DNA from: Trypanosoma brucei
Lineage: Eukaryota
Assembly (NCBI GenBank): GCA_000002445.1
Contig: CM000207.1
Coordinates: forward strand, 1,856,001 to 1,920,000
Reading direction: 5' to 3'
DNA: 64,000 nucleotides
Made by a program: the position numbers and the translations under genes. Below the pieces are notes generated by a model. It saw only the letters and a list, made by a program, of their open reading frames with translations, had not been told where the DNA came from and searched no databases. This document shows, one piece after another, positions 1 through 64,000 of this stretch (position 1 is the stretch's first letter; every line of letters starts with the position of its first letter).

Positions 1-576
1 AGATTGAAAAAGGAAAAAAAAAGAATGGAAATAGCAGGTATTATTTCCTCTTTTCTTTTCACTCCATTTATCATCTTGTTCTTAGTTTCACATGCTACTC
101 CTTTTCTACATATAATGACTACGGTAACCGCGGTGGTGAAAACAACTGCTTGCTTTAATGAGTCAACAACTATGCCAATTTTCATCACAAAGGTATCAGA
201 TAGAAATGATGAAGAGGATATTGTGGAATCTCCTTGCGTTTCCGCACTGCATTATGTGTTTATCACGATAACATGTCTGTTTGCGTTTCTTCTTTTTTTT
301 TTTTCCTTTTCATTACTCCTCACTTCCCTCATTCGTTCCTTCTACATATATTTGTTCTTCACTTTTTCACTGTATTTGTCCTCATCGTTCACGAAGAGAA
401 GAAAAGAAAAAAAAACAACAACAAGTATCCTCACTGCTGTACTCCCCTCTTTCCTCCGTCTATGCGATGCACAAGAAAAAGAATAAAGGATGTGTAACAT
501 TAATAATGTTACACACTAAGTTATTCTCCTTCGTGCGCAGTATACCTTGTGATACCACTTGAGGTATATCTTGATA

Positions 577-612
577 TCTTTCTTCTTTCTTTTCTTTTCC
601 TTTTCGTTGTGT
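577..612 (+). promoter_or_regulatory. Polypyrimidine tract upstream of eL31 copy 1, a candidate trans-splicing signal
   Basis: A CT-rich run (tcttctttcttttcttttccttttcg) about 100 nt upstream of the ATG, typical of kinetoplastid splice-acceptor regions. Confidence 0.4.
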
Positions 613-711
613 TGTGATCTTTTGGTGCTTAACCGATTCTTATCGTAGGGGAAAGGCAGCGATAGTCAAACAGCAGAGAACTAAGAAGGAAGAAAAAAAA
701 AGAGCAACAAA

Positions 712-1278
712 ATGACTCGCGCTGGATTTAAGGGTAAGGTGCTCGGTAAGGAAAAGAAACTTGCGCTGCTTGAGGCCCGAAAGAAGGCGGCTGAAGCTCG
801 CAAGTCACGCGATGACCGCCGTTGGAAGCGCGTGTTGGCGAAAATGGACCCCGAGAAACGCAAAAAGTACCACGGCGTGGGAAATACGGCTGAACACTCT
901 CGTGTCCGCGGTTGCACACGCGCATCACTTTTCAAGAGAACTGGTCGCAAACCCGATAACATCGTAATGGAAGCGTCCATTCATCTCTCAAAGCTTCTGA
1001 AGAAGAGGACATTCCACAAACGCGCACCCATCGCTATTAAACGCATTCGCTCATTTGTGGGTAAACTGATGAAGACGAAGGACAACCGCATTGATGCATC
1101 CCTGAACACCTTCATTTGGCATAAGGGCGTGAAGGGTGTTCCTGGCCGAGTTCGTGTACGTGTGGAGCGCAAATCCGAGACGATGGAAGGCGGCAAACGC
1201 AAGCACTTCTACACAGTCATCTCTCACATCCCAGTTCCTAGCTTCAAGAACCTGACAACTAAGGTGATTGAGCAGTAA
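712..1278 (+). CDS. RPL31: 60S ribosomal protein eL31, copy 1 of a tandem pair, with a basic N-terminal extension
   Basis: 188-aa ORF starting at an ATG. The C-terminal two thirds (LHKR..FHKRAPIAIKRIRSFV...IWHKGVKGVPGRVRVRV...KHFYTVISHIPVPSFKNLTTKV) match the conserved eL31 core. An identical protein is encoded 860 bp downstream. A polypyrimidine tract lies upstream. Confidence 0.9.
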   Translation: MTRAGFKGKVLGKEKKLALLEARKKAAEARKSRDDRRWKRVLAKMDPEKRKKYHGVGNTAEHSRVRGCTRASLFKRTGRKPDNIVMEASIHLSKLLKKRTFHKRAPIAIKRIRSFVGKLMKTKDNRIDASLNTFIWHKGVKGVPGRVRVRVERKSETMEGGKRKHFYTVISHIPVPSFKNLTTKVIEQ

Positions 1279-1500
1279 AGCAGGGAGTACCACCGACACC
1301 TTTGTAAGTGTTATTACTGCTTTCCCCTATTAATTTCGTTGATTTACTTTGTGTGTTGTCATCATATTAATGTGTGAGCAGACGAAAAGATAACTAAGAA
1401 GAAACGACAATAATGTGTGTTGTTGCTTCTCTGTCGAAACTCCCCTACGCCACGTTCTTCTCGTTTGTTATGGCGTTGCAGTATAATGTAACATCGTTTG

Positions 1501-1550
1501 TCTTTTTTTTTTTTGTGTTTCCTTTTCCTTTCGTTTCGGTCCGAATTTAG
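1501..1550 (+). promoter_or_regulatory. Polypyrimidine tract plus AG upstream of eL31 copy 2, a candidate trans-splicing signal
   Basis: A T/C-rich run of about 40 nt followed by AG (..gaatttag) roughly 20 nt upstream of the ATG at 1572. Confidence 0.4.
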
Positions 1551-1571
1551 AAGTGTTTGTGGTGCAGAGAA

Positions 1572-2138
1572 ATGACTCGCGCTGGATTTAAGGGTAAGGT
1601 GCTCGGCAAGGAAAAGAAACTTGCGCTGCTTGAGGCCCGAAAGAAGGCGGCTGAAGCTCGCAAGTCACGCGATGACCGCCGTTGGAAGCGCGTGTTGGCG
1701 AAAATGGACCCCGAGAAACGCAAAAAGTACCACGGCGTGGGAAATACGGCTGAACACTCTCGTGTCCGCGGTTGCACACGTGCATCACTTTTCAAGAGAA
1801 CTGGTCGCAAACCCGATAACATCGTAATGGAAGCGTCCATTCATCTCTCAAAGCTTCTGAAGAAGAGGACATTCCACAAACGCGCACCCATCGCTATTAA
1901 ACGCATTCGCTCATTTGTGGGTAAACTGATGAAGACGAAGGACAACCGCATTGATGCATCCCTGAACACCTTCATTTGGCATAAGGGCGTGAAGGGTGTT
2001 CCTGGCCGAGTTCGTGTACGTGTGGAGCGCAAATCCGAGACGATGGAAGGCGGCAAACGCAAGCACTTCTACACAGTCATCTCTCACATCCCAGTTCCTA
2101 GCTTCAAGAACCTGACAACTAAGGTGATTGAGCAGTAA
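1572..2138 (+). CDS. RPL31: 60S ribosomal protein eL31, copy 2 of the tandem pair
   Basis: Same 188-aa protein as 712..1278. The ORF-track start at 1557 is a TTG, and the first ATG is at 1572. It differs from copy 1 only by a few synonymous substitutions; identity extends about 23 nt past the stop, and the flanks then diverge. Confidence 0.9.
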   Translation: MTRAGFKGKVLGKEKKLALLEARKKAAEARKSRDDRRWKRVLAKMDPEKRKKYHGVGNTAEHSRVRGCTRASLFKRTGRKPDNIVMEASIHLSKLLKKRTFHKRAPIAIKRIRSFVGKLMKTKDNRIDASLNTFIWHKGVKGVPGRVRVRVERKSETMEGGKRKHFYTVISHIPVPSFKNLTTKVIEQ

Positions 2139-2530
2139 AGCAGGGAGTACCACCGACACTGTGATCTAATTTTTTTTTCATTAGTTGTATTTTTTGTTTT
2201 CTACATAACCCTTTTAATATTTGTTAGGGGAGGTGGCTTGACTGCCCGTGACGCTCCCTTTTACCTCTGTCTCACAGTCGGTTACTTTGTTCTGTTATCT
2301 GCAATAACGAGAGAAGTTACCCGATGCATTCTTCTTCCTCTTCGTCTACCTTGTCACCACGCACCGGCACGCGAGTTTCTTTATTGATCACCTCGTATAA
2401 AACACAATTTCCTCCGGTACCGTTACATTTTAGTTATTATTATTGTAATAATTATAATTATTTTTTGTCAGGGAAGTTAGTAGGGGCCAGCATCGGTGTC
2501 AGCAACCATAGTTGTGCACAGTGTGCATCA

Positions 2531-2929
2531 ATGGGTAGAAATGTAACTGCGGTTACGTCATCAGCCTCACCTGCTTTGGATGTTGAAACTGATGAGTTTG
2601 CGGAGGATAACGGCTTCTTTGATGATTTTTCTGCGGATGGGAGCAGCAAACTTTCGAAAAGAAAACGGAGCCGTCAGTCATATGAACAAAATCAACAGGT
2701 ACTGGAGGCAACGGTGGTGGAGGATGAGGTGTCTCGGAAGGAACGGGTGGAAGGAGCCCGAAGAAAAATAGCTGCAGCGGTGTTAGCGAGAGCAAGTCCA
2801 CGTGAGGTGAAGCAGGCGGTGATGAAGATGAAAAAGAAGAAGAAGGATAGGGAGTCAACAGAGGTGTTGCCCAAGGAAGGAAGACATAAACACGTAGAGG
2901 GCAGGAAAAAATCAAGGAGCAAAAAATAA
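2531..2929 (+). CDS. Hypothetical small basic protein of about 132 aa with an acidic N-terminal half and a Lys/Arg-rich NLS-like C-terminus
   Basis: ORF 2324..2929. Its first 69 codons translate a polypyrimidine, AT-rich leader (SSSSSS, YYYCNNYNY), so the first plausible ATG is at 2531. I recognise no family. Confidence 0.45.
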   Translation: MGRNVTAVTSSASPALDVETDEFAEDNGFFDDFSADGSSKLSKRKRSRQSYEQNQQVLEATVVEDEVSRKERVEGARRKIAAAVLARASPREVKQAVMKMKKKKKDRESTEVLPKEGRHKHVEGRKKSRSKK

Positions 2930-3276
2930 CAGAGGGAGGGGATTTCGTCTTCTTCACCCTTACCTGCGTTTCAACCTTCTTGTTGTTGTTCACTTTCTAA
3001 AGAAGTTTCACTCTCCGGGAATATCTCCACTTCCACTTCTTTTCCATTACTTGTCTTTATGGCTACGGTTCCGATGAAGCAGTGGGAGGTAGCGGAAGAA
3101 CTCCCCATCCTTCTTGTACTTATATAAACATGGGCTCTGAAGATTTGTGCCGGCCTGAAGTTACTTTTCTCGCCTTTTTTTTGTCGCATTAATATGATCT
3201 GTGCTTGCCTCCATACAGACGTCTCTCTAGATGCCCGCGGTTTGTATGCTATTCCCGCACCGATGACGATTCCCAC

Positions 3277-3350
3277 GTTTTTTTTTTTTAATTCATCTCC
3301 ACTGACATTTCCATGTCCATTCCCATTCTCGTTATTGTTATTATTAAATT
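3277..3350 (+). promoter_or_regulatory. Polypyrimidine-rich tract upstream of PEX19, a candidate trans-splicing signal
   Basis: A T10 run followed by CT-rich sequence, 80-150 nt upstream of the ATG at 3430. Confidence 0.35.
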
Positions 3351-3429
3351 TTTACTTGCTTATTTCATCTCGATCATGTTGCGGTGCACAACTTAAAGGC
3401 AGGGTGCTGTTTATAACTGCATGGTATAA

Positions 3430-4287
3430 ATGTCTCATCCCGACAATGACGCCGATTTGGATGCCCTCCTGGATGACTGTTTGAACACAATGGATGAACA
3501 GGAGCGTATACACGAAGAAAAGGCTCAGGAACGAGCGGCAACACGCGCAGTTGATCAAAAGAGTGCAACTGCAGAGTTGAACCCAGATGAGGCTACCATG
3601 ATCAACCTCCTTCGAACAATCATGGAGTCTGCGGGAAGTGATGAAAATACTGACGCCGACAACGTTGAAGAAAAGTTGGCGTCACAAATCGAGGAAATAA
3701 GCGCAATGCTGGCGGGGATTCCAGACATAACGCCGGAGGAGCGCCAGAGCTACGAACAAGTGCTGCAACTCGTGCAAACACTAAAGGATGGCAGCGCAGC
3801 GAGTTCAAAAGAAGGGGAGGGTTCCGGAACATCGTTATCAGATGGTGACGATGACAAACCGAGCGAAGAGGAGCTTGCCACAATTCGTAAGGTGAATGAG
3901 TTACTCATGCAGCTAGGCGAAGGCGAAGGCGTACCAGCGACTGAGGCGGGTTCCGCCGGTGCAACTGAAAACGCTGACTCCCCTGAGTTTGCAGCAGAGG
4001 CGTTGCTTAATGTTTTACTAGATCCACAGTTGGTGGAGCCCTTGCGACAAATGCGGGAATCGTACCCACTATGGTTAGCGGAAAATGAAAGCAAAACGAG
4101 TGCCGAGGACTTGGCGAGATATAAGAGACAACACGAAATTACCGTAAGTATTTGCGATTTTCTTGAATCGGGTGCTGTTGGTGCTCAAGATATGGAAAGG
4201 ATGAGCACTTTGGTTGCGTTGATGCATGAATATTCCTCACTCGCACCGCTTCCCCCAGGACTTGCCGATGTGCAACCATCAGTGTAG
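3430..4287 (+). CDS. PEX19: Peroxin 19 (PEX19), the cytosolic receptor and chaperone for peroxisomal/glycosomal membrane proteins
   Basis: The 285-aa acidic protein aligns to PEX19 in three places. The N-terminal PEX3-binding helix DLDALLDDCLNTMDE matches ELEELLESALDDFDK. The central EEELATIRKVNELLMQLGEGEG matches EEELTKAMEGLGMDEGDGEG. The C-terminal helical domain LLNVLLDPQLVEPLRQMRESYPLWLAEN...RYKRQHEITVSICDFLES matches IMQNLLSKDVLYPSLKEITEKYPEWLQSH..KYQEQHSVMCKICEQFE. There is no C-terminal CaaX box, as expected for trypanosomatid PEX19. Confidence 0.88.
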   Translation: MSHPDNDADLDALLDDCLNTMDEQERIHEEKAQERAATRAVDQKSATAELNPDEATMINLLRTIMESAGSDENTDADNVEEKLASQIEEISAMLAGIPDITPEERQSYEQVLQLVQTLKDGSAASSKEGEGSGTSLSDGDDDKPSEEELATIRKVNELLMQLGEGEGVPATEAGSAGATENADSPEFAAEALLNVLLDPQLVEPLRQMRESYPLWLAENESKTSAEDLARYKRQHEITVSICDFLESGAVGAQDMERMSTLVALMHEYSSLAPLPPGLADVQPSV

Positions 4288-5208
4288 TGTCACTGGCTGG
4301 TTGAGCTTGAATAGGATTAAAAAGGAAGTAGCTGAAATGTTCATGACCGTCAAAGCGTCGTGTTTTTCATTCAAGTATGAGGGAGTAATAACATTGAAGG
4401 AAGTGTCACATTCGGAAACCAGATGTAATTACGCGGTGCCGCTCCACGCCCCTGCTTTCTGTTTTACCGCTTTTCTTTCACTTCTGAGGTATGGGGTGTA
4501 GTAGTGGTGCGGTTGCATCTGCTGCGTGTGTGTATGTACGAGTGTGTGAATTGGGGAGGCGGAAGCGAAGCCAAGTGACATTAGATCCTGCGAAGCGAAC
4601 GAAAAAGGAAAAAAAAAAGAAAGGATGTAGTGGTGAAGCTTGTTGTGTTGTTAATATGATTTCCTCCTTAACATTCTGTTCGTAGTCGGGTGGGACAATG
4701 TTGCTAAGGAACAACGGATATCCACCACAGTTCCTTTGTAACAAATATATTGTTGATCGACTTTGGCGACGGTGACACCTCTGTCGTTATTAATATTATT
4801 TTTTGTTTTGGCTCTTCTTTTTTTAAAAAAATTGATTGTGTATTTAACCTTATGTTTCTCCTCCTCCAGTTGTTCCGTTTTCCTCTCCTTCACTGTAGAC
4901 AAGAAGGGGAAGGCGCAGCAGTTAGTAACAGTGTCGAGAAAGTAAGTTGGGAATTCACGACGCTAAATAGATTATAATAATTATAGAATTGTTTTTTTTT
5001 GTAAAAAAAAAAAGACAAGAAGACACAAAATTAGTGATAACATATCCAGAAATAATTCTCCTGTTTGAGGGGAGGCAAATATTCCCGTCAGAAGCGAAAT
5101 AAAAGGCGACAAGAAACGTTCGGGGGGGAGGGTGAGGGGGGACAAAGGAATATTAAGAGAGAGAAAAGGGAGGAGGGGGAGAAAAATTAAGCATACGTGC
5201 CAGTCGTT

Positions 5209-6282
5209 ATGACGGGAGAAGGCACACTGTCGAATGGGCAACCTGCGAAGAATAGTACACTTCCATGGGTGGAGAAGTACCGCCCCACTACACTTGATGA
5301 TGTGGTGGCACATGAAGAAATCCTTGACACCACGCGTCGCTTGATGAACAGTGGTAGCATGCCACATCTTCTTTTCTATGGCCCACCAGGAACCGGCAAA
5401 ACAACAACCATTAAAGCGTGCGCTCATCACCTATTTGGAAAAGAGCGTCTGCGGGCCAACGTACTCGAGATGAACGCGTCAGATGATCGCGGTATTGATG
5501 TTGTGCGTCAGCAGGTTAGGGAGTTTGCGAGCACAAGCTCTATATTTTTTCAAAACAACCCCGGAAACCAAACGGTAACGAATTTCAAACTCGTTATTCT
5601 TGATGAGGCTGACCAGATGTCCAGTGATGCGCAGGCCGCCTTACGCCGCATCATTGAAAAATTTACGAAAAACGTACGATTCTGCATATTGTGCAATCAC
5701 ATCAACAAAATCATACCAGCCCTACAGTCGCGGTGCACGCGGTTTCGCTTCTCTCCTGTGAAAAAATCAGCGATGCTTCCCCGCCTGAAGTTAATTGCCA
5801 GGGAAGAAGGTGTTCCCTTCACTGACGAGGGTTTGATATCTGCATTTCGACTTAGTGATGGCGATATGCGGCGTTGTTTGAATACTATGCAGGCCTCCTC
5901 TATGTCAGCAGGGGAAATTACAGAAGAGTCTGTGTATCGCACAACTGGCAACCCAACACCTACGGATGTGCGAGTAATGGTGGGAGACATGCTGTCGCAT
6001 AATTACGCCACATCATGGGAGAAGGTGCAGCAGCTGGTAGTGGACAAGGGCGTGTCAACGGCAGATCTGGTGAGGGAAGTGCACCTTATCGTGATGGCGA
6101 TGGATCTCCCACAAGACTGTAAATGTTTTCTTTTGATAAAACTGGCGGATGTGGAATACTACGCAGCAGGTGGTACCCGGGAGATGATCAACATTGGTGG
6201 GGTGCTTGGTGCATTTCAATTGGTGAAGGAAGCACTTACCCAAAATAAACCTATCTTTGAGCTCGCAGGTGGCCTGTGCTGA
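5209..6282 (+). CDS. Replication factor C small subunit (an AAA+ clamp-loader subunit)
   Basis: Carries RFC box II (LPWVEKYRP), Walker A (GPPGTGKTT), the DEAD-type Walker B (LDEADQMS) and the SRC motif (QSRCTRFRF). The ORF-track start at 5197 is a GTG, and the first ATG is at 5209. Which small subunit it is (RFC2 to RFC5) cannot be decided by eye. Confidence 0.9.
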   Translation: MTGEGTLSNGQPAKNSTLPWVEKYRPTTLDDVVAHEEILDTTRRLMNSGSMPHLLFYGPPGTGKTTTIKACAHHLFGKERLRANVLEMNASDDRGIDVVRQQVREFASTSSIFFQNNPGNQTVTNFKLVILDEADQMSSDAQAALRRIIEKFTKNVRFCILCNHINKIIPALQSRCTRFRFSPVKKSAMLPRLKLIAREEGVPFTDEGLISAFRLSDGDMRRCLNTMQASSMSAGEITEESVYRTTGNPTPTDVRVMVGDMLSHNYATSWEKVQQLVVDKGVSTADLVREVHLIVMAMDLPQDCKCFLLIKLADVEYYAAGGTREMINIGGVLGAFQLVKEALTQNKPIFELAGGLC

Positions 6283-6860
6283 GTTTTTGTAGCTATAAAG
6301 TTAAGCCGGGGTTATGAATTGTACCGCTGTACTTCGTGGAGAGCCACATGATGGCAGAAAAAGAAGTAAACGGGGTATGGCTGCGCGGAAGAATAACTTT
6401 CTTCACCAAATTGTGTCCCTTGCCTTTTTTGCCTCATGGTATATTTTATTTGTTTATTTATTTGTGTTTCACCAAGGAAATGCTTGGTGTTTGCCGCCTC
6501 CAACAGTGTAAGTCATTCTATTTTCCTCTTGTCATTTCCTTTTTTTTGTTTTCACGCACCGGAATCATTGGTTATGTTCACGTAGGCTTGACGCGAAAGC
6601 AAGAAACTTACCGCTGTATCGTTTTCATCACCATTGGATACTCGTAGATTAAGGGAAGGGGGAGAAGGCACCATTGAGAGGTGCAATCCATCGAAATATA
6701 TACATATATTTATTTATTTATTTTTACATCCAGGATCTTTTTTTTTGCTTTTTTCTTTTTGTAACGTGAAATACCACCGCTGCTCAGGCTGGATTTTTGT
6801 AAGGTTTCACGTGGTCTGTAGTTAACATTTTTTTTTATTTTTTGCGCTTCGGTTCGTCCA

Positions 6861-9458
6861 ATGGGATCTAGTGATGATGAGTGGCAAAATCCCCCAGTGT
6901 TCCCGGGTGGAAGGCGTCCTGGTGCTGGTGGTAGCGGTGAGAATGCCATGTTAGCTGCGCGGAGACGTGCAATGCAAGAAAGGCGGGAGGCGGATTCTTC
7001 ACAACGTGGTGGTTTGGCATCAGGACCGGTTGTACAACCAAGTGGTAAGGCTGTTGAGAGCTTGCCGTGGGATGATTCATCGGATAGTGTAAAACAACAA
7101 CCTCAGCGGCCACAAATGCAGGTGCAGGTGCCTCCCCCTCAGGCTGCCAGTGCTGTGACGGAGGAAATGCTTGAGACTCTACGACGTGATCTGGAGGCTA
7201 AGAAAAAAGTTTTGTCAGCGGCAAAGGAAAAGGAGGAGGCTTTGAGGGAGCAATGGCGGGCACAAAAGGCCCAGCGAATGGCTCAGATTGCCCAACTAGA
7301 CGAGAAGATTCGCCGCCAACAGGATGCCGTAGAGGATGTAAAGGCAGTAGCTGAGAGGGAGCTCCGTGATGCAGAAGCGGCACAGCAGCAGCGCCTAAGA
7401 GAAGAAAAGGAAAGAATGGAGATGGAGATTCGCGAGCAGTATGAGCCCCTAATTGCCGAGCAGCGGGCGCAACTAAAGGAACTTCAGGCGAAGGAGACAA
7501 AACTTCAAGCCGAACTCAACGCCGGCGATAATGCCAAGGATCTCGTGAACCGGTGCATAAGTAGTGCACTCGCCACTATATTGCAACGTGTGGAAGGAAT
7601 GTTTGCTGAGGACACATCCACGATGAACGAGTGGGAAAATGATGTTCAACGTCTTGTGCGAAACGAGGTTCGTTCCTCTTTTGCTGTAGCCAATGACACC
7701 GAGGCACAAAGGGAGCGGGAGGAATACCAGCGTTATTTTGAGGATACCCTTGATTTTTGGAGGCGGGCCGAAGCGGAACAACGGGAACGTGTGCTCAAAA
7801 TGGATGAGCAGCTACTTCTTGACCTTCAATCGATGGTGCACGATGACCTCGATCGACTCCAGCGGGAGGAATTCAACATGGAGGAATTATATGTACAATC
7901 CCGTGAGACTTGGGCGGAACAGCACCAGCAATTGTTACAACGCGAGTTGAACGCGGCCATGTCCCGTCGCGCAGCCGAATTTGAAGAGCAGCGTGCCGCA
8001 CGCCACGAGCTGCATCTTGAGCGGATGAAAGTTGCAGAAGAGAGACACCATGAAACGGTTCAAAAACTCCGTTGGTTCCATGAGAAACAAATGACGCTGC
8101 TGCGAGAGCAATACGCGAAGGAGCAACGTCTTGAGGAGCAGCGTATGATGTTAGCCTCTGCGGCACAGGAAGACGTCGCACGTGCGACAGAGGAATTTGG
8201 CCACGTTGCTGACGCAGTGGAGGGGTTATTGCAGTTGCTTAAAGACTATCGTCAGTCTGTTGACGAGGGCCGCGCATCCATCGACGAGGAGAGGCGCCGT
8301 ACGCTTGAAGCTCGGGAGGCGACACTTAATGCCTTGCAGGACATCGTTTCAAAGCAAACTGTTGCAACAAATGATGAATACACATCTCTCTCAACAACAC
8401 TGAACAAATTAGAAACTGTGCGTGCCATGGTGGAGCAACACCTTGAGGACGAACGCATATGGCTCGGTAAACAGGAAGCTTCCTTTGCACGCAGCAAAGC
8501 GGAGTGGGAGCGTGAGTACCGGCGCTGGAAACAGATGGTGGAAATGGAGAAAAGTCAGGTGCTTGAGCGTTATAACGGCGTACTAAGTGAGTTACACCAA
8601 GTTGCAACGCTTTTATCGGAGGAGGAACGTGATGTGCAGACGGAACAGACCTCCATTTCTTCGTGGCTGCGCCATGTTAGCGAGGAAGCAGGTGCCGAGG
8701 TGCGGCAACTACAAAAGCGGGAAGAGGACCTTAAGGAAAGGCAGATCAAAATGCAGGCTCTCGGAGACGAAGTACAGACCAAAGGTTTTCAACTAAACGA
8801 ACAATGGGAGAAACTCCGATTAGAACGACAACAGTTAGTAAACGAAGAGAATGTGCTCAGGGAGGATGAGGCGAAGTTGCGCCAAACGAGTCATTATCTT
8901 CGAATGCTTCAGGCACAAATTGAGGGCACTAAGATCGAATCGGTGGCGGCAAAAGATCGCGTACGTTCCCTTCAGTGCGAACTTTTGGCATCCAGGACGG
9001 CCATCGACCAAATGAGACAACCAAAAAAGTGTGACTTTCGTCATCGCGCCGAACCAATAGAAGTGCCTATTCGCAGACAGGCGCAAAACATTGAAAATGA
9101 CTCAACCCGGTTACCACTTCGTGTTTTGAACGAATTGCGGGAGTTACTCGACACCGAGGAGACATGCCGCGATCAAGGCCCAGTTGTAACCTTCTCAACA
9201 AATAGTAAGCTGCAAAAAGTTAGCCATGAAGCATTCTCCCCGCCACCAAGAGAGGAGGGTGGTAACACACAAAACAGGAGCAGACATCGTGAGGAGCGAC
9301 GTTCACGTACCGATAAACGAAAAACAAAGTACACAGATCCAGCTGACATCTCCCGTGATACGTTTTCTCAAACATGTAACTCATCAAACAACTTTACAAC
9401 TCTTATAGGATTTTCAGACTCAGAAGCTTTGCATGAATCAGCGACGCAATCACCCTAA
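6861..9458 (+). CDS. Hypothetical 865-aa coiled-coil protein rich in E, R, Q and L, a kinetoplastid-type structural or filament protein
   Basis: A long uninterrupted ORF with heptad-like charged, low-complexity sequence (EEKERMEMEIREQYEPLIAEQRAQLKELQAKE...). It has a Pro/Gln-rich N-terminus and a Ser/Arg-rich C-terminal tail. No enzymatic motifs. Confidence 0.7.
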   Translation: MGSSDDEWQNPPVFPGGRRPGAGGSGENAMLAARRRAMQERREADSSQRGGLASGPVVQPSGKAVESLPWDDSSDSVKQQPQRPQMQVQVPPPQAASAVTEEMLETLRRDLEAKKKVLSAAKEKEEALREQWRAQKAQRMAQIAQLDEKIRRQQDAVEDVKAVAERELRDAEAAQQQRLREEKERMEMEIREQYEPLIAEQRAQLKELQAKETKLQAELNAGDNAKDLVNRCISSALATILQRVEGMFAEDTSTMNEWENDVQRLVRNEVRSSFAVANDTEAQREREEYQRYFEDTLDFWRRAEAEQRERVLKMDEQLLLDLQSMVHDDLDRLQREEFNMEELYVQSRETWAEQHQQLLQRELNAAMSRRAAEFEEQRAARHELHLERMKVAEERHHETVQKLRWFHEKQMTLLREQYAKEQRLEEQRMMLASAAQEDVARATEEFGHVADAVEGLLQLLKDYRQSVDEGRASIDEERRRTLEAREATLNALQDIVSKQTVATNDEYTSLSTTLNKLETVRAMVEQHLEDERIWLGKQEASFARSKAEWEREYRRWKQMVEMEKSQVLERYNGVLSELHQVATLLSEEERDVQTEQTSISSWLRHVSEEAGAEVRQLQKREEDLKERQIKMQALGDEVQTKGFQLNEQWEKLRLERQQLVNEENVLREDEAKLRQTSHYLRMLQAQIEGTKIESVAAKDRVRSLQCELLASRTAIDQMRQPKKCDFRHRAEPIEVPIRRQAQNIENDSTRLPLRVLNELRELLDTEETCRDQGPVVTFSTNSKLQKVSHEAFSPPPREEGGNTQNRSRHREERRSRTDKRKTKYTDPADISRDTFSQTCNSSNNFTTLIGFSDSEALHESATQSP

Positions 9459-9769
9459 TAGTCTGGAAAAGGGGGCAAATACAAGAATTTGAACGTAAAA
9501 TTTAAAGTACCAGTTAGCAAACACCTATATCTTTGACAACCATAGACGACATCATTACTAAGGAGCACGAACAGCACTTCCTTTAATTATTTATTAAAAC
9601 AAAAAAATACGCCCTACACTTGCCTTGAAAAAAATAAGCGAAAATTAATTACTCTGTCCTCTTATTTTTGCAAACGCATAAAGAATTAAAGACAAAAAGA
9701 TTCAAGAGGCACAAGAAGTGGATATCACTGTTTATGATTGTGCTGGTTTTGTTTCGTAAGCGCGTATAC

Positions 9770-9856
9770 AATATTACTGATGTATAACACGATATTCAGG
9801 TAAAGATTATCAGGAGTAACTGACTGAGATAACATCATGCACCACTCTGACCAATA
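9770..9856 (+). ncRNA. Second candidate C/D-box snoRNA in the repeat unit (recurs at +662 and +1324)
   Basis: A C-like box CUGAUGU at 9777-9783, two overlapping internal CUGA motifs at 9820-9827 (candidate D'), and a CUGA at 9847-9850 (candidate D). Overall length is about 85 nt. This is weaker than the 9964 element. Confidence 0.25.
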
Positions 9857-9963
9857 CTTCTCCCCTACTGTGGTTATGGAATATGTTTCCCTCCATGATG
9901 CCATGACAAGACTATAAGAGCACAGTTTGAACTGACTTCACAAGACGGACGAGAACGTCGCTG

Positions 9964-10050
9964 CAATATTCTGATGATTGGAAGGGCATATGGGTGAATA
10001 TATGTGACAGTGAAGCACAATTTACACGGATTCACCCTGACTTATATTTT
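9964..10050 (+). ncRNA. Candidate C/D-box snoRNA, copy 1 of 3
   Basis: A perfect C box UGAUGA sits at 9972-9977 and a D box CUGA at 10037-10040, 65 nt apart. A possible D'-like GUGA lies near 10005. Flanking terminal complementarity is present: AAUAUU 5' of the C box and UUAUAUU 3' of the D box. The element recurs at +662 and +1324. Confidence 0.4.
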
Positions 10051-10625
10051 AATGCCGGTGTTATCCGCCAGTGTTGTGCCAGATATATCAGCTGTTTCCT
10101 CTATGATGTTAAAAGAAGTTTTGTAGTAGGGTAAAATCTGACATCCGACCATGAAGGTACGAATTTAATGTGCTTTCATGTGCTTCTGCTATTGTGGTTG
10201 CACAGAGGCGCTATGTCTGAGAATTTCTATCTTTCTCCACTTCTTTTACTTACTTTCCTCCTTCACTGCTTTACTCCCACACTATTTTTTAATCGTTGTT
10301 ACAACTGCTTGGTTCGAGTGCCCTCAGGTATTGTGGTGTTTGTTGCTTATCGCCATCACAGGTTCAAGAGGCACAAGAAGTGGATATCACTGTTTATGAT
10401 TGTGCTGGTTTTGTTTCGTAAGCGCGTATACAATATTACTGATGTATAACACGATATTCAGGTAAAGATTATCAGGAGTAACTGACTGAGATAACATCAT
10501 GCACCACTCTGACCAATACTTCTCCCCTACTGTGGTTATGGAATATGTTTCCCTCCATGATGCCATGACAAGACTATAAAAGCACAGTTTGAACTGACTT
10601 CACAAGACGGACGAGAACGTCGCTG

Positions 10626-10712
10626 CAATATTCTGATGATTGGAAGGGCATATGGGTGAATATATGTGACAGTGAAGCACAATTTACACGGATTCACCCT
10701 GACTTATATTTT
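10626..10712 (+). ncRNA. Candidate C/D-box snoRNA, copy 2 of 3
   Basis: Same element one repeat period downstream, with the C box TGATGA at 10634-10639 and the D box CTGA at 10699-10702. Confidence 0.38.
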
Positions 10713-11287
10713 AATGCCGGTGTTATCCGCCAGTGTTGTGCCAGATATATCAGCTGTTTCCTCTATGATGTTAAAAGAAGTTTTGTAGTAGGGTAAAATC
10801 TGACATCCGACCATGAAGGTACGAATTTAATGTGCTTTCATGTGCTTCTGCTATTGTGGTTGCACAGAGGCGCTATGTCTGAGAATTTCTATCTTTCTCC
10901 ACTTCTTTTACTTACTTTCCTCCTTCACTGCTTTACTCCCACACTATTTTTTAATCGTTGTTACAACTGCTTGGTTCGAGTGCCCTCAGGTATTGTGGTG
11001 TTTGTTGCTTATCGCCATCACAGGTTCAAGAGGCACAAGAAGTGGATATCACTGTTTATGATTGTGCTGGTTTTGTTTCGTAAGCGTGTATACAATATTA
11101 CTGATGTATAACACGATATTCAGGTAAAGATTATCAGGAGTAACTGACTGAGATAACATCATGCACCACTCTGACCAATACTTTTCCCCTACTGTGGTTG
11201 TGGAATATGTTTCCCTCCATGATGCCATGACAAGACTATAAAAGCACAGTTTGAACTGACTTCACAAGACGGACGAGAACGTCGCTG

Positions 11288-11374
11288 CAATATTCTGATG
11301 ATTGGAAGGGCATATGGGTGAATATATGTGACAGTGAAGCACAATTTACACGGATTCACCCTGACTTATATTTT
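11288..11374 (+). ncRNA. Candidate C/D-box snoRNA, copy 3 of 3
   Basis: Same element two repeat periods downstream. Confidence 0.38.
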
Positions 11375-11904
11375 AATGCCGGTGTTATCCGCCAGTGTTG
11401 TGCCAGATATATCAGCTGTTTCCTCTATGATGTTAAAAGAAGTTTTGTAGTAGGGTAAAATCTGACATCCGACCATGAAGGTACGAATTTAATGTGCTTT
11501 CATGTGCTTCTGCTATTGTGGTTGCACAGAGGCGCTATGTCTGAGAATTTCTATCTTTCTCCACTTCTTTTACTTACTTTCCTCCTTCACTGCTTTACTC
11601 CCACACTATTTTTTAATCGTTGTTACAACTGCTTGGTTCGAGTGCCCTCAGGTATTGTGGTGTTTGTGGCTTATCGCCATCACAGGTTCAAGAGGCACAA
11701 GAAGTAGATATCACTGTTTATGATTGTGCTGGTTTTGTTTCGTAAGCGCGTATACAATATTACTGATGTATAACACGATATTCAGGTAAAGATTAATAAT
11801 GAGTAAATGTATTAATTTTTCTTTACTATTATTTTAACTAATTAGCTGACGGCTGTGTGTTTTGAAGTCTGTGTGTTGTACTTGGTATGTATTGTTATTG
11901 TTTG

Positions 11905-11945
11905 TGTATTCTTTTTTTCTTTTTCTTTTTTTCATTTTGTGAGGG
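11905..11945 (+). promoter_or_regulatory. Polypyrimidine tract upstream of the cystathionine gamma-lyase-like gene
   Basis: A T/C-rich run (ttctttttttctttttctttttttcattttgtgag) 50-90 nt upstream of the ATG at 11992. Confidence 0.35.
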
Positions 11946-11991
11946 AAAGCTTTGCCTTATTTTTGTTTTGCTTTACTTTATCGAATCGAAA

Positions 11992-13224
11992 ATGTCTAAG
12001 CAGCAGCATTTGGTTTCTGATTTTGAAGATGGCTCTGGTTCATGGTCTAATATCGAACAGGGGTTTGATACTCTTCTTGTTCATGGGGGTGTGAAGCCGG
12101 ATCCAGTGACAGGAGCTGTGCTTACTCCCATTTATCAAAGCACGACGTTTGTTCAAGAGTCAATTGAACTTTATCAATCCAGGGGATTTAGTTATACCCG
12201 GAGTGCAAATCCTACCGTGAAGGCATTAGAGGAAAAGCTGTGCGCGGTGGAGAAGGGTGATTACGCCACGGTATACAGCACAGGTATGGCCGCCACTACA
12301 ACTGTTGTGTCTGCTCTGATGAATGCTGGTGATCATGCTATTGTCACTGACTGCAGTTATGGTGGAACGAATCGTGCGTGCCGTGTGTTTTTTACTCGAT
12401 TTGGTATGGAGTTCACATTTGTCGATATGCGTGATCTGAGCAATGTGGAGAAGGCCATTAAGTCGAACACAAAATTAGTAATCTCTGAAACCCCTGCCAA
12501 TCCTACGTTAACTCTCACTGACATCAGAGCACTGTCAAAGATATGCAAGGCAAAAGGTCTTCTTCATGTTTGTGACAACACTTTTGCAACGGCTTTCATC
12601 ATGCGGCCAATCGACCTTGGTGCTGATGTCAGCCTCATCAGCACAACAAAGTTTGTTGACGGCCATAACATGACGGTTGGTGGTGCACTCGTGACGAAGC
12701 GGAAGGATCTTGATGAGAAACTCCGACTGACGCAGAATATTCTCGGAAATGCCATGTCTCCGTTTGTGGCATTCTTACAACTACAGACAATGAAAACTAT
12801 GTCTCTACGTGTCACTAAACAAAGTGCCAACGCACAGAAGGTGGCGGAATTCCTTGAGACACACCCTATTGTTGATAAGGTGTCCTACCCCGGCCTCAAA
12901 AGCTTTCCGCAGAAGGAACTCGCTGATCGTCAACATTCCAACGGCAATCATGGCGGTATGTTGTGGTTTGAATTGAAGGGTGGCACGGCGGCGGGTCGCC
13001 GTCTGATGGATACCGTCCAACGCCCCTGGTCACTTTGTGAGAATCTTGGAGCAACGGAGAGTATTATCACATGCCCATCTGTCATGACACACGCCAATAT
13101 GACAACTGAGGACCGATTGAAGGTTGGAATTACGGATGGGTTCATTCGTGTTTCCTGCGGTATTGAAGACGCTGAGGATCTCGTTGCCGCTCTTAAGAAA
13201 GCGCTGGATGCCATGTGCCATTAG
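11992..13224 (+). CDS. Cys/Met-metabolism PLP-dependent enzyme (cystathionine gamma-lyase / methionine gamma-lyase family)
   Basis: A 410-aa protein with family motifs: TLLVHGG, PIYQSTTF, SRSANPT, GMAAT, DCSYGGT, and the PLP-lysine region SLISTTKFVDGH. The ORF-track N-terminus (from 11887) translates a polypyrimidine leader, and the first sensible ATG (MSKQQHL) is at 11992. Confidence 0.85.
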   Translation: MSKQQHLVSDFEDGSGSWSNIEQGFDTLLVHGGVKPDPVTGAVLTPIYQSTTFVQESIELYQSRGFSYTRSANPTVKALEEKLCAVEKGDYATVYSTGMAATTTVVSALMNAGDHAIVTDCSYGGTNRACRVFFTRFGMEFTFVDMRDLSNVEKAIKSNTKLVISETPANPTLTLTDIRALSKICKAKGLLHVCDNTFATAFIMRPIDLGADVSLISTTKFVDGHNMTVGGALVTKRKDLDEKLRLTQNILGNAMSPFVAFLQLQTMKTMSLRVTKQSANAQKVAEFLETHPIVDKVSYPGLKSFPQKELADRQHSNGNHGGMLWFELKGGTAAGRRLMDTVQRPWSLCENLGATESIITCPSVMTHANMTTEDRLKVGITDGFIRVSCGIEDAEDLVAALKKALDAMCH

Positions 13225-14712
13225 TAAAGAGTGGCTGTGAAGTGGGAAGGGGATTATTAGGAATGAAACTGCACTGTAGTTTCGAAATTCCCTTCTTTAT
13301 TTTTTTTTATTCTCCCTTTTTTCCCCCTCCTCTTTATGTTTTTCTCAATGATTAGCTTCTCCCAGCTTTGAGTGATCATTTGAGTTGAATGTGACTTCAT
13401 ACCGCGTGACGGCAATATTTTCAAGGAAAAAACATTGTTCTTACCTCTATTCTTAGCAGATTCTTCAGGCGGCTATGATTGGAGGCGTGAATAAAAGTTT
13501 GTCAACAACACGATAAAAAAGAATAACAGTAGAGGGTTTCCTGTCGTTCGTGAATGATTATTTATGTAGGAATAAAAAGAAAATCAGTGAGTTGTGAACC
13601 TAATGATTCAAATTGTGAACACAAGCGGGTATTTGAGCAAACGTGTTCAGATAAATCACTTTTTGTTTGTTTGTTTGCCTTTGCTACATCTGCTGTGAAT
13701 CTTTTCGTTTAATTTGGTGTGATGCTCACTTTATTTTAAGGTCCAACTGTACGATCACTCGAAACTACGTTCGGACGCATCAAAAAAATAATAATAATCC
13801 AAGAAGCAAACAAAGCTATGGTAGAGGAAAACAGGAAGAGAATTAAATGAAATTAATATTAGGAGCAGCGAGAAGATGTGGGGGGGAAAATATCGACCGA
13901 CACCACATGGATTAAAAGGAAGGGGTAAAAGGTTTCAAACTAAAAGGAAGGAAAAAAAAAAAGACGGTCATCCACCCAATATTAATGATGATGGTTATCG
14001 TTATCGTTATCGTCTTTTTCCCCCCTCTCCCCTCCCTCAAATGAATAAATTCATTCATTTAATTTTGTTCTGTTACTTTTGGTCGCTAGTGCTGTTTTAC
14101 CATTTGGTTTCATCCCAATTTGATTATTGTTGTGAAGTTTTATCTTTGATTTTTTTTTAATTTTTATCATATTGGGTGCTCGTTCGTTATTTCTCACGTC
14201 AACATCCAATGACGTTTGTTCTTTTATTTTATCAAATAATTTATATTTAAGTTTGTACATGGGTGTGACCGCGTGGGTTGCATTATGTACATCATTTTCT
14301 TCTGTAGCAACAACAACAACAAAAGAGATGCTTGTGTTTTACCATATATTCCATCTTTTTCTTAAATTTTAAAGAAAAAAAAATAACACTTCATAATTCT
14401 CTGTTGTTTTATTTATCCTGTCTTTTTGTTGTTGTTTATCTTACGGGCACATTCATCCTTTCTTGTAAATTTCTTTCCCGTCTTTCTCCTCCTTTTTTTT
14501 TAATAATTTCTATTAACCTCCGTCGGATTACACTAAAGGAAACAGCTGTAGCGAGGGCTGTGGAAGGTCGGAGACAGTCCATTAACTAAGAAACGACTGC
14601 CACTACCGTTAAAACGAACAAGGCTAAATCTGAAAAGTAAAGGCAAAAGAGAAAAAAGAAACAGCAAAAATTGAGTAAATAAATAAAGGGAGCAACACCA
14701 ACAACATCAACA

Positions 14713-15228
14713 ATGCCACCAAAGCGTGCTGGAAAATCAAAAAAGAAGCCAAAGCCACCACCCCCTGTTGTGTTTTACATTTCTACAATCGAGGAATTCA
14801 GTGAAAAGGTGGAGAAATATGAGGGTTGTTGCCTTGTGGCCACTGTCGCGACTCACTGCAGCATGTGCTCCACTACTGTTGTACCATATCTGGAGAATCT
14901 CAATACCTCAAGACCAGCGGCGCTTGCCGCACTGAACATTGTGGTGATTAATGTCGACACCGAGTCTGCGGAATTGTGCAAGTCGCTTCAGTTTGGTGCC
15001 ATTCCAACTTTCTTTTCCTATTCATACGGAAAGCTGATGCACACTTTCTCCGGTAATAATATGGACAAGGCGTTGTTAATAGCGAAAATAGCTGCCCAGC
15101 AGGCTGAACTAGATAAGGCTGAAGCTGCAGCAGCGGCTAAGGAACTAGTAAATGCTGCAGGTGGAACTGCTCCTGACGGCGCTGCTGGCGTTGCAGATGC
15201 GGCCCCCGCACCGGCAGCAGTTGAATGA
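14713..15228 (+). CDS. Thioredoxin-fold protein with an atypical C-S-M-C active-site motif, a polybasic N-terminus and an Ala-rich C-terminus
   Basis: VATVATHCSMCSTTVVPYLENL parallels the thioredoxin motif F-W-A-x-W-C-G-P-C-K..AP..E.L. The downstream cis-Pro region IPTFFSYSYGKLMHTFSG parallels IPTLLLFKNGE. The N-terminus is MPPKRAGKSKKKPKPPPP and the C-terminal 40 aa are Ala/Glu-rich low complexity. Confidence 0.65.
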   Translation: MPPKRAGKSKKKPKPPPPVVFYISTIEEFSEKVEKYEGCCLVATVATHCSMCSTTVVPYLENLNTSRPAALAALNIVVINVDTESAELCKSLQFGAIPTFFSYSYGKLMHTFSGNNMDKALLIAKIAAQQAELDKAEAAAAAKELVNAAGGTAPDGAAGVADAAPAPAAVE

Positions 15229-16212
15229 AACGGTGCACCATGCAGTAGAGCTGGGCTCCGTTATGTATATGAATGTGCATGTTAGATGGTTGAAAAGTAT
15301 TTTAAGTTGGACTGTTGAAGGGATGAAAGACACTTTCAGGGGATGTAGAGCGTTTCTTACTGAGCCTGTTTGTTGTTCCTTTTTTGTTGTTGTTGTTCTA
15401 ACGGTCAAACTTAATACTTGATATGCCCAACTTGGTCGATTTTGCGCTTTGATGGGTGGGTGTAAACCCATTTCTTATACTTTGTTTTCTGTTTCTTGTT
15501 CACCTCTCCTTCAATTGTCTATTTCTTATTTATTTTTTTGTTGTGCTTTTCTTTTATATTCTGTCTTGCTGCTATATATTTTGTTTTACTGACCCCACGG
15601 ATTATACGTAAAGGGGGGTGTATATATGTATACGCTCACGTGGATTTGTAAGGTTATAAAACGCTTAAAGAATAGGTGATGAAAAATAATGAGTGCAAAG
15701 GAGGATGAAAACAGTCATATGAAGTAATCATTAATCTCATGGTCACTGCATTTGTAGCATGATGTCGCGCAATTTGGCCTTATTTCACGAGCTCATTTGC
15801 TGATAATTCCACTAGAAGCGTCGACGAACTCTCTTTTCTGTGCTGCTGATTGTATCTGCATGGCTGCGGGAAGAAGGGCTAATATGGAGGATATTACGCG
15901 AAGGACCCTCCGTACAAAAAGGTGCTTCTTTCATTTCCTGTTAAGTTACGGATTCTTTTTAATTCGTTTCCAATACTAATCTTTACTTTTCTTTTCTCTT
16001 CTTTTCTTTTGTAGAAAATAAAAAAAAAGGACTCCCTTGTCTATTGGCCACGGTTTGGTGGTCAGAGGGGGAGTGGGTGAGTGCGTGCGTGGGAAACAGA
16101 CACATACGGACAGGAGGGGTAACTTAGATAGGAGTGAGCAGAGAGAGAGAGAGAAGTCAAAGAAAAGAGGGGAAAGAAAAATAAAGGGAGGTTAAAGTTG
16201 AAAAAAAAGAAA

Positions 16213-18258
16213 ATGGCAACCACGAACCCCCAGCAGCGTCGGACCCACGCAGCGAAGGTTGTTCTCTCGCAGTTGTATGCTACATGGGTAACGAGCGAAA
16301 GTGGTATGACAGAAATAGAGAAAGCCATTGAGGAAATAATGAGCCTGCAGCAAAAGGGTAGGAAAACTAACGGTAGCCCACCAAATGAAAGTAGTAATGC
16401 AACTAACCGGCATTCAGCGGAGCCCCAGCAACAGCGCAACCCCGCTGACGCTCAAAATAATTACCACTCGGATCCCAACACAACTCCCGTCCAAGCCACA
16501 CCACGCCGTAGTTCTTCTCCGCAACCAACATCGCCGGGGAACGCGCGTCGTCGGCAAGGAGATGATGCACCGCGTTCGCCGAGTCCCGTACACAAAACAC
16601 GTTTATATGGCGTGGATGAACTCGACTTCTCCCATCGTGTGGGTTCCCCCGGTGGGACGACTACCGCTTCACCGGGCGGAATTCATCACGTGAAACCTGT
16701 CGTCGACCCGATGGCACCAGTGCCGCACTTGAGTAGTAGCACTGGTGTCACTAATAACAACATTAGTGGCGTCAGCAACAACAGTAACGTCAACGTAGCG
16801 TCGATTCAACCAACTACGCACTTCCTTAGCCCCGGTTCGCTGGATGTTTCTGTCACCTCTGTAGTTGTGCCAAATGAATCATTCGCTTCTATAGAAACGA
16901 GCGTTGCGGGGAGCTCGATGCCATCACAGCGTGTAGTGCATCTCTCAGGAAACTTCGCTTCCCTCCCTCCCGAGAATGTAGAGCGTGCTACACTTAACGA
17001 TATCCCGGTGTTTTATAGTGGTAAGGATCGAAAAGGTGGAAGAAAGTCGCTTGTAGAAGCGGAAGAGCATGCATTACGAAATTTCTTTGCTCTTAAGGGC
17101 TCGGCGGTGAACCGAAAGGTAGCGAAGGGCGCGGTGGCACCGATTGATGCAAGCAAAACCGTGAGAAAGGGCCAGTTTGGTAAACTTTGCCAGGATGTTT
17201 TTGGTGTGCCGACGTGGTTGAAGGATGCATTATTTCGCCGCATTGCGGTGACGTCTGGTGTCTCTGAATCGACCGCTCTCACATATGAACAGATATCGAC
17301 CTTCTACTACAATGTATTTGGGCCTCTTTCCATTAACAGACGCCTATTCGAGCTGCTGCGTAACGACTCGCGATCTGAGCACTTGACGCTGCAGAATCTC
17401 AAGGATGCCACACGTTACTTAGTCGACTCCCATCCAGGTCTTGAATTTCTTAAGCAACCGGAGTTTCAGGAGTATTACTGCCGAACAGTTGCGATTCGCA
17501 TAGTGTACTCTTTAGAGCGGCAGCAATGTGGTTTTATTAGTTGGTATGACTTCGATCGCAGTGATCTCCCCGAGGTTATGCAGGAGGTAGACGAAAAGGA
17601 CGTGAACGTAGTCCTTCAATACTTTTCTTATGAACACTTCTATGTACTGTACTGCAAGTTCTGGGAGCTGGATACTGATCGGGATCAACTGGTTGGTTTT
17701 GACGACATGTGTAAATATGGCCAGGGGGCTATTTGCCCATCTGTAATAAAGCGGGTTGTAGAGGGAGCTGGTCGTCCCCTCAAATCAGGAAAACCGGGGA
17801 AACTTGATTTCGAGGACTTTGTGTATTTTTGCCTCTCCGAGGAGGATAAGAACAGCCGCTCGGCGGTATATTACTGGTTTAAAGTGCTTGACGTTGATGG
17901 TGACGGCATTTTGAGTGGCTATGAGCTCTACGAATTTTTCCAGGAGAATCAACAGCGATTTTTAGAGTATTTTGAGTGCCCCGAGTCGGACCTTTCATAC
18001 CCTGATATGATGTGTCAGATGATGGACATGCTGGGCTTTTCGCATGTGTCGGAGGAGAAGTTTGGACTGAAACTGAGTGACCTGCACTCCTGTGCAACGC
18101 CAGCCAATTTCTTCAACATGGTGTTTAACGCGCACAAATTTATGCTCTTCGAACACCGCGATCCGTTCTTAGAGCATCAGCAAAAAGTGCGTCCCGAGAA
18201 AACAGAGTGGGATCGATTTGCTCGTGCTGAGTACGATCGTATGGCTAGTGAGGCGTAG
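16213..18258 (+). CDS. Protein phosphatase 2A regulatory subunit B'' family (PR72/PR70-like) with EF-hand motifs and a long S/T/P-rich N-terminal region
   Basis: The C-terminal 420 aa show the B'' pattern FVYFCLSEEDKNSRSAVYYWFKVLDVDGDGILSGYELYEFFQENQQR, a canonical EF-hand loop D-V-D-G-D-G-I-L-S-G-Y-E embedded in the conserved B'' helix. The ORF-track start at 16198 is a TTG, and the first ATG is at 16213 (MATTNPQQ). The assignment was made by eye only. Confidence 0.6.
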   Translation: MATTNPQQRRTHAAKVVLSQLYATWVTSESGMTEIEKAIEEIMSLQQKGRKTNGSPPNESSNATNRHSAEPQQQRNPADAQNNYHSDPNTTPVQATPRRSSSPQPTSPGNARRRQGDDAPRSPSPVHKTRLYGVDELDFSHRVGSPGGTTTASPGGIHHVKPVVDPMAPVPHLSSSTGVTNNNISGVSNNSNVNVASIQPTTHFLSPGSLDVSVTSVVVPNESFASIETSVAGSSMPSQRVVHLSGNFASLPPENVERATLNDIPVFYSGKDRKGGRKSLVEAEEHALRNFFALKGSAVNRKVAKGAVAPIDASKTVRKGQFGKLCQDVFGVPTWLKDALFRRIAVTSGVSESTALTYEQISTFYYNVFGPLSINRRLFELLRNDSRSEHLTLQNLKDATRYLVDSHPGLEFLKQPEFQEYYCRTVAIRIVYSLERQQCGFISWYDFDRSDLPEVMQEVDEKDVNVVLQYFSYEHFYVLYCKFWELDTDRDQLVGFDDMCKYGQGAICPSVIKRVVEGAGRPLKSGKPGKLDFEDFVYFCLSEEDKNSRSAVYYWFKVLDVDGDGILSGYELYEFFQENQQRFLEYFECPESDLSYPDMMCQMMDMLGFSHVSEEKFGLKLSDLHSCATPANFFNMVFNAHKFMLFEHRDPFLEHQQKVRPEKTEWDRFARAEYDRMASEA

Positions 18259-19314
18259 TAGTAGATTATAGATACGCATGCATGTGCGAATGTGGTGGGT
18301 TCCCAAAGGTGTTTACAGTGGAATCCATATTTGCATTTGCGTACATTCAACGGTGGGGTGGGGTGGGGTGGGTGGATGTATTAATGAATCATTCGCCACA
18401 GAGTGTCTTGAGAAAATTGCTTTTTCCTCTCCCTTTGTTTTGATTTTCATTATCTCGTTAAATGTTCTGTGTTGTCGTTAGTGTTGTATTGCCAGGTTGC
18501 GACGTGTTTGATGGGTCTTAATCCCATGTGGGATGATGCTGGGAAAAAGGAAGGGGAGGAAATTATGATTAATACAATGATGAGGTGTATTGAGAGGGCA
18601 GTTGTCGGTGGATGCAATCATTGAGGTGGGGTTAGAGTTGAATGAAGTGAAGTGAAGTGAAAAAATGAAATGAAATGAAAGAAAAGTAAAGAATTCGATA
18701 CGGAATGGGGGGGAAGTAAACTGGATTGCGATACCTTCTTCTTGTTCTATAAATCCTTCTTTATTGCGCTCATCCTCCAACAACATTGTAAAGTTACGAT
18801 TAAACCTTTACTTTATTCGGTTGAACCCCGCCCCCCCCCTTCGTGGCCGACACTGTTTTATTCCTACAATTAGGGTTCGTTAATGGTTAAGCGAATGAAG
18901 AAGGAGTGAAGAAGGGAAAATAATGAGTTGAAGGTTGGGAAAATTAGCTGCTTTACGGTTTCCACCGCATTCGATACCTTCTTTCTTTCCTTGTTTATTT
19001 CCTTTTCCTCGCCTCCACCGCTACATTTTCTCTGCCTTTCGTTGTTGTTGTTGTTTCATTAGTTTGTTTGTGACACTCATTCATCCCAAACGGTATGATT
19101 ACATAAATTCGCGCGTTGACATGCGTGAGTTAGGCGTTTTTAGGTGATTTGTTTTTCGCATTTGCGGTGCTTCAGCTCAATCGACTCTCTTTCCCATTGT
19201 TCAGACTTTTGTTTTTATGCGGTGTTGTGATTTGCTCGCCTGTTTTTTGTTTGGTTTCCTGATTGCTGTCAACTCCACACGTTTTTTGTATGTTCTGCCG
19301 CATTCAGAGAGCAA

Positions 19315-19333
19315 TATATATATATATATATAT
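19315..19333. repeat. Microsatellite (TA)9
   Basis: Perfect dinucleotide run. Confidence 0.9.
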
Positions 19334-21528
19334 TTCGTGAGTATGCGGAATGAAAAAAAAAAAAGAATATACCATGCATTCACTGTCGCTCATTTTCCAG
19401 TTAAAAAAAACCGGTGGAAGGAATTAAACAGAGTAGGGAAACAAAGAAACAAACAAGCAAACACAACAGGAAAATAAAAGGAAAGAAAAAAAGACGGAAT
19501 ACACAATGAAAGTTATTGGAAGAGAGGGGCATGTGGGAGCGCAGTTGCTGTCTCTTTTTTTGTTTGTTTCTGCTATCATCATCATCACCACCATTTCATG
19601 TTTCTTCACGGACAATCGTATATATTTATAAATATTTATATATTTATACGTATATTTCTATATTTTGTTTATTTATTTGTGTTTTTTAGTTACACTCTTT
19701 TTGTGCGTGTGCGTGTATGCCCCATGTGAATTTGTTTCTATTCACTCTTTTCCTTACATGTGTTAACAAACAAGCATTGGGGCAAAATGATGCATTGTTG
19801 AATGGAAGGTAAGAAGATTCAAAGGACAACGGAACAGAAAGGAAAATTAAAAAAAAATGAACGAAAACAAACTGAATGCATCGAAAGATGGGAAACAAAC
19901 AAAAACAGGAACTACAACAGCAACAGGAACAAAAAAAAAGAAAGAAAAAGAAAACATCAAAATGGAAAGAAGTTTGCTGCTTTTCATTATTCCTTTCCTC
20001 ATTTCCCTCCCTCTTCCTCCTTTTTTTTTTTCGTTCCTCCTGTTGCTGTTGATCTCGCTGCGATTTATTCATTTTTCCCCTTTCCCAATATTTCCCCTCT
20101 GCGGTGTTTACTCCTTTCTTCTTTTTCTTTTTTTTTCTTCATATAAATATATTTTATTATATTTTATAGATAAATAATGTTAACATTAACAGTTAATACT
20201 CTTCCCATCCTTTATTGGCTGTTTTTTTTTAACCCTTCCATTATTTCCATATGTTTGTGTTTGTTGCTTTACTACGGTTAAAATTTTTGTTCATGTTATT
20301 TTATTACAAGTCTTAAACTCAACTTATTCTATCTCCTTTTCTTTTTTTCTTCTTTCTTTTTTCTCTTTCGCTATAATATAATTAACTTTTACTACTGCAA
20401 TATGTTGGTTGAAATTAGTTTCAGTCCCACTCGCACACGCTCACAAATCAATCATAAACTGAAGTGAAAGGGAGTAATAAAACGGAAGGTATAAAATAGA
20501 TCAATTCACAAGGAAAAGAAACTAAAATTATTTAAAATAACTTCCACATATTCATACATACATACACACACACACACAAAAAAGAAAAATAATTGAGAAC
20601 AAAAAAAATTCATTAAAGGGAGAAACGTCTTTACATCGGGTTAAAACCCCTCCCCAAGAAAATAAATAAAATCAAAGCAAAAAAAAACACTGTGTGAGTC
20701 GGTAACTCGACATTAAACGGGTTTGTTTATTTTTTCTTTGATTTTTCTTTTTTACTTTTTTTTGTTCCCCTTATTCCACCTTCAAAAAAAAAAAAACTTT
20801 CTCTCTTTTTTTTTTCCTCTTTACCACACAGGCTTCTGCGAGCAAGTAGAAACACCATTTGCTCTTTAAAAAAAAAAAAAAAATACAAAAAAAAAGAGAG
20901 AAAAGAGAAACAAAATAAAAAGCAACACATCAAAGGAAGCAAAAAAAAAAAGTACGGCGAGTCAAAACGTCAAATACAAAAAACAAAAGGTGCAACTAAA
21001 CTTTAAAAAGATTTTTTTTTAAAAAAAAAAGAAGGAAAAAAAACAAGAAGTCAGTCGATTCCACTCATTTCAAGGAGACAAAGAACGAAAAGACAACAAG
21101 AAAGAAAAAAGTAGTGCAGAAGGATTGAACCGCGGGGCCCGCCTACAAGGAGGACGAAGCAGGGAAAGTAAAACAAAAGGGATTTTTTTTAAAAAAAAGA
21201 AAAAAAAGAAAAAAAAGTTTATTTATATATTTGTTCATTTATACCAGTGGCCGAATTATACAAGTCAAAGCAAAGCAAAGCAAAGCAACAAGTAACAATA
21301 ACAATAGCAAAACACGCCCGCACAAAGTGCAAAGGAGGACGTTCAATACATTATTTTTGGTCACTGGGACTGGAAAATTGGATAAAGGAGGCTGAATCAG
21401 AGGACTTGCAGCGCGACTCCACCAAAAAATAAAAATTAAAAAAAATTAAAAAAAAATCAACACGCATACATTATAAAGCAAATCAAACAGGAAAAAAGTT
21501 TTTTAAAAAAAAAACAAAGCAAAGCGAA

Positions 21529-21530
<2 letters not shown>

Positions 21531-21567
<37 letters not shown>
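21531..21567. repeat. Microsatellite (AT)18
   Basis: A perfect dinucleotide run inside the long intergenic region. Confidence 0.95.
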
Positions 21568-21569
<2 letters not shown>

Positions 21570-23372
21570 CACAAACTTTACCTTGCGCAGATACACATAC
21601 GGATCAGGGAGTAGGCGAGGCGGAGGCCGGGAAATATTTCATCATTTAGTGGCAGCGGCTGGCAACAAAAAAGGGAACGGAAAGTTGCGAAGGAAACTGC
21701 GACTGGTAGGCGAAGTCGCCAGCGGCCAGCAAATAACGGAAAGTATCGAAGCAGCAGCGGCAGCGGAGGTGGCGGCGGTGGCGGTCGTGGAAAAAACGAA
21801 AAAAAAAAGAGCACTGAAAATCCTTCACAAGGAGGGGAATAAACAAATAAATAAATAAAAGCAAAAGCATTTATTTATTTATTACCAAATCAACACCAAC
21901 AACAAAGAAGAACAAAGCGGTAACGGGAATTTGCAGGGGTTTACGGGACTTTTTCTTCTTTTTCTTCTTTTTTTTTCTTGATCTGTTCATTACCGTGCTA
22001 CCACCATTAATAATATTATTATCATCACTATTTATTATCGTTGTCGTTACTAACTCTGACTCTTGTTGGTTTTTTTTAAAATAATACAAAACAACAATAA
22101 CAACAACAACAGGAAGAAGAAACGACAACAAATCAAACAGGAAAAAGTAAGAAAAAAAGAAGAGAAAGCACACAAAAGGAAAGAAAAGTGAAGAGAGAAT
22201 AAGAAGGAGAAAGCGGTGGTGAAGAAAAGGGGGAACGTGTTGTTTACATCTCCCCAGACATATAAATTATTTAATATATATACATATATATATTATATTT
22301 ATATTTATATATCTGTATTTGTCTTTACGCATTTGCGTATTCCACTCATTTCCCTGCCGGACAGAAGGGTTACGAGGAAAAAAAAAGAGAAAAAGAGAAG
22401 ATAGAATATCAATACAAATTCATCAGTACCCAGTAGTTTTTTAACAAACTAAGAAAAGAAAAGAAAAGAAAAAAAAGGGACAACCTTATTCACGGACAAC
22501 AAACGGGGAAAAGAAGTAGCGATAAAAAAAAGAAAAGAGGTGCGAGAGTGAAAGAGGAAGAGAAGGAGAGTGGTTACATCCGATCAAAGGATTCAAATAG
22601 TATAAAAAAAATAAAATAGCAATAATAGTAAATAAATATATTAAAAAGAAGAGCACAATTAGAAAATACTGCTGAGGTAGAAGAAGGGGAAGGAAAAGGA
22701 GAAAACAACAGGGAACTTAACGGGGAGGAGAAAATATTACTTATATATTGCCTCTTTTGTTGTTTATTTCCGTGACGCCATCCTGTCAGCGTGACGTGTA
22801 AAGGGAGTTACTAGTTTTATTTTGTAGTTTGTTTTTTAATAGAGCAGGGCGGGGGGAAGTGATTAGAGGGAAAACAAACAAACAAATAAATAAAAAGAGA
22901 AGAAATCCTTTATAACTCAGCAGGTCCGTGGCAACAGCAGATAACTGCTGCTGCTGCTACTACTGTTATTGTTGTTTTCTTTTTTTCTTGAACTCTTCTT
23001 TTTAATTTTCCCATAGTTGTTGTTCTCGACTCGTGTGGTATTCCTATTGCTCTTGTAGTTGTTGTTTCTGCGATTGCACTCGATCTGTGGCGATAAAGGG
23101 AAAGGAGAAAACGTAGAAAAAAAAACTATTCGGTAACGTGAGGTGTTAAATTGGATATTATTATATAAACGGTAGAATTTTTTTATTTTTGGAGCTTAGA
23201 CCCGTGCTTTCACGTGTCGCAGTGACCTGTTTCCAGAGTTTAACGAATAGGAAGTGAATTCAGTAGACGAAAGAAAAAAAAAAGAGGATAAATTTCAAAA
23301 GCATATTAACGTTGTAGAGGAGTGCGTTTGAGTGGGAAGTTGGTTGATTAGTGGTGTTTAACTTTTCAAATT

Positions 23373-25055
23373 ATGGAGGGCACTGGCGGTAAAGTTAAGG
23401 GACTAAGCTCATTGGAACTCAAGGCTTTGAGTGTGCCCTTTGCGTTGCGTTTCCTTCTGGGTGTGGAGTGTGATGTTGTATTATGCGTTACAGAGGTGGG
23501 AAATCGGCGACCCTTCTCCATTAGATTTCCGAGCCTTTCCAATGCATTCAAAGAGTTGTTGCAGTTGTGCGCCTTACGGTATGACCTCTCTTGTGAGCAT
23601 TATGACGATCACAGCCTCTTTACGGGAATTCTAAAATTCCCAATACTTCGGTACATTGACTACATACCAGGTGCTTTACATATGGAAGAAGTCCTCGGGT
23701 GCTTAGGCGTGGAATCGATAAGGTCACCGAAGCGTTTGGGAGAATCCCTCCATGAATTTGTGGCGTCCTTCATCGACTACAAGGACTACCAGCCAGACGC
23801 GGCACTTGATCCGTTGAATAACGGACTGTATTTAACGTTAGACTACGGCCTTTCCACAGCCACGCACAGTCACCTTGTGGAAATACAGTTTCATAGGGGA
23901 TGGGATGTTGATGCAGCTCTGCGAGAGTTTGAGGAATTTAGCAGGTTGACAGCAAATGATATCCGCTTCATCGATGAAAACAATAGAGGAAGAGGTGGTG
24001 TGCTCGTAATGCCATCAACACAAGACGCATCAGATTTGTTTGAGCGTTATGAGGACGAGGACTCCGATGACGAAGGTGAATTGCTACCTTTTGTGCTTCG
24101 TCCTGTAGCCCCAATGGTGCCTGTTCCATCGGTGGAGGATTCAACACTGAGAAAACACCGTGAGCAGTACTGGAAGGAGATTGAAACCTTCTGGAAGCGT
24201 TTCCCGATATGGAGTAATACTGTGGTTGTTTCCAACCTCTACGATGGCGCTACACTGGAGGACGCGCTTCGGTTGTTTGATGGACTTGCCATTGCAAAAG
24301 CCACAATGGTGGAATGCGACACCCCCGCGCGCCGGCGGAAGTTGTATGTAACGTTTGAGACATCTGCCGTGGCGCGCACGGCTTTGTCGTCGGACAGCAT
24401 GAGCACGAAAGGAAAAACTCTCCGAGTTCAAGTTTCTCCCCCGTTCCTTAATGAGGAGAGACGCGGCCGTGTGATTGAAACGATTTCTTCGCCCACCTCA
24501 TCTCCATCATTGCGTAGTAAATGCTATCCCACCGGACTCACTGGCTCTCCTAACTGCACTACAGCAGAACCTGAGGGGGTACACAATGAACGGAAAGAGA
24601 CAGAAGGTCGTCGGCGGGATGCACACGCCGTATCGGGCAAAAGTAGAGACTCTGCGCCCGCGTTAGTGAATACTGAGTCTAAACATAACGCGTATACAAC
24701 GCCCAAGTTGAAACCCAAGACACCGGATGTAATGTGTCAAAGCCCTTCACCGGTATCGTCAACCATGAATGCAAACGCCAGAGAATTTGTCCCTTCGTCT
24801 GCCTTTCATGCATCCACTCCGACTACGAGCGCATATGTCTCACCTGTGCCTTTAGTGTGTGTGAGTGAAGTCCTTTTGTCTCCTCCTGCGTATTCTCTTC
24901 ATGGAAGTTCTGTACGGCAGGACGTTGGGTTGGGTGGGGGGCCTCCGCCACCTCCACCGCCGTACACTGCGCCTCCTCCATATGGCGTTGCTGCGGTGCA
25001 AACTGTTGGTATGTTTCCATCTCACGTGCTTCCCCCACCGCATCAGTCAGCATAA
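23373..25055 (+). CDS. Hypothetical RNA-binding-type protein with an RRM-like domain, a PAM2 (PABP-interacting) motif and two PPxY motifs
   Basis: A 560-aa ORF. A putative RRM-like segment (KLYVTFETSAVARTALSSDSMSTKGKTLRVQVS) lies about 300 aa in. SSTMNANAREFVPSSAF fits the PAM2 consensus xxLNxxAxEFxP with an L-to-M change. The C-terminal tail is Pro-rich, with PPPPPPPYTAPPPYG. It has an acidic DEDSDDEGE block and is preceded by about 5 kb of low-complexity sequence. Confidence 0.7.
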   Translation: MEGTGGKVKGLSSLELKALSVPFALRFLLGVECDVVLCVTEVGNRRPFSIRFPSLSNAFKELLQLCALRYDLSCEHYDDHSLFTGILKFPILRYIDYIPGALHMEEVLGCLGVESIRSPKRLGESLHEFVASFIDYKDYQPDAALDPLNNGLYLTLDYGLSTATHSHLVEIQFHRGWDVDAALREFEEFSRLTANDIRFIDENNRGRGGVLVMPSTQDASDLFERYEDEDSDDEGELLPFVLRPVAPMVPVPSVEDSTLRKHREQYWKEIETFWKRFPIWSNTVVVSNLYDGATLEDALRLFDGLAIAKATMVECDTPARRRKLYVTFETSAVARTALSSDSMSTKGKTLRVQVSPPFLNEERRGRVIETISSPTSSPSLRSKCYPTGLTGSPNCTTAEPEGVHNERKETEGRRRDAHAVSGKSRDSAPALVNTESKHNAYTTPKLKPKTPDVMCQSPSPVSSTMNANAREFVPSSAFHASTPTTSAYVSPVPLVCVSEVLLSPPAYSLHGSSVRQDVGLGGGPPPPPPPYTAPPPYGVAAVQTVGMFPSHVLPPPHQSA

Positions 25056-25454
25056 TTTTATTTCTCTTTTCTCCTTTCTTTGTTTGTTTTTTTCACTGTT
25101 TTTCGCAATCGCTTCATTTTTTCGTTGGGTTTGTCTCAAAACAGGGGGAGAAGGGAAAGAAAAAGGAGAAAAAGGACTCTTGTTGTGTGTGTATATATAT
25201 TGTGTAATTGTTTTTATTTGATATTTTTGTTACTTCCATGCCCTTCTTTTTTGTTTTTTCCCCTCCGTTTTGACTTCCTTTTGTGTTTTTCCACTACCTC
25301 GTTTCATAGCACTTTCTCAAAAAGAAAAAGTGAAAGAAAAACTATAAATATTTGTATTTATATTACCATCACTGTGTTGGTGTATGTGCTTGTTACTGTG
25401 TCAACTTTCCCTCTATTTCTTTCCTTCTCCTCTATCTCCCCCTAAGCTCCCTTT

Positions 25455-25463
25455 ATATATATA

Positions 25464-25497
<34 letters not shown>
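25455..25497. repeat. Interrupted (TA)n microsatellite
   Basis: tatatatataatatatataatatatatatatatatatatatata. Confidence 0.9.
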
Positions 25498-26625
25498 CAA
25501 TTATACTGAGTGGTAAATATGTCAATACACTACGCGGGCAATCATCTTATATTAACTGTGCCGCCTTTTTTTTTTCTTGACGGTCGGTGTGTTTTTACGA
25601 TGTGAATATCCGAAATGTCATCTTTGGGTCAAGATTTATCTCTTGTTGGTTATTTCTTTTTTTTTTTTGCGCACGCATGTTTTCTTACGTGTGTGTCACG
25701 AGCGAAGGAAAAAAAAGATAAAAAGAAGGAAAATAAAGGTGTTTCCGCATATCAATATAATATTATACATATTTTTACACTTCTGTAATATGTGTGTATA
25801 TATTTATTTGTTTTGACATATGTGCATATTATATTATATCATATTATATTATATTATGTGACTATGCTTATGGTGACGGGAGCCGATGAGATGGTTTTGA
25901 GCACTTGTTTTTGTGCTGTTTTTCTTCATTGCTTGTAGGCAGTTTGATATCAGTGAGACTATTTGAAGTATTTCTCAGTAAACCTTTTCGCTCCCTTCCT
26001 TACTTTTTGTTTCTTCCATACTTCATTTTTTTTTTCCTTTTGATGCACATGCTTTCATGTTTTTCCTCCTCGACTTAAAAGGGGGAAAATTAATGAAAGA
26101 AAAAAATGGCAGGGGAGCTTGAAGAAAGGAAAGGGTGTTGATTAAAAAAAAAAGGATTCTGGAACAGAAGGAAGGAGGAAATTGATAAGTTAATCCGCAA
26201 AATAATAATAATATTTAATGGTCCTGGTTTTTCAAATCAGTTTCCATATAGACAAAGAACTGAATTGTGTTGAGATGTTTCTTTTGCTGCTGTTGTTGCG
26301 AGAGTTTAAGCACTTCCCTCACATCACTGGACTACACAGTGTGATTGTCTTCATTAATGAGTCTATCAACGACTTTCCTGTCGTTTCTTACATGAAGCTG
26401 TTGGGAATTACACTTATATTAGCATATTTATTCATATATTCTTTTGTGTCTGACTTTCATTTCTCCTGTGTGATGCGGAACAGGAGTTTATTTTCCCTTT
26501 TCCACATATACATACTCACAAGTATATACATATATAAATGCGTACGTTTGTTTCTAAAATGCCCCATCTTTACAGTATGCTTTTCTTAATTATGACTTGG
26601 TCTTGCCTAAAGGTGGAAGGCAAGG

Positions 26626-28110
26626 ATGTATGCTGATGAAGAGGAGAGTCGTTTCACTGGTAATATTCATACAATGCCTTCGATGACTGCAAACGGTAAG
26701 AATAAGGAATCCGCAACGGAAACGACAGATCTGCTCAGGAATGGCGGCTCCAAAGACGATGAAAATGTAGGTTATACATCAGTCTTCACGCAAACAATTG
26801 TCGTTATGCGACATGGGGAGAGGCGTGACGGGTCGGTGGATGCGGAACCGGAAGCGGATCCTCCTCTTACAGAACAGGGTTTAGCAAATGTGTCAAACGC
26901 AGCAACAGAGCTTCGTAACATTCTTGGAAGCAGAACAACACAGAATTTGCAGATTTTGACCTCACCGTTTTTAAGGACTATGCAGACAGCTGAGAGGCTG
27001 CAAAAGTGTGGAATAGGTGTAAGACGGCAGCGAATTGTAGACAACAACCTTTGTGAGGTGTACGGGCCATTGAGAATTAAAAGTAAAGAACCACCCCGCT
27101 TACCCGATGATGCTGTGGTGTCCGGACGTGGGTCGCTGCCTCTGTGGGGGGAGTCCCTCGAGTCAGCAACAAAACGGTTTGCTGATGCGTTACAAATGAA
27201 CTCACGCACATATTCGGAAGCGAATCTACTATTCGTAACACACGGCGATGCCTTAGGTGCTATCGTTTCTGCACTCTATCCAATGCGGATGGTTTATGAG
27301 GCGGAATACCTCTCTTTCATTGTTCTGCGGAAAAATAAGATAGAAAATAGCTTAGCAAGTGGATGCCGTGAGTTTGAACTTGTGGCTTCCAAAGGTGTGC
27401 AATGGATGGTTACAGGTCCGGAGGATTGCGACCCACAAGAGTCGGGTCATGCAGCTTCTGAGGATTCCGCTTTAGGCAAGAAGAGCGACCCTTTCGGGCA
27501 ACCGAGAGGTGATTCACCTCTTCACATTTCCCGCCGCCCCTTTGGAGCTGAAGACGGTGCGTCACCCATTAATTTACACAACCTCTCCAATGAGGAGGGC
27601 CGCGGGTGCTTACTGGATTTTTGGTTACTTTTTGTATTTCGCGTGTTGGCAGTGGCGTCGCAGGCACCTCTGCTTTTTTTCCTTGAGACAAACCTTAAGG
27701 ATGCTGGTACGTATATCACTGTTGTTTTGCTACTCGAGTTGATATTCTTTTATGCCTCCACCACTGACGAGAGATATTTTGGTTTTTATCAGGCGCTCGT
27801 AGCTGTTGAGAATTTTCCTGCAGTTTGTCGGCGAAGTTACAGGTCACTTTCCGGTGGTCACGGTGCGAGCACCCCTCGACCCAATGTACTGTTGGTACTT
27901 TGCGCCGCGAGCTTAAAGTGTTTTGCCATTTTTGCTATTGCTAGCGGTGCTGCCGCGTTTTTAAGCCTTTTCCCCGGTATCCACTTCACAATGTTTGATT
28001 CGTATAAGATGATATTCAACTCATTCTGGAGTGCGCTGCTGGTATTGTTTTTGCTCTTATTTAACTTTGTCCGTGTATACTGCTACGTGTCGGTAGCTTT
28101 GGCGGGTTAA
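26626..28110 (+). CDS. Histidine phosphatase superfamily (phosphoglycerate-mutase-like) protein with a C-terminal multi-span hydrophobic region
   Basis: The catalytic RHG motif in VVMRHGERRDG and the second catalytic histidine in LLFVTHGDALGAIVSAL are both present. The last 170 aa or so contain at least 4 hydrophobic segments (LLDFWLLFVFRVLAVA, ITVVLLLELIFFYAS, LLVLCAASLKCFAIFAIASGAAAFLSLF, ALLVLFLLLFNFV). Confidence 0.75.
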   Translation: MYADEEESRFTGNIHTMPSMTANGKNKESATETTDLLRNGGSKDDENVGYTSVFTQTIVVMRHGERRDGSVDAEPEADPPLTEQGLANVSNAATELRNILGSRTTQNLQILTSPFLRTMQTAERLQKCGIGVRRQRIVDNNLCEVYGPLRIKSKEPPRLPDDAVVSGRGSLPLWGESLESATKRFADALQMNSRTYSEANLLFVTHGDALGAIVSALYPMRMVYEAEYLSFIVLRKNKIENSLASGCREFELVASKGVQWMVTGPEDCDPQESGHAASEDSALGKKSDPFGQPRGDSPLHISRRPFGAEDGASPINLHNLSNEEGRGCLLDFWLLFVFRVLAVASQAPLLFFLETNLKDAGTYITVVLLLELIFFYASTTDERYFGFYQALVAVENFPAVCRRSYRSLSGGHGASTPRPNVLLVLCAASLKCFAIFAIASGAAAFLSLFPGIHFTMFDSYKMIFNSFWSALLVLFLLLFNFVRVYCYVSVALAG

Positions 28111-28499
28111 TGGTTCCATTGGCGCGTGTGTTTTTGATCTCAATACTCCCAGAAAATAACGCAGCTATGCATTTAGAAAAGGAAAATGAATAAGGCGGTG
28201 GGGTGCACTGCACATGGTATAGTGAAAAAAAAAAGGAACAAAGGTAAAATACGAGTGAGGGTATCTGAAAGCACCGGGCGAGATTATTATTATTATTATT
28301 ATCATTATTTTTTGTCGAGGTGCCGCCCGTATTTTGGGTGCATACGTTTGTTTTCCGCAGTTCGAGACGCGTTGGGAAGACGGTGGTCACCGTTAGAGAA
28401 TTAATGAAAAAAAAAGCAAGGGGGTCTTAGTGTTTTACAGAGAAGACGGACAATGAATGCATGCTCACGAATGCATATGTGCGTCTTTCCTTTTTTTTT

Positions 28500-28500
<1 letters not shown>

Positions 28501-28539
<39 letters not shown>

Positions 28540-28546
28540 CGCGCGC
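28501..28546. repeat. Compound microsatellite (CT)12(GT)7(GC)4
   Basis: ctctctctctctctctctctctctgtgtgtgtgtgtgtgcgcgcgc. Alternating purine-pyrimidine sequence of this kind is Z-DNA-prone. Confidence 0.95.
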
Positions 28547-28808
28547 ATATGTGCTTGTATATATATGATGGAGCTCACTGTTGACGGTTGCACTTTTATT
28601 TATGTTAAGTCATGTGTCACACCCCACTTATTATTTCATTTTTCTTTCAGCATTTAGGTAGGGAGGATTTTCAAGCGCTTAGGTAAATAGAAAGCTGGGA
28701 GAGTGGTGTCGCCCGCTTGTTACAGTAAAGTAGTTTGCATTTTGTGTGTGTGTGTTATACCTCCTTTGGCTCTCATATAACGCTCGATTATACTCCAAAA
28801 TTCTCTTC

Positions 28809-29420
28809 ATGCAAACCAATGAACGTGTCGTCACTACTGTGGACGAACTGACATCTCGTGTTGCGCAGCGTTCAAACCTTTCCGGCGACGCCGTTCCCTT
28901 TACACCTTCATTTCTTCAAGTTCCAGCAGCGTCAACAACCGTACCAACTACAGTAACGCAGCAATCAGGAGTAGTAACGGTGGCTCATGTGCGTGAAAAC
29001 GGAGGGAAAGGGATGAGTGAAGAGGGAAAATTAAAGAGGAGAAACCACAACAGCAAAAGCGGCAATAGAAAGGCAAACAGAGACAAAGATCGCAAAGATG
29101 TCTCCACGATTTCACCACAACAGCATGGTGGGGAGAGTGGTGGGGATTTGGAAATGTGTCAAGAGGAAATTGTCAAAGCTTTGACATTGGTAGCACCCAT
29201 TTACAATGCACTGGAGGGTATGACTGAAGACGAGAAGTTGCTTCTTGAGGGTTACTTATGCAACTCGGGAACGAACAATGAAAGCGAAACATACGACATT
29301 GACGAAGATGATCGTTTATTTGTTAACGACGATGATGGGATTAACTCGGAGGAGGAAGTGTGGATACTCCAACAGATGATGGACGCGGATGCACGGGTGT
29401 GTGAGCAACACGAAGAGTAA
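28809..29420 (+). CDS. Hypothetical 203-aa protein with a basic middle, an acidic C-terminus and a possible PAM2-like motif near the N-terminus
   Basis: The ORF-track start at 28746 is a GTG, and the first ATG is at 28809 (MQTNERVV). NLSGDAVPFTPSF has L, A, F and P at PAM2 positions 3, 7, 10 and 12; compare eRF3 LNVNAKPFVPN. It contains the basic block KRRNHNSKSGNRKANRDKDRK. Confidence 0.5.
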   Translation: MQTNERVVTTVDELTSRVAQRSNLSGDAVPFTPSFLQVPAASTTVPTTVTQQSGVVTVAHVRENGGKGMSEEGKLKRRNHNSKSGNRKANRDKDRKDVSTISPQQHGGESGGDLEMCQEEIVKALTLVAPIYNALEGMTEDEKLLLEGYLCNSGTNNESETYDIDEDDRLFVNDDDGINSEEEVWILQQMMDADARVCEQHEE

Positions 29421-30837
29421 AATTTATGAGGATAATTATGGGTTTTGTGGAAGTGAAAACGCAAAATAAACGGTAGGAGGAGTTGGCGAACGAATTAGAA
29501 GTGATGTCCATAGAGATGTTGTTAATAAAATTATGATGTAGGTGAACATTACCATTGAAAGGTGCATGCTGGGGCCGAGGATTTTCTGTTGTGTTTTCTC
29601 CCTTGCATTACAAACTCTGGGTTGGCGATGGTGATGAATTGGACTCCGTGTGTGTGTGAGAGAGAGAGAGATATCGTTGAAAGTACAAACTAATGACGAT
29701 AATCCCTTTTATTGTTAGTTAGTTATTTTTTGGTTTCGTACGCAATTGAATTATTGGAGGTCTGCCCTCACTTTTGTTTGTGGGTTCCTTCAAGCGGTAT
29801 CATAGAAGGGGAAGAAGCACATACGTATTTTTGGTTGTCTATTAGCCACATATTGGAGCAATGTTCACAAACAAGTGAGAGCAAGCAAATACGTACAAAA
29901 GGGAAAGAAAACAGTGCATAAAATAATTGCCGGGCTTAAACCCTATATATATATGTGCGTGTGTGTGTGTGTGTGTATTTTTTCATATTTATTCCGGACT
30001 TTCTCTTCCCTACCGTAAACTGTTCAGATGCAATCGTTTAGTGGATGCTAGTTCAGGGCCAACCACCGATTATTGGTTTACATTTCATTTGAAATGTTGT
30101 TCCCGTGACACAATCCATATCGTGACGCTGCATCTTGTTTGTGCAAAGCAAAATATGGTTTTCGAACCTTTCCCTCACTAAAACGTCTTGTTTTCAAGTT
30201 TAATTGCTGTTTGCCTCGTATTTTTCCTCTTTGTGTTTCGTTGTGCTCTTTAGCGTTACTTTCCGACTGTGTCACCTCACTCTTAAAGTTTCGGCTGTTC
30301 ACTCCCTTCCCCAACATGACGCACAACAAACCTTTCCCCTTTATATCATGAAATGATGAGTTGCGCGTACGGAACTGCAAAATGTTGCACTTAGTTATTT
30401 AATCTCTTCGGTATATGTTTTCTACTTTTGAATAGACGAAGCTTAAGTAATAGAGGAAGCATATAACACTAAAGACGGGTTGGTGGTTGTTAAACATTCA
30501 TTTAACCCCCTTCAGGCTACCCCGGGCCCTATCGGGAGAATTATATATATATATTGTTCTGTGTGGTGGTACATTGTGACGAGTAAAAAAAAGCTTCTGT
30601 TGACGGCAAGAGGGGTGAAACGTTTATATTTGTGGATAGGACGCGGGTGGGAGCGAAAGAGTGACCAACTATATAGGTATTTATAGTTGAGTGTTAACGT
30701 CGATTTTATTTTTTCTTAATCTTTATTTTTAAACAGGTTTTTTGTACATTTGTTGTTGGCTTGAGAACAAGCCCTCCACCGTTCTTTGACCACTTTTCGA
30801 AAGCCAGTCACTGGTGAGGTTGGGGCAATCTCAGGTG

Positions 30838-33800
30838 ATGTGTGCCTTAAGGGATATCGCGTCAACTTCGCCTTTAGGTGATGCCATTCGTGACCGCATT
30901 AAGGGAGGTATAATTATTACTACTGGTGAGGGAGCTGGTTCTTCTCCAGCCTCCACAATAAACTCGAGCCCACTTGGGATGGGTAGAGGAAGTGATGATA
31001 GTGCACACAGCCCCCGCTCTGGGAATCCGCTCGGGTGGGAGGGGCTGGAGGGACAGTCCTTGCCGTTCTTTGGCACGAGGTCACGGGATGGGACGGATAC
31101 CTGTATTCACTCACATTCATATGACCAACCACATGTCTGCCCAATATCTATGGAGAGAAACCTGAGGCCAAGCAGTAGCGTTTCGTGGTTATGTGATGAA
31201 ACCTTGTCGGAGGGTTTAGCCGGCTCACCGAAATCATCATTCTCTCCACTGGTTGCTTCTCCACGGTTCGTCAACCTTCGCGATTCTGTGGTTGCGGCCT
31301 CACCATTGGACTATTCTGAAGAGCACTCACCGCGTTTCGCCAGTGGCCCTTCTGAACGAGGCGGTTCATTTTGTTCACAGTTTTCAGACAACATTGCATT
31401 AGGAAAACAGTTGCAAGGTGCCCTCGCAAACCCAACTCTGTGGTGCTCCAAGGAGGAATCACCTCGTAGCACTGCGGCGTCGCCGCACTCTCCGCGTGTT
31501 GGCTGTTCGGGAAACTGTCTGGAGAGTCCTGATCTCAAAGTTGCCTCCGCTTCTCAACCAGGTCCCGCAGCCCCCTCGCATGATCCATGGAAGAAAGCAC
31601 TACGTTGTCTTACAATTACTGCTACATTGCAAATGCTTTTATTCGTAGTGGTATTTGCGACTCATTACTTTGTGACTACATGGGTCTTAGTACAGATTCA
31701 GGCAAAATGCACAAACAGCAGTTTAGCACCAGCGCGTTGCCACACATTTATTGGGGACCGCCGGCCTCACCGTCTTGGATTCATCACCACGGAAAACTTC
31801 ACTGTTGTTGGCACATTGTCAGGTTTCGTAGCCACAGCTCTTGGAGTGATGATACTGCGGTATCTACTGTGGCATACGCTGCGTTCCTTTTCGATGGGGA
31901 CAGTAAGTTTGATTTGCCGTGTGGCGCCTTTACTACAACAAGACAAGGATGCAATTGTTTACCAACTGCAGGTGGCGACCAGTTTTTCAAGGAAAGAAGC
32001 TTCAGATGCTGGCAACAAGGAAAGGAGTGAAACCTCTCAGCCGAATGATAAGAAAACCGGTTACGCACCCAATCGTTTATGTGACCATAAAGGAGGTTCC
32101 CCCATTTGTGTGTTGGATTCGTCTTGTAACATTCCAAAAGTTAATACCAGCTATGAAAATTTCCACGAATTGGCTGGACCTGATTTTGCCGGTGGTCGCG
32201 TCCCCCTGCGTGCGGTGCGGTCACACGAGATAATCCCTGTCTCGTCTTCCCCTCTTTTAAAAAATTTGGATCGCTCGAATAAATTCTCGACACCGACTGC
32301 AGTCAGGCACAACTACTGGTCAGTAAGGGAGGTTAGGGCTTCAGATTCCACTTCCTTGAGCACTCAGCAGTCTGATGCATGTATCGATGCGTTTGCACTA
32401 CCGCGCCCCCGTGAGCTCAAAGTTTGCTGCGACGTGGAAGGTCATCCTCTGAAGACGAACTTGCACAAGCACGCAGATCCTGATAAGTTCGATTCCGCTA
32501 CAACGAACTCCTCTCAGGAGGTAACGGGTCGGAAAGAGGATACACAAGAGAGCTCATCATGCAAAACCAAGAGCGACTTCAGCACAAGTAATAGTGACCA
32601 GTTGTTGTTGGAAACATTCGGTAGCAAAAATGCGATGCTTAGCAATAGTGGTTTCTTGGCACAGCAAGTTACATTTCTTGTATGCCGATTGTTTTTGCCC
32701 GCATTGGACCTGGAAATGGAAGGCGTCGTAACGACGAAGAGGTTAAGAGCAGTGCAAGCAATGTCACAGCAATTCACGGAAGTTGTGCTGCGTGTGGCGA
32801 GGGAAGAGTTTGGTGTTCCATTTGATATTCGGTTGGACTCAGTTGTGGTGACGTTTCACACACCGTCAGGACCGAATTCTGTCAATTTGGTGAGACCACG
32901 TGATTGTGCCTTTCGTCTCGTGTCGGAACTTCAGAAGTTGGAGTCACAATGGGCCCGCACGTCCTCGTTGCCATTTGTTTGGGGAATAGCCATGCACCTT
33001 AGCCAACTATTGGTTGGCGTCATCCGCACGCCGTCTGGTCGCACATCATCCCTGTACGGTGAAGAAGTGAGGTTGGCATACCGCGTGACCGAACTTTGTC
33101 GCATTCTCGACTGTCCATTACTAATGTTGCAACCATGCTATGATGTTTTCCGCGTCTGTGTGACCGCAGTTCCCGTTGACGTGATACACCGAAGGACGTG
33201 TGGTGGAGATGTTCGGATATACTTATACGACCCCAAAGCACCAAAAGAAAGGGAATGTGTGGGAAGTTCCCGTGAGCAGTATGCCCCCCTTATGGCGGCC
33301 TTTGGGCTAATGTGTGAGAAAAGGTTCAGCCAAGCATCCGAGCAGTTGGAGAAAGTCTTGGAGTTAGATCACAACGCCCCGCGGCTACACAGGCTTTGCA
33401 AGTACCTTGCGCAGGAGCATGAAGGGGAGAAGATGAACTCTTCTCTAAGTGACATTACCAGGTACGTGCGGGAGGGCCCACAGTGGTGTGCAGTGGATAG
33501 AGAGGCTAAGAAATTTATCCGAAAGAAGATTGAAAAGGCAGGAATGAGTATTGACATGAATGCCACTTCGCTTTCCGTATCGCAATACCCATTTAACGAT
33601 GTGGTAGAACCGGGTTGTGCGCAGGGAATCAGTGAAGAGTATCGTTTGTTGCACCGGGTGGCAAATAGTTGCGCTATGATGGACTTGTCACGATTTGGGC
33701 AGTGTGAGTGCCACGTTTCCCCGCAGTATTATGCAGCACCAGGAAGTTTTCAACCGAATGAAATACAGTCGGAATGCGCATTGGTGACACTCCGTCAGAA

Positions 33801-34875
33801 TACATTGATGAATAGCAGCATTACTCGTGATGTTTGCATCGTTACGCACCAGCGTAGCTCCTCCGCCTGCGGTGTGATGCCGGAGTGTAACTACAAGAGT
33901 GACCGAACCATTGCCGTCGTTGCGCCTCCCCATGGCGAAAATACAATTCAAAACGGTGACTGTTATAACAAAGCAGAAAGACTTGAGTTTGACATTTACG
34001 GGCCAGTGGGCGCAGGTTCTTTCGGCAGGGTTTATAGAGGACTCCATCCGGATGGCAATATTGTCGCTATAAAGGAATATCCGGTGCCAAGCATGGATGA
34101 AAACAATCCGGAAATTCAATCCACATTATCAGAGATTCGGATGTTATCGGCTTCCCACCACAAAAACATTGTTCGGTACGTCGATAGATGCTTTCAAAAC
34201 GGTTGTTTGTATATCATCACTGAGTTTGTGTCTGGAGGGTCTCTCGCAGCACTCGTTGAAACATTCCACGGCCTCCCCTGTGACATTATCAGGCGCTATA
34301 CCGGTGACATACTCCGTGGGCTTCAATATCTTCACGACCGCCAAATCGTACACCGGGACATATCTCCGAACAATGTGCTCGTTAGCATTGATGGAGTGTG
34401 TAAACTGAGTGATTTTGGTGGTGCCGTGGAGTGCGCGATGCAACCACCAACTTCTGAAGATAACGTTACACTCACCAGTGATGAAAAGAGCCCCACGAGG
34501 AAGCGTACGATGGTGCTCACCACTGAAAGTGATTACTGCTCTACCGGTTCCACGACGCTGAAAACGTGCTTCGGCACACCTGTGTGTATGTCACCAGAGG
34601 CTTGCATGGGTGTAGTGGATCCAAGGAACGATATTTGGGGACTGGGAATTACACTTTGCTTTTGTGTTGCCTGCAGTTACCCGTGGTCACAGGAGGACAC
34701 AGCCGATGTGCGTTCCTTCATTAGTAAACTACGCCGTGGGTGTATTAGCCCGGAGCCGCCTTTCGACTTAATGGACGTTCACTTTGCTGATTTTGTTCGG
34801 CAGTGCCTAAAGCGAGATGCGAAGGATCGCCCATCAGCATCTGAGCTTTTGTTCCATGACTTTATGGTAAACTAA
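30838..34875 (+). CDS. Large (about 1345 aa) protein kinase with a C-terminal Ser/Thr kinase domain, a hydrophobic transmembrane-like segment near residue 265, and a central region with weak nucleotidyl-cyclase-like similarity
   Basis: Kinase subdomains are present: the Gly loop GAGSFGRV, the beta-3 Lys in VAIKEY, the catalytic loop HRDISPNN (Lys replaced by Ser), DFG, and an APE-like SPE. The activation segment is about 55 aa long. The ORF-track start at 30814 is a GTG, and the first ATG is at 30838. A TM-like stretch reads LTITATLQMLLFVVVFATHYFV. The N-terminal region is Ser/Pro-rich. Confidence 0.85.
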   Translation: MCALRDIASTSPLGDAIRDRIKGGIIITTGEGAGSSPASTINSSPLGMGRGSDDSAHSPRSGNPLGWEGLEGQSLPFFGTRSRDGTDTCIHSHSYDQPHVCPISMERNLRPSSSVSWLCDETLSEGLAGSPKSSFSPLVASPRFVNLRDSVVAASPLDYSEEHSPRFASGPSERGGSFCSQFSDNIALGKQLQGALANPTLWCSKEESPRSTAASPHSPRVGCSGNCLESPDLKVASASQPGPAAPSHDPWKKALRCLTITATLQMLLFVVVFATHYFVTTWVLVQIQAKCTNSSLAPARCHTFIGDRRPHRLGFITTENFTVVGTLSGFVATALGVMILRYLLWHTLRSFSMGTVSLICRVAPLLQQDKDAIVYQLQVATSFSRKEASDAGNKERSETSQPNDKKTGYAPNRLCDHKGGSPICVLDSSCNIPKVNTSYENFHELAGPDFAGGRVPLRAVRSHEIIPVSSSPLLKNLDRSNKFSTPTAVRHNYWSVREVRASDSTSLSTQQSDACIDAFALPRPRELKVCCDVEGHPLKTNLHKHADPDKFDSATTNSSQEVTGRKEDTQESSSCKTKSDFSTSNSDQLLLETFGSKNAMLSNSGFLAQQVTFLVCRLFLPALDLEMEGVVTTKRLRAVQAMSQQFTEVVLRVAREEFGVPFDIRLDSVVVTFHTPSGPNSVNLVRPRDCAFRLVSELQKLESQWARTSSLPFVWGIAMHLSQLLVGVIRTPSGRTSSLYGEEVRLAYRVTELCRILDCPLLMLQPCYDVFRVCVTAVPVDVIHRRTCGGDVRIYLYDPKAPKERECVGSSREQYAPLMAAFGLMCEKRFSQASEQLEKVLELDHNAPRLHRLCKYLAQEHEGEKMNSSLSDITRYVREGPQWCAVDREAKKFIRKKIEKAGMSIDMNATSLSVSQYPFNDVVEPGCAQGISEEYRLLHRVANSCAMMDLSRFGQCECHVSPQYYAAPGSFQPNEIQSECALVTLRQNTLMNSSITRDVCIVTHQRSSSACGVMPECNYKSDRTIAVVAPPHGENTIQNGDCYNKAERLEFDIYGPVGAGSFGRVYRGLHPDGNIVAIKEYPVPSMDENNPEIQSTLSEIRMLSASHHKNIVRYVDRCFQNGCLYIITEFVSGGSLAALVETFHGLPCDIIRRYTGDILRGLQYLHDRQIVHRDISPNNVLVSIDGVCKLSDFGGAVECAMQPPTSEDNVTLTSDEKSPTRKRTMVLTTESDYCSTGSTTLKTCFGTPVCMSPEACMGVVDPRNDIWGLGITLCFCVACSYPWSQEDTADVRSFISKLRRGCISPEPPFDLMDVHFADFVRQCLKRDAKDRPSASELLFHDFMVN

Positions 34876-35724
34876 AACCAATGGGTATCGTCTAGTTAAC
34901 CTGGTGACATGTAGCAGCGGGTTGGACATGAAAAGGAGGAGGTGGCAACGACACTAAAGGAAACGTTACTGAATTACCGGATTGGTTTTGCTGCTTCGCT
35001 ATGAACTTCAATTCATGACATTGCGATAAGCCGAAGATGACAACAAAAGCAAGAAAAAGGAAAGGAGAGAAAAGTGCTCTGAAATGGAGAGTAAGAGGAA
35101 AGGAGAAGGAGGAAGAGGAAGAGGAGGAAAGGGTTAACATACAATGTCAGTGATATAAATGTGGTTCCTTCCACAAATGACGGCATGTAATGGCTTTACA
35201 TTTCCTGCACAGCGTGGTCCTCATGATGGGAAAAAGGAGGGAGTGGAGCGGGTGTTGTGTGCTGTTGGTGCTACGGATACGTAAACAAACACACACACAC
35301 ACATATATATATATATTATTTGTTGAGAAGGTTTATTTTTTCCCCCCTCTGTATTTAACGAAACGGACAACTTTGTTCGGTTCCTTCTGCCGGGGATATC
35401 AACACAAAATTCACAGATGAAACTGGGAAAGGAGGAAAGCAAATGCAGTCAACGTAACAAGCTAAAACAACGGTCACGGCGTGCAATGCACATATTTTAA
35501 GAACGTGTGAAGAAAGTGCACATCTTTTACCTCCGTTTCATTATCATTAATATCATAATAATACTATTTTTTTTTTTCGTTGGTTTCGTTGTTGTTTTTG
35601 TTGTGTGATTCCATAATTTTTTTTTTTTTACCTGACCCTACTTTAACTACACAGTGCGACGCGTCTATTAAATAAAAAGTAAAAAAAAGAATATTTGTTG
35701 TGATTACCGTTCGAAAAAACTGGT

Positions 35725-35728
<4 letters not shown>

Positions 35729-35757
<29 letters not shown>
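35729..35757. repeat. Microsatellite (AT)14
   Basis: Perfect dinucleotide run. Confidence 0.95.
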
Positions 35758-35759
<2 letters not shown>

Positions 35760-35976
35760 GTGATATATTTCTTGACGAAGCGCGTGGGAACGTGGATGTG
35801 AGGTGGTGCAGGAGGTAGTTCCTCTTTTTTTTTTTTGTATCGCTTCCATCAATACCTCCATACAATATAAAAAAAACAAAAAATATACCGAATCGTTTAT
35901 GAATTAAATTAATGTATGCGTGTTCGATGTTGTTTCCGAGTTATATATGTGTACCTATATTAATAATAATAATCAT

Positions 35977-35980
<4 letters not shown>

Positions 35981-36026
<46 letters not shown>
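35981..36026. repeat. Microsatellite (AT)23
   Basis: Perfect dinucleotide run. Confidence 0.95.
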
Positions 36027-36028
<2 letters not shown>

Positions 36029-36920
36029 TAAATTTGTTTTCTGCAGTTTTTATTAAGGCGGTTGACATATTTCTTGTCTTTCTTTCCCTCCGCGAATCTG
36101 TTCAACATTGTCACCATCGTGACGTCAATAATGTCGAATTCTTTGTATATGCATAAGTGATTCAAAAAGATGGCGTGTGATCACATAACCATTTGGCGTT
36201 TTTCATTTTATATTATTGTTGTGTATGTACATATATATTTTATTACTTGTTTATTTTAATATTTATCATAAATTCTCGTTAGGGTATGACTGACCTTTCT
36301 GTTACTTTTCTTGTGTATATATGTGTCTCTTTATATTACCAATACGCGCTAGTGGCCGTCTGGAGGTGTGTACATTAAATAAAATAAAACTTGTTTATAT
36401 GTTTATACGCGTAGCGCAGCGTCCGTGTGGGGGACTGAGAAGATGGAGAAGTGGTATTTTATTTCACTATGTCGATCTCTCCCATTATTAGAGGAAGAAA
36501 ATAAAAGAGAGAATGCTTAAATACAAATTTGTGTACAATTCGAACTCTTCTCGTCACTTGTCTTTTTTTAATATGTTTATTTGTGTTATTTGAGTACTGT
36601 ACAGTAATTGGAATGACATTATTCCACTTAATTATATCATTACTTTAATTTATTATTGCTTTTAATATCATTTTTTTCTCTTTTTTTTAAAAAAATAAAG
36701 GTTGTCGAGTGCCAACACCAACGAAAAAAAAAACAGGAGGAAAAGGGAGCAATAGAACAGGCGTGGAAACGTCACAGCAGTATTTGTACTATTATACGTT
36801 TCCATACAAGAAATAACTAAAGCCTTTCATCATAAAACAAACTAAAAGAAAGGGAAGGATATACGTACGCACACAAAACGACAATTACTAAACATTTTGA
36901 AGAGAAAAAAAAAGCAGTAA

Positions 36921-37442
36921 ATGCGACAAACTGGAAGTTTTCAGCCGTTCTTCTTGCGTGGAAAAGTAGTGCATGGCAAAGGTCGGGGAGGTTCACAACT
37001 TGGTTTTCCAACCGCTAACATTGGTCTCGATAAAGATGTTATGGAGTGCTTGCAACCGTACAAAAACCTTGTGGTTTATGGATGGGGAACTGTTTCACAG
37101 GTCCCCGGAAAAGAGCGAGAGAGTTTCGGTCCTTATCCATTTGCCGCCTCTATAGGATTCAACATGCAATTTGATGAAAAAACACTTACCGTTGAGCCAT
37201 ATTTTTTGCATGAATTTGGTTGGGACTTCTACGGTGCCGTTGTGAAGATAATTGTGCTTGGGGAAATCCGAAGCATGGGTTCTTTTCATTCACTGCAGGC
37301 GCTAGTAGATACTATAAAAAGTGATGTCCAATTTACACGGGACATGTTGCAAAAACCGCAACTTCAAGAGTTCTCGCGTCACTCATTGTTTGAGTCACCC
37401 TCTTCCACCATTCCGTACTTCGAGGATCTACCCGATGAGTGA
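36921..37442 (+). CDS. Riboflavin kinase (flavokinase; FMN biosynthesis)
   Basis: Carries the flavokinase signature GKGRGGSQLGFPTANI (GxGRG...PTAN). Conserved downstream elements are also present: YGWGTV, EPYFLHEFGWDFYG and the C-terminal helix FHSLQALVDTIKSDV. Length is 173 aa. Confidence 0.8.
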   Translation: MRQTGSFQPFFLRGKVVHGKGRGGSQLGFPTANIGLDKDVMECLQPYKNLVVYGWGTVSQVPGKERESFGPYPFAASIGFNMQFDEKTLTVEPYFLHEFGWDFYGAVVKIIVLGEIRSMGSFHSLQALVDTIKSDVQFTRDMLQKPQLQEFSRHSLFESPSSTIPYFEDLPDE

Positions 37443-38018
37443 ACCCTCAATTCTTCTCAGTCATGGTGAATATGAAGTTGAGACTGAATGGTAAGAGGAG
37501 GCATCCTTATTATTATTATTATTACTATTATTATTGTTTGTCTTATTTTATCGTCAAAGTTGATACATATATCCGACAAGTCGCGTGTTTGTATATATAT
37601 ATATATGTGACAGTGTATTGACATCGCAATACGTGCTTTGATGAGTGTGTGCATCACATTCTCCTTTATCCCCTTTTCGTGTAGCGAAAAACCATATATT
37701 CAGGCAGGCGTGTGGGGCGCAGAGAAAAAAGAAGTAAACTAAAGTGACAGCGGTGAGCGAGTTGAAATGAGTTTGTAGTCCCCACTTTTTCGACCAGAGG
37801 GAGAAAGAGAAACAGTTTTCGCAGTTTGTGATTTATTTTTGAGTTGCTTGTTGATGTTTGTATGTGCGGTTAGGTTTCGCTTCTTCTTTGTGCTTACGGT
37901 ACAAATGTTTTTATACCTCCTTTTTTAACCATTTATATTAGTATCCCCTTTACTCATTTTATCTTGTAGAATCCCATTTTGTGTATATCGTTATTATCAT
38001 TATTATCACTATAGCTTG

Positions 38019-38720
38019 ATGTACAACTCTGGCGGGGAGGTGCGCTCCTATGCTCAGCGCGTGTTCGCCTTGTATAGTCGTGAAAATGTTCTTTCAGTTT
38101 CACGCTTCTGCCTTGCCTGGTACGTATTGTGGGGAAAACAACCGAATCCAACCGTAACGGAACTACTCTTTGGTCGGTGTGATGCCTCTGGTGATGGAAA
38201 CGTGACAAAATATCCGAAGGAAATCTGTGAGGAGGGTTATGCGGCCCCCTTGAGGGGCTCTTCAAGTGATTATTGTAAACGACCTTCAGGTGTTAACACC
38301 GTCGCGGTTGGTGCTTCAGTGCCGCCCAATGCAACTCTACAAAGACGAATATCTGAGGAAGAGTTTGTACGGTTTGCTGTTGCATATTATGACTCCATGG
38401 GGAATGACGCCTCAGACTTGAGTGACGTGCCGGGAGCAGCAAATCCATTTCATGCCGTCCCACGGGTTGCGCATTGGGCCCACTTCATCGCACTGGCTGG
38501 TGACAAGGGATATGTGACGTTACAGGATATTTTAGAAACGGAAAATGTTGCGTGGCTGCGACCCCCTGAATATGAAGATGGCGACGTAAATCCAAAAGGT
38601 GTGCGAGGCGGCGGACGTGCCGCTTTACTCTCCCACGCATTTGCTATTGCAGATAGTAACAAGGATGGAAAAGTAGTATTTGGCGACGTGGAAAATTATA
38701 TGCGACCATTATCATCGTGA
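38019..38720 (+). CDS. Hypothetical 233-aa protein with a possible single C-terminal EF-hand-like loop
   Basis: The ORF-track start at 38016 is a TTG, and the first ATG is at 38019. DSNKDGKVVFGDVENYM fits the EF-hand loop positions 1, 3, 5, 6, 8 and 12 (D, N, D, G, V, D). An earlier DASGDGNVTKY is imperfect. No other recognisable family. Confidence 0.5.
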   Translation: MYNSGGEVRSYAQRVFALYSRENVLSVSRFCLAWYVLWGKQPNPTVTELLFGRCDASGDGNVTKYPKEICEEGYAAPLRGSSSDYCKRPSGVNTVAVGASVPPNATLQRRISEEEFVRFAVAYYDSMGNDASDLSDVPGAANPFHAVPRVAHWAHFIALAGDKGYVTLQDILETENVAWLRPPEYEDGDVNPKGVRGGGRAALLSHAFAIADSNKDGKVVFGDVENYMRPLSS

Positions 38721-38976
38721 AGGAACTGCGGTAAGTTATATTTTCCCTACTGCGCGCGTGTTCGTGTTGTTGTTGTAAAATATTGCGATGGGGTCGAGAA
38801 AGGAGTAAGTGTCTTTGGAGAGAGACTACTTTCTGACCCAAGTTTCCCGTTAAGTATGACTCTTTTCATATGCGCTCTACTCCGTTAACAAGCGTCTCCA
38901 CTACATTTACCGTAGCTAACCAATACACGACTACCCGTGCACATTTCTCCTCTGTTTCTTCACATGAAGGAATCAC

Positions 38977-40242
38977 ATGCCGGAGGTCGGCACTCAAGTT
39001 TACTGGTATGATTTTGAGGACGCTCCACCTCCATGGAAGAATGAGGAGGAACTGGCGAAAATGCTGGAGCTAAGCTCCTCCATCGAAGGTCCAATCAGTG
39101 ATGCGCGGCATATGCTTGTGCAACCCCGTGAGGTATATATTAGCATGCGTACAAAACTACGGAACAGACAACAACCATGCAATAGATATTGGAGCATTGT
39201 TCTTGAACCACACTTCGGCCCTCTGCTTGGAATGAATATGGTGATGCGCGAGTTGAAAGTGGAAATGGTTACTCGCGAGGAAGCTGAGGAAGCAGTGAAT
39301 GGTGTGGTAGAGGAGTTCAACGCAATGAGTCAATTATATTCTGCAACGGATGGTGCAAATGACGGGTTGGGTACGGCGCTCTCAGGCAAATCTGCACAAG
39401 CTATGGATGTGAAGGTTGCTCCTTTTCTTGAAGTGGTCAGAAAACTTTGCGAACCTCGAAACTTGGACGTGGTCGAATGGAACAGGGATGAGTTGCGCCG
39501 CAGGGGACGAATTGCTTTCACGGATTTGCTGTATCACAAGCGTGTCGTAATGATTGTAGATACCTCCAAACCTCATTTCTTGATTTGCCTTCCCGTGACG
39601 CACAAGAAAAGACTGACAGACAAGAGAGAAGTGTACTGCATGCAATTGCTTGCTCCAACTGCCAGCCCTGTCCCTTGGAGACGCCTCACGAAATACGCAC
39701 TGGTGAGTCCGCGGGCGCGTGAATTTGTTATTATTACCATCACGAAGAGGGACAGCGTAAAAAACAGTAATTTGTCTATCGACGTCATTGGTGCTGCACC
39801 TGAGGCGAAATCAGCATCGCAAAAAGATTTGGAGGATGGGGAGGATGGTGATTATGACGATGAAGAGGCTGAAGACGAATATGACAACGATGATGATGAT
39901 GATGAAGAGGATGACGGGGATGAGGATGAAAATAGCAATGACGGTGACAACCGACCTCGTAAGCGTGCACGCGTCGCTGATAGCGTTGATAACTCGGAGA
40001 CTGACTCGCTTAACAACAATGAAGATTACCCGTTTTTGGATGAGATTGACGCATACGAGAGGATGAGAACCGGATCAGCGCCAATTTTTTCTGCGGAGGA
40101 CCGTGTGCTGGATGACCCGTTGTTCAATACACCAGTTGCTACTTATCGAAGGGCGTCGCGTGCAACTCGAGAGGGGCGTGATTGGGTATATCGCTTCACC
40201 CACCAAAATGATAGGAATAAACTTTTCGCTCTAACTAATTGA
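38977..40242 (+). CDS. Hypothetical 421-aa protein with a poly-acidic (D/E) tract of about 60 aa followed by an NLS-like RPRKRARV, possibly a nuclear acidic or chaperone-like protein
   Basis: A long ORF with an ordinary amino-acid composition in its N-terminal 270 aa. It is followed by DGEDGDYDDEEAEDEYDNDDDDDEEDDGDEDENSNDGDN and then RPRKRARV. Confidence 0.6.
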   Translation: MPEVGTQVYWYDFEDAPPPWKNEEELAKMLELSSSIEGPISDARHMLVQPREVYISMRTKLRNRQQPCNRYWSIVLEPHFGPLLGMNMVMRELKVEMVTREEAEEAVNGVVEEFNAMSQLYSATDGANDGLGTALSGKSAQAMDVKVAPFLEVVRKLCEPRNLDVVEWNRDELRRRGRIAFTDLLYHKRVVMIVDTSKPHFLICLPVTHKKRLTDKREVYCMQLLAPTASPVPWRRLTKYALVSPRAREFVIITITKRDSVKNSNLSIDVIGAAPEAKSASQKDLEDGEDGDYDDEEAEDEYDNDDDDDEEDDGDEDENSNDGDNRPRKRARVADSVDNSETDSLNNNEDYPFLDEIDAYERMRTGSAPIFSAEDRVLDDPLFNTPVATYRRASRATREGRDWVYRFTHQNDRNKLFALTN

Positions 40243-41174
40243 TAGTGCGTGCACCGTTCGTGTTTCCGTCCTTTCTCCTTCTTACTGCACTCCCCTTTGT
40301 TTTTCTCGTTGAGCAGCGCAAAAGTAATTACTTTTTTTCTTTTCATTTTACCAACATTGTGCGAGGAAAGGGAAAAAAAGAATCGCGGTTAAAAGAATAG
40401 AACGAGGAAATGAAATGACACCCAATCTGTGGGGAGGCGATGCGGGAAAGGGGAGGAGAAGCGGGTTTGCGAGAAGGGAATGGGAGATGAAGTCATTCGT
40501 TTGTGTGTTGGGGGGGGGGGCTGCGAAGGAAAATGGAGACGGAAAGGGGGGACGGTTTTCGTAAATAAAAAAATGTTGATTATATTTATTTATATTTACG
40601 TTTATACAATCGATTTTATTTCATTTTATTTTTGTCACCGCTATCCTGCTGTTTTAATAATATTCCTCCATTTTTTTATTGGCGTGTGTCTTAAGAAGAC
40701 ACACTTTATTCCCCGAGTGATGTGTTACTGTGTGCAGCAAAATGACCTTGGCTGCATTTTTTTTTCGTTTTCTTCCCGTTCCCGTTCCCATCCCTTGTCT
40801 TTCTGTTATTTAGACTTTTCATTTACCTTAACCAGAATGCACTCCCGGTGTAATGTTGTTGATTCTTGCATTTGCGGACACCCCTTACCGAGACGTTGCA
40901 TCGGCGTTGCAGTGTTCTTACTGTTCTTTTCCTTTTTTTCATATCTCCGTTATGTCCTATTATTATTATTATCCCGTAAGTTGCTTTGCTCTTGCCCTTC
41001 CCCCTCCTCCCCCCAGTTGTCGCTCTCTCGCTCTCTCTGAAATTCTGCGTTCTACTTAATATTTGCACTGACTTTCTCTTTCCGTATATCTACATGTGTG
41101 CTTATATCTTCGTATTGACGGTATCCCATGCGCTAAAAAAAAGTGCTTTGGAAAATAGAAGGTAACGTAGGGGA

Positions 41175-42203
41175 ATGTTAAATATTTGCCAAAACTTGTC
41201 TTCCGTTGCAAAACCGGATCTAATTGTCGTGAGTGGTCACAAATGCAACATTCAGCGAGGGCCTCAAACTTCTATTGGCACACCAACTATCACAAAAAGG
41301 GTTACAGCTTGGGAGGCGCTCATATACCTGGAGATGTTGCTGGCAGAAGATGAGGCATTTGCGATTTTGGCAACGTTTGTTCCACCGCTCGTAGCGCTGT
41401 TGCCTCCAGAGAATTTTGCTTCGGATAATTGGGTTTATGTCCATGATCCGGCGTCGCGACCTTTACTAAAGTCAATTTTCGCGCAACTAAAACAGATGAG
41501 CGCTGACACACATGGATACAATGAAGTAATGGACACAACTCGTTGGGAAATAATTTTAGTTGATGTAACCGCGACATTTCATAAACCTTGTGTGCTTGAT
41601 ATCAAACTTGGATATGTGCGGCATTCACCGCACACATTACCCGACAAGGTGGAGCGCATACATAAGAGGCAGCTTCGACGAAGCCAACCCATACGATTTT
41701 GCGGTGCACATCACCAATTTTGTCGCCAAAATAACGACATCGGGGAGTGCTTTGAATTAGAAGAGTTCACAAAAGACATGGGTTATGCACTGGAAACAGA
41801 AGAGAGCCACCGCCGTGCACTTCGCTCCTTTTTTACCACAGCATCCCTAATGACCACATCGAATACCAATGAGACGACCATAATTGACGATCGGCATGCA
41901 ATGGCGCGCTCGCGGTGCTGCCGTCAGCGCGTTCAAAAGTTAGTTGATTTCTTAAAGGGTCATTTGGGTCAAATGCTATTGGAGAGAATAGCATTTGTGT
42001 CCGCGTCGTTATTGATTGTGTACGATGCGACGGGGTGTTGCGGCAGAAATGTTACCGTAAGTGAAGGGATCAATAGTATGAATGATATGGTGAACGTTTA
42101 TTTGATTGACTTCTCTCGCTCAGGCGACAGGCGGTTACACTTTCCTGAGGAAGTGGTTGGGTTTGTTCAAGGTTTGGAAAAAATTATTTTTCTTCTTTCA
42201 TGA
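41175..42203 (+). CDS. IPMK: Inositol polyphosphate kinase family enzyme (inositol polyphosphate multikinase-like)
   Basis: Carries the IPK signature PCVLDIKLG (P-x-x-x-D-x-K-x-G), the SSLL-type motif in SASLLIVYD, and IDFS (the IDF-A/S catalytic motif) near the C-terminus. Length is 342 aa. Confidence 0.8.
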   Translation: MLNICQNLSSVAKPDLIVVSGHKCNIQRGPQTSIGTPTITKRVTAWEALIYLEMLLAEDEAFAILATFVPPLVALLPPENFASDNWVYVHDPASRPLLKSIFAQLKQMSADTHGYNEVMDTTRWEIILVDVTATFHKPCVLDIKLGYVRHSPHTLPDKVERIHKRQLRRSQPIRFCGAHHQFCRQNNDIGECFELEEFTKDMGYALETEESHRRALRSFFTTASLMTTSNTNETTIIDDRHAMARSRCCRQRVQKLVDFLKGHLGQMLLERIAFVSASLLIVYDATGCCGRNVTVSEGINSMNDMVNVYLIDFSRSGDRRLHFPEEVVGFVQGLEKIIFLLS

Positions 42204-43138
42204 TGAGAACCGGCGATCTTCGGTATTTCGCTTGTTTTAAATTTGGTAGTATGACATGGTGTTTTATATTTATTCGATCTCACTCTCTTTTTACCCCTTT
42301 CCTCTCGTTGAAATAGATATATATGTATATGTTATAGTGCACATCTATCTTCTTTTTCAGTCCACTGATTTCTCCCCTTTGTTTCTATTATTCTCTACTT
42401 TTCCTTTCCACACTTTCGCTCTCGCGCCACCACTGTGATGATGACCTCAGGGTGCGCAGATGGTTCCCCACCCGCGAGCCGATTAATGTAGCACAGAAAT
42501 TATACGTTGTTAACTTTTTATCGCATAACACTCTTCAAATTCATACATTTGCACGTTTGCGCTGATGCTTCCGAGTTATATTGCTAGTTGGGAGCTTTTT
42601 TTTTGATGCTGCTGCTTGAAATTTTCTGTGGTGGTAAAAGTTAACTTCTTGTATCATCGTACTGCGTAGAGGCATTCATTTGCATGTATGTATGTTCCTG
42701 CATACCACATTGATGAGGAGCCGCAGAACTGTTGTTGGAGGTCTGTCGACTTGGGATTACACCGGGTGTGGAGCGTCAGAAGAGCATGATATTATGGATG
42801 GAATATGGTTTCTCGTGTTTTATGTGTTTGGTAGCTTGAAAGTTCTTTCGTCTTTTCGATATTTATGATTTGCGACGAGAATCGTGTTTTTGACGCCAGT
42901 TATTTTTCGTGTTCAGTAGTTGAGTCCCTCGACCCTTGGTCTCTCGCACGTTTAACACTTAAACTTCCAATCACCCCTACTCGAATTTAAGGATAAAATA
43001 GTATTTCAACTGTTGTTTCTTCTTTGTGTGGATAATTCAAGTACACCTTATCTGTTTCTTTCCCCCATCTAATCTATATATTTTGTCTTAGGTATCGCCT
43101 CATAGATTCCTTTATCTTAAAGAAAAGAAGATCTTTAG

Positions 43139-43606
43139 ATGTCGAGTGGAAGCCATCGTTCCCCCTCGGCCATGCGGCCCTCCACTCGAATAAGTTCAAT
43201 TGGTGCCACGAGCAACCGCTCCTCCACTCATAACACAGAAACGGAGCTGGACCCGTTTGTGGCTTCCCTGTCACGCGTGACGGTGTACACAGACATTCCC
43301 GACAAAACATTGCAACGCATTATGAGCATTACAGTGGACGCATACAACCGATTTGTGCTCGTTCCCACTCGCAACACATGGCGGAAGGAGGAGGGATCGC
43401 GGAAGGAGCTCGAACGCGAGGTGGAGCGTACCGCATTGAGGGATATCGCACAGGCAGTGAAAGTAAATGTAGAAGCTGCCCTTGGAGGGACTTGGCACGT
43501 TATTTATGGGCGGTCATTTGCCACATATGTCACACACCAGCAGCGTTGCTTCTGCCACTTCCAGTTAGACGGAGCGAATGTTGTGGTGTGGCGCCATGGC
43601 GGTTAG
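43139..43606 (+). CDS. LC8-type dynein light chain with an N-terminal Ser/Thr-rich extension of about 65 aa
   Basis: The C-terminus GGTWHVIYGRSFATYVTHQQRCFCHFQLDGANVVVWRHGG aligns with the LC8 motif [37 protein letters not shown]. The preceding ITVDAYNRF..EREVERTALRDIAQAVK..N matches the LC8 helical part. Confidence 0.75.
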   Translation: MSSGSHRSPSAMRPSTRISSIGATSNRSSTHNTETELDPFVASLSRVTVYTDIPDKTLQRIMSITVDAYNRFVLVPTRNTWRKEEGSRKELEREVERTALRDIAQAVKVNVEAALGGTWHVIYGRSFATYVTHQQRCFCHFQLDGANVVVWRHGG

Positions 43607-44339
43607 AATGGAAGGGACAGCAGTTAAAGTACGGTTGCTGGCGAGCGCACGTTTGTCCGTACGTATGCACGGTTTGTGTCCTTTAGGTCGCTGAAAATCG
43701 CTTGTGATACTCAGAGCGATAGGTCTTCTAATCGAAGTTTGTTTGTGGCAGGCACTTCGTTACTTTTTCCCACTTTTTTTTAAAAAAATTGTTCTTGAAG
43801 GCGCTGACACGTGGTTGTGCCCTTCAGTTTTTCTTTCGACGGATCATCGTTGAGATAAATGCAATAACAAGGGATCATTTGAGAAGAAATGAGATAGAAA
43901 GAGTGTGTGTATGTGTGTGCGATGGTAGAGAGAATAGGGGAAGGTGAAAGCTTTTAAACCTGATTGGTGCTTTCTTTCTTTCTTTCCTATCCCTTAATCC
44001 TCTTGGTGCGGTTGATGTATGTACGAAGGGTTGGGGATGTTGACCCCTCGAGAAACGTGTTCACACTGTGTGTAAAGAAAATATGTGATAACTTAGAGAT
44101 ATCTATGCTGCGTAGTTTTATTTTTCCGTGGTTTTGCCGTTCTCTTTCACAACCGCGTTCTGTAAAGCTCGCTTTCCTTTCGTTCTACACCTTGCCTCTC
44201 TTGGATTTGACACAATTTATAATTAAAGCAATAGTTCTGATTAGAAAGCGTTCGGAGAAACGCAGTGAGCAGGCGGAGCCTGTCTTCACCCGTCTCACGA
44301 ATTTTAGTTTTTGCTTTTTTTTCTTTGGCTTATCTGACA

Positions 44340-47300
44340 ATGCAAGACATGCGTATGTTTAATGTATGTGCTCTGCTCAGCCACAATGACAGCAGTGCCG
44401 ATATCATTCGAGGGGGGTTTGGAGGTTTTCCGAATGGAATGTGTTTAGAAGATTTTCGTACTTTTGTACTTCAGAACGTATTATCGAAGCCGGAGGGTGA
44501 AGAGGGTACCGAAACGCGTCGTTGTACAACATCTAAAACAACCATTATGAATTTACTTACGGATGTGGATGCAGAAACACTGAGAATGAGAAGTGGTGGT
44601 GCCAGCGGTCTTCAACCGCGGTTTTCAAAGCAACCCTTGTTCTCTTTTTCACGAAGGAAATCTGGCAAACCGCGCAGCTTTGGTTCGGTTCTCATGGAGG
44701 CGGATGAAAATGATAAACTTTGTCATTTGGACTACCTTTTTAGCCTTGTAGATTCCGATCGTGATGGATTTATCACATGGGATGATATGTTACAGCGTGC
44801 TGTAGAGGAGGCGACACAAGACATTACATCGGCACTTCAGAGTATGCACTCCTACTCCTTCTTCCGTTCCTCCACAAGATCGAGGGCCATAAAGTCGATT
44901 CACGGACTTCCGCAGCATAAATCCCTTTTTGCTGTCGTCACAGGTTCTCATCCTCTAACTCTTATGAAGAGGTCAGACTTCAGTATAGCCAAGCAGTTCA
45001 CACCGAGGGAAGTTGGAGGTGCAGCACCGACCTCAGTGGAGTACCTTCCGGGACCTGATATTTTACTAAGTTATTCTAGGGACGACGCGACAATTCGTGG
45101 TTGGTGGAACTTTTTGTCCGTTAGCCGCATGGGTGTCATGAATCCCTTACATCTGGATGGGATTGTGCGAAGATTGAGATTAGGGAACAGTTCTCTTCCT
45201 TACTCTTTCTTCACAGCCGGGAGCAATGGCAACATTCAGCACTGGAAGGTACCCAAACAACGATACGTGTGTGATATGGTTAGCGAGCACGTATACAAGG
45301 GCATTCACTCGTGTGAAAGCGGTGGCATTATTGACTTTGTAATGACTGATGAATGGTTCTTCTCCGTGGGGTTTGATCATCGCGTGGTCTCGACGAATGT
45401 AGAAACAGGTCGTTCCGTTGTTATGGGTCAGATGACGGAGACCATTCGGTTTGTAGAGTATAATAAACCTTTTAATTGTTTTCCGTGTGTCACATATGGA
45501 AACGAACTCTTACTGTGGGATGTTCGTTCCTCGTCCGAGTCTCGTAGTACACCACTTGTCGACGACTCATTTAAGGTTCACAGAGGGAGTGTAATTGGTT
45601 TAACCAATGCACCGGGACTGCCGCAGGTGATCACAGCAGACAACACAGGGAGAATAAAAATATGGGATCTTCGGCTTCTTCGTTGCGTGCAGACGCTGTT
45701 TGCTGACGGGTCTTCCGAGAGTGACTTTAGTTTGGACATGGTGGGCAAAGAGTTAAACGGGTCAAAAAATGGTACTTCCCACAACTCTAAGAACTTCAAA
45801 ACTGGAAAAAGTCGATGTATTTCCTCCTTTTGTTACTTTGCCAACACACATGAAATTGTGTCTAGCTCGGCTGACGCATTAGTTTCGCTGCGATATGATC
45901 GCCGTAGCGACTGTACTATTGCCGATGCCGACGTCTTATATTACGCATGCTTTGATGAGCAGCATGAACTAATTGTATTACAGGGTCCTACCCGTACAAG
46001 TGTGTGGGACGCTAAAGGCGGTTACCGGCGCTCGCTTTTTGATCGAGTCACCCAATCGGATATTCCTATTGGCAGGTATGAAGTTGTTGCCATGTGCGTC
46101 GACCCGATACGAAATCGTATATTTTATGCCTTAGCTGAAGGTGTCATTGAGGTTCGTTCATCAAAGGATTATGTACTGATCGACACCTACTCGATGCACA
46201 ATTCAGAAATAAGGGAAATGTGTTTTAGTTACAAACACAACATGTTAGTTAGCATGGCTGAGAATGGGGTGATTTCTGTTCGCAACGAAAAGCGATCCGT
46301 GCCATGGACGATGAGTATTTCCGTCTCCAAAAGAAAGTTGCGATCCCTCATTTTGAGCGACGAACTTGGTTTTATTTGTTGTTGTGACGACCATTACATT
46401 TATTTTATCGATTACAGGCAAACGTCCCTCGTCCCTTTCCCCATAGAAGCGCCGTTCCCCGTACACGTGATGGCTATATTCGGTACATTACCAGTACTGG
46501 CACTCGGAAGTAAGGAGGGACAGATTGTTCTGTGGTCACTTCCACCCGCAGAAGTGAGTTACACAATGTTAGCTTCCATCAACTTGGAAGGTATTGCAAA
46601 GTCTCAGGGCCAAAAACCAATCGCACGGCCTAAAAAGGATAATGAGGACAGTTCATCACTTGGAAATGAAACTACATGGCTGCCACTTGGACTTGGTGAA
46701 ACCAAGGAATACAAATATCAAGAGGAATTATTACCATCCGTTGCCGCGGCATCCGTCAAGGCAAGTAGTGAGTCCTGCGACAGTTCCCTGTGCAGTTTAC
46801 TGCGTGAAATTTGCCGCAAAGAATCCAGTAGCTTGATTACAGCCATTGCATTTGATGACGTTTTGCACAACCTTTTCGTCGCAGATGGAAGCGGTAAAAT
46901 ATTTGTTTACTCTCTTTGTCCCTTGGTGCAGGACTATGGACTACTGCCTTGCTCATTTGAGAAGCGCACAAGGTACAGGCTTCGGGATGTGCCGAGAGAT
47001 TCAAGGCTATCGAATACTCCTCCACTAGCGCACACCATCACCGCCCATCACTCAGCCGCAAACTACATGACGTGGTTTCCTGGTCTGCGGGTCATTATAT
47101 CATGTGGAGGTGACTCCAATGTAAAACTTTTTGACGTGGACGGAAGGGAGGTTGGGCAATTGCTCATGACACGCCTTCCCCCGAGGCCCGCGTTTGACGC
47201 GGTGAATAATGATCGTGAAAGTAGACCAGAAACAGGTACCGTTGTGGTCAAGGAAGCTCCATATTGCCTTCCTGCTGATACGGGCACCACAAAGAAATGT

Positions 47301-48179
47301 GTAAGTTGTGCTCTGATGGAGGAACGAAGGCAGGAGGTTACCGCGTTTATCACGGAGGAGGATAACTCGGCGGCTCTCGGCGTCGGTCCACTCCCGTCCA
47401 TCAACAGGAAGCAACACAACAGATCGGCCTTGCGCAGTGCTCGCAAAGCACCTTGTGTAACCCTCGGGGCATTCATGAAAGCAGAAGAAGAGAAAATCCC
47501 GGAGGTCGTTGAAGGGGATGTAAAACCACAGCCGGTTCCCGCCGCGACTCCGGAAATCACTTGGTTAGCAGCACTAAAGAGGAAGAAATGGCACCATGCA
47601 GCGGAGAGGTCTCGTGGCACGTACATCCACAACAGTGATATGATGACTCGCCCTGCAAAAATAGTTGGATCTTTGCCCGACTCGAAGGTTGAGTCCGGTG
47701 AGGACCTGCCAAACAACTTGAGGCGTAACGCAAATCTCCTCGAAAACGTATTGAAGGGAATAGACCCGTCTGTTGTTGGATTAACTAGGACGAAAAAACC
47801 AGGTACAGCGGTGACACCGCCACCAGGAGGTAAAACTATATCAGAATCAGGGGATGTCGGATTGAAAAAACTTACTCTTGCTGGTATTCAACTGAGTCCA
47901 CGTCCTTTCAACAGTGCACTTTCGCCCGGAACAAAAACTCCGCGGTCCGGGTATCGAGGCAAAGTACAACCGATAAAAATGTCTGCTCGCGAGAAGTGGG
48001 AGTTTTGCACCGGTGAACCCTTCGACGCACAACACAACGTGGGAGAAGACGATGTAAGTAGGCAGTTAGATGAACTTGTTCACATGTATGAAAAGGAAAT
48101 GCATCGTTGCTTCCGCGGTGGGAAGAGACATGAGAAAATTAAAAAGAACAAAGCCTCATTCCTTCAAGACAGTTCATAG
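44340..48179 (+). CDS. Hypothetical protein of about 1279 aa with an N-terminal EF-hand and multiple WD40-like repeats
   Basis: The ORF runs from 44265, but the first 25 codons translate a polypyrimidine leader. The ATG at 44340 (MQDMRMF) follows the polypyrimidine-AG signal. The EF-hand loop is LVDSDRDGFITWDDML. WD-like repeats end in IKIWDLR and VKLFDVD. The C-terminal 350 aa are low-complexity and basic. Confidence 0.75.
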   Translation: MQDMRMFNVCALLSHNDSSADIIRGGFGGFPNGMCLEDFRTFVLQNVLSKPEGEEGTETRRCTTSKTTIMNLLTDVDAETLRMRSGGASGLQPRFSKQPLFSFSRRKSGKPRSFGSVLMEADENDKLCHLDYLFSLVDSDRDGFITWDDMLQRAVEEATQDITSALQSMHSYSFFRSSTRSRAIKSIHGLPQHKSLFAVVTGSHPLTLMKRSDFSIAKQFTPREVGGAAPTSVEYLPGPDILLSYSRDDATIRGWWNFLSVSRMGVMNPLHLDGIVRRLRLGNSSLPYSFFTAGSNGNIQHWKVPKQRYVCDMVSEHVYKGIHSCESGGIIDFVMTDEWFFSVGFDHRVVSTNVETGRSVVMGQMTETIRFVEYNKPFNCFPCVTYGNELLLWDVRSSSESRSTPLVDDSFKVHRGSVIGLTNAPGLPQVITADNTGRIKIWDLRLLRCVQTLFADGSSESDFSLDMVGKELNGSKNGTSHNSKNFKTGKSRCISSFCYFANTHEIVSSSADALVSLRYDRRSDCTIADADVLYYACFDEQHELIVLQGPTRTSVWDAKGGYRRSLFDRVTQSDIPIGRYEVVAMCVDPIRNRIFYALAEGVIEVRSSKDYVLIDTYSMHNSEIREMCFSYKHNMLVSMAENGVISVRNEKRSVPWTMSISVSKRKLRSLILSDELGFICCCDDHYIYFIDYRQTSLVPFPIEAPFPVHVMAIFGTLPVLALGSKEGQIVLWSLPPAEVSYTMLASINLEGIAKSQGQKPIARPKKDNEDSSSLGNETTWLPLGLGETKEYKYQEELLPSVAAASVKASSESCDSSLCSLLREICRKESSSLITAIAFDDVLHNLFVADGSGKIFVYSLCPLVQDYGLLPCSFEKRTRYRLRDVPRDSRLSNTPPLAHTITAHHSAANYMTWFPGLRVIISCGGDSNVKLFDVDGREVGQLLMTRLPPRPAFDAVNNDRESRPETGTVVVKEAPYCLPADTGTTKKCVSCALMEERRQEVTAFITEEDNSAALGVGPLPSINRKQHNRSALRSARKAPCVTLGAFMKAEEEKIPEVVEGDVKPQPVPAATPEITWLAALKRKKWHHAAERSRGTYIHNSDMMTRPAKIVGSLPDSKVESGEDLPNNLRRNANLLENVLKGIDPSVVGLTRTKKPGTAVTPPPGGKTISESGDVGLKKLTLAGIQLSPRPFNSALSPGTKTPRSGYRGKVQPIKMSAREKWEFCTGEPFDAQHNVGEDDVSRQLDELVHMYEKEMHRCFRGGKRHEKIKKNKASFLQDSS

Positions 48180-49396
48180 GTGTAGAGGTTTGACATAATA
48201 TATTGGATATTAAAAAAAAGAAATTCACCGGTCCCTTGCCTTTGGATTGTGAATTGCGGATCGTTTCACTTTTCATTTTTCACTGTCATACTCACTTTCA
48301 CTTTTATTTTGTTTACATTGCTGACATCATACATTATCCAACAACTGTCTTTGGCTGAACGACCTATGGTTTCATTCTTTTAGTTGTTTGTAGCGTTGTC
48401 ATTAGAGCTCTGAGGACGTAGGCAAATATGCACTAAAAGGGTGTTTTGTTTTTTCTTTCCATAAAACAAAGAGAGAGCGGAGAAAAGGGAGAAAGAAACA
48501 GCGAAAATGTTCCGTCAAAAATTAAAAAAAATATATGGTTTCTCTTTTTTTGTTTCATCTTCCAAACACGGCCCCATGTTTTTCTTGTTGGTTGTCTACG
48601 TGCCTCTTTCCACATCTCAATGCTTGTTTTGATGTCATTTTACTAATATTGTTGTTGTTATTGTTGTGTGCGTATTACAACGATCCGTGTGTGTATATGT
48701 GTTTTGTTTGGTTATGTATTTTCTATCCATATGCACTGCTTTCGCTTTTTTTTTTGTCGTGAACAGTTGTGTTGCCGCTGGCAGAAACACAACTTTACGG
48801 AGGAGAAAAAAGACAAGACAAAATTATGGAAGAAAAGGAAGGAGAAGATAAGGGGAGAAGAATGATGACAAGTGGTGGGCGTACTTCATTATGGTTTTGT
48901 TATGTACATACACAGAGATGTGGCTCTATATCGCAGTCCTCTCATTATTTCCAATTCTTCCCGTTGAATTATGAGGAAATAAGAGGAGAGAAGTATCTAT
49001 CATGTTATCGATGAGTTATGTGCTGAATTGTGTTGTTGTTTTTTTTTTGCAAGTCGGAAAAACCGTGAAGAACGGAGCGAATACGCAATAATAGGTTCCT
49101 CTGTTTGTACACTCCTATTTATAATTGTGATATTTGTAACAATGATAGTAATAGTTGTTATTGTTACAGCTATTGCTATTGTTATTGTTATTTTCTTTTT
49201 TTTAAAAAAAATATATTAATTTGTTTTCCACCCCCTCTCTATCAATGTGGTACCGCTGTGTTTAAAGTATCTGACGCACTTATTGATAAGAGAAGCAGAT
49301 GTCTGTGTATGCGCTCGTCGTGTCTGAACGAGTTTTTCTAAACGTTTGAAATTTATCTCTCTTTTTTTTTTAATTTTGGCATTCCCCATCCCTCAA

Positions 49397-49422
49397 CACA
49401 CACACACACACACGCACACACA
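49397..49422. repeat. Microsatellite (CA)8CG(CA)4
   Basis: acacacacacacacacacgcacacaca. Confidence 0.9.
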
Positions 49423-49573
49423 ATGTCATGTCAGCGTTAAGAGTGCCCGTAAAGGACCCAGGAAATTTTTTTCCTGGTGGATAGGCATACTCATTTCTGT
49501 ATGTGTGTGAGGTTGTGCTTAATTAAAGGAATTTAACACCTGGTATAAAACTGGAATTTACTAACGTTAAGAA

Positions 49574-51148
49574 ATGCAAGCCGCTTGTACCAGTAGAAGT
49601 GTTGCGGTACTTGGGAAACTGGCCTCCAAAGGCGTTGGTGTGCTTCTATTGTTGGCAATTTTTAGACGGTGGAGGAAGTCACAGCGTGCCGATTCCATAA
49701 AAAAACATTTTCAACAAGAGAATGAAGTGAAGGATACAGGGTGCATGACATCCGCTCTTTCTTACTTGCCGATTTATATTAACACTGACAAACTACCTGA
49801 AAATATGTTGGTTGGTGCTCCGCTATTTTATCCACCGCAGATGGCTGTTCTCCCTTTGTCGTGGACGGATGCGGTTGGTTTTGAGCGTAGCTGTTTTATA
49901 ACTTGTGAAGGACCTTTTCCGCACATGACGGCCAATGGGAAGGACCCGCATGATATGTCTTTTTTCTTCCTTCAGTACATGCAACGCGTACCTTTTATGC
50001 AGTCCACTGCAGAGAGAGGCCTACCAATAAAGCAGTTGCAGGATGTTGGGTTGTTGTGTTGCACTGACGCTTTCAGTCACATTGTAACTGACCCTGCTGA
50101 ACGGGTGGTGGTGATATTCGGTCGTAACGGCCCTTATTTTACGTCGCTCGTGATAACGCCGTGTACCATGCCAGAGAAAAATGTAGTGGGAAATATTCAG
50201 CTGGCCAATCAAATTTCTTTACAAGATCTGCAGAAACTTCTCGATGCTTGCTGCCCCACACCTCTCGTAGACGAAATCCGACTTGCTGGAACCTCTGCCG
50301 GTACGCTGCAGGGGAAGTTACACATCGCTTGCCGCTACGGTAACCGTGTGGTTCAGTTTACCGCTGCATCTGCTCTTACTGTCCGCAGTGCACGTGACAA
50401 TGAAGATTTCATTTTTTCCCTTGAAGGGGATGTATTGGCACAAAAGCGAATCGTATTTGATGCAGCAACTATAGACGCGTTGATTTCTGGTAAAACACTT
50501 GATGAATTATTTTCATGTCCTGGCCCCCAATGCATGCGAGTCTCTTCACTTGTTCAACTAATCCACATGGAGGATCTAACCGAAATATCACATAATCTCG
50601 GTAATGGCGCCAGTAATGGTGATGTGACTCGGGAGATTAATTTAAAGGTGTCGGGCTCCAGGTTGTTATTGAGCGCTGGTGAAGTTTCTGTCGTCTTCCA
50701 CCACGCACATTTAGGCGTTCATTTTCCTATAAACTCACATCACGGTGTCATTTGCGAACCGGTTTTAACAACCGATCTCTGCCTCATGTATTATCCTTTG
50801 GGTTCCACTGCTGCGTTGCCAAATGCAATGATGCGTCGTGTGAGGCAGTTACCACCCACATGGGAACGATCATTACACACAGATGATGCCCTCAGACACA
50901 ATGCACTGTTTCACTTTACGGATTGGATGAGAGGAAGTGTGCCATGCATTACCTGCGATCTGAGCGGCTTCCGATGCGCACAATTATATGAGGAAAAGGA
51001 CGGGATGAGCTGTCGGACATATGTAGTCCCACTAGCGGAAGAAATTATGGTGCTCCGATGGGAAACGTCAACATGCGATTGGGAACAGCACCTTCCGCAT
51101 CTGCAAAAATTTATCGACACACTCCACTTGGAGGTTCCAACAGCATGA
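49574..51148 (+). CDS. Hypothetical 524-aa protein with an N-terminus resembling a mitochondrial presequence or signal
   Basis: A long ORF with balanced composition. The N-terminus MQAACTSRSVAVLGKLASKGVGVLLLLAIFRRWRK is amphipathic, basic and hydrophobic. No recognisable catalytic motif. Coding is supported by its length and by lacking the low complexity seen in the nearby UTR-derived ORFs. Confidence 0.65.
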   Translation: MQAACTSRSVAVLGKLASKGVGVLLLLAIFRRWRKSQRADSIKKHFQQENEVKDTGCMTSALSYLPIYINTDKLPENMLVGAPLFYPPQMAVLPLSWTDAVGFERSCFITCEGPFPHMTANGKDPHDMSFFFLQYMQRVPFMQSTAERGLPIKQLQDVGLLCCTDAFSHIVTDPAERVVVIFGRNGPYFTSLVITPCTMPEKNVVGNIQLANQISLQDLQKLLDACCPTPLVDEIRLAGTSAGTLQGKLHIACRYGNRVVQFTAASALTVRSARDNEDFIFSLEGDVLAQKRIVFDAATIDALISGKTLDELFSCPGPQCMRVSSLVQLIHMEDLTEISHNLGNGASNGDVTREINLKVSGSRLLLSAGEVSVVFHHAHLGVHFPINSHHGVICEPVLTTDLCLMYYPLGSTAALPNAMMRRVRQLPPTWERSLHTDDALRHNALFHFTDWMRGSVPCITCDLSGFRCAQLYEEKDGMSCRTYVVPLAEEIMVLRWETSTCDWEQHLPHLQKFIDTLHLEVPTA

Positions 51149-52447
51149 AAACTATGGACAGGGAAAAAGTGCTGGACGAGTAGAGGAAATGTAATGCAAC
51201 GAAATCTTTTTTTTTCCTCCTCTTTTGGGTGCTGGTGGCGTTCGAGAGGCTGCGTGAGATTTGCTTGCTTGCTTGCTTGCTTTGTTGTTTTTTTTTACCT
51301 TATTATTATTATTTTTTTTTTTACAAAAATTTTCATCTTATTTATCTACTTACCTTGATTACTTTTCTGCGCACAATTTTTTTTTATGGGGGGGAGGGGA
51401 TTGGGTGGTACAGAGAGGATATATATATTTTATGGAGTAATTAAGTAAAGTGAGGGAGTGCAGCGACATGAAAATCAACGTGAAAAAGGGGGATGCTAAC
51501 TTCATAAGAATGGTAGCAACAAAAGAAATTAAAACGAAGCGAAGAAGGAAGTGATGTAATGATAATTTGAACCATCAAATGGCTTAGCATCAACAAAGAA
51601 AAAAAAAGGACAGTAACTTGAAGAAACTTAGAAGAATATGTGATCAAAAGGGGAGAAGATGGAGTTGTGATCTGTGTGCAACAGACATATGTTGTAAAAT
51701 AAAAAATGTTAAATAGTGATTTATTACTTACATGAACGGGAATACATAATAAGAGGGGAAAAAGTGAGTGTGTGAAGAAGGTGTGACGGTAATAGGTGTT
51801 AAGGAGAACTGAAAGGCTTTAAACAAAGGAACCCCCGACTGGAATTTGAAAAAAAAAAAGTCAATCAAACAGTGAGGAATAAAAATGATGTACAAAAAAG
51901 CTTAATGGGAATTTACTTGACTTGTTGCTTATAAAGAGGAAGCGCAATCGATATGTAACCCCTCCGCACCTCATTGCGAATGTGGGATCAAATGATGGAA
52001 CGACCATTGTTTGCCATTCAATTTTTTTTGTCTTACCCACTTTTTTTTTCGTATGCATTTTCCATTTTATCGCTCCATTTTTAAATGTTATATGTTAATT
52101 ATAATCTTATATTTTACAATTTTTACTTCAATCGCGCGGTAGTGGCTCTGCGTCTGACATAACTGTTGGTGTTATGAAACACAACAAACGAAGTTAGGAG
52201 AAGCCGAAAAAGTGTGTGTGTGTGCTTTCCGATTTCACAAAAAAAAATTAATGGGCAATTTGTTTAGTGAGTATTGCTCCATGCTTAATTACCTTTCTTC
52301 GATTTATTTATTCTTTTTTTTTTTATACCCCACCCCCTAAAAAACAAAATACAACAATTAATAATAATAAAATGTAGCTACTATTCAGCAAAGAAGAAGA
52401 AGGTAGGGAAGGGTCGCAAGAGGGGTTTGCTTTGAAATATTTATTTT

Positions 52448-54655
52448 ATGAGTTTATCCCGCACAGAAAACAACGGCACCACCAGTGACACTCCGGCTCG
52501 TGAGTTCAACAACAATGAACGTAACGCGCCAGTGAACAACGGTGGCGCGGGTCGAGGGGGCCGTTGGGCCTTTCGGGGTGATTTCCGCTCAGATGAGGGG
52601 GGTGAACGTAAGGGAAAGCCGTGGGGGAGGTTCCCGCAAGGGGATGGTGAAAGAGGCAATCGCGGTTACGGTGGAGGTTATCGAGGCCGTGGCGGCAGGG
52701 GTCGCGGTGGCGGTGGCGGTGGCGGATTCCGTGAAGGCAGTTTTGGTTTCGAGAACCGGGCACAACAACAGCCACCGCGTGAGGGGTTAATGAATGACCA
52801 GGCTCCTCAAGAGGAGAGACAACCAACGGAAGAATCAGAACCGGTGCAGAGGGGACGGTTTGACGTTGATTTCTATGACAGACCTCGCCGCCGGGGCCGA
52901 GGCCGGCAGTATGGTGGTAGAGGGGATAATGACGGTGAAAGGGGCTTCTTCGGGGGAGATAACAACGAGAGGCAACCACAGAAACAGAGGCAACAAAACC
53001 CAAAGCCGTTTGGTCAGCAGCAGCAGCTGGAACCACAGCAGGAGGATGAACAAGAGGCCGTAGCGTCGCCACAACAGCAGTACAATCAGCAGCAACGGCA
53101 GCCTGAGAGGAGGCCCGATACAGCTCCCACAATGGATCCCATTTCTACGAACCCTAACCGCACACAACGCGCGCCACGTTTCCGTAAGAACTGTCGCGAC
53201 GAAAGGGAGATCGAGAAGCTGTTCGAGAGTCATCATCAACAAAAAGGTATCTCTCTCGAGAACTATGCCAGTATTCCCGTCGACATCGTCCCCCGTGACA
53301 TTGATGCTGTTGAAAGCTTTGAAGACCTCTTCGTCGAGCCAGCACTTGCTTTGAATATTGCAAAGTGTGGATATAAGGAACCGACCCCCGTTCAGCGCTA
53401 CGGTATCCCCGTCTGTCTTAACGGTAATGACCTCATGGCATGCGCGCAGACAGGTTCCGGAAAGACAGCAGCATTCCTTGTTCCAGTCGTGCACTACATT
53501 CTAAAAAATGGTGTTTCTCCAGCAAAGGACCGCATCAGCCACCCCATTGCCGTCATCATGGCTCCAACTCGAGAATTGGCGTTGCAGATATATGATGAAG
53601 TCCGCAAACTGACGTTTCGCACAGATATCTTCTACGATGTCGTTTACGGTGGCACACCGTACCCTACGCGTTTTGAGAACGATATTCTTGTTGCCTGCCC
53701 AGGCCGCCTGAAGGACATTTTTGATCGTAACATTGTTTCTTTCAGCTGTGTCAAGTTTCTCATTCTGGACGAAGCGGATCGTATGCTTGAGATGGGGTTT
53801 GAAGAACAGATTGAGTACCTTGTTGCCTCACGCTACTCCGACATGCCTTCAAGTGAGGAAAGGCAAACACTCATGTTTAGTGCTACCTTTCCACAACGCA
53901 TTCTCAATCTCGCGAAACGGTACCTGCGACCGAAGTACTACCTCCTAACGGTCGGCCGTGTGGGCTCAACAACGAAAAACATAACTCAAAAACTTGAGCG
54001 GGTGCCGGAAGCGGAGAAGAAGGATAAACTTTTCGATATCATTTACAAGCAGAAGCAAACTGATCTTGTCCTGATATTTGTGGAGACCAAGCGGTCAGCT
54101 GAGCAACTTCACAGTGCCCTTAAAAGCAGCGGCATCCCCAGTACCACTATCCATGGTGACCGCCGCCAGAGCGACCGAGAGATCGCATTGAAAGATTTCA
54201 AGAGCGGCATTACGCCTATTTTGGTGGCAACTGACGTTGCTTCTCGCGGTCTTGATATCCCCAACGTTGCCCATGTTATTCAGTACGACTTACCAAAGGA
54301 AATGGATGATTACACCCACCGTATCGGGCGTACCGGACGAGCTGGAAACAAGGGAGTTGCAACTTCATTTTACGACAGAAATAACCGCAATCTTGCTGTG
54401 GAACTGTACCACTACCTGCGTGAACACGAACAGGAGGTACCTATGTGGCTTGAAAATGAAAAGGATGCCGTAGAGGGAGAGCGGTTTGTTGGCGGCACGC
54501 GCGGTGGGAACCGACGAGGTGGCGGCGAAAGCCGTGCCGCTGCTCCACTTGGAAACTCGACATGGGGTGAAGCCGCTACTGGCAGAGGTGGCCGCCAAGG
54601 CGGTCAGCAGCAGCAGGAACGCAAAGAATCGAATGTGGATGACGGAGGCTTCTAA
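52448..54655 (+). CDS. DEAD-box ATP-dependent RNA helicase of the DDX3/Ded1 subfamily with RGG/Gly-rich N- and C-terminal tails
   Basis: All helicase motifs are present: Q-motif region (FEDLFVEPALALNIAKCGYKEPTPVQ), I AQTGSGKTAAF, Ia PTRELA, II DEAD, III SAT, IV LIFVETK, V ATDVASRGLDIP and VI HRIGRTGR. Both tails carry GRGGRGRGG-type and Q-rich low complexity. It is probably the T. brucei DED1-type paralogue that lies upstream of the GK array. Confidence 0.9.
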   Translation: MSLSRTENNGTTSDTPAREFNNNERNAPVNNGGAGRGGRWAFRGDFRSDEGGERKGKPWGRFPQGDGERGNRGYGGGYRGRGGRGRGGGGGGGFREGSFGFENRAQQQPPREGLMNDQAPQEERQPTEESEPVQRGRFDVDFYDRPRRRGRGRQYGGRGDNDGERGFFGGDNNERQPQKQRQQNPKPFGQQQQLEPQQEDEQEAVASPQQQYNQQQRQPERRPDTAPTMDPISTNPNRTQRAPRFRKNCRDEREIEKLFESHHQQKGISLENYASIPVDIVPRDIDAVESFEDLFVEPALALNIAKCGYKEPTPVQRYGIPVCLNGNDLMACAQTGSGKTAAFLVPVVHYILKNGVSPAKDRISHPIAVIMAPTRELALQIYDEVRKLTFRTDIFYDVVYGGTPYPTRFENDILVACPGRLKDIFDRNIVSFSCVKFLILDEADRMLEMGFEEQIEYLVASRYSDMPSSEERQTLMFSATFPQRILNLAKRYLRPKYYLLTVGRVGSTTKNITQKLERVPEAEKKDKLFDIIYKQKQTDLVLIFVETKRSAEQLHSALKSSGIPSTTIHGDRRQSDREIALKDFKSGITPILVATDVASRGLDIPNVAHVIQYDLPKEMDDYTHRIGRTGRAGNKGVATSFYDRNNRNLAVELYHYLREHEQEVPMWLENEKDAVEGERFVGGTRGGNRRGGGESRAAAPLGNSTWGEAATGRGGRQGGQQQQERKESNVDDGGF

Positions 54656-56048
54656 CGATGTCCGACAATCCTCAGAGCGGTAGCATAAAATAGGGAAAAG
54701 AGGAATGACCGGGAATAGAGAACCGGTTGGGGCGAAAAGAAAAAGAGAAAAAGCATACATTGTGTCGTGTGCGTCTGCAAAAAGTGAATGATATATATAT
54801 ATATATACTTGGCAGCAAGGTGAAGAGAGACAACCGAAAAAAAATAATTGAAGAGATAAATGAACGCATGAAAGACGAGAAGGAACGAAAAATGAGTTCG
54901 AATGATAAGGAGATTCAGAGGAAGAGGGGAAATGGGTGCATATCATTCGCTGTTTATGTGTTATTTTCTCCCACCCGTTTCACAGTGCGTGAGGGGGGAG
55001 GTGGTCGTGTAGCTTATCCGCATACTTTCGCACCTTCCATATGTCGTCGTTCCCGCACGAGAGAGGGAAAACTGTGTTAGTGAAGAGTCATAAAAGCCCT
55101 CACAAGATTAAGGAATCGAATGCAACGACAAGGCGAGGGAGCACGACGTCGGCATTTCGGTGCCATGAAGTGCACAAGCAATGAATACAACTTCAATTTT
55201 GAGGGTATTCTCCCGTTTTTTAAGTGACTGTATCCCTTCAGTATTTGTTTTCGTACTCTAATGGACGACAGTGACGAGTAAGTGGGAGAGAGGCAGGGGG
55301 CGAGTGGACATGGTCCGTGCTTACCTATCTTTCAACAAGCACCAACACCCACACACACGCACACGTACACAAAAGTGTAATATATATATATATATTTATT
55401 TATATTTATCTGCATATCTACACGTGTCATTTCTTTAGTTTACGGAGTGGAAAACCGTGTGGTGATAGATGTTAAAGGAAATGGAGACCTGAGCAGACAA
55501 AAGAACTCCGAATTTACTCTCCTTCCCTTTCACCCAAAGCAAAAGTAAAAAAAAAGTAAACAAGCACAATTTCTAATAACAAAAGATAGAAGAGAGAAAA
55601 TTAAGAAACAGATATTTCTATCAGTAATAAGGGAAATACAAGTAAAACTGGATACTAACCAGTAACGTTACCGGTTGGTGACGCTACTCGGGGGGGGGGG
55701 GCTTTTCGGGAATAACGGTAATGGTAATAATAATAATAATGAATCCAGTAAAAGAAAAATATTAAAGAGTAAAACTACAAGTAGAAAAAATAATTAGAAG
55801 GAAAAAAAAAGGGGGCGCACTGAAGCTAAGATCCAACGGGAGCACAATGCAAACATATGAAATAAACAAACAAAGGATTGGCGAAGAGAAGGAAAAAAGT
55901 AGCGGAGGGGGGAGGAGCGTGCTGGTGGTGGGATCAGGGACGCAAAAGTCGTTCAAGCGACAAGTGTGAGGAGTTGTTGTCAGGTCTGTTTTTTTTTTTA
56001 TTTTTTTTTTCATCTTTCGGTATCACCTTTTCCTTCCTTCAATAGCAT

Positions 56049-56074
56049 GTGTGTGTGTGTGTGTGTGTGTGTGT
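56049..56074. repeat. Microsatellite (GT)13
   Basis: Perfect dinucleotide run. Confidence 0.95.
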
Positions 56075-56712
56075 GGATGATGTTGATGATGTTGATGAAA
56101 GGGGTGCTCTGCTGCAACTGCCTTTTTTTAAAATTTTTATTACCATCTTCACTTTCACCTCCAGTCCCAACACACACTAACATGTGCACACACGCACACA
56201 AAAATAAAAAAATGCATCTGATCTCTCCGTTTACTCTTGCTTCCTTTGAAACATAAACCGCAGGCGGCACATATACTTCGTAACGTTTTACAATCTAAAT
56301 TGTTTTCTTCCCACTCTTTTCTTTGCCGTATTTCATCTTCCTTTTTCTTGTTCCTTTTTTTTTTCTACTTGTTTTTTGTGGTTTGTGCGCGTCAGTCGTC
56401 GCGTGCCACGTCAATTTTTTACTCTCCTTCGTTTTCTGCTTTCAATCTGGGGCCAGGGGTTTCTAGCAACAGTTTGGCGTTGTTTTTTTTTTACTTTTTT
56501 AAAGTTGTTGTTTTTTCCGTTTACTTTTTTTTGGGGGGGGGGAGACGATTCTCATTTTTTTTTTTGTTATTTATTTTCACCATATTAATATTTCCTTCCA
56601 TCACTTCCCTTCGTCGTATGATTTAGCATGTCCATGTGTTTTGCGTGGGGGAATGGAGATGTGCTGAGTGCACCATGAGTTACCCTCCTTCCCATTTTTA
56701 AAAAAAAAATCC

Positions 56713-56738
<26 letters not shown>
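56713..56738. repeat. Microsatellite (TA)13
   Basis: Perfect dinucleotide run. Confidence 0.95.
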
Positions 56739-56745
<7 letters not shown>

Positions 56746-57538
56746 GTATATGTATATTCGTTTTTTTTTCCTCTTCTTTCCTTCTTTCTTTCCTTCCCTC
56801 CAATATGTGCTTTATTACACCCTTTTATGATTATCCCACCGCATCGTGTCGACACTAGCTGGGTAGCACATGTTGTGTTATAAAAGGAAAGGAAGAAATA
56901 AATAAATGAGTGAAGAAAAGAGGAAAAACGAAATAGTTGTGGGAAGAAGGAGTGAAAAAAAGAAAAAAAAAGAAAAAGCACACAAACACACACGCACTCA
57001 AATGGACATGAAAAGGAGTGAGTGAGTGAGTGAAGCAATTAATTAATTTATTAGTTTACGAAGGGGTCGTAAAGAGAAATGAGGGAAAGTGCGTGGTGTA
57101 GAGGTATGTAGGTGAAGAAAATAAATATTTAAGCAACGAAGAAGGTACCGTTCCTTAAAAATGAGAGCAGTGTTTTGTTGTGTGTATGTGTGTGTTTTGT
57201 CGTTTCGGGTAGTGAACGAATATTATTATTGAAAGAAAGCTGACAGTGATCCACGATCATTTTTTGTTTGTTTGTTTGTTTGTTTTTTACTTTTTTTTGT
57301 GTCTGTTCGTTTGTTTTGGTGGGAAAACGGTAATCGCCCGGGTGAAGGCATGCACCACCTGTTTCTGCCTCCATGTTTAAGGAAGAGGCAAAAAGAAAAA
57401 GTCACTTTGAGTTTCTACTGTGTCCCTGTTAGTGGTTCGGATATATAATGGTAGGATAGCTAACAAGACTGGATATAACGAAGGACGAGGTGAAACAAAA
57501 TAAAAATTATAAATGAGCGAGGGGCGGATGTCGTGGCA

Positions 57539-57563
57539 TATATATATATATATATATATATAT
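57539..57563. repeat. Microsatellite (TA)12
   Basis: Perfect dinucleotide run. Confidence 0.9.
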
Positions 57564-58358
57564 GCAAAAGAGGGGTTACCTACCTTCCTTTTTTCTTCTT
57601 CCTCTTATAATGTTAAGAGAAAAATAAAAGGTCAACAGAAAGAAGAAATTAAAAATAAAAATTAACCAAAACTGTGTCGTAGCCAGTCGGTGAATAATTC
57701 TCTTCTTCCTCCTTCCGCACTTGTTACATGTGATGAATACTACAAAGCTGTTTAGTTTATATTGCTTTCGCTCTGGGACAAACTTAACCTGTTTTCTCGT
57801 CGGATTCTTCCTTTACAACTGTTGCTTGTATTCTTTTCCCCTTCAGTTCTTTTTCTGGTCACTGTGTTTTTACCTTCGTTTCGTTGAATCACACGGATAG
57901 AGGTTCTTTTTGAAATTCATAGGAGCCGAGGGGACGGTGAAGTTTAATCTGGCGCCTCGCGGTGTAGCGTCTAAAAGGTGATAACGGGAAGTGCGAGTCA
58001 GCGTGTTGATTCTAATAATAATAATAATTATTATTATTGTTGTTGTTGTTGCTGTTGTTGTTGTTATTTTTATATTAGGTAGACTTATCGTTCGTACTCA
58101 CATATTTTTCCTAGGCACATCTTCATACTGTGAATCTTTGTATATTAGCGGAGACGTCACAGGTACACTGTTTCGTCGCACATAATCATTTCTTTTAACC
58201 GTTTTAAAGTAACGGTATCCCTATTCCACACACACGTATAGATATATACATATATAACTTATTGGTTTGCGTGTTGTTGGTTGCGTGGGTGTGTTTGTGA
58301 AGGGCAAATTAGTTCAAAGGTGCTCGTGCATGCGTCAGTACATCGAAAGATTCATATA

Positions 58359-59612
58359 ATGTTTAAGTGCCGCGTGGCTGTTCTCCTCTCTTCGGCATCA
58401 TCTTCCGCTACAGGCTCCTGCCAGAGTAATCCTTACAAGGTTTTGGGAGTTGAACCAAACACTCCCTTCGATGAGGTGAAGAGTCGCTTCCATGAACTTG
58501 CGCAGTTGTACCACCCCGACATGCCAAACGGTGATGCGGGAAAATTCCGTGAGATTAACGCCGCATACCGGCAACTGCGCGCAACCCACCGTGAGTGGCG
58601 GTCGAACAACATGAACACCCAAACTCACCACCAATCGGAGTTTTGGGGTAGCCAAGGCAACACTGCTGATGCCGACAAGGAGGACCATTATACCAAGCAA
58701 TGGAAAAAGGGCCCCCATCACTCTACCACAAATGCACGAATGCGCGGTACTCAACAGCGAGCATTCATGCACGAGATTCTGTGGTTGTATGAGGGTTACG
58801 AGATGGCCCTTATATTGGGAACTGCAGTGGTTGTACTTATCATCGCTTTTGAGCGGTATCTGCTCGTTCGTCGTGTTACCCAAGAGAAGCGGTCGAGGCG
58901 GATAGCCATGGAAGAGGGACTCCCTCCGAGCATGCCCTTGGAGGTTGACGAGAATATGATGCGAATGTATAATGTGCCCGTTCCATCCGAGGCAATTGAA
59001 ATGGACGAAGCCATTGCCAAGGAAATGACTTACCACCGTCGCGCAACTCAGCGACGCTTTGAAGATTTCCGAGAGTTCTTGTTTGTGTATGACCCAGATG
59101 GTGTGACCTCGCGCAAAGTCACAACAGTGCGTGTTGCCGCGCCGTACGTCGACGAACCTCTTATACCCACTCGATGCCCTGTTGTGAGGGAGTTTAACTC
59201 TGAACAAAAAGGTACAAAATATGAGAACATTTTAAAAGAGGTGGTAGAAACTTCCAGCACAACACCGTGGCTATCGCCGGACGCTCAGTTTGCTGCCCCA
59301 CTTGTTGTCCAAGGTCTCGCTGTCATACCAATGAATTCTCCCAACACAGCCAAGTGGACCTTCATTGAGTACAAGAACGCAGATAATCCCACGGATCCAC
59401 CGATGTGTCTCGTGGCACTAAGAAACAGACGATTCGAGAAACTTGGCATGTGCCAGAGGGTAACAATATCAGGGAGTGGGCAACTAAGTGCCAAGTTGCT
59501 TCAAAAGCGGGAAGAGGACTTGAAGAATGGTTTGCGAGGGGATGCTCTCGTAAAAGGATCTCCGCTACCGCTAAAGGATACCACAACCGCGCTTGAACAC
59601 ATGAAGTTATGA
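58359..59612 (+). CDS. J-domain (DnaJ/Hsp40) protein with a presequence-like N-terminus and one predicted transmembrane segment
   Basis: The J domain NPYKVLGVEPNTPFDEVKSRFHELAQLYHPDMPNGDAGKFREINAAYRQL contains the HPD motif. The ORF-track start at 58281 precedes the ATG at 58359, which gives the N-terminus MFKCRVAVLLSSASSSATGS. The hydrophobic segment is ALILGTAVVVLIIAFERYLL. There is no Gly/Phe or zinc-finger region, which suggests a type III J protein. Confidence 0.75.
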   Translation: MFKCRVAVLLSSASSSATGSCQSNPYKVLGVEPNTPFDEVKSRFHELAQLYHPDMPNGDAGKFREINAAYRQLRATHREWRSNNMNTQTHHQSEFWGSQGNTADADKEDHYTKQWKKGPHHSTTNARMRGTQQRAFMHEILWLYEGYEMALILGTAVVVLIIAFERYLLVRRVTQEKRSRRIAMEEGLPPSMPLEVDENMMRMYNVPVPSEAIEMDEAIAKEMTYHRRATQRRFEDFREFLFVYDPDGVTSRKVTTVRVAAPYVDEPLIPTRCPVVREFNSEQKGTKYENILKEVVETSSTTPWLSPDAQFAAPLVVQGLAVIPMNSPNTAKWTFIEYKNADNPTDPPMCLVALRNRRFEKLGMCQRVTISGSGQLSAKLLQKREEDLKNGLRGDALVKGSPLPLKDTTTALEHMKL

Positions 59613-60057
59613 GCAGCTCCCATTCTTAATTGCAGCATCAGGCAATATTGGCATTCGCCGGAACAGGAAAGCAGCACAGGATATGCTCCTTGACGCACCG
59701 TAGGTTTCTGCATCTCAAGGACAATGCAATTAGCCTCTTTGTACATTTTAACGGCAGAAGCAAGAATATCTTCAATATTACATTTTTATTGTGTATCTCA
59801 AAAAATAAAAAATAAAAAACATCTAACAATCTTCCTTTGTTGAGCTTACATCCTTTCGGTAGGTAAAAAAAAAAATGACAAAAAATATTAAGTTAAAAAC
59901 ACACTAACAAGAAAAAATATATATAATCATCGAACACAAGACACCGTCATCATTACATTCGTCAAAAACGCAAAATTGACATCAACAAAACACTCACACA
60001 TATATTAGTCACGCAGCAAGAGGGAAAAGCAGAATTGAAAAAAAAATTTATAAAGAA

Positions 60058-63633
<3,576 letters not shown>

Positions 63634-64000
63634 GGAATGAAGGCGACCGAGATACTAATGTGACGGACCTCGTCGGCTTGCTTTACTGTATACGCAGGAT
63701 CGTGATGATATTAACCCTGCTCCGCTACTGAGTGTTGAAGCATGAAACGATATCCTTCAGGGCTACTGATGCCTGCGTGGGCAGTGTATGGGGTGTGACT
63801 TCCCTTTCATTAACTTCTCTTGTACATGCGTTGAAGCACAATCACACATATAAACGTATGCAACCTGGCGAGTGTAGGCCCGCCAGCTACCACGTGGAGT
63901 GTATACTCTCTATCTCTACGACGGTCGTTCTACCGGGCCAAGAAGCGGCGTCTGTTACTCAACAGTGGTTTCATTCATATGTTGTGTGACGTAGTGGCCA

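What the first reader, a model, noticed from the sequence alone, without database searches (positions are those of the whole stretch)
9701..11795. 662-bp x3.2 tandem array carrying multiple C-box/D-box pairs: a likely reiterated snoRNA gene cluster
The array lies between the coiled-coil gene and the cystathionine-lyase-like gene. Its hydrophobic repeat-locked ORFs do not look like coding sequence.

Each 662-bp unit contains at least four UGAUG(A/U/C) motifs, each followed 35-70 nt downstream by CUGA. The best pair is the C box UGAUGA at 9972 and the D box CUGA at 10037, spaced 65 nt, with a terminal stem flanking it (AAUAUU before the C box, UUAUAUU after the D box).

Trypanosomatid snoRNA genes are characteristically organised as clusters of several C/D and H/ACA-like snoRNAs that are tandemly reiterated and transcribed polycistronically. 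If this is such a cluster, the window holds about 12 or more snoRNA gene copies. I could not confirm any guide-target complementarity by eye, so this remains a hypothesis.
Basis: partly seen in the sequence, partly recalled or inferred. Interest (0 to 1): 0.6.

Follow-up and report, generated by a model that had tools for sequence, protein, structure and literature searches.

The report
Known trypanosome snoRNA gene cluster TB9Cs3
The 662-bp tandem repeat is the already described Trypanosoma brucei chromosome-9 snoRNA cluster TB9Cs3: each unit encodes three C/D and two H/ACA-like guide RNAs that direct methylation and pseudouridylation of ribosomal RNA, so it is real but ordinary.

Summary
A 662-bp unit is repeated 3.2 times at 98-99% identity (9698-11795). 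Each unit has four UGAUG(A/U/C) motifs and nine CUGA motifs on the + strand.

The interpretation, a reiterated snoRNA gene cluster, is correct, and the cluster is already known. Rfam matches TB9Cs3H1 and TB9Cs3H2 above their gathering scores in every full unit. Published northern probes for Tb9Cs3C3 and TB9Cs3H1 map exactly, once per unit.

Each unit encodes five snoRNAs in the order C1, C2, H1, C3, H2. That gives 15 intact genes, plus a truncated H2 at the left edge and a truncated C1 at the right edge.

I tested guide function against six kinetoplastid-type rDNA contigs from metagenomes. Only three complementarities of 10 nt or more are conserved in all six, and each ends exactly 1 nt before a CUGA. 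The fifth-nucleotide rule places them at the published sites SSU Gm1676, SSU Am2096 and LSU-beta Um1435. Both H/ACA pockets also find conserved LSU sites.

Its "C box" at 9972 overlaps the D box of C2, and its "D box" at 10037 lies inside the H1 hairpin.

Novelty: already known. Interest: low.

The parts
9698..11795 (+). Tandem array: 3 full 662-bp units (9698, 10360, 11022) plus a 112-bp partial fourth unit (11684-11795). This is snoRNA cluster TB9Cs3.
   Evidence: the repeat finder gives 662-bp spacing and 98-99% identity. There are 7 variant positions.
9698..9718 (+). Truncated 3' remnant of TB9Cs3H2 at the left edge of the array (lower-stem 3' strand plus AGA box only).
   Evidence: The array homology starts inside H2. 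The sequence upstream of 9698 is unrelated.
9770..9856 (+). TB9Cs3C1, copy 1 (C/D; ends approximate). C box UGAUGU 9778-9783, D' CUGA 9820 or 9824, D guide 9836-9845, D box CUGA 9847-9850.
   Evidence: The guide CAUGCACCAC ends 1 nt before the D box. It is complementary to SSU GUGG*UGCAUG in 6/6 rDNA units. Published target is SSU Gm1676 (PMC9283944). There is a weak Rfam snR55/Z10 hit at 9774-9852.
9889..9986 (+). TB9Cs3C2, copy 1 (C/D). Terminal stem CCCUCC 9889-9894 / GGAAGGG 9980-9986, C box UGAUGC 9896-9901, D' guide 9920-9930, D' CUGA 9932-9935, D box CUGA 9971-9974.
   Evidence: The guide GCACAGUUUGA ends 1 nt before D'. It is complementary to SSU UCAA*ACUGUGC in 6/6 rDNA units. The terminal stem appears in the MFE fold. 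Published target is SSU Am2096.
10012..10086 (+). TB9Cs3H1, copy 1 (single-hairpin H/ACA-like). Pocket strands UUACAC / GCCAGU, AGA box 10081-10083.
   Evidence: Rfam RF01555 scores 77.7 bits against a gathering score of 45. The published probe maps to 10067-10086. The hairpin fold has z = -2.8. The pocket matches LSU ACUGGC-UU-GUG in 6/6 rDNA units.
10099..10225 (+). TB9Cs3C3, copy 1 (C/D; ends approximate). C box UGAUGU 10104-10109, D' guide 10125-10136, D' CUGA 10138-10141, D box CUGA 10217-10220.
   Evidence: The published Tb9Cs3C3 probe maps exactly to 10197-10221. The guide AGUAGGGUAAAA ends 1 nt before D'. It is complementary to LSU UUUU*ACCCUACU in 6/6 rDNA units. Published target is LSU-beta Um1435.
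10317..10381 (+). TB9Cs3H2, copy 1 (single-hairpin H/ACA-like). It straddles the unit boundary. Pocket strands CUCAGGUA / GUUCAAGA, AGA box 10376-10378.
   Evidence: Rfam RF01556 scores 81.5 bits against a gathering score of 50. The pocket matches LSU UGAAC-UA-UGCCUGA (5+7 bp) in 6/6 rDNA units. Published target is LSU-alpha Psi939.
10432..10518 (+). TB9Cs3C1, copy 2.
   Evidence: Unit 1 coordinates +662. Guide and CUGA at 10498-10507 and 10509.
10551..10648 (+). TB9Cs3C2, copy 2.
   Evidence: Unit 1 coordinates +662. Guide and CUGA at 10582-10592 and 10594.
10674..10748 (+). TB9Cs3H1, copy 2.
   Evidence: Rfam hit at 10676-10744. Probe maps to 10729-10748.
10761..10887 (+). TB9Cs3C3, copy 2.
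   Evidence: Probe maps to 10859-10883. Guide at 10787-10798.
10979..11043 (+). TB9Cs3H2, copy 2.
   Evidence: Rfam hit at 10979-11040.
11094..11180 (+). TB9Cs3C1, copy 3.
   Evidence: Guide and CUGA at 11160-11169 and 11171.
11213..11310 (+). TB9Cs3C2, copy 3.
   Evidence: Guide and CUGA at 11244-11254 and 11256.
11336..11410 (+). TB9Cs3H1, copy 3.
   Evidence: Rfam hit at 11338-11406. Probe maps to 11391-11410.
11423..11549 (+). TB9Cs3C3, copy 3.
   Evidence: Probe maps to 11521-11545. Guide at 11449-11460.
11641..11705 (+). TB9Cs3H2, copy 3. It has a U-to-G change in the apical loop and reaches into the partial fourth unit.
   Evidence: Rfam hit at 11641-11702, 82.1 bits. Variant at unit offset 646.
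11756..11795 (+). Truncated TB9Cs3C1 at the right edge of the array. It keeps the 5' part with the C box at 11764-11769 and lacks D' and D.
   Evidence: Repeat homology ends at 11795.

Best explanation
The array is the known Trypanosoma brucei chromosome-9 snoRNA gene cluster TB9Cs3.

**Content.** Each 662-bp unit encodes five small nucleolar RNAs on the + strand, in the order C1, C2, H1, C3, H2.

**C/D RNAs.** The three C/D RNAs pair a 10-12 nt antisense element, ending 1 nt upstream of a D or D' box, with rRNA. The methyltransferase of the C/D snoRNP then 2'-O-methylates the rRNA nucleotide paired to the fifth guide position:
- C1 (D guide): SSU Gm1676.
- C2 (D' guide): SSU Am2096.
- C3 (D' guide): LSU-beta Um1435.

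**H/ACA-like RNAs.** The two H/ACA-like RNAs are single hairpins. Each has an internal pocket, with an AGA box 14 nt downstream of it and 3 nt from the 3' end. The pocket pairs on both sides of a target uridine, which the CBF5 snoRNP isomerises:
- H2: LSU-alpha Psi939, in UGAAC-U-A-UGCCUGA.
- H1: a site in the LSU 3' half, in ACUGGC-U-U-GUG.

**Shown here:** the repeat, the family matches, the boxes, the guide-target complementarities and their exact register.

**Taken from the literature:** that the RNAs are expressed, that the target sites are modified, and that silencing constructs named for C3 and H2 reduce the modification and disturb LSU pre-rRNA processing.

**Inferred from established trypanosomatid biology:** the array is transcribed as part of the surrounding + strand polycistronic unit and the snoRNAs are cut out of that precursor. 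Tandem reiteration raises gene dosage and is kept homogeneous by recombination.
For: **Family matches.** Rfam matches above the gathering score in every full unit: TB9Cs3H1 at 77.7 bits (threshold 45) and TB9Cs3H2 at 81.5-82.1 bits (threshold 50), full length.

**Published oligonucleotides.** All map with 0 mismatches: the Tb9Cs3C3 northern probe once per unit, the TB9Cs3H1 probe once per unit, and the four silencing primers.

**C/D guide test.** Among 9 CUGA boxes per unit, exactly 3 have a Watson-Crick guide of 10 nt or more, ending 1 nt upstream, that is complementary to rRNA in all six kinetoplastid-type rDNA units. The same test scores 0 of 314 CUGA in the rest of the window excluding both clusters (both strands) and 0 of 4 on the array's minus strand. 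Scanned over the whole window, the only other hits are two in the neighbouring snoRNA cluster TB9Cs4.

**Register check.** When the three predicted nucleotides are anchored at the published positions, the base identity of neighbouring published Nm sites is reproduced: 13 of 13 in L010 (table in PMC9283944).

**H/ACA pockets.** H2 has one 5+7 bp site conserved in 6/6 rDNA units, and no shuffled pocket reached full-length pairing. H1 has a 6+3 bp site in 6/6 units, against 9% of shuffled pockets.

**Structure.** Both hairpins have 14 nt between the upper stem and the AGA box (sequence). The H1 fold has z = -2.8, and the C2 terminal stem is predicted.

**Variation.** 5 of 7 variable positions lie outside intact snoRNA genes, and none falls in a box, guide or stem.

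**Literature.** RNA-seq abundance for all five RNAs, and silencing of C3 and H2 (PMC6411936). Psi-map table crediting Liang et al. 2005 (PMC4855143).
Against: - T. brucei's own rRNA was not available. The targets were tested on metagenomic kinetoplastid-type rDNA, so only conserved targets could be seen.
- The second antisense element of each C/D RNA (upstream of C1 D', C2 D and C3 D) has no conserved rRNA match.
- The raw number of conserved complementarities of 9 nt or more in the unit (6) is not above chance (4.1-4.7). The signal lies in their length and their register to CUGA.
- H1's pocket match is short (6+3 bp) and is reached by 9% of shuffled pockets.
- The C/D RNAs show no significant overall fold, which is normal for this class.
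- Exact 5' and 3' ends of C1 and C3 are estimates.
- Expression and polycistronic transcription were not testable here.
Confidence: 0.97

Rival explanations
1. A plain intergenic satellite whose C/D-like motifs are chance occurrences, with no RNA product.
For: The C/D candidates have no significant fold. The raw count of conserved 9-mers complementary to rRNA is at chance level.
Against: - Two Rfam families match above the gathering score in every unit.
- Published probes and primers map exactly.
- The register of the guides to CUGA is unique in the 64-kb window apart from the other snoRNA cluster.
- The RNAs are reported as expressed.
Confidence: 0.01
2. The repeat encodes small proteins from the repeat-locked ORFs (93 aa and 73 aa; 10168-10449 and 10178-10399, and their copies).
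For: The ORFs recur in each unit.
Against: - They match no Pfam family.
- They run across the 3' part of C3, a pyrimidine-rich spacer and H2, all of which are explained as RNA genes.
- The third copy of the 93-aa ORF is shortened to 71 aa where the array ends. ORF length therefore depends on repeat continuation, not on a conserved stop codon.
Confidence: 0.01
3. One reading: a fourth C/D snoRNA with C box UGAUGA at 9972, D box CUGA at 10037, and a terminal stem AAUAUU / UUAUAUU.
For: The motifs exist with 65-nt spacing.
Against: - 9972 overlaps the CUGA at 9971-9974, which closes C2. C2's terminal stem strand GGAAGGG lies at 9980-9986.
- 10037 lies inside the TB9Cs3H1 hairpin, whose extent is fixed by Rfam and by a published probe.
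- The 20 nt upstream of 10037 have only scattered 8-9 bp matches, G-U pairs included, at different places in each rDNA.
- The published tables read here name only C1-C3, H1 and H2 for this cluster.
Confidence: 0.02

Closest known systems
T. brucei snoRNA cluster TB9Cs3 (TB9Cs3C1, C2, C3, H1, H2). The papers read here credit it to Liang et al. 2005, RNA 11:619. Rfam families RF01555 and RF01556.
   Same: It is this locus. The Rfam matches are full length, the published probes and primers match 100%, and the guide targets match the published Nm and Psi sites.
   Different: Nothing substantive. The number of copies in this window (3.2 units) may differ from other assemblies or strains. I could not read the original description (not held).
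Yeast and human modification-guide snoRNAs for the same conserved rRNA sites. From my own memory, not tested: snR40 for 18S Gm1271, snR80 for 25S Psi776, snR46 for 25S Psi2865.
   Same: The mechanism is the same and the rRNA positions appear homologous. The weak Rfam hit of C1 to snR55/Z10 (25 bits, below threshold) fits a guide for the neighbouring nucleotide of the same 18S stretch.
   Different: - The trypanosomatid H/ACA-like RNAs are single hairpins with AGA instead of ACA, not double hairpins.
- The genes are tandemly reiterated mixed clusters, not intronic or independent genes.
- There is no sequence-level family membership (below gathering score).
Neighbouring cluster TB9Cs4 (window about 59.7-64.0 kb).
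   Same: It lies on the same strand, is also a mixed C/D plus H/ACA-like cluster, and is also repeated.
   Different: The repeat unit is much longer (3576 bp), the snoRNAs and targets are different, and it runs off the end of the window.

Membership tests
Rfam RF01555 (TB9Cs3H1) and RF01556 (TB9Cs3H2) | Covariance-model score at or above the curated gathering score, over the full model length. | tested here: met
   H1 scores 77.7 bits (threshold 45), model positions 1-68 of 68. H2 scores 81.5-82.1 bits (threshold 50), positions 1-63 of 63. Three copies of each.
Box C/D snoRNA (2'-O-methylation guide) | C box (RUGAUGA-like) near the 5' end and D box (CUGA) near the 3' end, on the same strand. 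| tested here: met
   C1: 9778 and 9847. C2: 9896 and 9971. C3: 10104 and 10217. The C boxes are slightly degenerate (UGAUGU, UGAUGC, UGAUGU).
Box C/D snoRNA (2'-O-methylation guide) | Short terminal stem bringing the C and D boxes together. | tested here: inconclusive
   C2 has a clear 6-bp stem in the MFE fold. For C1 and C3 only 3-4 bp can be drawn by eye and the fold does not predict them.
Box C/D snoRNA (2'-O-methylation guide) | Antisense element of 10 nt or more, complementary to rRNA, ending 1 nt upstream of D or D'. | tested here: met
   One element per C/D RNA (10, 11 and 12 nt), conserved in 6/6 rDNA units. 3 of 9 CUGA in the unit qualify, against 0 of 314 in the rest of the window excluding both clusters.
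Box C/D snoRNA (2'-O-methylation guide) | The rRNA nucleotide opposite the fifth guide position is 2'-O-methylated. | not testable with these tools
   The predicted nucleotides coincide with published Nm sites SSU G1676, SSU A2096 and LSU-beta U1435 (PMC9283944). The register is cross-checked. Loss of Um1435 after silencing is reported in PMC6411936.
Box C/D snoRNA (2'-O-methylation guide) | Stable small RNA bound by fibrillarin/NOP58. | not testable with these tools
   RNA-seq abundances for C1, C2 and H1 were read directly from Table S2, and gradient and silencing data for C3 and H2 are given in PMC6411936. A northern blot of Tb9Cs3C3 is in PMC9841430.
Trypanosomatid single-hairpin H/ACA-like snoRNA | Single hairpin with an internal pocket, and an AGA box 3 nt from the 3' end. 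| tested here: met
   Both RNAs fold as a lower stem, pocket and upper stem. AGA lies at 10081-10083 (H1, whose end at 10086 is fixed by the probe) and at 10376-10378 (H2).
Trypanosomatid single-hairpin H/ACA-like snoRNA | About 14-16 nt between the target uridine position (base of the upper stem) and the AGA box. | tested here: met
   14 nt in both. H1: GCCAGU + GUUGUGC + C. H2: GUUCAAGA + GGCAC + A (sequence).
Trypanosomatid single-hairpin H/ACA-like snoRNA | Bipartite pocket complementarity flanking an rRNA uridine. | tested here: met
   H2: 5+7 bp in 6/6 rDNA units. H1: 6+3 bp in 6/6 units, with a 9% chance level, so H1 is weaker.
Trypanosomatid reiterated polycistronic snoRNA cluster | Mixed C/D and H/ACA-like genes in a tandemly repeated unit, on the strand of the surrounding genes. 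| tested here: met
   Five genes per 662-bp unit, 3.2 units, + strand like both flanking ORFs.
Trypanosomatid reiterated polycistronic snoRNA cluster | Transcription as one precursor, followed by processing into individual snoRNAs. | not testable with these tools
   Inferred from established knowledge of trypanosomatid snoRNA clusters. There are no transcript data here.

The most novel reading that the evidence does not exclude
Each C/D RNA carries a second antisense element: upstream of C1 D' (9820 or 9824), C2 D (9971) and C3 D (10217). None of them has a conserved rRNA target in six kinetoplastid rDNA units. These elements could act on trypanosome-specific sequences (rRNA spacers, srRNAs) or on other small RNAs, rather than guide methylation of conserved rRNA. 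The literature already suggests this for C3 (ITS3 and sr1) and notes a 13-bp complementarity between C2 and TB2Cs1C1.

Separately, the primers listed for the 'TB9Cs3C3' silencing construct bracket C1, C2, H1 and C3 together. The rRNA-processing phenotype attributed to C3 might therefore be a whole-cluster phenotype.
Probability: 0.3. Interest if true: 0.3.

Novelty: already known. Interest (0 to 1): 0.08.

Why it matters
It matters little as a discovery, because the cluster, its five RNAs and their targets are published and two members are Rfam families.

The value here is confirmation and correction.

The check also gave a simple and very specific detector for C/D guides. It requires a complementarity of 10 nt or more, conserved across rDNA units, that ends 1 nt before a CUGA. 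In 64 kb it fired only in the two known snoRNA clusters.

Tried and rejected
- **TRF.** It found nothing at the array because its longest period is 500 bp. The repeat finder was used instead.
- **Literature access.** Liang et al. 2005 (PMC1370750) is not held. The supplements of PMC9841430 (T. brucei rDNA sequence S14) and PMC3273796 are not held. T. brucei's own rRNA was therefore unavailable, and I used kinetoplastid-type rDNA from one metagenome scan.
- **Metagenome hits.** More than half of the 75 hits lacked the other rRNA landmarks and were treated as chance 17-mers. They were dropped after screening for rRNA landmarks.
- **Complementarity to single rDNA contigs.** Matches of 11-12 nt are at chance level, since shuffles reach 11-14 nt. 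They were discarded.
- **Count of conserved matches.** The count of conserved matches of 9 nt or more (6) is not above chance, so I did not use it as evidence.
- **H1 pocket.** The search requiring both arms to be at least 4 nt found nothing conserved. Relaxing to 3 nt gave the conserved 6+3 site.
- **Weak Rfam hits.** snR55/Z10, Z221/R21b and GlsR5 (minus strand) are all far below gathering score and were not used for membership.
Full report
**1. The observation**

The tandem array is real. The repeat finder gives copies starting at 9698, 10360, 11022 and 11684. Spacing is exactly 662 bp and identity is 98-99%. The fourth copy is partial and its homology ends at 11795. TRF missed the array only because its longest period is 500. 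Just seven positions differ among copies.

On the + strand of one unit there are four UGAUG(A/U/C) motifs (9778, 9896, 9972, 10104) and nine CUGA motifs. Other windows of the same size in this sequence average 0.10 such pairs and never exceed one.

The flanks are as described. An 865-aa ORF without a solid family lies upstream. A Cys/Met-metabolism PLP enzyme (PF01053, E = 1e-128) lies downstream. Both are on the + strand. The repeat-locked ORFs of 93 and 73 aa match nothing.

**2. What it is**

An Rfam scan of the whole window at gathering thresholds finds the trypanosomatid H/ACA-like snoRNA families TB9Cs3H1 (10014-10082, and the same at +662 and +1324) and TB9Cs3H2 (10317-10378, and the same at +662 and +1324). 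All matches are full length and on the + strand. The family names say 'T. brucei chromosome 9, cluster 3'.

Published oligonucleotides confirm the identification:
- The Tb9Cs3C3 northern probe of PMC9841430 maps with no mismatch at 10197-10221, once per full unit.
- The TB9Cs3H1 probe of PMC4855143, described as antisense to positions 55-75, maps at 10067-10086. This fixes H1 at about 10012-10086.
- The four silencing primers of PMC6411936 also map exactly.

The tables read here name five RNAs for this cluster: C1, C2, C3, H1 and H2. Their published targets are C1 to SSU Gm1676, C2 to SSU Am2096, C3 to LSU-beta Um1435 and H2 to LSU-alpha Psi939. H1 has a site in the LSU 3' half. The papers credit the cluster to Liang et al. 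2005, which I could not open.

**3. Independent test of guide function**

T. brucei rRNA was not available. I spent the single metagenome scan on a trypanosomatid-specific 18S 17-mer, the reverse complement of primer TRY927R, which I quoted from memory. About 30 of the 75 hits carry universal rRNA landmarks. Six of them span SSU to LSU: L010, L012, L040, L051, L058 and L061. Rfam confirms eukaryotic SSU, 5.8S and LSU on the three I scanned.

I then asked, for every position of the unit, which stretches are Watson-Crick complementary to the sense strand of all six rDNA units. Matches to single contigs are at chance level. The number of conserved matches of 9 nt or more (6) is also at chance (4.1-4.7).

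The three longest conserved matches are the only ones of 10 nt or more, and each ends exactly 1 nt before a CUGA:

| Guide (window) | Sequence | CUGA at | Assigned to |
|---|---|---|---|
| 9836-9845 | CAUGCACCAC | 9847 | C1, D box |
| 9920-9930 | GCACAGUUUGA | 9932 | C2, D' box |
| 10125-10136 | AGUAGGGUAAAA | 10138 | C3, D' box |

This configuration occurs at 3 of 9 CUGA in the unit. It occurs at 0 of 314 CUGA in the rest of the window excluding both clusters (both strands), and at 0 of 4 on the array's minus strand. Scanned over the whole window, it fires only in this array (9 sites) and at two sites in the neighbouring snoRNA cluster.

The fifth-nucleotide rule predicts a G in SSU GUGG*UGCAUG, an A in SSU UCAA*ACUGUGC, and a U in LSU UUUU*ACCCUACU.

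I anchored these three nucleotides at the published numbers 1676, 2096 and 1435. The contigs then carry the right base at every neighbouring published Nm position that I checked. These were SSU 1652, 1674, 1700, 2054, 2123, 2134 and 2154, and LSU-beta 1388, 1400 and 1413. In L010 the agreement is 13 of 13, and the other contigs show a few mismatches. The guides therefore point to the published sites.

**4. The H/ACA-like RNAs**

Both fold as a single hairpin with an internal pocket (H1 z = -2.8). Both have AGA 3 nt from the 3' end, and 14 nt between the base of the upper stem and the AGA box.

A bipartite pocket search gave these results:
- **H2:** one site, UGAAC-U-A-UGCCUGA (5+7 bp), in the LSU 5' half of all six rDNA units.
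- **H1:** ACUGGC-U-U-GUG (6+3 bp) in the LSU 3' half of all six units. Shuffled pockets reach a conserved site of this score 9% of the time, so H1 is supported more weakly by this test alone.

**5.

The 'C box' UGAUGA at 9972 overlaps the CUGA at 9971-9974. That CUGA is the D box of C2. C2 runs from the C box at 9896, through D' at 9932, to this D box. It is closed by a CCCUCC/GGAAGGG stem (9889-9894 and 9980-9986) that the MFE fold recovers.

The 'D box' at 10037 lies in the upper part of the H1 hairpin and has no conserved guide upstream.

The gene count is 15 intact genes. In addition, an H2 3' remnant lies at the left edge (9698-9718) and a C1 5' remnant lies at the right edge (about 11756-11795).

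**6. How it works**

*Shown here:* sequence, boxes, guides, register and hairpins.

*From the literature:*
- Abundances for C1, C2 and H1 in small-RNA libraries were read from Table S2.
- C3 and H2 co-sediment with pre-ribosomal complexes.
- Silencing with the construct named for C3 lowers Um1435.
- Silencing named for C3 or for H2 causes LSU precursors to accumulate and srRNA1 to drop.

*Inferred from established trypanosomatid biology:* the array is transcribed with the surrounding + strand unit and the snoRNAs are excised. Reiteration supplies dosage.

Five of the seven variable positions lie outside intact snoRNA genes: four in spacers and one in the truncated H2 remnant at the left edge. 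The other two lie outside boxes, guides and stems. This is mild evidence of constraint.

**7. What remains open**

The second antisense elements of C1, C2 and C3 have no conserved rRNA target in my test. The literature proposes ITS3 and sr1 contacts for C3, and notes a 13-bp complementarity between C2 and TB2Cs1C1. Testing these needs T. brucei's own rDNA.

**8. Verdict**

This is a correct first-stage call of an already known locus. Novelty: already known. Interest: low.

Noticed in passing
window 59700-64000 (+): A second known snoRNA cluster, TB9Cs4. Rfam finds TB9Cs4H2 at 60300-60370 and 63876-63946, but TB9Cs4H1 only at 63590-63651. A direct repeat (60058-60357 and 63634-63933, 99% identity) has 3576-bp spacing and runs off the end of the window. 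The earlier H1 copy is missing because homology starts at about 60058. The guide test finds a C/D guide, CCUGCUCCGCU, 1 nt before the CUGA at 60152 and at 63728. It is complementary to LSU AGCGGAGCAGG in 6/6 rDNA units.
   Followed up: partly
window 9742-10301 (and the same at +662 and +1324): The primers listed as the 'TB9Cs3C3 silencing construct' in Table S1 of PMC6411936 map at 9742 (sense) and 10282-10301 (antisense). The smallest amplicon is therefore 560 bp and contains C1, C2, H1 and C3, not C3 alone, although the Methods speak of cloning the mature snoRNA. If the table is accurate, the phenotype attributed to C3 may reflect co-silencing of four snoRNAs.
   Followed up: partly
window 11690-11709: The published TB9Cs3H2 antisense primer matches exactly only the last copy, which carries a G-to-A variant at 11706 (unit offset 22). 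This suggests that the primer was designed on this same reference sequence.
   Followed up: yes
window 10223-10316 (and the same at +662 and +1324): The spacer between C3 and H2 is strongly pyrimidine-rich (CUUUCUCCACUUCUUUUACUUACUUUCCUCCUUCACUGCUUUACUCCCACAC). It is the source of the 'hydrophobic' repeat-locked ORFs. Whether it plays any role in precursor processing is unknown.
   Followed up: no
L061 2292-2619 (-): One of the metagenomic kinetoplastid-type rDNA contigs has a group I intron match inside its LSU rRNA gene. The score is 50.6 bits, just at the gathering score.
   Followed up: no

Follow-up and report, generated by a model that had tools for sequence, protein, structure and literature searches.

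A diverged, catalytically degenerate class III nucleotidyl-cyclase homology domain in the Trypanosoma brucei transmembrane kinase Tb927.9.12400

Introduction

Animal receptor guanylyl cyclases (RGCs) are membrane proteins whose single chain combines a kinase fold and a class III cyclase fold, one of them catalytically dead. Class III cyclase domains work only as head-to-tail dimers, with the ligand pockets at the dimer interface. Proteins of the RGC group were not found in trypanosomatids by Parsons et al. (2005). The receptor-type adenylate cyclases of trypanosomes (GRESAG4; PDB 1fx4) are catalytically active and possess a large ectodomain and one transmembrane (TM) helix but no kinase domain.

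Parallels are also found among the kinases of T. brucei itself. Jensen, Vaney, Flaspohler, Coppens & Parsons (PLoS One 2021, PMC8519429; hereafter Jensen et al. 2021) reported three T. brucei kinases with domains resembling nucleotide cyclases, Tb927.3.5650, Tb927.9.12400 and Tb927.10.1910. In their S2 Table, Tb927.9.12400 is listed as a 148 kDa protein with two transmembrane domains (TMDs 263-285 and 323-345, from TMHMM) and a "nucleotide cyclase domain". It has an orthologue in T. cruzi (TcCLB.510741.70) and none in L. major (PMC8519429). The tagged protein co-localised with the ER marker BiP, and ribosome profiling of cultured cells indicated that bloodstream forms make hardly any of it and procyclic forms very little (PMC8519429). 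In the main text of that paper, we found nothing on which residues of the cyclase-like domain would bind metal or take part in catalysis. Judged from their descriptions, RDK1 (Tb927.11.14070), Tb927.3.5650 and Tb927.10.1910 are likewise transmembrane kinases with a cyclase-like region in front of a C-terminal kinase domain. However, RDK1 has an extra bacterial-type sensor ectodomain, and its similarity to cyclases came from HHpred. Here we describe the cyclase-like domain of Tb927.9.12400 at the level of its residues, its predicted fold and its conservation.

Results

Gene identity and domain architecture

The window analysed, a 64,000-nt stretch of T. brucei DNA, contains an open reading frame (ORF) on the + strand at 30814-34875, with an in-frame GTG at 30814 and the first ATG at 30838. 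At the protein level, the product was identical to XP_827485.1 (UniProt Q38DG5) of T. brucei TREU927. The published cloning primers for Tb927.9.12400 (PMC8519429) matched with 0 mismatches at 30838-30866 (+) and 34841-34872 (-); because both fit the ends of the coding sequence exactly, the gene is Tb927.9.12400. The primer name P4035M is consistent with 1345 codons, and the primers, the primer name and the TMD positions agree in identifying the gene as one of the three in the group of Jensen et al. 2021. The features of the gene are as follows, in window coordinates.

30838..34875, + strand: coding sequence of Tb927.9.12400, a 1345-aa protein kinase, stop codon included (ORF list, protein match, primers)
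30838..31623, + strand: N-terminal region, aa 1-262, rich in Ser, Pro and Gly and poorly conserved (composition, orthologue identity)
31624..31692, + strand: predicted transmembrane helix 1, aa 263-285 (hydropathy and published TMHMM)
31804..31872, + strand: predicted transmembrane helix 2, aa 323-345 (hydropathy and published TMHMM)
31873..32634, + strand: low-complexity, poorly conserved linker, aa 346-599 (orthologue identity, composition)
32635..33252, + strand: catalytically degenerate class III nucleotidyl-cyclase homology domain, aa ~600-805
33253..33522, + strand: conserved helical extension, aa 806-895, with TPR-like hairpins and, after them, a YxRxGPxW motif (family alignment, model)
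33988..34872, + strand: STE-group-like protein kinase domain at the C-terminus, aa 1051-1345 (Pfam, PDB relatives, motifs)

The N-terminal region contained 62-70% disorder-promoting residues per 50-aa window and shared just 9-18% identity with the Trypanosoma orthologues; it had no Pfam match and no recognisable ligand-binding ectodomain. Kyte-Doolittle 19-residue windows exceeded 1.6 between aa 254 and 287 and again between aa 321 and 345, in agreement with the two published helices. The linker that follows showed 9-24% identity among orthologues and 60-78% disorder-promoting residues. Many dimeric membrane cyclases carry a coiled coil or signalling helix upstream of the cyclase domain; in the orthologue alignment, no conserved element of either kind was found upstream of the cyclase-like domain of Tb927.9.12400.

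The kinase domain matched Pfam Pkinase with an E-value of 3.7e-46 over aa 1055-1343, and its best solved relatives were MST/STE20, MAP3K2, PAK and ASK1. A G-loop (GAGSFG) and the VAIK, HRD and DFG motifs are present, the one deviation being a Ser at the position of the catalytic-loop Lys (HRDISPNN). With these motifs, the Pkinase match and STE kinases as the closest relatives, the domain belongs to the STE group and is of the STE11 type, consistent with the STE/STE11 annotation of the T. cruzi orthologue, the expression of which increases under starvation. To judge from its motifs, the kinase of Tb927.9.12400 is apparently competent.

An earlier note, made from the DNA sequence alone, had placed a cyclase-like domain between the predicted membrane segment and the C-terminal kinase, and this placement is borne out. 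The cyclase-like domain and the kinase, which are joined by a variable linker, lie on the same side of the predicted membrane hairpin. The same note knew of no description of this architecture in kinetoplastids. One exists: Jensen et al. 2021 had described the protein of this very gene with two TMDs, a "nucleotide cyclase domain", a C-terminal kinase and ER localisation (PMC8519429). Both the domain and the architecture are already known, from that paper and from database annotation.

Remote homology to class III cyclases

The interval originally proposed for the domain, 32400-33250, corresponds to aa 521-805. However, aa 521-599 are of low complexity and without conservation, and the folded domain begins only at about aa 600 (nt 32635). 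The Pfam model suggested for checking it, PF00211 (Guanylate_cyc), missed the domain in all 13 family members: the whole protein and aa 551-900 gave no match at E<=10 (gathering score 21.9 bits), nor did the 12 relatives at E<=0.1. The assignment consequently depends on methods for remote homology, and the miss reflects a sensitivity limit of the Pfam model and is not evidence against homology. Word-indexed protein searches recovered little. With the middle region as the query, they returned zero matches and missed even the T. brucei protein itself; with the whole protein, the output was the T. brucei cluster together with unrelated kinase domains and nothing else; and with the family profile, they returned a single match, which was likewise a PF00211 protein and speaks for the homology.

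A single-sequence phmmer search of the PDB gave one weak, suggestive match, the class III cyclase 2w01 (E=0.52), aligned in the way that the earlier note had proposed except at the second motif (see below). An exhaustive phmmer search with aa 571-1040 against 1.84 billion protein representatives, the only search that recovered the orthologues, returned 23 proteins at E<=1e-3, including the T. brucei protein itself. Among them were five orthologues (T. grayi, T. conorhini, T. cruzi marinkellei, T. vivax and T. melophagium) with 43-58% identity, and seven more distant kinases, one of which is from Angomonas deanei. Nine of the ten weakest matches were Pfam-confirmed Guanylate_cyc proteins, with E-values of 4e-5 to 1e-3. 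The aligned part of these nine lay within their own cyclase domains, and several of them also carry CHASE2 sensor domains.

A family alignment of 13 sequences over aa 595-900 (A1) was used as a profile against the PDB, and all 15 matches at E<=1 were class III cyclases, headed by Cya2 (2w01, E=1.4e-6) and including CyaB (3r5g, E=1.4e-4), CyaC (1wc0, E=5e-4) and photoactivated cyclases. The trypanosome GRESAG4 cyclases were absent from these matches, and they are not closer to the domain than the bacterial cyclases are. We also compared A1 with an alignment of nine bacterial cyclase domains (A2) using hhalign. The local alignment had a probability of 99.5% (E=3.6e-22, score 150, 162 columns) and the global alignment reached 99.8% over aa 600-804, although A2 had been drawn from the phmmer matches of the query itself, which favours this result; the PDB profile search and the fold search are free of this bias. 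With 30 column-shuffled cyclase-profile controls, the scores were at most 20 and the probabilities at most 1%. Homology to bona fide class III cyclases thus has statistical support from phmmer, the PDB profile and hhalign, and at the sequence level the similarity is far beyond chance.

Predicted fold

We modelled A1 with AlphaFold2. The model is of medium confidence (mean pLDDT 74.4, pTM 0.74), having been built from a shallow alignment of 13 sequences. Its strands and helices follow the order of a class III cyclase domain, a beta-alpha-beta-beta-alpha-beta core with C-terminal strands, and three to four helices come after it. The best 50 Foldseek matches in the PDB were all class III cyclases, with E-values down to 7.9e-10 and target-normalised TM scores of 0.64-0.77 (single-domain chains). 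Matches to the GGDEF fold aligned ~50 fewer residues and scored lower, and there was no match to PAS or GAF in the fold search. GGDEF, PAS, GAF and disorder were rejected as descriptions of aa ~600-805 on this basis. The claim that residues ~600-800 follow a class III cyclase domain, which had been made by eye, is therefore upheld by sequence searches, by profile-profile comparison and by structure prediction.

Replacement of active-site residues

We mapped the active-site positions by reading the hhalign and HMMER alignments onto the 13-member family alignment, so that pocket positions were assigned from alignments and not from coordinates. The residues concerned are listed below.

32686..32688, + strand: R617, which falls on the first metal-binding Asp (beta1, FxDIxGFT) or directly beside it, non-acidic here
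32824..32838, + strand: D663-D667 (DIRLD), with D663 in place of the substrate-binding Lys and D667 as the retained second metal-binding Asp
33049..33084, + strand: S738-R749 (SLYGEEVRLAYR), with S738, R745 and R749 at the specificity and transition-state positions

The earlier note had equated four peptides with cyclase motifs, namely VTFLVCRL (aa 611-618, nt 32668-32691), VVVTFHTP (aa 669-676, nt 32842-32865), GIAMHLSQLLVGVI (aa 716-729, nt 32983-33024) and SLYGEEVRLAYRVTE (aa 738-752, nt 33049-33093). Three of these equivalences were right, whereas the second was displaced by some six residues: the counterpart of the KTxGD motif is DIRLDSVV (aa 663-670) and not VVVTFHTP, and phmmer, hmmsearch and hhalign all pair LDSVVVTF with GDxxMxxF. 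As a result of this shift in register, the second metal-binding Asp, D667, is retained and not lost. The accompanying statement that the metal-binding and transition-state residues are mostly lost was correct for the first Asp and the Asn, but D667 and R749 survive.

At the first metal site, the global hhalign alignment sets VC--RLFLP opposite FSDIRGFT, with either R617 or the two-residue gap beside it at the Asp position, and this column is R, Q or K in all 13 family members. The second metal Asp is conserved in 11 of 13, so that only one of the two metal-binding Asp residues is kept. The substrate-Lys column holds D, N or other residues and never K or E. For the C-terminal part of the site, hhalign pairs SSLYGEEVRLAYRV with YTVIGDNVNLASRI. 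The Thr/Asp specificity position is occupied by S738 and varies across the family (S/W/F/Y/V/M/T), and neither the substrate pair of Lys with Asp/Thr nor that of guanylyl cyclases, Glu with Cys, is present. The transition-state Asn position, R745, is R, K, Q, T or E and never N in the 13 sequences. All six Trypanosoma sequences still have the transition-state Arg, R749, as does only one sequence from outside the Trypanosoma clade (P0032); the Asn and Arg pair is incomplete throughout. Outside the Trypanosoma clade, position 745 is T or E and position 749 is A, H, E or Q.

Three of the six canonical active-site residues, the first metal Asp, the substrate Lys and the transition-state Asn, are therefore replaced in every relative found, in line with the pseudo-cyclase proposed originally. 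By contrast, the bacterial Cya2 (2w01), CyaB (3r5g), CyaC (1wc1) and CHASE2-linked cyclases possess all six, and D18, D136 and R143 are invariant in A2. By homology and fold, the domain is thus a member of the class III cyclase superfamily, but it lacks the full set of catalytic residues that the enzymes share. The distribution of replacements in the alignment dates the loss to before the Trypanosoma/Angomonas split.

A conserved module including a helical extension

About 90 residues beyond the cyclase fold are conserved in 12-13 family members, and this extension is part of the module in all relatives. A833, Y876, R878 and W883 are invariant, and F830, R849, L850 and L853 are nearly so. The modelled helices had pLDDT values of 80-94. 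The extension gave a weak, sub-threshold match to TPR_11 in Pfam (E=0.26). Nothing significant was found in the PDB with a profile of aa 801-900 (best E=0.29), nor by Foldseek with the extension's own model, where weak resemblances to Fis1, TPR and 14-3-3 proteins had a best E of 1.3.

We calculated a conservation profile by aligning the full-length protein with four Trypanosoma orthologues. Conservation among them is confined to two blocks, aa 601-880 and the kinase domain. Identity was 45-70% per 40-residue window in aa 601-880, as opposed to 9-24% in aa 1-600, which include the membrane hairpin. The cyclase-like domain and its extension are therefore conserved in Trypanosoma about as strongly as the kinase. 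That the module is conserved although catalytically dead, while the first 600 residues are not, argues that it has been selected for a non-catalytic role. In the T. vivax orthologue, the kinase motifs are lost and the cyclase-like motifs are kept, a pattern which suggests that the module may matter independently of phosphotransfer.

Discussion

We consider it probable that aa ~600-805 of Tb927.9.12400 are a very diverged class III cyclase homologue that is dead with respect to cyclic nucleotides and acts as a dimerising regulator of the kinase. The homology, the intact fold and the loss of three active-site residues are established by the analyses above, as is the conservation of the module, from which we infer the non-catalytic role. 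By analogy with the head-to-tail dimers that class III cyclase domains form, the most likely function is that the module dimerises the protein, binds a small ligand or does both, and would regulate the kinase in this way. In such a mechanism, both termini would be cytosolic because of the two-helix membrane hairpin, and dimerisation by the pseudo-cyclase would take place at the cytosolic side of the ER or endomembrane. Dimerisation, possibly upon binding of a nucleotide-like ligand, could then control the C-terminal STE11-type kinase.

Two other readings were weighed against this one. A chance resemblance, in which the region would be a PAS, GAF or GGDEF domain or disordered, runs against four independent lines of evidence (sequence, profile, profile-profile comparison with shuffled controls, and structure); we regard it as effectively refuted, with a practically negligible likelihood. 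Mammalian and soluble cyclases work as asymmetric pairs, with some of the residues missing from each half. As such pairs tolerate missing residues in each half, and since D667 and R749 are retained in Trypanosoma, the domain might still be active through a non-canonical site or as a half-site in a heterodimer with another cyclase domain. However, a C1-type half requires both metal-binding Asp residues, the first of which is absent in 13 of 13 sequences, and a C2-type half requires Lys (or Glu), Asn and Arg, and none of the 13 sequences has the Lys or the Asn. With the first metal Asp, the Lys and the Asn missing throughout, the domain fits neither type of half, and residual cyclase activity appears very improbable. 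As judged from the aligned residues, the region has neither the full set needed for a homodimeric site nor the set needed for one half, be it C1-like or C2-like, and for this reason we refer to it as a pseudo-cyclase.

Another reading overlaps with the dimer model and differs from it in emphasis: the pocket of the pseudo-cyclase would be primarily a ligand sensor that binds a nucleotide or phosphorylated small molecule without turnover and switches the kinase allosterically, with the basic residues R617 and R745 standing in for the metal ions. Ligand sensing as such is plausible, given the basic residues at the former metal and transition-state positions and the existence of a solved cyclase-like ligand binder, the class III adenylyl cyclase-like ATP-binding protein of Pseudomonas aeruginosa (PDB 6yii); our literature search found nothing relevant on the paper behind that entry. 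However, the pocket residues vary widely outside the Trypanosoma clade, which speaks against one conserved ligand, and we consider it possible but on the whole unlikely that sensing is the primary function. A more specific version is decidedly speculative and seems doubtful to us, namely a metal-independent sensor of nucleotides or phosphometabolites in which Arg or Lys at positions 617 and 745 would replace the metals, ligand-dependent dimerisation would switch the STE11 kinase, and the T. vivax protein would be a scaffold. If it were true, an endomembrane STE11 kinase would be switched in this manner during insect-stage or starvation-induced differentiation, and the T. vivax protein, having lost its kinase motifs as well, would be a catalytically silent signalling scaffold.

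The resemblance to RGCs that had been pointed out holds in so far as the protein, like them, combines both folds in one membrane-bound chain with one of them catalytically dead. It does not extend to the layout: the order is reversed in Tb927.9.12400, with the cyclase-like domain before the kinase, and the dead partner is the cyclase and not the kinase. Furthermore, the protein has two membrane helices forming a hairpin rather than one, and no recognisable ectodomain. It therefore shows none of the marks of the RGC group, namely an ectodomain, a single TM helix and a kinase-homology domain preceding an active cyclase. The hairpin, the missing ectodomain and the location of the tagged protein in the ER make the comparison a loose one, and Tb927.9.12400 is an inverted RGC by analogy, yet not a member of the group.

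As a discovery the present result is of small value, the domain and the architecture having been published earlier. What it adds to Jensen et al. 2021 is the residue-level, family-wide argument for a pseudo-enzyme, the description of the helical extension as a conserved element, and the observation that T. vivax has lost the kinase motifs. Its meaning lies in the biology of signalling in these parasites. We know of no classical receptor kinases or G-protein-coupled receptors in trypanosomes, and for this reason the small number of membrane kinases that carry additional signalling domains are candidate environmental sensors. A cyclase-like domain that is real, dead and under selection in one of them points experiments to dimerisation or ligand binding, and not to cAMP synthesis.

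Kinase domain of Tb927.9.12400 and its relatives

The catalytic loop of the Tb927.9.12400 kinase domain reads HRDISPNN (window positions 34351-34374, aa 1172-1179), in which a serine replaces the catalytic-loop lysine of Ser/Thr kinases (HRDxKxxN). Among the cyclase-like-domain kinases checked, all of the sequences that keep the HRD motif (10 of 13) have serine or asparagine at this position (HRDI[S/N]xNN), and the loop of the T. vivax orthologue reads HRNISPNN. From its occurrence in these sequences, Ser or Asn in place of the lysine looks like a signature of the family. C-terminal to the DFG motif, the activation-segment region also carries a Ser/Thr-rich insert (34438-34557, aa ~1201-1240). 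It is the sole poorly conserved part of the kinase domain, with an identity of 21% as opposed to 57-91% in the windows on either side.

The three protein records of the T. vivax orthologue (P0024, P0044 and P0045) were compared over the region equivalent to window positions 34009-34413 (aa 1058-1192). The kinase catalytic motifs were gone in all three: the G-loop is changed to IEASPSS, VAIK to VAIA, HRD to HRN, and DFG to DFC in each record. The cyclase-like motifs VCRLFLP, MDSVIVTF and AHRVTELC are retained. With its kinase motifs lost and its cyclase-like domain degenerate, the T. vivax orthologue is predicted from sequence to be a pseudokinase and a pseudo-cyclase at once.

Helical extension following the cyclase-like fold

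One further conserved element was found in every relative:

33253-33522 (aa 806-895), + strand, conserved helical extension directly C-terminal to the cyclase-like fold

A YxRxGPxW motif is invariant within it across all relatives. Searches for a sequence or fold relative of the extension returned no significant match, the top hits being Pfam TPR_11 (E=0.26), a PDB entry in the profile search (E=0.29) and a Foldseek match (E=1.3).

Start codon and gene neighbourhood

An in-frame GTG lies eight codons 5' of the ATG (30814-30837) and would extend the ORF to 1353 aa; it is taken as the start in some automated annotations of public assemblies (protein records P0018 and P0019). The ATG at 30838 is both the curated and the experimentally cloned start. 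Neighbouring ORFs include:

26626-28110, + strand, histidine-phosphatase-superfamily protein
36921-37442, + strand, riboflavin kinase
41175-42203, + strand, inositol polyphosphate kinase
44265-48179, + strand, large WD40 protein

The 64-kb window contains 23 ORFs that are 200 aa or longer. Of these, 19 read along the + strand, and each of the four - strand ORFs overlaps a longer one on the + strand. This is the pattern expected for a single trypanosomatid polycistronic unit.

Expression and stage

The mRNA of the T. cruzi orthologue, TcCLB.510741.70, is reported to be raised in epimastigotes after long starvation (PMC10117895) and is 15-fold up on overexpression of UBP1, which leads to an infective-form expression pattern (PMC10141520). 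In cultured T. brucei forms, the Tb927.9.12400 protein is hardly produced (PMC8519429). The mRNA increases upon starvation and UBP1 overexpression, together with the scarcity of the T. brucei protein in cultured forms, point to a stage-restricted role.
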